From Antechinus flavipes (lineage: Eukaryota): a stretch of DNA of 64,000 bases. The position numbers and the translations under genes are program-made. Each line of letters begins with the position of its first letter. Position 1 is the first letter of the stretch. Positions 1 to 64,000 of the stretch are shown one piece after another. Below the pieces are notes generated by a model that saw nothing but the letters and a program-made list of their open reading frames with translations, was not told the origin of the DNA and searched no databases. The stretch spans positions 130,634,001-130,698,000 of the forward strand of contig NC_067401.1 of assembly GCF_016432865.1 (NCBI RefSeq). Reading direction: 5' to 3'.

Positions 1-345
1 AACTCTGTGCCTTGCTCACTGTTCTCCTGGAACGCCCTTTTTTCCTTCTTCACCTGACTCCCCATCCTTTAAAATCCAGTTCAAATTCTCTTGACCTCCA
101 TTAAACCTTTTCATTTCTCCAGCTAGAAGTGATCTCTCTCTTTGGGGAACTTATGCAACATTCTACACAACAGCATATGTGACCCTCTGCTTTCAATCAC
201 GGATATGTTTATGTCCCCATCTTATCTCCCCATTAGACTGTAAGCTTCCAGAGGATTTCTATTTATCTGACATCTTACCTGGTTTTTGTTCTTTGTACAC
301 AGCAAATGCTTGACCAATATTTGATGAAAGAATGGATGGATTGAT
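1..345 (+). mobile_element. Degenerate LINE L2 3' end
   Basis: ctcccattagactgtaagcttcc followed by aatgcttgaccaatatttgatgaaagaatggatgg, a typical L2 tail. Confidence 0.6.
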
Positions 346-443
346 TACTTCAAAGTATCGAACATAAAGCAAAAGATGAGAATTTGAACCTATGCCCTTT
401 TCCCTCGGGGCCTCTCCCCCAGGAGCCTACAAGACCCCCTCAC

Positions 444-2031
444 CTGCCACATCCAGATCAACCTTGAAGTTAGCAGCGTGGGTATGGATGGTCCCTAAGG
501 TGTGCTCCCCAACCCGGTTCCCATATCTTCGGCCAGCGCCAAATAAAAAGGATGAGCTGATGTAGCCGGTAGCATGAAACTTGACCTCTATGGCTCCATT
601 GGGGTGGAAGGCCATGTCCCACACGTAATCATAGTTGAGTAGAGTGGACACAGACCTGACAATCAACACTGTCCCCGGGAGACCCCCGTAGTAGTAGGAG
701 AAAATATCAGAGTGGTGCCGCCGCAAGGGGATGCCCTGGTTCTGTTCGAATATGCACAGAGCATCGCGGATGGTCCTTGGAGCCCCAGAATCTGCGAGGA
801 AGTCCCAGTCCACGTAGGTGGCCAAGTATGGACAGTCCACTCCCCGAGTCAGCGGTGTGGAGAACAGGCCCATGCCAAAATTTCCGTCTAAATAGCGAGT
901 CATCATGGCTGCCGGGGAATTGCCGCCATAGATAGTCAAAGCCTCCTGGAGGCCCACCTCATAGGCCACGCGCTCGCCTTGGAACCGGATGTCAAAAATC
1001 CTCAGGCCGCTGAACAACTCCAGGCTGAAGGTGAAGGTCCAGAGAGGAGAGGCCACCTGGCTGCCTTGGACGTGGTATCTGGGACCCTGGGGAGAAAACT
1101 GCAGTGGGGGTGGAGCACCTGGGGAGCCCCGGGGCCTGAGGGATGAAGGTCCCTTGGAGCTGGGGGGTGCTATCTCTACAACTTCCACCCGTCCTCCCTC
1201 AAACTCTCTTTCAAGGACCTCCAGGCTCTCGTAGTACCGACCGTTGTAGAAGGCCCGCTGAACTCTCCACTGATCAGGGTCCAGGGCCGCATGGTCCACC
1301 AGCAGCTCCAGCCCCACGGGGTGGAGGTAGAAGCCAGCCCCTGAGACATTGTAGTAGATCCCAAACCAGGTGGCCCGGTCCCCCGAGCGCAGGCCCCGGG
1401 GAGCAGTGGTCATGGACACCAGGTTGTTCTTGTAGTAGCAGCAGCGATGGAGGAGCCCACTGATGCGAGGCAGCGCATGCTCGGAGATCATCCTGCTCAC
1501 TTCTTCGAACTCCTTTGAGGACAGTGGGCGCTTGTAATAGGGGAGGGGGCCCCCGTGACGTTCTACAGTCACATCCCGGAGGTAGGCAGGGTTGGGCAGC
1601 GGCCCCACCACCAGCTCACTCACATTGGGCTGGGCCTGCTGGCCAAAGAAGACAATGGCTAGAGCCTCCCGGGGGGGTGGAGGGCCCCCCCTGTCCAGGT
1701 GGGCCAAGGCTGCGGCCTTGGAGGGCAGCTGCAGCTGCACTGAGTAGACAGAGTTATCAGATGGTTTGGCCAGGTTTGCATCCACCAGCCCTGATCCCAG
1801 CCTCTGGGTCAGGAAGCCCATGACAGAGGCCAGCTCCTCCCGGCTCAAGTCTGAGAACAGCCGGCTGGGGTCCGGGTGTGGCCTGAGCAGGCTCTTCTGG
1901 GCCGTCAGGGGGGAGCACTGGGGAGGTGGGCTGCACCGCCCCCCACCCCTGCCGGTCAGCAGGACACAAACCAGAGCAAAGATGATGAGGATGGAGATGA
2001 CCAGAAGCACCAGAGCTGTCCTCAGGTTCAT
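444..2031 (-). CDS. AOC3: Copper amine oxidase 3 (VAP-1/SSAO), coding exon 1 only (1588 nt); exons 2-4 lie left of the window
   Basis: ATG at 2031 starts a type II anchor ([25 protein letters not shown]). Vicinal CC, catalytic Asp in [11 protein letters not shown] motif STLLNYDY with the AOC3-type Leu before NYDY, and Cu ligands HTH are present. Phase-1 donor G|GTGAGG at 443. Directly downstream of AOC2, as in human. Confidence 0.9.
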
Positions 2032-2513
2032 GGCAACATGGACAGTCAAACCTAAACAGAAAGGGGAATGGGGAGGGGGATATCTCCAGGCAAGGGCAGT
2101 GCTTGGGGTTATGTGCCTGGTCACAGGGCAAAGCTGCCAGACTGCAGAGATATGAGAGAATGTGTAGGGCCCAGACAGCAGGGGGGAGGATCGGAGGGAT
2201 GGGAGGACCAAGGGCGGGCCAGCCGGGGGTGGAGGCGGAACTGAAGCAGGGGCCACTGGAGCTTGAGCTGAACCATATAAGGATCTGTCTTTCATATGGG
2301 GTCCTGCTTCCAGAGGCAGAGCTGGGGGTCACGCATGGGAAAGGAAAATGAGAGGAACGCAGGAGAGAGAAGGGGCTGAGTGCTATGTCCTCTGTCCTAC
2401 TCCTATCCCCCTTTTCCAGCCTCCATTTCTTCCACCCTATTCTCCCCTTCCCTCCCACATCCAGATGTGGCCTTTTCTTTAGTTGCAAAATATTGTTCAG
2501 CCTCCAAGGGAAA

Positions 2514-2519
2514 TTTATT
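2514..2519 (-). terminator. Probable AOC2 poly(A) signal AATAAA
   Basis: tttatt on the + strand, about 370 nt past the AOC2 stop; the only canonical hexamer I saw before AOC3. Confidence 0.65.
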
Positions 2520-2884
2520 CCTTATGCACTCCCATCCTCCCAGTTTCCCTCTTTCCTAAATCAAAATTCTGACTCTTCCCCTCCCCCAGCTTTCTTCCTT
2601 CTGAAGCCCTCCACTTCCTCTACCATGAAAATTCTGGGGAGAGGGCAAAGAAGGGTTAAATTCTTAAAGAACCAAAGTGGAGAGGAAATGAGAAAGAATA
2701 AAGAACATGACAGGACTAGGGAACAGGGTGGGGATGAGTTCAGAGAGGATGCGTGGAATGACTCCCAGCTGACTTGAAGAATGTGCCAGGTAGGTCGACC
2801 AAGTAAGGAAAAGGATGGAGAAGAATGACTGAAGAGAGGGGAGTTACAAAAGACACAACCCAGATGTCAGGGTTTTAAGCAGAA

Positions 2885-5800
2885 TTAGAAGCCATAGTAG
2901 GAAAAGGGAGGCAGGTCAGGCACACAGGCAGCCAAATCCGGGAGGCAGGCAATGGGGTTAACGTCGCAGACCCCAGCATTCTGATCATCCCGAAAGTAAA
3001 TAGCATCAGGGGAGAAGGCAGAAGGGTCCTCATCAAAGAAGTTGTAGGGCCTGAGGAAGAAACCAACGCCATTTCCCGAAGTCACTGTGTTGGGGACGTC
3101 CTCTGCATGGGGGATATGCAGAAAGCTTGCTGTAACCCAGGCAACCAGGTCCTGGGAAAAAGAGGAAAGAATGAGGACCTCGCTTGTGAGGATGGACTTT
3201 GCCCACCCTTCCCCCACCTGGCAGGGAGGAGGAGTCCCCTCCCCAATATTGTCAGTCTCCAACACTCAACTCTACAGTACAACTCAGGGTGTATCAACCA
3301 TACTTCCCCATCTCCCACAAGATCCTAGCTGCCCCCGGGGAAACCAGCTGCAGGATGATTTGTGCTCAGGTTTGAGCAATCACCCCAGGAGGGTAGGAGG
3401 GGCCTCTGTTTCCTTTCTATCCCAGGCCATGTGGCATCTGTCCCCACAACTTTGCTGAAACTGCTCTGAGGCTACCAGTAACTCTCAATTGCTGAATTCA
3501 AGGGTCTCCCCCCCTCCATCTTCTTCCTTAAACTCTGCATTATTTTTTAACATTATTGACAACATCCTCCCTGTTTGTTCTCATTCCTTGACTTCTGAGG
3601 TATCACCTTCTCCCTGGTTCTCCTCCCTCCACTCCAATAGCTCCAGTCTTTTTTGCTGGTACCTCAACATCAAGGTTCCACATCTGTCCTTGGTTTTCTT
3701 CCTCTATAGTTTTCCTTTATCCTCTAACACCTTCAAATAATATGTGTAAGGCACTTAGCACAGTGTCTGGCATATAAAATACTTATCCCCTTCTTTCTTC
3801 CCTTTCCTCCCTCTATTGAAGGGATTCACATATCTAAATCTCCAGTCCTGACCTAAGCTCCACATCTGTGTCTACAAACATCTACTATGTCGTCTCTAGC
3901 TAGACAAACCTCTCAAGCTCAGCATGTTCAAAATAGAATTTTACTCAACACTCTTCCTTAATGTTTCTGTCATTGACTCATCCAATTTCCTTGATTAAAG
4001 TTCCTTTATTGCTCATATCCAATCAGCTTACCAAATTCTGTTGGTTTTATGTTTGAAACCTTTCACACATCTGTCATCATTATCTCTCTTATCCTACTTT
4101 CACCATTTTAATACCAACCTTCATTACCATCCACCTGGAATATTAAAAGTTTCCCATAGTTTCAGCCTTCACCCTTTACTGCTCTCAAGTTTATCTTTCA
4201 TTGCTGCCAACATTAAACTTTATGCATTGATTCAGTCATCAATTTCACTATTCAAATGTCTTTTAGGCTATTTATTGTTTACTAAGTAAAACTCATACTC
4301 TTTTCCCCTGGTATTCATGGTCTTTATTTATAGCAACACTATCTTTCCAGCCTTATCACATACTGCTCTCCTCTACAGGTTACACTCCAGTCAAATTAGA
4401 CTTCTCTCCTGAATATGTCTGTACTCTCTTACTTGCATACCTTTGTTTATGGTGTTCTGGACACTGTTTTAAATCTGCACCTTGATAAATGTAGCCTTTA
4501 AAACCCTAGTTCAAATGCCACTTTTACCATAAAACTTTCTGATTCCTCTAGTCATATCAACAATTTCCCTGATGATTTCTTGCACATTTTTTGTACTTGT
4601 GCATTACTTTGACCTGTGATTATCTAAATAATAGAAACAGAACTGGATTTTGTTTCAGGACATGTAGGTTTGAATCCAGCTTTGCCACTTACTTTCCCTG
4701 CCCCAGCACCTTGCATATAGCAGACACTTAATGATAATCGTTGTTTCTGGTGCTGAATATCATACAAGTCCCTATCCTTTCAAAAGGCTCAGACACCCAA
4801 AGTCAAAGTCTAAAGACTGACATGTTAGTCAAAAAGACTGAACAAACTTGGAGACTTGGTAACTCCTCTCTACCCCCATCCATCTCTAGGGCAACTGACC
4901 TCCCCAGAGAGCAGCTCATTGTCAATGAAGTTGGCAAAAACCACAGTTGGTGTCCAGGGATCATTCTGGTTGTAGATGCTGCTGCTCTGTGGCTCCTCCT
5001 CTTTCCGGCGAGTCACTGCCAGCTGGTACCTAACCATGGGATGGGGACTCCAGATAAGCCTGAGAGGCCTTAGTTAGAGACTGGGGTGAATCTTTATATA
5101 ATTAAGTCTTCTCTCCAGATGCTAGGAGATATTTTGCCTTTTGGTCTGGAGGAAAGGACGGGGAGCTAACAAATTGTACCCTTTCTTCCTGATTCTTCCC
5201 ACCCAGATCCCTTCCTCCCTCTTCCTCACCTTCCCCAGCTGAATGCCTTCTCCATGCTGGTCTCCTGGGGTAGATGTACTCCAGCAGGACTATGAATCTG
5301 CAGCCGATATCCACGGCGGTGACCCCAGGTATTGGTGTGGTTGCTGGCAAGATACAGGTATCTGGGAAGGTCATCTCCCAGGAGGAAGGCTGCCTTATTC
5401 TCTCTGTCCAATATCTGCCTTGTCAGCTGTGGACGTTGCAGCTGGTGTTCAGGACTCCAAGGCACAGCTATGGGTTCAAACACCACATCCTCTGCCACCA
5501 CCCAATTTTCTAGCCCTGCAGGGGTGAGGCAGGGTAGGGGTTGGGATTACACATCATTTGAGATCAATTCAGACAAATTGTATAATACACACACACACAC
5601 ACACACATACATGCACACATGAGTGATGAAAAAGTGAATGATTCAAAATCTTACAAAGATGAACATTGAAAATGTTTACATGTAATTAGAAAAAAAGAAC
5701 AATTCATCTCTGATTGACTCCCTACCAAATTCCCCACAAGGCTATTTCATACCTTTCTGTTAAACTCACAATTCCACCCCCCTCCATATCTCCTTTCTTA

Positions 5801-8800
5801 AAGTGTAACCCTGACTCTTCCTTTGTGAACTAATCCTCTCATCTCATTTCCACACTCCAAAATGTCACATTTTCATCATTCATCCACTCCTTCCTTGTTT
5901 TCAGAGTAATATTTCCTTTACAACTCTTAGCAAAGCTAAATCCCTCCATTTCTGTCCCAGTCTTCCAGTCACAGAACTTGCTCCTTCATATCCATCTTTG
6001 ACTCCTTCCCATTTGCTTATAGACATGCTTAGGTTTCCCTTATCCTAATCAAATCTTCCCTTTCCTTACTACTTATCAAGCTATTTCTTCTTGGCTTTCT
6101 TCTTTTACTCTCAAATGTAGTATTTCCAACGTAAGCTTATCACTTTTCTCCCTTAACCTGCTCCTCCCTTCTGATCACTCTTTGTGGCACCCACTGTTTC
6201 CCACCACCAGTTTCCCACATTCATAATAACCTTGAGACTACCTTTGACCATTCCCTTCTCTTTTCCCTCTCATAGCCAATTACCTAGATTTAATGTTTAC
6301 ATAGCCATACTCTTCTCATTTGTGCTCCCCCTCTCTCTATTCCACAATCACCACCTTAATATTGGCCTTGAGGACCACTTACCTGGACAACTGTAATAAC
6401 TTCTTCACAGGTCTCCAATCTCTATTTCTCCCTGCCCCATAGCTCTCAAATTCACCCTGTATACTACTGCCAGCATTATTTTATTAGCAACTCTAATCAT
6501 ATCATTCCTCTGTTCAAAGAATCATCATTGGCTCCCCTTGTCTTTTGAAGTTGACTTGTCTGCTTAACTCTCCATTCTCTGTAACCATTATACCTTCCCA
6601 GCCTTATCTTGTTACTTCCCCTTCCCTCCCCCACCTTGAACTCTTATAGTCAAATTGAAGTATATATATGTCCTTTACACACACACACACACACACAGCT
6701 CGTGTTTTTATACATTTGCCCTTAAATGCAATGCTTTCTGTAGAAATGCCCTCACTTCTTGAGTTTTCCTACTGAATCCTTAAGTCATCTCTTAAAAAAT
6801 TCATTTCAAATACTACCTCATTCAAGAAACCTTTCTGAAGTTTTCTACCCAGCCACAGTGTTTTGAGTCAAAGAATATGGGCACTAATCTTGAGACTCCT
6901 TACTATGTGTATGACTGGTTAGTGAAATAGGAGGAAAAGCATTTAGTGCAATTATGTCTGACATATAAAATCTATAAAGGTCTTACATATACATTGTCAT
7001 ATATATATATATAATTTTATACATACATACACACACGACCAATGGAATAATGACCAAGAGACATGAACAAACAAATCAAAAGAATTACAAACTGCTAATA
7101 AGATTAATAACCATAAAAAATGCAAACCAAGAAACCTTAAGCTACTACCTTCATACCCAACTAGGATGAGAAAAATAGCAAAAAATAATCAAAATCAAAA
7201 TTGGTGCAACTGCAAGGAAAACAGGAACTTTTAATGAATTGTTGATAGAGCTGCAGACTGGTGCAAACATTTTGCAGAGTAGTATATATGTCAACATATC
7301 ATGAAACTAAAAAAACTGGCTAATTTTTGTTCTAACAATTCTTATAGAACCCTTGCCCTAAGATATTATAAAAGGATGCTTATATTTAAAATATTCATAA
7401 TTGCTTTATTTGTAATAGAAAAAAAAGGAAACCCATCTATATATCCAAGAACTAAATGGCTGAAAATGTTATGGAACCTACCCTTGGAATACCCGGGTTC
7501 AAGTTCTGCCTTTGATACACTTTGACTATGGCAAGCCAATGAATTTCTTAGTTATAGGCAATTCTTTAAAACTACAAATTGCAGAGAAGGTGCCAATCTG
7601 CATCAGCAAAGGGAGTTTCCTCATCGGGAATTCTCTAGTTCAATGAAATCACAGGTTCAGTCCCTTTCTATGGTGTAATATACATGGAAGCAGCTAGATA
7701 GCTCAGTGTACAGAACCCTGGACTGAGTCTGGGATACCCATCCAGAAACCCCCACACACTTATAGCTATGTAACCCTAAGTAAATCATTTCATTTCTATT
7801 AAAAAATGAGATGCCCTTTCTCTCCCACAACTGTTGAGGGGATCTCTTAAAGGGAAGTCCCTGGATCCACAGAAATCCTGTGCTAAGTATGTTCCCCAAA
7901 TTCCCATCTTCATTCAACTGTGCTATACACTGGTAGCCTTTATAGTTAGGCTCAGGTGGATATCACTTGAGACAGTACACTTAAAGCACTTTGGCAAAAT
8001 CTTAAGATGCTACATAAATGCATGCTCTTAAATGTTGATTTTAGGAATTGGGAAAACTTGGGTTCAAATCATGGACACATGGTAAAGTCAATCTCCTCAA
8101 GTTTCCTCATCTGTGTAATGGGGAAGTGTCCATTTTCCTATCTCACAGGGTTGTTGAGAGGTTCAGATGAAACAATAGCCTTTGAGGGCTCTACAACAAT
8201 GTTAGCTATTAGGTGACACAGGCTTCTTTCATAACTTCTCTTTGTTCACAACAGCCAGCTGCAGGTAACCACCCAACTCACCCAAACCACCATGATCCCT
8301 GTAGGTTTATGTAGCTGGCTGTATCTCCCATGTTGCATCACTGATCACAGAGCATGCTGCAAATAGCAGAGATCAGTTTATGCAGAAACACAAAACCTAA
8401 AACAATTTAATAATTCCAGCTAATGTGAGAATGTGAAGCAAAGGTGATGACCCTGTCTAGACATCTGATAAACTGTTTCATGGACTCTCTGTGCCTGATA
8501 CTTCATATAGTGGACAATATAATTGCTCAGGTCACTCTCACCAAGTGCATTATACTACTTGTGTGGTGCTCCAACTTTATCCCCTCAATCTCCTTCCAAA
8601 GACTGGTATTTTGGATCTTTCTCCTTATATATTCCTTATTAACCAACCCCAAATTACCTGCTACATCCAGGTCCAGCTTGAAGTGAAAGGCATGAGTGTG
8701 CAGTGTCCCCAGGACTTGTCCCCCTATACGGTTCCCAAAGCGAAGAGTATTCTCTCCCCCACCTAGAAAGGCTGTATTGATATAGCCTGTAGCATGGACC

Positions 8801-10245
8801 CGGCCCTCAAGTGCTCCATGAGGGTGTAATACAAAGTCCCAGATGTAGTCATAGTTGCCCACAGATGACACCGACCGGATAACAAGAGCCGAACCAGTTA
8901 CGGCACCAAAGTAACGACCCTGTGCCTGGTTATGGTGTCTTCGAAGAGGCATTCCCCGTGCCTCTTCAAATACACACAAGGCTCCAGGGAGCAACTGGGC
9001 TGTCCCTTGGCCCACCAGCACATAGGCATCCACCATAGTGGCTAAATAGGGACAATCCACTCCCCGTACAAGCCCCCGACTGTGCCGACCAATCCCATAA
9101 GTGCTATCCAGGTAGTGGGTCATCATTGTCTTTGGTGAATGAGCACCATAGATGGAGAGACATTCCTGGACACTGATTTCATAAGCCACCCGCTCCCCCT
9201 GGAACCATACATCAAAAATCCTCATGCCACTGAAAACCCCAAGGCCAAAGGTAAACGTCCAAAGTGGAGAGGCTACTTGACTCCCTTGGACACTATAGCG
9301 GGGACCCTGGGGTGAGAACTGCAGAGGAGGAGGAGGACCTGGAGGTACCTTAGGCCTCAAAGAGGATGCCCCATCTGGCAAGGGTGGAGCAATCCTAACC
9401 ACATCCACTTGGCCAGCCTTGAACTTTTGCTCCAATTGGCCCAAATCCTCATAATAGTAGCCTTGATAGTAGACCTTCTGGAGGGACCACTGAGCTGGAT
9501 CCAGGTCCCCGTGATCCAGCAGCAGTTCCAGCCCCACAGGATGCAGAAAAAAGCCAGCATCTGAGACATTCTGGTGGAGGGCAAGCCAGGTAGTACGCTC
9601 CCCTGATCCAAAGCCATGAGAAGGTGAGGGCACAGGTGCCAAAGAAGAGCCATCGTAATTGAAGACCGAAGTCAGGAAGACAGGTGCCTTAGGCAGCTCT
9701 ACCTCCTTCAAGTGCTTCCACATTTGGGCAAACTCAGTCTTCAGCATGGGGCGCCGATAATATGGGAGAGGACCCCCCCAGCGTTCTATGGTCACATCGC
9801 GAAGGTAGGAAAGGCTTGGCAGTGGCCCCACCACCAACTCACTCACATTGGGCTGGGCCTGATGGCCAAAGAAGACCACAACTAGAGCTTCGCGGGGGGG
9901 TGGTGCTTTTCCCCCATCCAGGTGGGCCAGGGCTGCGGCTTTGGGGGGCAGCTGCAACTCCACTGAGTAGACACAGTTGTCTGAAGGGCTGGCATGGCTC
10001 GCATCTACCAACCCTGTCCCCAGCTGCTGGGCCAGGAATCGCATCACTGCGGCCAACTCCTCCCGGGTCAGATCTGAGAACAGCCGGCTCCTATTAGAAT
10101 GCAGCCCAGACTGACTGACAGGGGTCCGTGAGGGACAGTAAGGAGTTTGGCTGGAAGCACCCCTACCAGTCAACAGAACACAAACCAGAGCAAAAATGGT
10201 GACAACGGAGAGAGCCAGGAGGACCAGAACCACCCTTGTATTCAT
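2885..10245 (-). CDS. AOC2: Copper amine oxidase 2 (retina-type), 4 exons, 756 aa
   Basis: Exons 10245-8658 (1588), 5515-5230 (286), 5029-4900 (130), 3151-2885 (267); all introns GT-AG; total 2271 nt. TPQ motif SSVGNYDY with the AOC2-type Gly, YLD catalytic Asp, HTH plus LHIPH Cu ligands, C-terminus [14 protein letters not shown]. Confidence 0.95.
3440..4620 (+). mobile_element. L2 fragments with an inserted SINE tail (AOC2 intron 3)
   Basis: Pyrimidine-rich L2 motifs (ctcaagctcagcatgttcaaaatagaa, ttcaaatgccacttt); SINE tail gcacttagcacagtgtctggcata near 3750. Confidence 0.55.
5587..5606. repeat. (AC)10 microsatellite
   Basis: Read directly. Confidence 0.9.
5990..6860 (+). mobile_element. 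L2 fragment (AOC2 intron 1)
   Basis: cctggacaactgtaataacttcttcacaggtctcc, tcatatcattcctctgttcaaa, ttcaaatactacctc. Confidence 0.55.
7050..7475 (+). mobile_element. Old L1 ORF2 C-terminal fragment
   Basis: A-rich; residual IFIIALFVI...KWLKMLW resembles the L1 ORF2 end. Confidence 0.65.
7490..7665 (+). mobile_element. MIR3/Mar3-type marsupial CORE-SINE
   Basis: gcagagaaggtgcc...gggagtttcctc...caatgaaatcacaggttcagtcc tail; a similar copy lies at about 44490-44670. Confidence 0.6.
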
Positions 10246-11228
10246 AGTGAATACCAAACAGATCAAGTCCTGGGAAGAGTTCTCCCAGTTGCTTCTCCCA
10301 GCTCCAGGATCCAACTCTGGGGAGAAAGCTACTCCCTGGGGCGGGACTGAAGCTCTCCACCCCCTGGTCTAGATATGTAATTTTCTCCATACTTTGGTCC
10401 TGCCCTCTCCATTTTCCTTTTCTGTGGTTTGGCTTTCCCAATTGCCATCCCCCGCTCCCCTATTCTCCCCACCCCCAGCCCCAGTACACCCGTGAGTCAG
10501 GCTCCAACAACAATAAAAAATGTAGGTACTTTTCATCACTGCCAATGTTGTTGGTTAAAAACTTTTAATTTAGGGGTTTCCTTTAGTTGAAGGATAGCAT
10601 AGATCATGGGTAAAGAAATTTTTAGAATCTTGAAGTACAACCAAACAGGTGCTGGAAATAAGATTCCTGCTTTAAGTCTCCTTACAAGGCATCCTTATGC
10701 AGAGCTAAAGAGCACTGGACTGCAAGTCAGAGAACCTAAAGGATGCATCTGCAGGAAATATTAATATCCTCAAGTCACAGGGCAAGTCACTCTACCTTTG
10801 TGGGGCTAAGGGAGGTGGGGAGGTTGTCTCAGTTCCTTAAAGTCCATAAGAATTGGAATAGTTACATCTCCAAAGTTTTCTTAATTCTGATGCTGTATAC
10901 ATACAGGTGTGTATACGTACACACACACCATGTCTTATCTCTTCCATTTTAGTATAGTCTTAAGGGGAGCCAGCATCTGTACCATCCTTTTTTCCTATCC
11001 CCATTAACATTTCCCTTAGTACAAATAAGCTAGGTCCTTGGCAAGCCTTTCAAAGAAAAGGGAACTCCTGAGCTCCAGGACTAGAGAACATGACCATTCA
11101 GTGCAAAAGACAGGTACTCTTCCCCACATGTGCCTCTGCCTCACAATCCTAGGATGCCCTCCCTTTCATCTACTCTCCATTTCCCACACTAGTCTTTTTT
11201 TTTTTTTTTTTTAACGGATTCTGATAAG

Positions 11229-12501
11229 TGGAAGACAACAAATCTTAACTAAAAGCAGTTTTTGTTGTTTTTTTGAGTGGCAGTAAGGTCAGGCTCTTAG
11301 CAGCATATGACTGGAAAATGAAAAGTATACTTGCAAGATGTAAATTGAGGAATTCCAGCCAACATATCAAAAACAAAAAACCCCCACCACTCCTAGAAGT
11401 GAGCATAGACTAAGTACCAATATGCAAAGTTTTTAAGGAATTGAGAATATCCTTCTGAAAATCAGAGATCATATCCTGGCAACATATCCCTGAGCCAGTC
11501 ACTTAATATCTTCTTGGTGTTCTCATTAACTCTCTAATACTAGAGTTGACAGAGAAATTCAAGATCTACAATGGTAAATGAAGGTCCTGGCTGGGCGCTC
11601 CCACACCAATGAAATCACAGGCACAGCATGCTACTAGGTTGGCTTTCTTATGACCCTTCCTTTGCACAAGGGAAAAGGAACAGCAAAGGGCATGGTGGTG
11701 CATCAGATAGAGCATCAATCAAGCCAGTTGGGACTGCTGCTGTCTGAGTCTTGGTTTGGCACTAACCAGCTAATGTGGCCTCGGACAAGTCGTTCTGCTT
11801 CTTGGGGTGTCAATTAGCTCCTCCATAAAACAGGAGTGTGGGTTCAGATGACCTTCCAGCTCAAACAACTGTAGGCCTCTTAAGTTCAATGCTGAGGAAA
11901 CTCTGTACCAACTGCATGAGAGCACAGCAGCCTCTACTGGCAGCTCTGAGAATCATCAGGAGAGCAAACAGATGCCAAAAGAGAAGGGGTGGGGAATTGG
12001 GAGGAGACCCTCAAGTCTCCTGGAAGTGCCATTTTTAACATAAACCAAGATAGATGGTGGGGCCATCAGAGAAAGGGTCTACCTTTTCCCCTAATACTGG
12101 AAGACAGTTGTTAGGTCAATCTTTTTATCACTTAAGGGGGAGTAGAGGTTGCTCACCTCATTTGTAGTCAGCCTAAGAGGTGTGTGTATGGAGATTGGCC
12201 TCAGTTGTCTGAGGATCGCACTGGGGTCTGTGACTTTAAAAAAAGGTCAAAGTACCTGTATTTTTAATAATTTCTTGACATGGTAAAAGGATTTTACATT
12301 ACGATCCAGGGAAGCTGGGATAGGATAAGGATTGGGGAAGCAGGGTTGGGGACATCAGAACAATCCAACAAACAAAAAAGCAAACAACACCAAGAAACAC
12401 ATGGTGGAGAGGGAGAAGGTAGGCTGGGAAGGGGACAGGCTCTAGGAGAGGCCCAACTAAAACACAGTTGGTTTGTTACTGAATATTATTCATGGGAAGA
12501 C
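11229..12501 (-). promoter_or_regulatory. Three miR-7 seed matches in the PSME3 3'UTR
   Basis: 8mer GTCTTCCA at 11229-11236 and 12098-12105; 7mer-m8 GTCTTCC at 12495-12501. Confidence 0.65.
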
Positions 12502-12776
12502 AATGTCCTGACTCCTTCACTATAACATAATGGAACAGACAGTGATGCATCCCAGGTGGAAACCAGCAGGAAAGTGAGGAACAGAGAAAAACAGAAGGGA
12601 AGATGGAAACACACATAGGAAAAGGGTTGATTGGCTGAAAAAAAGCAGACTTTCTCTGAGAGGTAACAGAGCTGAGGGAGGAGGGGAGAGGCTGAAGAAC
12701 CTGTAATAATGGAATATATCCAGAATTCTCAAGAGAAAGACAGCAACTCTTCCATGTTTCTGCTCCATCCCAGAGT

Positions 12777-12862
12777 TACGCACGCATGCGCATGTACACA
12801 TGCGCACACGCGCACATACATACACACACAGGCACACACACAGGCACGCACACACACACACA
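12777..12862. repeat. Complex alternating purine-pyrimidine (CA/CG/TA) tract
   Basis: 54 nt of perfect Y-R alternation at 12777-12830, followed by CA runs. Confidence 0.9.
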
Positions 12863-13686
12863 TGTCCTATCCTTCTTGGGAAAAAATATAAATAAAAATA
12901 TTCCAAAAGGAAGAAGCCCAAAAGTAGCATCTGGATCTAAGCTTCAGAAAACACCACCCCCCTCCCATAATTTTTAACTGATTTAAGAAGAACCAAACAG
13001 TTGGGGCAGCAATCTTTGTTACAATTCCCAACAAAACTTGAGTCACAGGACTGGTGGCTGCCCTCACCCTCTCCTCCCCATCTCTCTGTTCAGGTGAACA
13101 GACTGTGCCTCTCAGCTGAAGCCTCTTCCACTTTAGTCTGGACACCTGACTCTTGTTCCTAGAATGAACTTTTAAAGATGGGGGGGAGGGGGAGGAGTCT
13201 GGTAATAAGGTCAGGCGTATGTGTGGTGGCAAAGCTATATATGAAAAACTGAAAACCTCACAATAAAGACATTTTTTAAAAACGAGAAAGAGACAGTAGA
13301 AGGTATATTTCCCAAGGTCCCATGGTAGGGAGATACAATTTAGGAAATACAACCTCTTCCTCTTTCTTTCCCCATTCCCATAATCAAAGATCCTCTACGC
13401 CAGAGAGGCAACGGTAGCACCCCACCCCCCCAATTCCCTCAAAGAAAAACTAAATTCTTTCACTTCTGACTCCCCCAATATCTAACCAACTAACTGAAAA
13501 GGAGACAAACAGACCAAGATACCAGAGATGGGTTGGGGTGGGGAAAAGAGTTCAAGAGAAAGTGCATGTGTGCATGAACACACATATGCAAACACTCCAG
13601 AAACGAGTCTTGACAGGGCAAGTTGGGAATGGGCACTAGGGTAGGAGAGTTCCTGAGGCCTGAAATAAGAGGTAAACACGTCACAG

Positions 13687-13837
13687 NNNNNNNNNNNNNN
13701 NNNNNNNNNNNNNNNNNNNNNNNNNNNNNNNNNNNNNNNNNNNNNNNNNNNNNNNNNNNNNNNNNNNNNNNNNNNNNNNNNNNNNNNNNNNNNNNNNNNN
13801 NNNNNNNNNNNNNNNNNNNNNNNNNNNNNNNNNNNNN
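13687..13837. other. Assembly gap (151 N) in the proximal PSME3 3'UTR
   Basis: N run. Confidence 1.
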
Positions 13838-13842
13838 TGGCC

Positions 13843-16800
13843 TCAGTACAGCGTCTCTGCATTGCTGCTCCGGGGCCGCTTGATCTTCTCAATGTTTTTC
13901 AGGATCATGTCATGTAAAGTGACCTGAGAGAGAGGTTGGGGGAGGGGGAAGGAAAATCACCCACCTGGCTCTCATCCAGCCTAAGCATAGGGACTTCAAA
14001 CAGCTTTCAGGTAAGAGATGGGATCACTGGATATCAACCACCAACTTTATGGCCCTGAGCTCTCAGATGAGAATCAGACATGCCCATGCCCATGCCCATG
14101 CCCCCGCCCTCGCCGCCCCCCCCCCCCACTCCCATCCCCTGGAGATGAGTGCTGAGAGAAGCCAGGGCAACTGGAGAGTTATGTAGTAAAGGGGTCACTC
14201 ACGTATTGGTTCCTCAGTTCTGATATGATGAGCCGAAGGCTGATATATTCTTTCTCATCAATCTCTGTCACTGTGCGTCGATAGTCTTCCTGAAGAATAG
14301 GAAGAAAGGAAAGGAAAGGAAAGGAAAAGGAAAGGAAAGAGGAGTGGCTGTTTTTCAGGGCCAGGAGGAGGGTGGGCTTATTCAAGACTTTTCTCCCAAT
14401 TTCACACTTCTCATCCCCCCACCCAACAAAATTTTCTCACTTACCACATGGGGATATTTGGCTATTTTAGAAACCAATTTGGCTCTTGTAATGTAATATC
14501 TGGAATAAAAAAAAAAGAGGAAAGAGCAAGTAGTAGGAGGAGTCAAAGATTAACCCTATTCCCCAATCCCTGGGCCAGTCCCCAACAGTCTTACCTAGAA
14601 ATCTGGTCCAGATAAGATGCAGCTTCACTCTCCACAGTCCTTAGTTCTGCAACAGTCTCCTCCTATGTGGGATTAAAGGATGGATGTGTGAAAGCAAATC
14701 CATTCCTACTGACACCCCAAAGGATATCAGCTAGTAAGGCCCCAAAAAAGCAGATGAGAAAATGCTTGACTACGTAAGTAGACTTTCATTTAAGGATTTT
14801 ATTAGACAATCAACCAAGAACCTGTATTTTGCAAAAGTACAAAAGTAATGTTGGATACAAATGTAAAGATCACCAAATTTCTGCACTAAATGAAATAAAT
14901 TCCTTGAGGGCATATGATCTAGTTTATCATCTAATCAGAAGGCATTACCTGGATGGATACACCAAAGTTATTCCCATCTTCTATCCTGGGGATAAGGAGC
15001 TGAACCCACATTTTGACCTGGAAAGAAAACAAAGCAACATGAGAACATTACTTATGTGAAAACTACTACTGGGTGAAGGAAGAAAGGAAAAGAATCACTA
15101 AACACAAACTTGGCAGGGAAGCATCTACTGCCCTTCCACCTCAAAAATAAAAATAAGTAAAATACAAAACCACTTTCCTCTTCCCATTAAGACTTTTCCC
15201 CATCCACCATGATTTTCATTTCTACTCTGGCCTTACCGTATTGCATTTCTCGATCAATAGCCGGATTTCAGGTTTCACCTTTTCAATAATGTCCACCAGC
15301 TGCTGGTTGCTTTTTAACATCCCATTAGGCATCACAAATACCTTGGTACCTGGTAGGAAAAGAAACAATTTTTTTTTTCTGGTCTATAAGAGGTATAGAC
15401 ATTTTTCTCTCTTCTTCCCAAAGCCTCATAAGCCACCCTTCTCCTCCTCAGTACTCTCACCCACACAACCCCTGGACTTCCCCCAACACATGACCCTAAA
15501 GTCAGGTCAGGACTTCCCTTGCCTCAATGAAAAGCAGTTTTTGTGTGGCTCAAAATTCTAAATTCAGATACGTTCAATTCTAGAAAATTCAATCAGACTG
15601 TAGCACTCTGGATACCAAATCAACCAAGATGAGGCTTACGGGAATAGGTTTGGGGAAAAAGATAGTGCTCACCCTGGAAGGCCTCCTCACATTCATCCAA
15701 CTTCCTCTTCTTCAAAGTGGGCTAAGGACATGCAGAGGTTAAGTGTTATCCTCCTCAAAGACATCAATTTTTAAATTACTTTACCCTATTCTTCCCATAG
15801 AGTCCTGAAACCTAAATTGAAAGTCCCTCATTGTTGATTCCATTCAATTCAATAAACATTTATGTGCCTATGTCAATGGCACTGTGCTAAAATACCCCAG
15901 AGATAAAGACAGTAAACAATCTGTTCTCAAGAAATAATTTAATTGAAAAGACTAAGCTCATTAAAAGCAAATGATGGAGATGATTTGGTATTGACTTCAT
16001 TTAAATAAATACTAATAAGCACTTAAACAAAGAAATGATCAATGGGGGGTACTGAATTTATTTGGGAATTCTTGCTTTAGACCTATACTAGTTCTGTAAA
16101 TAGCTGATAGTTACATAGTGCCTCTTTTCAGATTTACAAAGTACATTACATATATTATCAAATTTTCATATTCAAAACTACAAGTCAGAAGGAAGGGTGA
16201 GCTTAGACAGCAACAACTTCCTAATCTTTGACAGAATGAGATACCAACTGGTTAAAAAAAAAAAGTCTTACCCAGGACCAGATATCTTATAACCTCTAGA
16301 GAATGCGTATGTTGATTTCAGTACTGTTGGATGTCACAACAGCTTTAGGAACAGGATAGTTAAGAGTCTTCTCATGTTACAAATACAGAAACAAGATGGA
16401 TTATGCTAAACTCTCAGAAAGTGGCTCCTAGTCCCTGAAATAGGTCTTTAATACAAACAGAACTCTGGTTTAGGTGCATCTATAGATCAACAACAGAGAG
16501 TAGTAAAGAGAAACTTACACCATCCAATCCGTCGTGGCTATTGGTAAGAAGGATAGGATCAGGGACAGGGAGATTCATGTCTGAGTGGATCTGGGTTAAA
16601 TCATGGATGTTTAAGATAGGCTCCTGGAAGGAGGAAAAAATATGTTTCTAAGTTAAATAGAAGTGTAAAGATGATTTAAGTGGAAAGATGAGGGGCTATG
16701 GGTATGGAATGTCACTGTCAGATGTGGTCACTGCTAGCTGCTTGTGCTTAACTATTTTTCTTCATTATAAGGAAGGACTCAGGGGAATAGAGGTACAATT

Positions 16801-18059
16801 ATATCTGGAAATGACTTCAATGTTAAAAGAAAAGGAATAAGAATTCTTTTTTGAGGTGCAAGGAAGGAGAATGTATGTGTTAGAATCAAACACAAAGCAG
16901 ACAATTCCAATTTGCTATGGAGTCCAGCATCCTGAGGGAACTGGGGATAAAGGTAGCTATAGAAGGGAAGGGAGGGAAAGGAAGTATCTCTCACCTTCAA
17001 AAAACTATCAAGTTCTAACAACTTCTTTGGGAAAAAATTTGCCACCAAGTCTTCTGCCTGAAAGGGACACAGTGAAGTTGACTTACTGCTTGCTGGAGGG
17101 CTCTTAGCATCCAATCTACACACTCCCCAGGTGACCTCTTTTGGGTATCCCCAACTAAATCAGTCTTCTCTTCCCACCCAGCAAGAAGCATCACTACATC
17201 ACTCACCTCACTTGTGATCCGCTCCCTGAAAGAATCAACCTGCAAAGGGCAAGAACATACATCAGAACTTCTTCCAGGGTCTGGTAGCAGGAGGAACAGG
17301 TGTTCTCAGAAGCAAAACAAACAAACAAAAAACCCTAAACTCCACAAATACACACCAAAAAACTGTTGCTGGTGCCTCTGCTCACCTTGTAGTTGTAATG
17401 AGAAGACGAGAGACCCCCAGATTCTAAGTATTTTATTTTTTTGAGGATCCATTTTTCCATCTTGGGGGTGGTACCCACGGAATAGGGGCCAACACTCGTC
17501 GGTTTTTCCTCCCTCCCTATGTCAGCTTGCTCTCAGGGGTAAGGGGGTTGTAGGAGAGTGGAGACTTGGGGGCTGTGATCTCACAAACGCATCCCCCAAC
17601 CCTCAGTGACGATGCGAGGGCAACCCCAAGCACCTGTGGGATGTTGGCCTCCGGAGGGGGGAAGGGGGTTGGCGCTGCACAATCGATAAAGGGAAGGTTG
17701 GTTTTCGCTGCGGCTTGCCTACGGAACCCGGCCCAACACGTGTCCGTCACCGCCTTCCCTCTCTCCTCCCTGAGCCCTGAGCCCAGCGCCGGTAGAAACT
17801 GCAGCGGCCCCAGAATAATAGCATCCCCGGGTGAAGCGACGCTCCGCCCGCCTCCAGGAAGAGCCGATGGCCAACCCGGGCTGGTAGCAGGATGGGGCGG
17901 GCCCGGGGCAGGGGGAGGGGGCGGCGGGATCGGAAGTCCCCCCGGGAGACAAAGGCGGCCGCCGCGGGGTCAGGAACCGGCCCGGCGGGGTCGCGGGGAG
18001 GAGGCGGGGGCTGCTACCTTGAGCTTCACTTCCTGATCCACCTTCAGCAGCGAGGCCAT
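13843..18059 (-). CDS. PSME3: Proteasome activator PA28gamma/REGgamma, 11 exons, 254 aa
   Basis: Exons 18059-18018, 17239-17207, 17057-16995, 16623-16519, 15721-15673, 15349-15237, 15017-14949, 14662-14595, 14499-14445, 14289-14203, 13923-13843 (765 nt). Reads MASLLKVDQEVKLKVDSFRERITSEAEDL...KRPRSSNAETLY*. Confidence 0.98.
17386..17460 (-). CDS. PSME3: Alternative N-terminal coding exon of PSME3 (MEKWILKKIKYLESGGLSSSHYNYK) inside intron 1
   Basis: Strong Kozak AAG ATG G, 25 open codons, phase-0 donor AAG|GTGAGC in frame with exon 2. 21/25 identical to the human isoform-3 N-terminus as I recall it (MEKWILKKIKYLQSGGLSASYYSYK). Confidence 0.8.
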
Positions 18060-18720
18060 GGCCGGGGCGGGCCGCGTCCGCTCCGCTGGGGGCTCCGGGA
18101 CGGGAAACCGGAGGACCTGGGCACAGGGGCAGGCTTTCGGCTTCCTTCGGGCCTCCGCCGGCCTGTCTGGCTCCCTCGCTTCCTCGCTGCCTGCCTCCCG
18201 GGCGCCTGCCTGCCTTCCTGCCTGCCTCCCTGCTCGCTCACTCGCTTGCCCGCCCGGCTTCCGCCGCTTACAGCGGAAGTCGCGTCACAGCCAATCGCCG
18301 GCAGGCTCTCGGGCGGCACGTGCCTGGCGCGCGCTCTTACGCACGCGTGCCCTAACGCGCGGCGCTAGCTCGGGCCGGAGGCCAAGGGACTGGGCTTTCT
18401 CTTGTCTCTAGTCACAGGACCAGCTCCGAGTAGAGAACTGGAGTCAGGGGCGACCTAGGAGGCTAACAATAGCTAGTGCCTTCCTCCTTTGGGTCTCAGA
18501 ACATTACGTGGCTAATGAGAGAGGCCAGAGGGGCCTCGGGCATCTTCGGCCGTCTTCACATCTCTGGTGGAGGCCAGGCGCCAGCGCGCTGTCGTGTGCC
18601 AATGACGTCAATATTGCGGGCCGGGTCCTGGGCTGTCAGTGGAACCCAGCAGGTGCATGCCTCGGGCCGGGGCGGGCTACTTCAGAGCCCTGGGATACTT
18701 GCCCAGGTGCCAATCTCTGG
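17560..18720. promoter_or_regulatory. PSME3 CpG island/promoter
   Basis: High GC and CpG density; ETS CGGAAGT 18274-18280, CCAAT 18291-18295, palindromic E-box GGCACGTGCC 18315-18324, full CRE TGACGTCA 18603-18610. Confidence 0.8.
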
Positions 18721-19554
18721 TGTGTGTTGAATAACCGCACTCATCTCGTCCCGTTTCATTTACCTTAATCTGGGAGCCTTCTGCAGACAGCGATAAGCTC
18801 ATCATCATCAATAGATTGAAAAAGTTGGTTTACAAAGGGAACTTGGGAGAATATCTCGTCCAATGCCAACGCCGTGCTTTTACAGATAAAGAAACTGACG
18901 CCTGCAGATGGAAAGTTGATCGATCAAAGTGGTAGAGCCAGGTCTAGGAACCATAGCCACAAACAAGAGACCACACCCTTTTCTAACAAGTTTAGGGCCA
19001 ATGCCATCGAAGTCATATGTCATTTTCTTTGGATTTCTCCCCTCAGCTCTTTATTTTGTAACTCTAAAATACACTTCCTTCTTATGTAATGTTTAGTACA
19101 GTTAAAGATATTTGGGTTTTACAACCCACTTGACTAATCTCTATGAGGGTCAAGGGTCTTCTCTATTTTTTTTTTTTAAATCTCAAGCACCTAAAAGCAG
19201 ATTGCTTTGCACTGGAGAAATCTCTTAATGTTTTTGAGCTGGACCTTGTGTCAGAAGAGAATTGGAATGATTAATGAGTATATATGCAAAGGATCTTCAC
19301 GGTTCTTTGAGTTAGTGGGACAGAGAAGTTGCACTGTTTGACTCTACAACCCAACATGGGTCTTTTCCTTGTGCTAGATTTAGAGTGAGGGAAATGAGTT
19401 CAAATTCAGCAGCTGATGTTTATTATTATTATTCATACTTAGCAGAAAGAAAAGTATAAAGAATAGCTTTATTTTATAGCCGTTTGAACACAACCCCTAT
19501 GATTATCCTATTTTAAGAGTGAAGGTACAGGTTTAGAAAAAAGTTAATTGTTCA

Positions 19555-19569
19555 GGGTCATCAGGGTCA
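19555..19569 (+). promoter_or_regulatory. Perfect DR3 nuclear-receptor element GGGTCA-tca-GGGTCA
   Basis: Read directly from the sequence; function untested. Confidence 0.35.
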
Positions 19570-20209
19570 TCAGCTGAATGTGAAACCAGGGTGGGTGTTG
19601 GCGTTTCCCCACACCCCCCCAAGTCAAATTCAGCCCTCCATTACACCTCATAAATTACTCATTCTTGAGAGCTCTTGTCAATTGGTCAGTAAGTATTTAT
19701 TAAACTTCTACCATGTGTCAGGCATTGTTCTAAATATTAGGGATCCAAAAAGAAACCAAAAGACAGTCCCTGTCCTTGCGTTCACAATTTAACACAAGAT
19801 AACAGGTAAATATGTACAAACAATCTATATACAGGAAGAATAGGAAATAATTGAGAAAAAAGGAACTAGTATTAAGAAAAGTTGGGAAAGGCTCCCTGTA
19901 GAAGATAGGATTTTAGTTGTACTTATAGGAAACTAGTGGGCAAAAATAAGGAGAGAGAACATTTGAGCTACAGAGAAGGGAGCAAAAAAAAAAAAAAACC
20001 TGAAGCTGAAAGATAGTGTCTTTTTTGTTTGGTGACAAAGAGGCCAAAGTCACTGAATAAAAGAATATGTCACTGAGAGTAAAGGTGTAGGACTACTTTC
20101 ATTAAGGGTATCTCATAGAAGACAGACTACTGTGCCAAATGCACTAACACCATTGATCTTTGTTTTCCCCTGCTTAATAGTATTTTTCCCAATTACATGT
20201 AAAAATAAG

Positions 20210-20830
20210 TCTCAGCATTCATTTTTATAAGATTTTGAGTTCAAAATCTTTCTTCTTCCCTCTTTTCTTTCCACTCTCCTTAAAAGAGAAAGCAGTCTGA
20301 TATAATTAAATATTTCCACATTAATCATGTTGTGAAGGAAGAATTCGAACAAAAGGGGAAAACTATAAGAAAGAAAAAAAGTGAAAAAAGTATGCTTTGA
20401 TCTGCATTCAGATTCCATAGTTTTTTCTCTGAAAATTTTCCTTCATGAGTCTTTTGGAATTGTCTTGGATCATTGTATTGTTGAAAAGAGCTAAATCCAC
20501 ATGTAGTTGATCATTGCGCAATGTTGCTGTTTCTGTGTTCTCCTGGTTCTGCTTGCCTCAGTCAACATCAGTTCACAGAAATTTCTTACAGTATTTCATC
20601 ACAATCACATACCACGACTTGTTCAGCCATTCCGCAGTTATTGGGTATCTCCTCAATTTCCAATTCTTTGCCACTACAGAAAGAACTGCTACAAACATTT
20701 GCATGTGTGGGTCCTTTTTCTCCTTTTTATGATCTCTTTGGGTTATAAACCCATCAGTGACACTGCTGGATCAAAGGGTACAGCACAGTTTTATAGCTGT
20801 AGTTCCAAATTGCTTTACAGAATGGTTGGA
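20210..20830 (-). mobile_element. Marsupial L1 3' end (ORF2 end plus 3'UTR)
   Basis: Reverse complement gives tccaaccattctgtaaagcaatttggaactac...ccctttgatccagcagtg and aactatggaatctgaatgcagatcaaagcatac. Confidence 0.8.
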
Positions 20831-21559
20831 TTAGATCTAAATTTTTGGATCTGTTTTATGCTCTTCTCCTCTGCCAGGGAATTTCGGATCATAGAATCTA
20901 AATTGGAATGGACTGCATCTAGTCCAATCCATATCTAATATCCTTTCAATAATACAACTGGTCCTACTCAGACCTAGACTCACTTTCTATCTTCCGAAAT
21001 AGCTTGTAGTTTTTGTTTGTTTTTTCAAGCACACATTTTCAACACACACATAAAGTTAAACTTTATGTTTTTCTGCTCTCTCAGAATCATGAATTTAGGT
21101 CCTCAGAGACTATCCAAGCCAAACTCTCTCATTTTATAATGGATGAAAAGGTCCAGAAGGGGTGTGATTTACCCAAGGTCACACAGGTCATGAATAGCAG
21201 AGGCAGCATCCAACTCAGATTCTGCGACTCCAAAAAATATCTTCTGACTTCAATCCTGACACTCAGGAAAGTCTGAAGGAATCTGGTTCAGTTAAGATTG
21301 AAAGGAAAGGGATTGATTGATGGGAAGGGCTGGAGAATTCAGAAATTTTCAATTGCTCCATTTTCCTTCCTCCAGTTCTTGTACTTGCCCGCAACTCTTG
21401 GGCTGTTCTATGGACTTAACTGCAGTTCTTAAATCTAAGCTGTGGAGGCCGCTGTCGCGCTCCTCTTACTCTGGGACCGAAGAGCCGAAGCTTGAGATTG
21501 GTGGGTGGAGTTCGCGTCTTTGAGTCCTTCGTCACATCCTTTGGAGGGCGGAAGTCCCG

Positions 21560-21716
21560 CCCAGTGAACCGGGAAGTAGGAGAGGGCCGAGATATCTGGG
21601 CTGTGGGCGATGGGGGTCGGGGAGACGGGAATCCTGGAGAAAGCCGGAGGTGTGAAGGTGCCACCGCGGTAGGCCCTACTCGGCCTGGCCTGGGCAGCGG
21701 ATTCTGGAACGTAGAG
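21560..21716 (+). other. BECN1: Probable non-coding exon 1 of BECN1 (5' end approximate)
   Basis: Follows the ETS/GC-box cluster; donor GAG|GTGAGG at 21717; acceptor cctcag|GGATG at 21953. Confidence 0.6.
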
Positions 21717-21954
21717 GTGAGGAGGCGGCGGCGGTGGTCCTGGACTGGGGCCCTGACCCTGGGGCGAGACCGACCTCGACCCCGCTGTCGCCTAGTTCGT
21801 GATTCTGCACCTCGGCCAAGAGTGGGCTCCCGGGCCCTGGGACTGGAAACTCCTTGGAACCCTGGGGTAGAGGGCTGGAGTGAGAATTCTAGGCCAGAGA
21901 AGCGCCCCCGGGAACCCCTACCCCACGCTGATCTACAGCCGGGTCCCCTCAGGG

Positions 21955-29549
<7,595 letters not shown>

Positions 29550-29664
29550 CATTTTCTTTTTTTTCCTCCATGAGAGAGAGAGTGAGGGAGTCTTCTGCCT
29601 TAATGGCTTTGGAATGTTTTATTGGCAGAAATGTTATATTCATTTAATATTAAACAGTACAATA

Positions 29665-29672
29665 TGTTTACA
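29665..29672 (+). promoter_or_regulatory. miR-30 8mer site (TGTTTACA) in the BECN1 3'UTR
   Basis: Exact 8mer; miR-30 repression of BECN1 is established in eutherians. Confidence 0.7.
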
Positions 29673-30144
29673 GTACCAAAAAGGAAAATCCACAAAGCCA
29701 CTTTATTTTAAAAGAATAACGTTCTATTGCAGTAGTGTCCAGAACAGTAACAATGTGTAGAACTCTCCACTAGTCCATTTCACAACTTTCTAATGGTCTT
29801 CAAAACAAAATAAGCTTGCTTAAAAGATTGATAAAAAGCCTAAGTTGAGTGATTATCAATGGATTTTCTTTCTCCTAATTATATTCATATTCAGCATAGT
29901 TTTTAAAATATGAACATCTATTAAGAGGGGTGAAATGTGTGTAACGTTAAGTAACATGGGAAAATGTCACATAAGCTTTTGCCCAGAGGCCACATGATGT
30001 GATTGGAAGCTTGAAACTTAATTCTTTCTCAAAGTTTAGTGCTTATTGTCTCTGCTCTGTGCCAGCAAACACAAGGCAGAAGAGAGAGACATGGAACAGA
30101 CTTTAATAATGTTTGGGGCATTATGAAGATATATAATTATTCTT

Positions 30145-30150
30145 AATAAA
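30145..30150 (+). terminator. BECN1 poly(A) signal AATAAA
   Basis: About 600 nt after the stop, followed by T/G-rich sequence. Confidence 0.7.
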
Positions 30151-30569
30151 AGATTTGCTGCAGTCTGTTACTGTGCTGAGGTGCACTGGTTGTTTAAAAC
30201 AAAAAAACTATTCTATAATAAAATACTTAGTATTTTAGAAAAACCAAACGCATGTAGCTATGTAAAAAAAGTTGGGACATGTCAAAAATTTTGTATTTTT
30301 AGTCATTTAAAGTAGACTGAAAATAGCCAATTCTGGAGAGCTGGTGTGTTTGCTTATTTCAGAGGAGTGGGCAAAGGTCCCATCCTCAAATGGGAATGTA
30401 CTTGGACTGGGATATTTGGGACAAAGAAATGTTAATGGCCTGTAAGTCAAGGTCACCTGGTTTGGAGTCTTTTTTTCTTTCATATTCTTTGAAATCATAT
30501 CTAAAGAGGAAATTACCTGTACTATAAAGCCAAACATTTCAGCCTACCATTCTTCTCCCTCCTTCCCCA

Positions 30570-30575
30570 TTTATT
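30570..30575 (-). terminator. Candidate proximal CNTD1 poly(A) signal AATAAA
   Basis: tttatt on the + strand, about 210 nt past the CNTD1 stop. Confidence 0.5.
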
Positions 30576-30785
30576 TTTACCAAGGCTGCAGGTAATAAAA
30601 TATATCCACATTGACCCTTTTTCTGAAGATTAGCAAACAGAAAATGGTAACATAAAGTCAAACTTGCAAGACCTAAGATTTCTGAGCTTTTTTTTTCTGT
30701 ACTAGGTTATGAGATTAAATAAATTGGGAGTAGAAGTGGTCTTGACCTGAGAGTCTGATAATATTCTAGAAACTCACAGTCAGGC

Positions 30786-33700
30786 TCACATGTTGCAGGT
30801 GGCAGCAGCTCTCAGTGGTCTGACTGCCAAGTGGTGCAGGCCAGGTTGCTGTCGAACTGGGGTGCTGGCTCCTACAGAGTGAGTCAGGATTGCGTATGAA
30901 AACTCAGCAATACTTTCGGTAGCAATGCCAGTGATGCTATGTAAGTACTTCACAACCTCAGGGAAAGAGACAGACAAGCAGCTAGTTTTTCTACATCATC
31001 TTGACAAATTATACAAGTGTAAATTAAATCTTCCTGTTCCTCTGATTTTTCAGAAGGTTGGATCCAAATTATGTTTACCAGAGCTAAAAACTTTTAACAC
31101 TTAGTACCTAAAACTTGGTATATAAATTGACTTTTAAAGATATTAGTCTGAGGAACATGTTGCCAACTTGAAATTTCCCCTATTTTTAGAGGAATACTCT
31201 TCAAGATATTTGACCAGAGTACATACCTTTTCAAATCATTTTCAACTTTGCTTTGTTTAAAAAGTTAAAAGTGCTTTAATCAGCAACCTAACCCCAGCTG
31301 TAGCTTTTTATTGCCAATTTGTCTTGGCACACTGATCTGTCTTGTGCTAGGCTTTGGAACTTATTTCTGGTGAAGTTAAATCTGCCTTTCCCTTTAATTG
31401 ACTGTGGAATGCTCTTAATTAATTGAATTTTGATAATGATGCCACTTAAGAGTGCAATACCTGGCCCCACCACTCCTGGTTTTGGATGAAAGCACTGGCT
31501 GCAATGATCCCAACTGCCAAAAGCATGAAGTCTTCTTTTACTGTTAAAAATTTTCCCCTGAAAAATTAAAATCACAGTTCAGTTTTATAAACAACGTTTG
31601 AGTTGCCCAAGTTCTTTGGAAATAGAAATTTATATTATTTGATAAGATTACTCTTACGGAAAAGAAGTGATGGAACCGGCTAGCTGGTTATTGCATAGGT
31701 AGCTTCCTCCCAACCAGAATGAAACATGAACTTTATGTGTTATTTGATTACTGGTCTTTTGTGTTCCCATCTATTATAACAACATGTTTGTGGGGGTTTC
31801 TCTCATCTGCCTTTACAGTAATCAGGCACTTATGTCAAAGCTGCAATCTTATGACTGGTTTGTTTTGTATGTTTTCTCTTTCTGAAAACAGCCCAAGCTC
31901 CACAACATATGATCAAGAATCAATAATAGATGTTAATGACAAGTTCATTTAAATATCAGTCTTTGGGGTTTTGATTGGGTTAAACTTGCAACACCAAAAC
32001 ATTTAAGTTGCAAGATCATAAATTACAAGTTTATGTAAACAAATTCATTATGAAAATTATCTCTATACCTAAGTGAGGGGACAAATTAGTTGGCTTTACT
32101 GAGTCTCACCCACTCAAATCCTTGTCTGTAAATCTTTAAGAGGTATCTTACCTTTGCTCCATGGGAGTAGAGTTCTCAATTGATGCCCTCAGCAGACTTT
32201 CATAGATAGGCTCATGCAGGAGATAGACCAAGTCAAGTAATGTCAGGCAGGTTCCATGCAGCTGTTTGGCTGAGACCAAACAGCCATTATACCCTGGATG
32301 GGGCATGGAAAGAGTTAAGGCTCTACCTTTGTCCCTCCATTAAAGGAAATACTTAACCAGGAACATGATCCTATCCCTAATAAATCAGGGTAGTACGTTT
32401 AGGCTACCATTCTTCCTAATAACTAAGTTCTTCTGTAGACTTGTTTCAATGGATTGGATATTTGATTGTCAAAGGTAAAATTGGAGAAAAGGGCACAAAA
32501 CCTCTGTGCACAGTCTATTATAAATACTGAAAAAAAAAAACCCATCATGGAAGCTATTTCTTTGCTAGCTAAAGCAAAAAACAAAACATGCTGAGGAAGG
32601 TTTTTAGTGGTTCTAAGAAGTTAGCTATAGGGACTTCAAAAAAAAAAAAAAAAAAAAAGCCAAAACCCACCAAGGCAACTACTGCCCCCTTCCCTTCCTG
32701 GCTGCCAAACTACTAAGAACATTCAGGATGTTGCGGTTCTCTCCTTTGTTCAGTTAATCCAGAGCCCTGGAAGGCACGAATGCTTCTAGTAGAGAAGTTT
32801 CAAGGTATACTTGGCCTTTCATGGCTAGTGTGCTTGCCTAATTTTCACCAAGATATCTCTTGAATGATATACCTAAAACTTCTAGGAGCATCTCCACATA
32901 CGCCAAAGGAGTAGGTAGATTGATTTGGAAGTTTAAAGACTTCAGAATGGCAAGTTCTGATTCCAGTAGTTCTTCTTTAGTATAAAGGTACCCCAGAGCC
33001 TGGAGGAAATTAAGGACTGTAACATTGCTGACTATCTGAATAAAAAAGAGAGGGGACAGAAAAAGGATTTTCTAGTTAAGTTGGGGATTTTGTTACAAAC
33101 ATTGAGGGTAGGGAGAGTAATACCAGCATAAGATCATAGATTTAGAGCTAGAAAAATTTGAGAGATGAGGAAACCGGTTTAGAGTTCAGAGATAGCAACT
33201 GAGATGGAATCTGAACTCTTTCCAATTCCAAATCTAATACCCAGAGTTACTTTCCTTTTTATAGAGCTCATCTTTAATGATAATTTGAGTATATTGACTA
33301 TTCAGGCACCTTATGCAAACTGTCCTTGAGTCCAAAGGGGGGAAAGGTGACTTATATGATGGCATTAATCCAGCTATTATACTCTTGAGAACAAGATTGC
33401 CAGTTATAACAGCTGTGTTTAGTAGATAGAGGTGCTTAGGAAGTGTAATTGCACTCTGGAGTTTCCACATGAATAGAATCACCCAGGCTAGGGATAGGTG
33501 TCTCAGAACTGCCCAGTAAAAAACTTAGATTTATTCATATCTAGTTGCCCACAGGTCGGGTTTTGATCACAGTGCTGTGAAGATGGAAAGAATAAGACCA
33601 ATTCCTTACTTTGTAGTGAAAGGAAAGTTTGCTTGCCAGCTGAACACATGACACAAGTCGAAGTACAAATGTATTACAGAGCTGTTCTTTCTGGGCCCTC

Positions 33701-35575
33701 CAGTTCCAGGGCTCTGCTTTCTCACTCCCTCTCACCACAGGTGCTGCTTGGCTGCAAATGCTTTCTGCTTGCTTAACCATGAACCTACAGGAGTGGGGGG
33801 AGGACAGGAGTAAACAATCTAGCCTTCCACACATTCCAGAGGGAGCATTTGTTCCTTAGATTGCTGCATCTTAGTCTCACCAATATCAATTTAAGACTTA
33901 GTTAACACTTGCAAGTAAAGGAAATCAACAGCAATGCCAAGGTACCATTTCAACAGTAGTGAGCACATTAATTAATCTGAGAGCTACCTAGTTGCAAAGC
34001 CCTCATGCCCAGGACTTTACCTTTCTAGGATTTCTACTGCCTGGTAGCTCACGGATTTTTCCAGGCACCATTGTTCAGACAGGAGAAAAATGAACTCTGC
34101 CAAAATAGAAAAGAAAAGCCTGAATCACAAGATGCAACCCTAACCACTCTGAACTATCAGTGTTGTGTAAAAACCGTGATGCACGACTCAAGTTAGAGGG
34201 TCAGAAGGTGAGAAAGATGAGACCAGAATAACTAAAGCAGAGCTTAATTTCTTTTGCTGCCAACAAGCTGATCAGATGTACAAAAGGGAAGTCTTGATTT
34301 GAGTGCCAAGAGCAAGATCCTTGGTGACAAGGGTTCAGCAGATAAGAACTCTTGCCTGGTACCAATATACATTAACCCCTTTCCCACCCTCTTATCTGTT
34401 CATATTCTTGACTGCTGGGAAATTTATGGAATAGCTAAGAAATCCTAATACCTATAGTTTAATATGAAACCAAACCGGCTCTCTTGAATTTTAATCTTGC
34501 TGATGACAATTTTGTTTAGCAACCTTCCTCTGGAGATTTCCCATGCATGCATAGTTTAACTCCACCCACTTTATAGTGTGCACGATTCCTCTAATCTGTT
34601 AAGTGGAACTAAAGTGACTGAATTCCTTACCTCCCTCCTTCTCTATCTTCTCCCACCAAGTTGTATTGTGTGTTTTTCTTCACTAATAAATTGGTAAAGA
34701 CTAGTCCTAACAGCCTCCAATATTTCCCTTTGAATGAAAAGTCCCAGTTGGAATTGTTTAACTTGCAATTCCATTATAGGGTGGGAACCAGGAAAAATCT
34801 CAGTTCTCAACAGAGGAGCTTTCCAAGACCCCTGGGTTATACATAAAAGACCATCAGCATGGGACTGCAGATGGTCAGATACATGCAGAGAGAACTGTAC
34901 GGCAGCCAAATCTCTCTTCACTGAAACCCGTCTCTCTTGACTAATGTGCAGCGGTAAATCCAAGACAATCCCACAACCCTCTAGCACATAAACAATACCT
35001 GCATAAAATATCCTGGTAGACACACAAAATCCCACCCTCAATACACAGGTATCGGTACCGACAGTGGAAAACTAGATTAATTCGATTATCTCCTGTATCT
35101 CTATTGCCTGGCATATGTAATTACTTTAAAAATGTATCTTGACTTGATGGACCTTGAAAATTCAGACATTGTGTCTAGACTTTAACCAAAATAAAATGCC
35201 TCCTGTGTTTTCTAGTTGGTTTTGGGACCTTAAGGATCTGAGCAATGGCTTTGGTTTTCTCGTGGCTTACGGAAGAAGGGGGGAAAGGAAAGGAGCGTAA
35301 GAGAAGGAAAAGGGGAGGAGCTGAAGCCCTCGAGGCAAGGTTGGGGATTTTGGCGCCTCGGGTGCGCAACACACCCCATTCCCCCCCAGTCCTGGGCCCA
35401 CACCCACGATCCGGGTCTCCCTGAAGCTGCCCGCCTGCCCCCGGGCTTCCCGCACCGCCCTCTCATTCTCTTGGGCTAGGTGGAGCAGGGCGTCTTCGAT
35501 CGTCTGTGTGTCCACAGCGCCAAACTTAAAGTCACTGAGGGAAGCCGACGCTCTGGGCCCCGCGGCTCCAGCCAT
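30786..35575 (-). CDS. CNTD1: Cyclin N-terminal domain-containing 1 (meiotic crossover factor, COSA-1 orthologue), 7 exons, 331 aa
   Basis: Exons 35575-35404, 34096-34021, 33784-33610, 33035-32873, 32293-32152, 31557-31461, 30956-30786 (996 nt). Motifs [76 protein letters not shown]. Confidence 0.96.
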
Positions 35576-36200
35576 AGTCAGCTGCCCTGCACACCCTCCA
35601 GACAACAACGACCCCTTTCCCCCCTCCCCCCCAGACTCTCAGAAACTTTGCAGCTTATGCCGGGCCTCGTGCTCCCAACGGCTTTTCTAGGTCTCAACTG
35701 CCGGGCTCGCGGGCTCCACGGGAGCTTCAGCCAATCAGAAGGCGCGCCCAGGACACTCCGCCTCATCTCCGATTCTTCCGAAGAAAAGGTCAGCCAGACT
35801 ACAAGTACCAGAATCCTCAGCGACGACGACGACCAAGGGGCTACCGTCCTTTCCGGCGTGCGCCGTGGTTCTGACCCGCTCTGGAGTAGGTCGAGGAGCG
35901 AGATGGCTGATTCCAGTGCTGGCGGAGCTGCGGGATCAGAGACTGGGAAAGCCCCCGTAGCGCAGCGCATTGACCCGGCGCGAGACAAACTGAGCCCGGC
36001 CCAGCTGCACTTTATGAGGCAGGTGGAGCTCTCCCAGTGGCAGAAAACGCTTCCGCAGCGGCGAGGTCGCAACATCCTGACCGGACTGAGCATCGGGGCC
36101 CTCGTGTTGGCCATTTGTATCCGCCGGTCACGGAGGTTGGGGGAGGGGAAGGGAGCAAGAGAAACGAGGCTGGAGTCGGGGGAAGGAGAGAGAGGGGGCG
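35330..36200. promoter_or_regulatory. Bidirectional CNTD1/COA3 CpG-island promoter
   Basis: Divergent ATGs only 327 nt apart; CCAAT 35731-35735; MYB-like CAACGG 35676-35681. Confidence 0.8.
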
Positions 36201-37703
36201 AGAGTGGGGGTGGGCCTTAGAATTCGAAAAGACACATTTAATTTCCTGATGGGAGCCAATGATTTGTCCAAGGTCACAGTGCAAGACAGTAACATAGCCT
36301 TGCCTGATACTAATTAACAATTACCTAATTTCTTAATAGCAGTAATTTTTTTTATAGCGCCTACCCTGTGCCTTGACACAATGCTAAAAACCTTCCCCCA
36401 AATATCTCTTTTGATCCTCAGGAGCAGTAGATGCTAGTATTATCCCCATTTTGCAGATGAGGAAACTGAGGCAAATCTATTTGCCAACAGGTTTGATTGC
36501 CTAATGTCACACAACCAGTATCCGAAGATGAATTTGAATTCTTACAGTACTGAAGACCTTCCAGGTCTACCCTAATTCTTCAGTCCTCAGATAAAGCTTT
36601 CTGCTCTCCAGGAATACATGGAGAACAGATAGCTACAGGCACTGGATCTTTGGGTTGTATGGAGTGTATTGGTATAATAAAATAGGTGAACAAATCAAAT
36701 ATTTATTGATAATAAGTCATAATTTTGCTGATCCACATATTCAGTTGAGACCCTATATGGGATCATGACCCACTAAATAAGAAGCTGGGATCTAATCAGC
36801 ATCCAGAGAAACAACTATGGAGACAGAATGTGAATCGAAGCATATTATTTTCACCTCTTTTGTTTGCTTTTTTTTCTGGTTTTTCCCTTTTGTTCAGATT
36901 TTTTTTTCCACAAAATGACTGCTATAGAAATGTTTTAAATGACTATACATGTATAACATCAAATCGCTGTCTTAAGCAGGGGGAAAGAAATTGGAACTCA
37001 AAATCTTAAAAAATGAATATTGAAAACTATCTTTACATGTAATTGAAAAAATAAAACACTACTGAATTCAGGAGGGAAAAACAAGCAGCTGGAGTCTAGG
37101 GAATTCCCTGATGGGGAGATTCCTAGTGCAGGTCAGTACTTAGAGCTTTAGGATGCAGAGGCTGTGCCTTGCAGAAGCAAATCTTGAACTCTTATCTTTC
37201 TGGCTTGGAGGCTGGCTTGCTCTCCATTATGCAGTACTACTTCTGGTCACTGTTCTTGTCCTAATGAGCCAGTGTGTTTTTGTTGCCAGGCTTGAACCCA
37301 GCTTTTCCTTAGTTAGAAGCTGTTCTTTTCCACTACTGCCCAGGGGAGAATAACTGGAAAAGAGGTAGGATCAGGGTTGCAGGTAGAGAACAAATACACT
37401 GAACATGTATGAATGTTGGGGGTCAGGGTGGGGGTGTGGTTTGAATTCCAGGATGGGGTGGGAACCACTTGAAGGAGACCAAAAAAAAAAAAAAAAACAG
37501 CATAGACTACTGGGAGGAGGGGTTGGGACAAGTTGGGGAAAGAAAATTGAGGGATGTACTCTGATTTCCTTATGGTTTTCCTGAGCCCGTGACTCCCAGA
37601 TGGCTATACATTCTACTCAGTGTCCCAGGAGCGGTTCCTGGATGACTTGGACGACAAGGCCAAAGCTGCTAGAGTGAAAGCTCCTGGGACCAATAGCCCC
37701 TAA
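35903..37703 (+). CDS. COA3: Cytochrome c oxidase assembly factor 3 (CCDC56/MITRAC12), 2 exons, 105 aa
   Basis: Exons 35903-36116 and 37600-37703. Reads AQRIDP...[15 protein letters not shown]|[26 protein letters not shown]; single TM segment; head-to-head with CNTD1. Confidence 0.95.
36117..37599 (+). other. U12-type (minor spliceosome) GT-AG intron of COA3
   Basis: Donor GTATCCGCC; branch-like TTCCTGAG at 37578-37585 and TTCCTTAT at 37566-37573; no polypyrimidine tract. COA3 is a recognised minor-intron gene. Confidence 0.8.
36775..37060 (+). mobile_element. L1 3'UTR fragment inside the COA3 U12 intron
   Basis: cagagaaacaactatggagacagaatgtgaatcgaagcatat...ggaactcaaaatc; the same family occurs at 20210 and about 49315-49530. 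Confidence 0.7.
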
Positions 37704-38125
37704 ACCTAATGAGTGCTCAGACTCTCCATTCTGGATGGAACTTCTTCAAAATGAGAATAGGATGTTTCCACCTTCTCTCCTTTCCCTCCTCTACAAGAAA
37801 AAGACTCCCACTTGGGATAAGGAGTGTTTGGGCCAGCCTGACTTTGGGATGTGCTTTGGTTATGGAGTTCCACCCTACTTTGGGAATTGTGTATACAGCC
37901 AGTTTGATAGGAACACCTATTCCTTCTCTCTCCCCTTCCTCCCAAATTGAGCCATTGTTAAAATAGAAAGGAGGCGTGGCTTAAGTCACCTCCAGCTTTT
38001 TCATGTCTTCATAGCTTCTTTCTGCCTAAGATTTAAAGCTATCGTTAGGGGAAGAGAGAAAGATAAGAAAAATACCTCTTTTTTCTTTGTTGAAACCTGG
38101 CAGTGATAATCAAGGACTGATTCAC

Positions 38126-38131
38126 AATAAA
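38126..38131 (+). terminator. Probable COA3 poly(A) signal AATAAA
   Basis: First canonical hexamer after the COA3 stop. Confidence 0.55.
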
Positions 38132-38686
38132 ATGAATCATCCTCCTTGTTCTAGAGCCCTGTGAATTTATAGGAGGGGAAGAACAGGTCTACCAATTGTG
38201 GCATTTGTGTTGCCCTAAGGAAATGTGAATGTTTAACTAGAATAGCTTTACCTGCGATCTTTCTACCCGATTAGCAGGTAAAAATCATGGAAATTATTGG
38301 GCTGTGTGTGGCTAAGCTATCCTTCATGCACTAACACACTCCTTTTCTCATCTCCATTTTCCTTCCATTGCCTGGGGCCCTCACAATAGCCTTTCCCCGC
38401 CCCTGGATGGAAGGGTGAATGGGGGTCATCCAGCCCTCGAGTTTTCTGAGCTTGCCTGTGCAGGCCCAGGGTGGGGTCTGGAGGAGAGGTTAGATTGGTG
38501 GAGTTGATGGTTGACCTTGAAATTAAGCCGCTGATGGCATAATGCCAGGAGGCTGGGTGTCCACTTATGCTCCCCATTGTGAGAAGATTTTTTAATTCCC
38601 CCCTGCCTCACTGGTGAGACTAGGCCTTTCCACCCACCCTCTATCCCCTGCAGGGCTGACAGACCAATAGACTCGTTTCCAATATT

Positions 38687-38692
38687 TTTATT
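38687..38692 (-). terminator. Probable WNK4 poly(A) signal AATAAA
   Basis: tttatt on the + strand, about 650 nt past the WNK4 stop. Confidence 0.6.
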
Positions 38693-38861
38693 GGCTTCTT
38701 TACAAGTCTGACATGAGTGTGCCTAGCCCTCAGCTTGGGGGATGGAGGTGGGGGGAATGGCTAGGGAAGTTCTCCACAAGCAACCTTGTGTAGTTTTAGT
38801 GGTTGGTGCTTGAAAGTCCTAGGGCTCACACTCTACACTGCTGAACAGTCTTCCTCTGCCT

Positions 38862-39240
38862 TTTTTTTTTTTAATAGTAATATTTAGCATTTATATAGTG
38901 CTTTAAGGCTTGCAAAATGCTTTACAAATTTTGCTTCTTTTGACAAGGTAAAGAAATTCTTCCCCTGCTTTTCTCTCCCTATTCCTGGGATGTGATAATC
39001 ATAATAGCTGACAGTTATATATTTATATAGCACTTTTAAGATTTGCAAAGCATTATGCAGGCATTTCATTTGGTCCTCACAACAACCCTGTGAGGTAGGG
39101 ACAGCCATTATAACCCTTATTATTGCGGATGAAAAAAACAGGCACAGAGAATTAAAAGTGACTTGCAGGTGGTCACATAGTATTAGAGGGAGGATTCAAA
39201 TCCAGGTAACTTGGGATAACAAATGCTGAAGTCTTTGCAA
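38862..39240 (-). mobile_element. CORE-SINE sequence (two pieces) within the WNK4 3'UTR
   Basis: catttggtcctcacaacaaccctgtgaggtagg...gtgacttgc...ggattcaaatccagg; repeated agcatttatatagtgctttaagg tails. Confidence 0.7.
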
Positions 39241-39340
39241 AACTGCACCAGTCCACCTTGGAGTAGCATTCTGAGTTATCAAGAATCAGGTCCTGAGGGC
39301 ATCAGCTCTACCCTGGTCCCACATTGCTTCGGTTCGGGAC

Positions 39341-54339
<14,999 letters not shown>

Positions 54340-55300
54340 GAGGAAGGAAAGGGTTTGATGGCACCGGAGGCCAGGAGCCAAGGGTGGCAGAACTCTCTGC
54401 TTTGGGCTCTATGTCTAAGAGAGCTGCGCTAGCTCAGAGAGCCTCACTCGGGTTTGGGCTCGAGCTCCTGCAATGGGCTTCAAGCCCCGGCCCCCAGCAA
54501 TCCTGCTCCGGAGCTCCGCCTTCTCCACTCTGGTCCTTCCCACAGGCCCCTTAGTTGGGGGGGCTCCCTCCCTAACCTCCGCCTATTCTCCACCCCTCTC
54601 CCACCCACCCCAGGCCGCCCCTTCGGGGTTTCTGTGCTCTCACGTTCCCCCAGCGCAAGCCAAGAAGGGATTGGTTAATGCTGCAGCTAAACCTGCTTCC
54701 TTTCAGGCTCCACCTCCTAAGACCCGCTCCGTCTCATCTCCCACAGCTATTCGCCCTCCCCCTCACCGCAGACAACCTCTCCCCGTTTCCCCCGAGAAAT
54801 AAACTCTTCTGAATAGAGAGGTTCTTCTCCCCAGTACAAGGAGCTAACGCACCGGCCTTATGGAGGGGAGCAAATGTGAGTAGCTCTTGATCCAGGGTCG
54901 GGCTAACGCCGCCACCCGCCTGCTCACCCTAGATAAGACAGCCCCACCCCCGTCCACTAACTGGCCTGAGTAGCTCCAGAGGCGAAAGCAAAGGCAGAGG
55001 GCACAAAGACTACAGAACGCTTGGGTTTCTTTTCCAGGACCCCGCCCACCTTGGTCACTCAGCTGTTTGCTCCAGCTGAGGAGCCATCCTGTCAGGACAC
55101 GCCTCTCTCCATCACCCCTTCCAATGCTGAGAGCTCCGTCTCCACGTCCAACCCTCTCCCGCCCTCCTCCCAACCAAGGGACCACAACCTGAATCAGTTG
55201 GCTACCCTGCAGCCATCTGCGCTTTCCTGTTTGACCACCTCTCCAAAGAAGCAAAGTCCAAATCCGCCTTAACCCTTTAGCTTCCGCCTACCGGAGACAG
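54340..55300 (-). promoter_or_regulatory. WNK4 5'UTR/promoter region (GC-rich), directly downstream of the VPS25 3' end
   Basis: GC boxes and CpGs upstream of the ATG at 54339; the exact TSS cannot be determined. Confidence 0.55.
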
Positions 55301-55665
55301 CCCCACCCAATGTCTAGGACCTGTAGGGGTTTAAGAGGGACTGGCTCTCACTGCATTTTGGCTTGAATCTGTATTTCTTCAAGTTGCAAAGTCCTCCTTT
55401 CAATGCTGGCCAAGAAAGCATTAATAGCTAAACCCCAGTAGAACGGACTAGAATTTGGAGAAAACTGTTCCAGAAATTCTCTGTGGACATTTTAAAGATC
55501 ACAGGACCTTTCTCTTTTTCACATTGGAAAACTTCCATACTCCTCCCCCTCCAATCTCTATGCTAAGATTCATTCGTTCACATTACGCTCTCATCTTCAG
55601 TTCATCCCCTTCTCCCACACACACAAGTCACCCAGACAAAAGCACTGAGAGCTGAACAATCCAGC

Positions 55666-55671
55666 TTTAAT
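55666..55671 (-). terminator. Probable VPS25 poly(A) signal ATTAAA
   Basis: tttaat on the + strand, about 490 nt past the stop, with T/G-rich downstream sequence on the minus strand. Confidence 0.55.
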
Positions 55672-56162
55672 AACATAGATCAGAGCCACACTTGGTACTT
55701 CATGGCCAGCTCTCCCTCTCTGATCTCCTATTCCTATGATGCCCGGTGGGCTGCCTGCAGCCAGGTCCTCCATGTAACCTCTACCCCTCTACTAGAGGAT
55801 CCAGGCTAAACCTGAAGGGAGAGATGTGTAGGTACTGTGTACTTGTAGATATGTGTGACTATGTTTTATGGGTATACTGACCCTGGATCAGCCAAAGTCT
55901 GGAATGAGGGAGTAGAAAGATAAGGAGAAACTAGGCACATATTTTCTCTCTGGCGTTATTACCTCAACCCACTCATGGAGCAGAACAGTGGGGTAACAGA
56001 GGAATTATCTTTTCCAAATTCTCCCATGGTTCTCCCAGCCCACAATTGGGAGGAAGCTGAAAAGTTCCTTTAAGTTACGTTTGGGTTTAAGCTCCAATCT
56101 GTGGGAACAGAGCCTATCTCCTTCAGAGAACTGAGGAAGGGGAGGAAGAGGGAAGGGGTCCA

Positions 56163-59100
56163 CTAAAAGAACTTGACCCCTCGGCCATCGCTGACTGTGA
56201 TGATCTCAGCCTTGTGCTCCAGCTGTAGGGCTTGCAGAGCTCGAAGAAGTGTGGCCTCGTCCAGCCCATGGAACTCTGTGGGGAAAGCAGAGTTGTAAGG
56301 GAGCCTCTCTGTACAAGGGACCCTAACACACACACAAAACCTGATGCTTTAAAAGGCTGGAGGGGAAATGAATAGGGTCATTGCTAGTTAATGACTGGTA
56401 CAGGCTACTGAACTCAAGACGCCTGGTAAGCTGGGCATAAGACTCTACCTGGCATTTCAGAATCTGGAAGAGGAGGGGCAAAGGGTGAACTCCAATGGGC
56501 TTATAGGGGAAAAGATGAGATAATTCAGAAATCAAAATGAACCCCAATTCTTGACTAGACAAAAGCCCAAATACCTGAAATAGCTAGGCTGTCCATTCCC
56601 CCCAACTTACTTCAGTTGATACGAGTCAGATGATGAAAAATCATTATTATCCACGGTCCCCCAATAACCTCCCTGCTATGAGTCTCCCCTCCCCAACATT
56701 CACTCCACTTTTCCATAGTATTTACAGCCCAGAGGTCAGGAATGAGATGGATAAAATAGGACATGTAAAATTCAAACTGGGGGAGAACTCAAAGGTATTA
56801 CCCTCATCCTCTGTGTCATCTCCATTGGTTAGTTCATAAAAAGTAAATACAGAGTTATTCTGGCCACTCTTTGAAACCTGTGGATACAGAAAAGGAGGAC
56901 TAAGTAAGGCCCATGAAGTCTTTGGGGTTGTCACCTCACTGACTCATTGACCCCACCCCTCTAATCGAGGAATCAGGTGCCAGAGCTGATTTTAGCCTCC
57001 AAGGAAGAGTGGCTGAATAGCCACATTCCCTAAGGGAAGCTATATTTACATGCACACACAGCATTTCAAACCACAAGGTCTCACGTGTCTAATGAGGGAC
57101 CTCTTGTCCTGGTGAGGTCTCTATTCAGGAATGAAGGTGGGAGCTGAATGTCTTGTACATGTTGTATTGCTACCAAGGATGCTTTCCTTTTTGGTGGGGG
57201 TTGGGGTTTGTGGCTGGAAGTTTCAGGAGAGCCTGTTCTGTCTTTACAATGGCTCAAAGAAATTCACTGGCATTCTGTAAGTTTGAGGCAGACCCTATGA
57301 GTATATGTGTAAGAAGGAGGACTCAAGTTATTTTTTTACCCTTTCCTCATTTATCTCCTGTGGTCAGAGCCTCTGGTCAACAAAGCAGCCTGTGGTTTCT
57401 TCCACTATGCTCTGAAAATATGGCCTTGCCTAATCCCTTGGCTCCTGGTGGTGAGAAGGGAAAGAGAGGGAGGCCTTATTTGGCCAGAGAAACTGAGGCA
57501 TTGGGAAAGCCTTGCCCAAGATGTAGCTTTCTTCTATAATCCATCCCCAATGTGCTTGGTATGCAGGTCTGCATAATAGAGTATATGTGCACACTCAGTG
57601 TTGAACCCCAATTCCTTTCTACTCTCAAGGTGAGGGGCTTTCTCTGTACTACTGCTATGTGTCTCACCCACTGGTAGATAAGTTTCCCCCATTCTTCTGG
57701 TCTCCGCCACATGATCAAGAAGCTGGACTTGTTCTTATCCAGCCACTCCAGGTTCCCTAGAAAGCAATCATGCATGGGAGTTGCTATGAGGTTAATGAGG
57801 TGGAAAACACAGGAGGAGGTTCTACTTTCAGGATATTGAAAGATTAACTCCTTCCCACACCTAGCTCCCACCCCAAATCCACTGTTGCCTTCATCAAAGA
57901 ATATTCCAGCCTTCTGATATGCTATAGTCCATTTCTTCCCACTTAAATACACCAGGCATAACAAGGATGGGTAGGAAAATTCCACTTTTAGAGGAAGATG
58001 GAAAGCTACGAATCAAGGAAACAGCTATTAATATGTCAGTCACCCTGGACTCTACTGCCATAGAAGGGGAGGAAACGAGAGTTTAAAAGGGACAAAGACA
58101 AAGAAAATGAGGGAAGGCACAAGAGAATCTACTTGAAGGTAAAACTATCATGGAAGAGAGAATATAAGAACTGGGACCCACCTTTCTTCCTCAGTTCCTC
58201 CAACACAATCTGGATAGATTCCATGGGGAGTTTCCCTGACTCAGGGTTAAGGGAATGACCAAGATACGAGAGGTGATTTTATTCCTAACAAAGAATAAAA
58301 CCCCAGAAGTAGTTCCATGCTAAACCACCACACACAATATTTTGAATGTCCAAATGGAATCAGGTTAGATGTGTCTAGAGTTTGGAGGAGGGCTCATATT
58401 TACTTTGTACACATTTTAACATTTACTTATATATGTCCATGCTATTTTCAGCAATGGAACATAAGTTCCTAAGGGTAGGGTTATTTTCTGTCTTTTTCTC
58501 TAGCATCCAGCGTAGTGCCATTTGTGACGGGACTTGTTACAAGAAGTAACATGTTTTGGCGGCTGTCTTTGTCATTCTAACTAATTTCCCCAGATGTCCT
58601 ATGGATGAACCAGAAAACCCAGGGTCTGTCCAAAGTGGACCCAGGAGCCAAAACCGTTCGATTATTATTATTTTTTTTTTGCTGATGGTCAGACACCTGG
58701 CTGTGAACCTGCTTGTCCTGTATTACTAGGCCCGCCACTTCACCAACATAACAGTTAGGGAGGACAGGAAAAACCCCAACCCTGCATCTCCCTCCTGGGC
58801 AGGCCCTCCCAAGTAGGAATCCCTTCAGAAGCACAATCTCAGCGCACATACAGGAGTCTCTTCCACAACACGCGGGACAAGCACGTCGCTAACGGGGCTC
58901 ACCCTCTCTAGCTTGCTAAGAAGTCTGTCCTAATATCTGAGTCTAAATCTCCAACTTGGGCCCGTCTGGAGGGGATGAAGGGGGGTGTGTCAGGAGCTGT
59001 GCCGGGTCACTAAAGGAAGGGGGCGGGACTCCTTAAGGGAGGATACTCTGCAGCTTGTTGTTGTTGAAAAGAGGGCTTTCTTGTGCCTCCATTACCGTCA

Positions 59101-59582
59101 TGCTGGATTGTCGGTGCAGGCGGCAAAAGGACAAGACCAGAGAGCACCAGGCCGCCAGCTGCTTCTGCCGGGTGTCCACGTTGGGCTGCAACCTAGAGAG
59201 GGGAGAGCCCGGGCGTAGGAGGGGGATGGGGAGGAATCGGTAGTACGCAGCGGGGGGTGGGGTGGGGTGGGGCAGAGGCAGGCGTGCCCAGCGCGAGGGA
59301 GGGGGGCCCCTGGGAAGAGAGCAGGGGAATGGAAAGGCAAGGGGAGTGGGGGAGGGACGAAAGCGTGGAGGGTCAGCAGGGTCCTCGTGCCCCCACCCGC
59401 GGGGAGGGGCATCGGAATCCAAGCTGCTGAGTCGGAGGGATGGCGGGATGGAGGGAGATCTTTAGGAGAAAGTGGGGAGAAGTCCCTCAAAAAGGTGGGG
59501 GGGGGTCCCTAAGCGGGTCCGAGGCTCACGTGAAGAAGGGAGGGAAGCGGTATTGCCACGGCCACTCGAAACTAGTCGCCAT
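56163..59582 (-). CDS. VPS25: ESCRT-II subunit VPS25, 6 exons, 176 aa
   Basis: Exons 59582-59530, 59192-59047, 58235-58182, 57756-57668, 56877-56802, 56275-56163 (531 nt). Reads MATSFEWPWQYRFPPFFTLQPNVDTRQKQ...SDGRGVKFF*. Confidence 0.98.
58236..59046 (-). other. U12-type GT-AG intron 2 of VPS25
   Basis: Donor GTATCCTCC; branch site CCTTAAC (58252-58246) ending 10 nt before the exon; no polypyrimidine tract. Confidence 0.9.
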
Positions 59583-59850
59583 CGTCACCCAGGGAAACCG
59601 GAATCGCTTTGAACGGACTTCCGGGGCCCGGCGCAGCACTTCCGGAACCGAACTCAGGCGAGAGGTTCCGGGCACATTGAGAACTCGCGAGCTGGGCGGG
59701 GCTGAACCATGATGGAGAGAGTGGGGCGGGTGCCCGTAATATGTTGGGGTGCAGAAGAGGGGTGAACCCTGGAACTGTCGGGGACCTAACTGTGTACCCA
59801 AGGAGGCAAACCATGTGAGCCTGGGAGCCGGCCGGAGTCTCCAAACCTCC
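59583..59850 (-). promoter_or_regulatory. VPS25 promoter with tandem ETS/GABP sites
   Basis: CCGGAAGT on the minus strand at 59617-59624 and 59638-59645 (21-nt spacing), within a CpG island. Confidence 0.75.
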
Positions 59851-62800
59851 TAGAGCTGAGAAAAATCCTTTAAACAGAGGAGAAAACTGAGGCCCTTAGT
59901 CAAGTCGCCTTTGTAAAGTACCTGTATGGGCCAGGCAGGCCCTGGGATGCTCAGAAACCCAGCCTCTCTCTCAAAGGGCTGCCAGTCCCAGAGCTCTCTG
60001 GGATAAATCGGAGGGAGTTCCCTTCTGAAGAGGGAAGGCACCAAGGGAAGGGATTTAACCTCGAATCTAGAGCAGGCTAGCAAAGTAGAAGGGTGGGAGC
60101 CAGACTGCCTGCAGGGCCAGCGCGGTGCTCTGGGCCCGGCCCTAGGGAGAAGAACGATTCCCTAGGCTGTTTTCCTGTTCGCCCCAATCGCCGCTCGGCT
60201 TGGGCGGCAGCTCTGGCTCCTTGTCTCCCAGACTGGCCTTTTGCTGGCTGCGCGGGATGCCCTCCCCCAGACCCCGAATATCTCCCCGGTGTCCTTGGCC
60301 TTCTTCTCTGCTCTCCCCTGGCGATCTTAGTCACTCCCTGACTAAAGCAATCTCTCTGCAGTGGACTCCCAAATTGCTGTCTCCGATCCTGACCTCTCCT
60401 GAACTCTCCCCTGCTCCATCCCACCGCAGGAAAGAGAGCTCCATCTGGATGCCGTCGCGGGCTCGTTGTTTTCTGGAACCAGATTCCCCCTCCCCCACCC
60501 CCACCTTCCCCCTTCTCTTTTTATTTTTCACAAGTGCAACAAAAGTTACTCTGCCTTTCGCATTCCAGACTTGGGTGATTATCCCAGGCCCTTTCCCTCC
60601 TTTATTTCTCCTATCCAAGGCACCCTGTTGACTCCCCCTCTGCCATCTCCCACATCCGTCCCTTTTGCTTTATTCCATCCCTAGCCTCCCACCAGGCTGG
60701 CACTGCCAGCTGCTATATCACAATGGCCTCCTCAGAGAAACACGGGTCTCCGCCCTTCCCTCCCCTTCTCCCCTTCCTGTATTCTTCACACTCAGGTCAA
60801 ACTAATCTTTCTGCTCATTCCTGGCAAAGTCACTTCTCTGCTCAAAACCTTTCTATTGCCTCTAATCAACTACTGAGCAAAGCTCTCTTCTACTTGGTAT
60901 CAGACTCTCACTCTAAGCTCAACATCATCCTAAGCATCTCCTCCTCCTCTTTCACATACCTTTCACTCCAACCAAACTGAGCTGGTTTGTGTCCTTATAA
61001 CACTTCCCCCCCATTCAATGACTCTGTTAACATTATTTCTTCTATGCTTCTAATAGCCTTAAAGGGCAAGGTAAGGATGCCTTCTAAAGAAGAACATTCC
61101 ACTGAAAGAATACTCATTGGTCTGGTGGCAAAAGACCAAGGTTCGAATCCTACCTCCAGGACTTACTACTTGTGGAATCTGGACAAAGTCTCCCTTGGCT
61201 TCAGTTTTTGCTGTACTAGATGGCTTCGGAGGTCTCTTCGTGCTCTGTGATCTCACCTCCAGCCCCACTTGCTGAACCTCTTTGAATAGTTGAAATTTTA
61301 CCTCCTCCATTAACAAAAATTGACTTTCTTTCCTGAGAAAGAGCCCTCATGGCACTTAATACCTTTTTTTAGTCCTTATTGTTTTCAATTTTGTCTTATC
61401 TACTACTAGATTATGATTAAAAGAGTGAATTGTGCTCTATTTATCTTTGAATCTCACTCAGAGCCTAAGCCAGTACCTTGCAAATAATTTGAATTAGGAA
61501 ACACCTTTTTTTTTTTTTTAATTATACCTATTTGTTTAGATCCTCTAATGTCTTTTTCTCTTCTCTCTTTGTAGTTTACTCCCAAATACCTATCTCTGAT
61601 CTCTCTTGAACTTTGATCTGGTATTTCCTACCACCCACAAGATATCTCCATCTAGAAGACACTTCAAGCTCACTGTGTCTGAAACTAAATCCATCCTCTT
61701 TATCCCCAAATCAGCCCCTCCTGGCTTTATTCTTTTTTGCAAATACAATAATACTCACCCTATCTTTCACATCCAAGACCTTGATGTCTTCAAAGAGCCT
61801 GAGAGTAGTGCTTCTACTTAGTTCTGGAAAGACCTACCAAACTGGAGAATGGGATTAATGACATACTTTATGTCTGCCAGTTGAGGACCAGCCCAGCTAA
61901 ATTTAGAGAGGCTCATATCTAGGTTAGCTATAGAGTGATGAAGTTTTTGGCAATAGACTCAAAGACTCTGCACTAAATTGTACAGGAGTTAAATTTCATG
62001 TAGATGTAGGGGGTAAAGTGGTATAAATACCAAGTTTTGTACCTCCCCAGTATAAGTACACTGACCTACATTTTTGAACACTTAATAAAATTTCATTGAA
62101 ATGATTAAGGCTGAGTGTATCCCAGGAATATTTATGGGAGAGAATGGGTGTGATGTTGTATATATGTCACGTTCATAGAAGAAATAGATACATACAATAG
62201 AGCAGTCAAATACTGCTCTCTGCAAAGTACCTGAAAAGAGCTCATGTGTTCATGGAAAGAAAAGTTAAATCCTTGGAAGAGAATACTGGGAGCTTGAGCA
62301 GCCAAGTGTTATATCTATTGACAAAAGATGACTGTGTCCATGGGTAGAAGAGATAGGTTCATAGTAAGGGCAGGTACATCCCAGGGAATGTGTTATTAAT
62401 GCTATAATTAGAGAAGTTGAACAAAGGTCAGGTGAAATGTATTTTAAACAATTATTCTACATTGTTATTAGAGGAGACATTTAAGAAACGGAAGAGATAG
62501 CATCAGCTGTTGGTGGATTATTAATATAGCTGCAATCTTGGTGCATTAGGTGGGCTGAATTTTTCACAGAGCAAAAGTCAGATGCAGAATTCAGCAGAGA
62601 CACAGTTGTGTTGTCTGAGAGCCTGGAATATATTTCCTTGATAAGTTTGTCAGCTAGTCCATCAATAAACAAAATATATTCTACTACCTGCCAGGCACTA
62701 TGCTAAGGGTAGAGATTAAAAAGAAGGTGAAAACAAAGGAGACAACATGCAAACAGCTACGTACATACTATACACACACTAAAATGAGATGCAATCTCAG

Positions 62801-63769
62801 AGGTAAAGCAGTTTGTATTTCTACCTGGGGTCACTTTTGGGGGGCAGGGTGTCAAAGGAACATAGATTTATAAATTAGAATAGAAATCAAAGGTTACCCA
62901 GGATGGAGGACTGTGCTACGTTGGCCATATCTCTTCCCCAAGTGTCTTGTGGCCTTTGCTGTGCTTCATAATTGTTCCTATGGCAGGAAGCCAGTCTACT
63001 GACCTGGGGACATCATTATTCCCTTGTCTAGGCCCTAGCGTCAGGAGGAGCTTCAGTATTATTGTTTCCTATGGTTCAATGGTTCTTTCTCATATTGATT
63101 CAAATAGGAAGGAAAGATATTAGTGGGCATGAAAAAGCCTGCACACGATGGCTCCCACTTAGCTTTCTGTTCTTATTTCATGACACTCTCCTTCAGGAAT
63201 GCCACATTCCAACCAAACCAGACTAGAAGGCATTCCACAAACTCCACAATCCTCATCACCACTTCTCAGAATCTTAGCCTTCTTTCAAGGTTCATGTTAG
63301 ATGCCACCTTTTACCTGAAGCCTTCTTTCCCACGCATTTTGCCCTTATCTGCTCCACTTATTTAATGTTTTTTCCTTCCTCAGATCACCTTATATTTACT
63401 TGTTTTTACTTTGTGTCTCTCGGTAGAGTATAAACTCTTTGAAGGCAGGGATTGTTTCATTTTTGTCTTTGTTTCTCTGGTGCTAGCACATGGTAGATCT
63501 TTTATTCCTGTATATTAAGTTGAATTGATAGGTTAGATCAGGTGGTTTTGAGAGTGGTTTATCCTTCCAAATTTATATTCCTAAAATACATATATATGTC
63601 ACTGCTCTACTCAAGGAGCTTCAATAACTTCCTATTTTTTCTAAGAAAAATATAAACTGAGCTTAGCATACTTAAGCCATAAGTTTCTTTTCTAGACTTG
63701 TTGCTGCTATTATTTCTAGGAAAAAAATATAAACTAAGCTTAACATATATAAGTCATAACCTTCCTTTC

Positions 63770-64000
63770 TAGATTTGTTGCTTGGGTACATAGGATGGAA
63801 TGCTAGGCCTGAATGCAGGATGACCTTACTATCTGTGTGATCCTGGGCAAGTCATTTGACCTCCATTTGCCTCAGTTTCCCCCATCTGGAAAACGGGGAT
63901 AACATTAGCACTAACCTCCTAGGGTTGTTGTAAGGATCAAATAAGATAATTATAAAATGCTTAGGACAATGCCTAGCACATAGAAAGTGCTACTTAAATG
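63770..64000 (+). mobile_element. Marsupial CORE-SINE
   Basis: ctgtgtgatcctgggcaagtcatttgacc...gcctcagtttcc...taaaatgcttaggacaatgcctagcacatag. Confidence 0.7.

What the first reader, a model, noticed from the sequence alone, without database searches (positions are those of the whole stretch)
17386..17460. Hidden, deeply conserved alternative N-terminal exon in PSME3 intron 1
Seen: strong Kozak AAG ATG G, 25 codons (MEKWILKKIKYLESGGLSSSHYNYK), and a consensus donor AAG|GTGAGC in phase with exon 2, giving a 265-aa PA28gamma that replaces MASLLKVDQEVKLK. The ORF track misses it. Recalled: 21/25 identical to the poorly characterised human isoform-3 N-terminus, with mostly conservative changes. 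The first 12 residues form a basic amphipathic helix (M1, W4/I5, I9, L12). Inference: retention since the marsupial-eutherian split implies function, for example altered heptamer assembly, targeting or membrane binding of a proteasome activator.
Basis: partly seen in the sequence, partly recalled or inferred. Interest (0 to 1): 0.75.

Follow-up and report, generated by a model that had tools for sequence, protein, structure and literature searches.

The report
Annotated alternative PSME3 first coding exon
The 25-codon mini-exon in intron 1 of the proteasome-activator gene PSME3 is real and has been kept as protein-coding sequence since marsupials and placental mammals split, but public gene annotations of marsupials and many placentals already carry it, so it is a known isoform of untested function.

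Summary
Observation confirmed. On the minus strand, an ATG at 17460 opens 25 codons (MEKWILKKIKYLESGGLSSSHYNYK). They end at 17386 on a GTGAGC donor, in phase 0 with PSME3 exon 2 (17239). Canonical exon 1 is at 18059-18018.

The exon is neither hidden nor new. A 265-aa database protein (P0165, "isoform X1", with Monodelphis, Sarcophilus and two other accessions) starts with exactly these 25 residues.

In 14 non-redundant therian genomes the exon is always 75 nt, with the ATG, the AG just before it and the GTGAG donor all kept. Marsupial-to-placental identity is 0.85 in the exon against 0.24-0.48 in the flanking intron. Changes fall 7/2/26 on codon positions 1/2/3, and dN/dS is 0.03-0.08. That is protein-level constraint.

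No counterpart was found in intron 1 of three passerines or a green turtle. Monotremes were not tested.

Expression evidence is therefore indirect.

The functional ideas (amphipathic helix, targeting) stay speculative. Verdict: already known kind and member; modest interest.

The parts
17386..17460 (-). Alternative coding exon (exon 1b) of PSME3: ATG + 24 codons, MEKWILKKIKYLESGGLSSSHYNYK
   Evidence: It is 25/25 identical to the N-terminus of database protein P0165. It is conserved at 0.85 identity to placentals against 0.24-0.48 for the flanks. Codon-position changes are 7/2/26 and dN/dS is 0.03-0.08.
17380..17385 (-). 5' splice site GTGAGC of exon 1b (phase 0)
   Evidence: GTGAG is invariant in 14 therian loci.
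17461..17480 (-). C/T-rich tract ending in an invariant AG directly before the ATG. It supplies the Kozak -3 purine and is a possible 3' splice site for in-frame cassette use after exon 1.
   Evidence: 279-aa forms (exon 1 + this exon) are predicted in Dipodomys, Ochotona, Arvicanthis and Marmota, and the same exon 1 + alt exon junction appears in a 476-aa partial Galemys record. Use in this genome is not shown.
17575..17589 (-). Conserved block CGTTTGTGAG(A/C)TCAC about 115-130 nt upstream of the alternative ATG; candidate core-promoter or start-site element of exon 1b
   Evidence: nearly invariant across marsupials and placentals. It lies where the RNA word share (0.57-0.63 of 17330-17620) would put the 5' end if RNA contigs end at the donor. 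This is inference only.
17356..17385 (-). Ten-codon extension of exon 1b (VSRGTSNSFL) up to an alternative donor GTGTGT at 17355
   Evidence: The first 35 residues of database protein P0172 (Sarcophilus harrisii isoform X4) equal the translation of 17460..17356 exactly.
18018..18059 (-). Canonical PSME3 exon 1 coding part (MASLLKVDQEVKLK), donor GTAGCA, inside a CpG island
17207..17239 (-). PSME3 exon 2 (VDSFRERITSE), the acceptor shared by exon 1 and exon 1b

Best explanation
This is exon 1b of PSME3 (PA28gamma/REGgamma) in a dasyurid marsupial genome, most likely Tasmanian devil. It is a short alternative 5' coding exon on the downstream shore of the gene's CpG-island promoter. Transcripts that carry it splice from the GTGAGC donor at 17385 to exon 2 at 17239. 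Translation from the ATG at 17460 then gives a 265-aa subunit in which the canonical first 14 residues are replaced by 25 others. The replacement consists of a short basic, partly amphipathic segment (residues 1-12), a Ser/Gly hinge (13-18), and a few residues that lengthen helix 1. The exon arose no later than the therian ancestor, and its amino-acid sequence has been under strong purifying selection since. Shown here: the sequence anatomy, orthology to annotated isoforms, and codon-level constraint. Inferred: that its main use is as an alternative first exon from an internal start site near 17565-17580. Also inferred: that the functional effect comes from changing the N-terminal part of helix 1, which in PA28 rings forms an inter-subunit belt and in PA28gamma is reported to carry a second nuclear localisation signal (review PMC7915322).
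For: Sequence and phase. Identical annotated N-terminus in marsupial isoform X1 (P0165, 265 aa), and 20-24/25 identity in bilby, bats, rodents, hedgehog, mole, cattle/pig/ferret and Old World monkeys. In all 14 non-redundant therian loci the exon is 75 nt with the ATG, the preceding AG and GTGAG kept. Conservation rises sharply at the ATG and falls after the donor, at 0.85 against 0.48 upstream and 0.24 downstream. Parsimony changes by codon position are 7/2/26 (chi-square p 1e-6). Nine amino-acid changes stand against about 25 synonymous ones (binomial p <= 1e-8). Pairwise dN/dS is 0.03-0.08 with dS 0.5-1.3, so silent sites drift while the peptide is held. CpG-island shore position. Fourteen RNA or RNA-guessed runs from nine studies hold a uniform 0.57-0.63 of the words of 17330-17620, while DNA-like runs hold 1.00, as expected if only an exon-sized part is transcribed into contigs. 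The Sarcophilus X4 model uses the same ATG with a species-specific alternative donor. The AlphaFold2 model gives helix 2-13, coil 14-18, and helix 1 from residue 19.
Against: No read-level junction evidence was obtained. The run shares could also reflect partial intron retention or sequence divergence of other species labels. The database isoforms are mostly automatic predictions, some of which may be propagated by homology. No peptide evidence and no paper on this isoform turned up. The N-terminal helix has low model confidence (pLDDT ~59) and its amphipathicity is not significant. An invariant AG plus pyrimidine tract before the ATG fits cassette use as well as first-exon use.
Confidence: 0.85

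Rival explanations
1. The exon is used mainly as an in-frame cassette. Exon 1 splices to the AG at 17462-17461, and the 75-nt exon inserts 25 residues between K14 and V15. The product is a 279-aa subunit that keeps the canonical N-terminus.
For: The AG directly before the ATG is invariant, and a pyrimidine-rich tract precedes it in all 14 loci. The exon length is an invariant multiple of three with phase 0 on both sides. 279-aa exon 1 + exon 1b forms are predicted in Dipodomys, Ochotona, Arvicanthis and Marmota, and the same junction is seen in a 476-aa partial Galemys record.
Against: In this window the acceptor is a weak AAG with a poor pyrimidine tract. The marsupial records found carry the 265-aa first-exon form, not the 279-aa form. 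The invariant ATG with strong Kozak context is not needed for a cassette. A 75-nt cassette alone could give at most about 0.17 of the words, not 0.57-0.63. The two modes may coexist.
Confidence: 0.1
2. The conservation reflects a non-coding function, such as an intronic enhancer, a promoter-proximal element, or a regulatory or decoy exon. The ORF would be incidental and the isoform records would be annotation artefacts.
For: The exon sits on a CpG-island shore beside a conserved upstream block. No peptide or literature evidence for the protein was found.
Against: Substitutions are concentrated at third codon positions (7/2/26). Synonymous sites are nearly saturated between marsupial and placentals (dS 0.5-1.3) while dN is 0.035-0.053. 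There is no indel in 14 genomes. Conservation starts exactly at the ATG and ends at the donor. A DNA or RNA element would not leave silent sites free to change in this way.
Confidence: 0.04

Closest known systems
265-aa PSME3 isoform with alternative N-terminus as annotated in marsupials (P0165: isoform X1, accessions XP_007482215.1, XP_031822189.1, XP_044532869.1, XP_051850343.1; P0177 Macrotis lagotis X1)
   Same: The first 25 residues are identical to the window exon (P0165), or 24/25 identical (P0177). The splice to VDSFRER is the same and the total length is 265 aa.
   Different: Nothing detectable. The window exon is this annotated exon.
Placental PSME3 isoforms with the MEKW... N-terminus (P0164 'n=29 Eutheria', P0045, P0166, P0167, P0170, P0173, P0174, P0178, P0180, P0188; by my recollection, human RefSeq 'isoform 3')
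   Same: Orthologous 75-nt exon at the same place in intron 1, 78-104 nt upstream of exon 2, with the same ATG, phase and donor. Amino-acid identity is 20-23/25.
   Different: Marsupials have E13 and S19 where most placentals have Q13 and A/P/S19. The intron to exon 2 is longer in marsupials (140-146 nt). The human record itself was not seen here.
Canonical PA28gamma (254 aa, exon 1 MASLLKVDQEVKLK)
   Same: Everything from exon 2 onward: PA28_N and PA28_C domains, activation loop and C-terminus.
   Different: The first 14 residues are replaced by 25 unrelated ones. By my own recollection (not tested here) the canonical N-terminal lysines are SUMOylation sites. Review PMC7915322 places a second NLS at the canonical N-terminus and an inter-subunit belt at the start of helix 1.
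Sauropsid alternative PSME3 N-termini (Chelonia mydas X1 P0048, Struthio camelus X1 P0050)
   Same: They are also alternative 5' coding exons joined to exon 2.
   Different: The sequences are unrelated. The turtle exon lies upstream of exon 1, not in intron 1. No MEKW-like exon is detectable in turtle or passerine intron 1.

Membership tests
PSME3 / PA28gamma gene (host gene of the exon) | Exons encoding the PA28gamma sequence in order on one strand, in conserved synteny | tested here: met
   Eleven coding pieces from MASLLK (18059) to NAETLY* (13846) lie on the minus strand. Exon 4 is 100% identical to database PSME3 proteins. Copper amine oxidase genes lie downstream and COA3 upstream, and BECN1 is head-to-head in sauropsid loci.
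Annotated alternative N-terminal exon of therian PSME3 (265-aa isoform) | Peptide MEKW(I/V)(L/I)KK.KY..SGGL.....K encoded in intron 1 | tested here: met
   25/25 identity to P0165; 20-24/25 to 20 other records.
Annotated alternative N-terminal exon of therian PSME3 (265-aa isoform) | Same genomic position and splice phase: between exon 1 and exon 2, with a phase-0 GT donor joined to VDSFRER | tested here: met
   every one of 17 therian loci has the order exon 1, then alt exon (458-557 nt after the exon 1 donor), then exon 2 (78-146 nt further).
Annotated alternative N-terminal exon of therian PSME3 (265-aa isoform) | Evolution as coding sequence (frame kept, dN much lower than dS) | tested here: met
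Annotated alternative N-terminal exon of therian PSME3 (265-aa isoform) | Spliced transcript 17386->17239 present in RNA of this species | tested here: inconclusive
The only indirect evidence is the run shares and the devil isoform models P0165 and P0172.
Annotated alternative N-terminal exon of therian PSME3 (265-aa isoform) | Protein product detected | not testable with these tools
   No peptide strings were found in the paper library. Supplementary proteomics tables were not searched.

The most novel reading that the evidence does not exclude
The alternative N-terminus gives therian mammals a functionally distinct PA28gamma subunit. It drops the canonical N-terminal segment, reported to carry an NLS and, by my recollection, SUMO-acceptor lysines. 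It adds a basic helix on a flexible hinge at the start of helix 1. The result would be a change in ring assembly, sub-nuclear or cytoplasmic localisation, or partner binding. About 160 million years of dN/dS near 0.05 on a 25-residue peptide argues that the peptide itself does something specific.
Probability: 0.5. Interest if true: 0.5.

Novelty: already known. Interest (0 to 1): 0.25.

Why it matters
PA28gamma is a nuclear proteasome activator studied in cancer, cell-cycle control and nuclear-body biology, almost always as the 254-aa form. This check shows that a second N-terminus is as strongly constrained as the rest of this very conserved protein across marsupials and placentals. The isoform therefore deserves a direct functional test. 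For the scan itself the result is ordinary: the exon is already in public annotation, including that of the likely source species.

Tried and rejected
No junction, depth or start-site data were obtained.

2. A phmmer search of 50%-identity representatives with exon 4 returned only fragments and odd gene models. None carried the alternative N-terminus. It served only to get a full-length id (P0006).

3. Six literature searches found nothing on this isoform: PSME3 + isoform 3, the peptide strings, RefSeq/UniProt isoform accessions recalled from memory, alternative first exon, and alternative promoter.

4. Locus look-ups failed for mouse X2 (P0131, not on record), bilby (P0177), golden mole (P0053) and one marsupial assembly (files too large).

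5. A weak turtle match (IDSGGLSA, then SYK in another frame) was examined and rejected. Its local alignment score of 30 lies within the shuffle range (mean 24.8, max 33).

6. The amphipathic-helix claim: hydrophobic moment 0.53, not significant against shuffles.

7. Rfam scan of the window: no hits.

8. A non-coding regulatory reading was rejected on the codon-position pattern.

Full report
**1. What is in the sequence**

The minus strand of the window carries PSME3 (PA28gamma).
- The coding pieces run from MASLLKVDQEVKLK (ATG at 18059, donor after 18018) to ...NAETLY-stop at 13846.
- Exon 2 (VDSFRERITSE) begins at 17239 behind a good acceptor, ttgccctttgcAG.
- Inside intron 1, 17460..17386 reads ATG plus 24 codons, MEKWILKKIKYLESGGLSSSHYNYK.
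- The ATG context is AAGATGG.
- The exon is followed by AAG|GTGAGC, which fits the donor consensus better than exon 1's own AAG|GTAGCA.
- Both this exon and exon 2 break between codons, so the frame runs on.
- The nearest upstream in-frame stop is the TGA at 17537-17535. The only other ATG between it and the start opens a 3-codon ORF.
- The exon lies on the 3' shore of the PSME3 CpG island. GC is 0.64-0.78 and CpG o/e 0.7-1.0 over about 17600-18500, falling to 0.42-0.51 at the exon.

**2. It is already annotated**

I searched with exon 4 by reference (16519-16623, a stretch the reads filter had passed) to reach database PSME3 proteins. I then used a database protein id for the word search.
- The representative of the main mammalian cluster, P0045 (Thomomys, 265 aa), starts MEKWVLKKIKYLQSGGLSSSHYNFK.
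- A search restricted to its first 40 residues found six clusters with this N-terminus.
- The cluster listing and a comparison of N-termini gave:
  - P0165: 265 aa, 'isoform X1', with accessions from Monodelphis, Sarcophilus and two other marsupials; 25/25 identical to the window.
  - P0177 (Macrotis): 24/25.
  - P0164 ('n=29 Eutheria': pig, cattle, ferret): 23/25.
  - Bats, hamsters, hedgehog, mole, spiny mouse: 20-23/25.
  - Colobine monkeys: 22/25.
- P0172 (Sarcophilus harrisii isoform X4) begins with the same 25 residues plus VSRGTSNSFL. That equals the window translation of 17460..17356 exactly and ends at a GTGTGT donor. The other marsupial locus, L001, differs there. The window is therefore most likely Tasmanian devil or a very close relative, and its own annotation already has the exon.

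**3. Is the conservation coding?**

I fetched genomic loci for non-primate records only:
- L001: marsupial.
- L002-L011: loci returned for protein P0164, whose source names include Bos indicus, pig and ferret. L002 as cattle, L008 as dog and L005 as otter are my recollection of the assembly accessions.
- L012: hedgehog.
- L013, L014: bats.
- L015, L016: hamsters.
- L017: pocket gopher.

Results:
- All 17 loci show the order exon 1, alternative exon, exon 2.
- In the 14 non-redundant sequences the exon is always 75 nt. The ATG, the AG immediately before it and the GTGAG after it are invariant, and there are no indels.
- In a MAFFT alignment from exon 1 to exon 2, marsupial-to-placental identity is 0.98 in exon 1, 0.43 in the first 457 nt of intron, 0.48 in the 100 nt before the ATG, 0.85 in the alternative exon, 0.24 in the intron beyond the donor and 0.99 in exon 2. 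The edges of the conserved block coincide with the ATG and the donor.
- Fitch parsimony on the intron tree counts 7, 2 and 26 changes at codon positions 1, 2 and 3 (chi-square p about 1e-6). There are 9 amino-acid changes against about 25 silent ones, where 74-79% non-synonymous would be expected by chance (binomial p <= 1e-8).
- Nei-Gojobori estimates between the window and each placental give dS 0.5-1.3, dN 0.035-0.053 and dN/dS 0.03-0.08.

Silent sites have drifted nearly to saturation while the peptide is held.

**4. How deep does it go?**

- Three passerine loci (L018-L020, intron 1 about 530 nt) contain no match by tblastn or short-word blastn. These three are one clade, so the sample is small.
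- The green turtle locus (L021, intron 1 3.6 kb) also contains no match. The best local alignment to the turtle intron scores within the shuffle range.
- The alternative N-termini predicted in turtle and ostrich are unrelated in sequence. The turtle one lies upstream of exon 1.
- On this small sample the exon is therian. Monotremes, Afrotheria and Xenarthra were not obtained.

**5. How is it used?**

Two modes fit the anatomy.

(a) Alternative first exon, giving 265 aa.
- All marsupial records take this form.
- It makes sense of the invariant ATG and Kozak context.
- It fits. Fourteen RNA or RNA-guessed runs from nine studies hold a uniform 17-19 of 30 sampled words of 17330-17620, while DNA-like runs hold all 30.
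- If the RNA contigs end at the donor, that share puts the 5' end near 17565-17580. This is just downstream of the most conserved upstream block, CGTTTGTGAG(A/C)TCAC at 17589-17575.
- This is inference. The shares could have other causes.

(b) In-frame cassette after exon 1, giving 279 aa.
- This form is predicted in Dipodomys, Ochotona, Arvicanthis and Marmota, and the same exon 1 + alt exon junction appears in a 476-aa partial Galemys record.
- It is made possible by the invariant AG and a pyrimidine tract, which is strong in placentals and weak (cccccAAG) in the window.

I favour (a) for this genome and expect (b) to be at most minor.

**6. What might the peptide do?**

- An AlphaFold2 model of P0165 with a 50-sequence alignment gives a helix at residues 2-13, a coil at 14-18 (SGGLS) and a long helix 1 from residue 19. 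The first 20 residues have pLDDT of only about 59.
- The hydrophobic moment of residues 1-12 is 0.53 with net charge +3, higher than the canonical N-terminus (0.18-0.31), but 10% of shuffles reach it.
- The PA28gamma review PMC7915322 states that the N-terminal parts of helix 1 project from each monomer and form a belt round the heptamer. It also states that PA28gamma has a second NLS at its N-terminus. It does not mention this isoform.
- The most likely effect, by inference only, is on ring packing, localisation or partner binding rather than on the 20S-binding face, which lies at the other end of the molecule.
- Membrane binding has no specific support.

The 265-aa length comes from database proteins used by id.
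- Database PSME3 proteins used by id naturally include residues orthologous to that exon. Examples are the first four exon-3 residues within region 1-40 of P0045, and the whole proteins.
- I fetched no primate or human locus. P0169 and P0170 were read only as protein N-termini.
- The N runs (13687-13837 and 47133-47668) were left alone.

**8. Verdict**

The exon is real, coding and conserved since the therian ancestor. It is also the already annotated alternative N-terminal exon of PSME3. What remains open is the biology of the isoform, not its existence.

Noticed in passing
window 17575-17589 (minus strand): The block CGTTTGTGAG(A/C)TCAC is nearly invariant between marsupials and placentals, and in placentals it contains the palindrome GTGAGCTCAC. 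It lies about 115-130 nt upstream of the alternative ATG. It could be a transcription-factor site or start-site element for exon 1b, or a conserved GTGAG donor-like site.
   Followed up: partly
window 17356-17385 and donor GTGTGT at 17355: A devil-specific ten-codon extension of exon 1b is used in database isoform X4 (P0172), which also skips exon 3. The other marsupial locus, L001, has a different sequence here.
   Followed up: partly
window 13687-13837: A run of 151 N begins 9 nt after the PSME3 stop codon (13846-13848), inside the 3' UTR.
   Followed up: no
window 427-2295 and 8527-10314 (minus strand): Two large open exons with copper amine oxidase N2, N3 and enzyme domains (AOC2/AOC3-like tandem pair) lie downstream of PSME3.
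   Followed up: partly
window 35480-36220 (plus strand): An ORF with a weak Coa3_cc match (23.9 bits, below the 27-bit cut-off) is consistent with COA3 in the conserved PSME3-BECN1-COA3 neighbourhood. BECN1 itself was seen head-to-head with PSME3 only in the bird and turtle loci, and was not checked in the window.
   Followed up: no
window 17935-17959 (minus strand): A 25-nt island of high marsupial-placental identity (0.79) lies in intron 1 just downstream of exon 1, within the CpG island. It is unexplained.
   Followed up: no
P0169 (catarrhine, 308 aa) and P0046/P0183/P0186/P0187 (279 aa): Some placental models join exon 1 to the alternative exon in frame. They do so either directly at the AG before the ATG or, in catarrhines, through 29 extra codons upstream of it. 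In the window the frame upstream of the ATG is open for only 24 codons.
   Followed up: no
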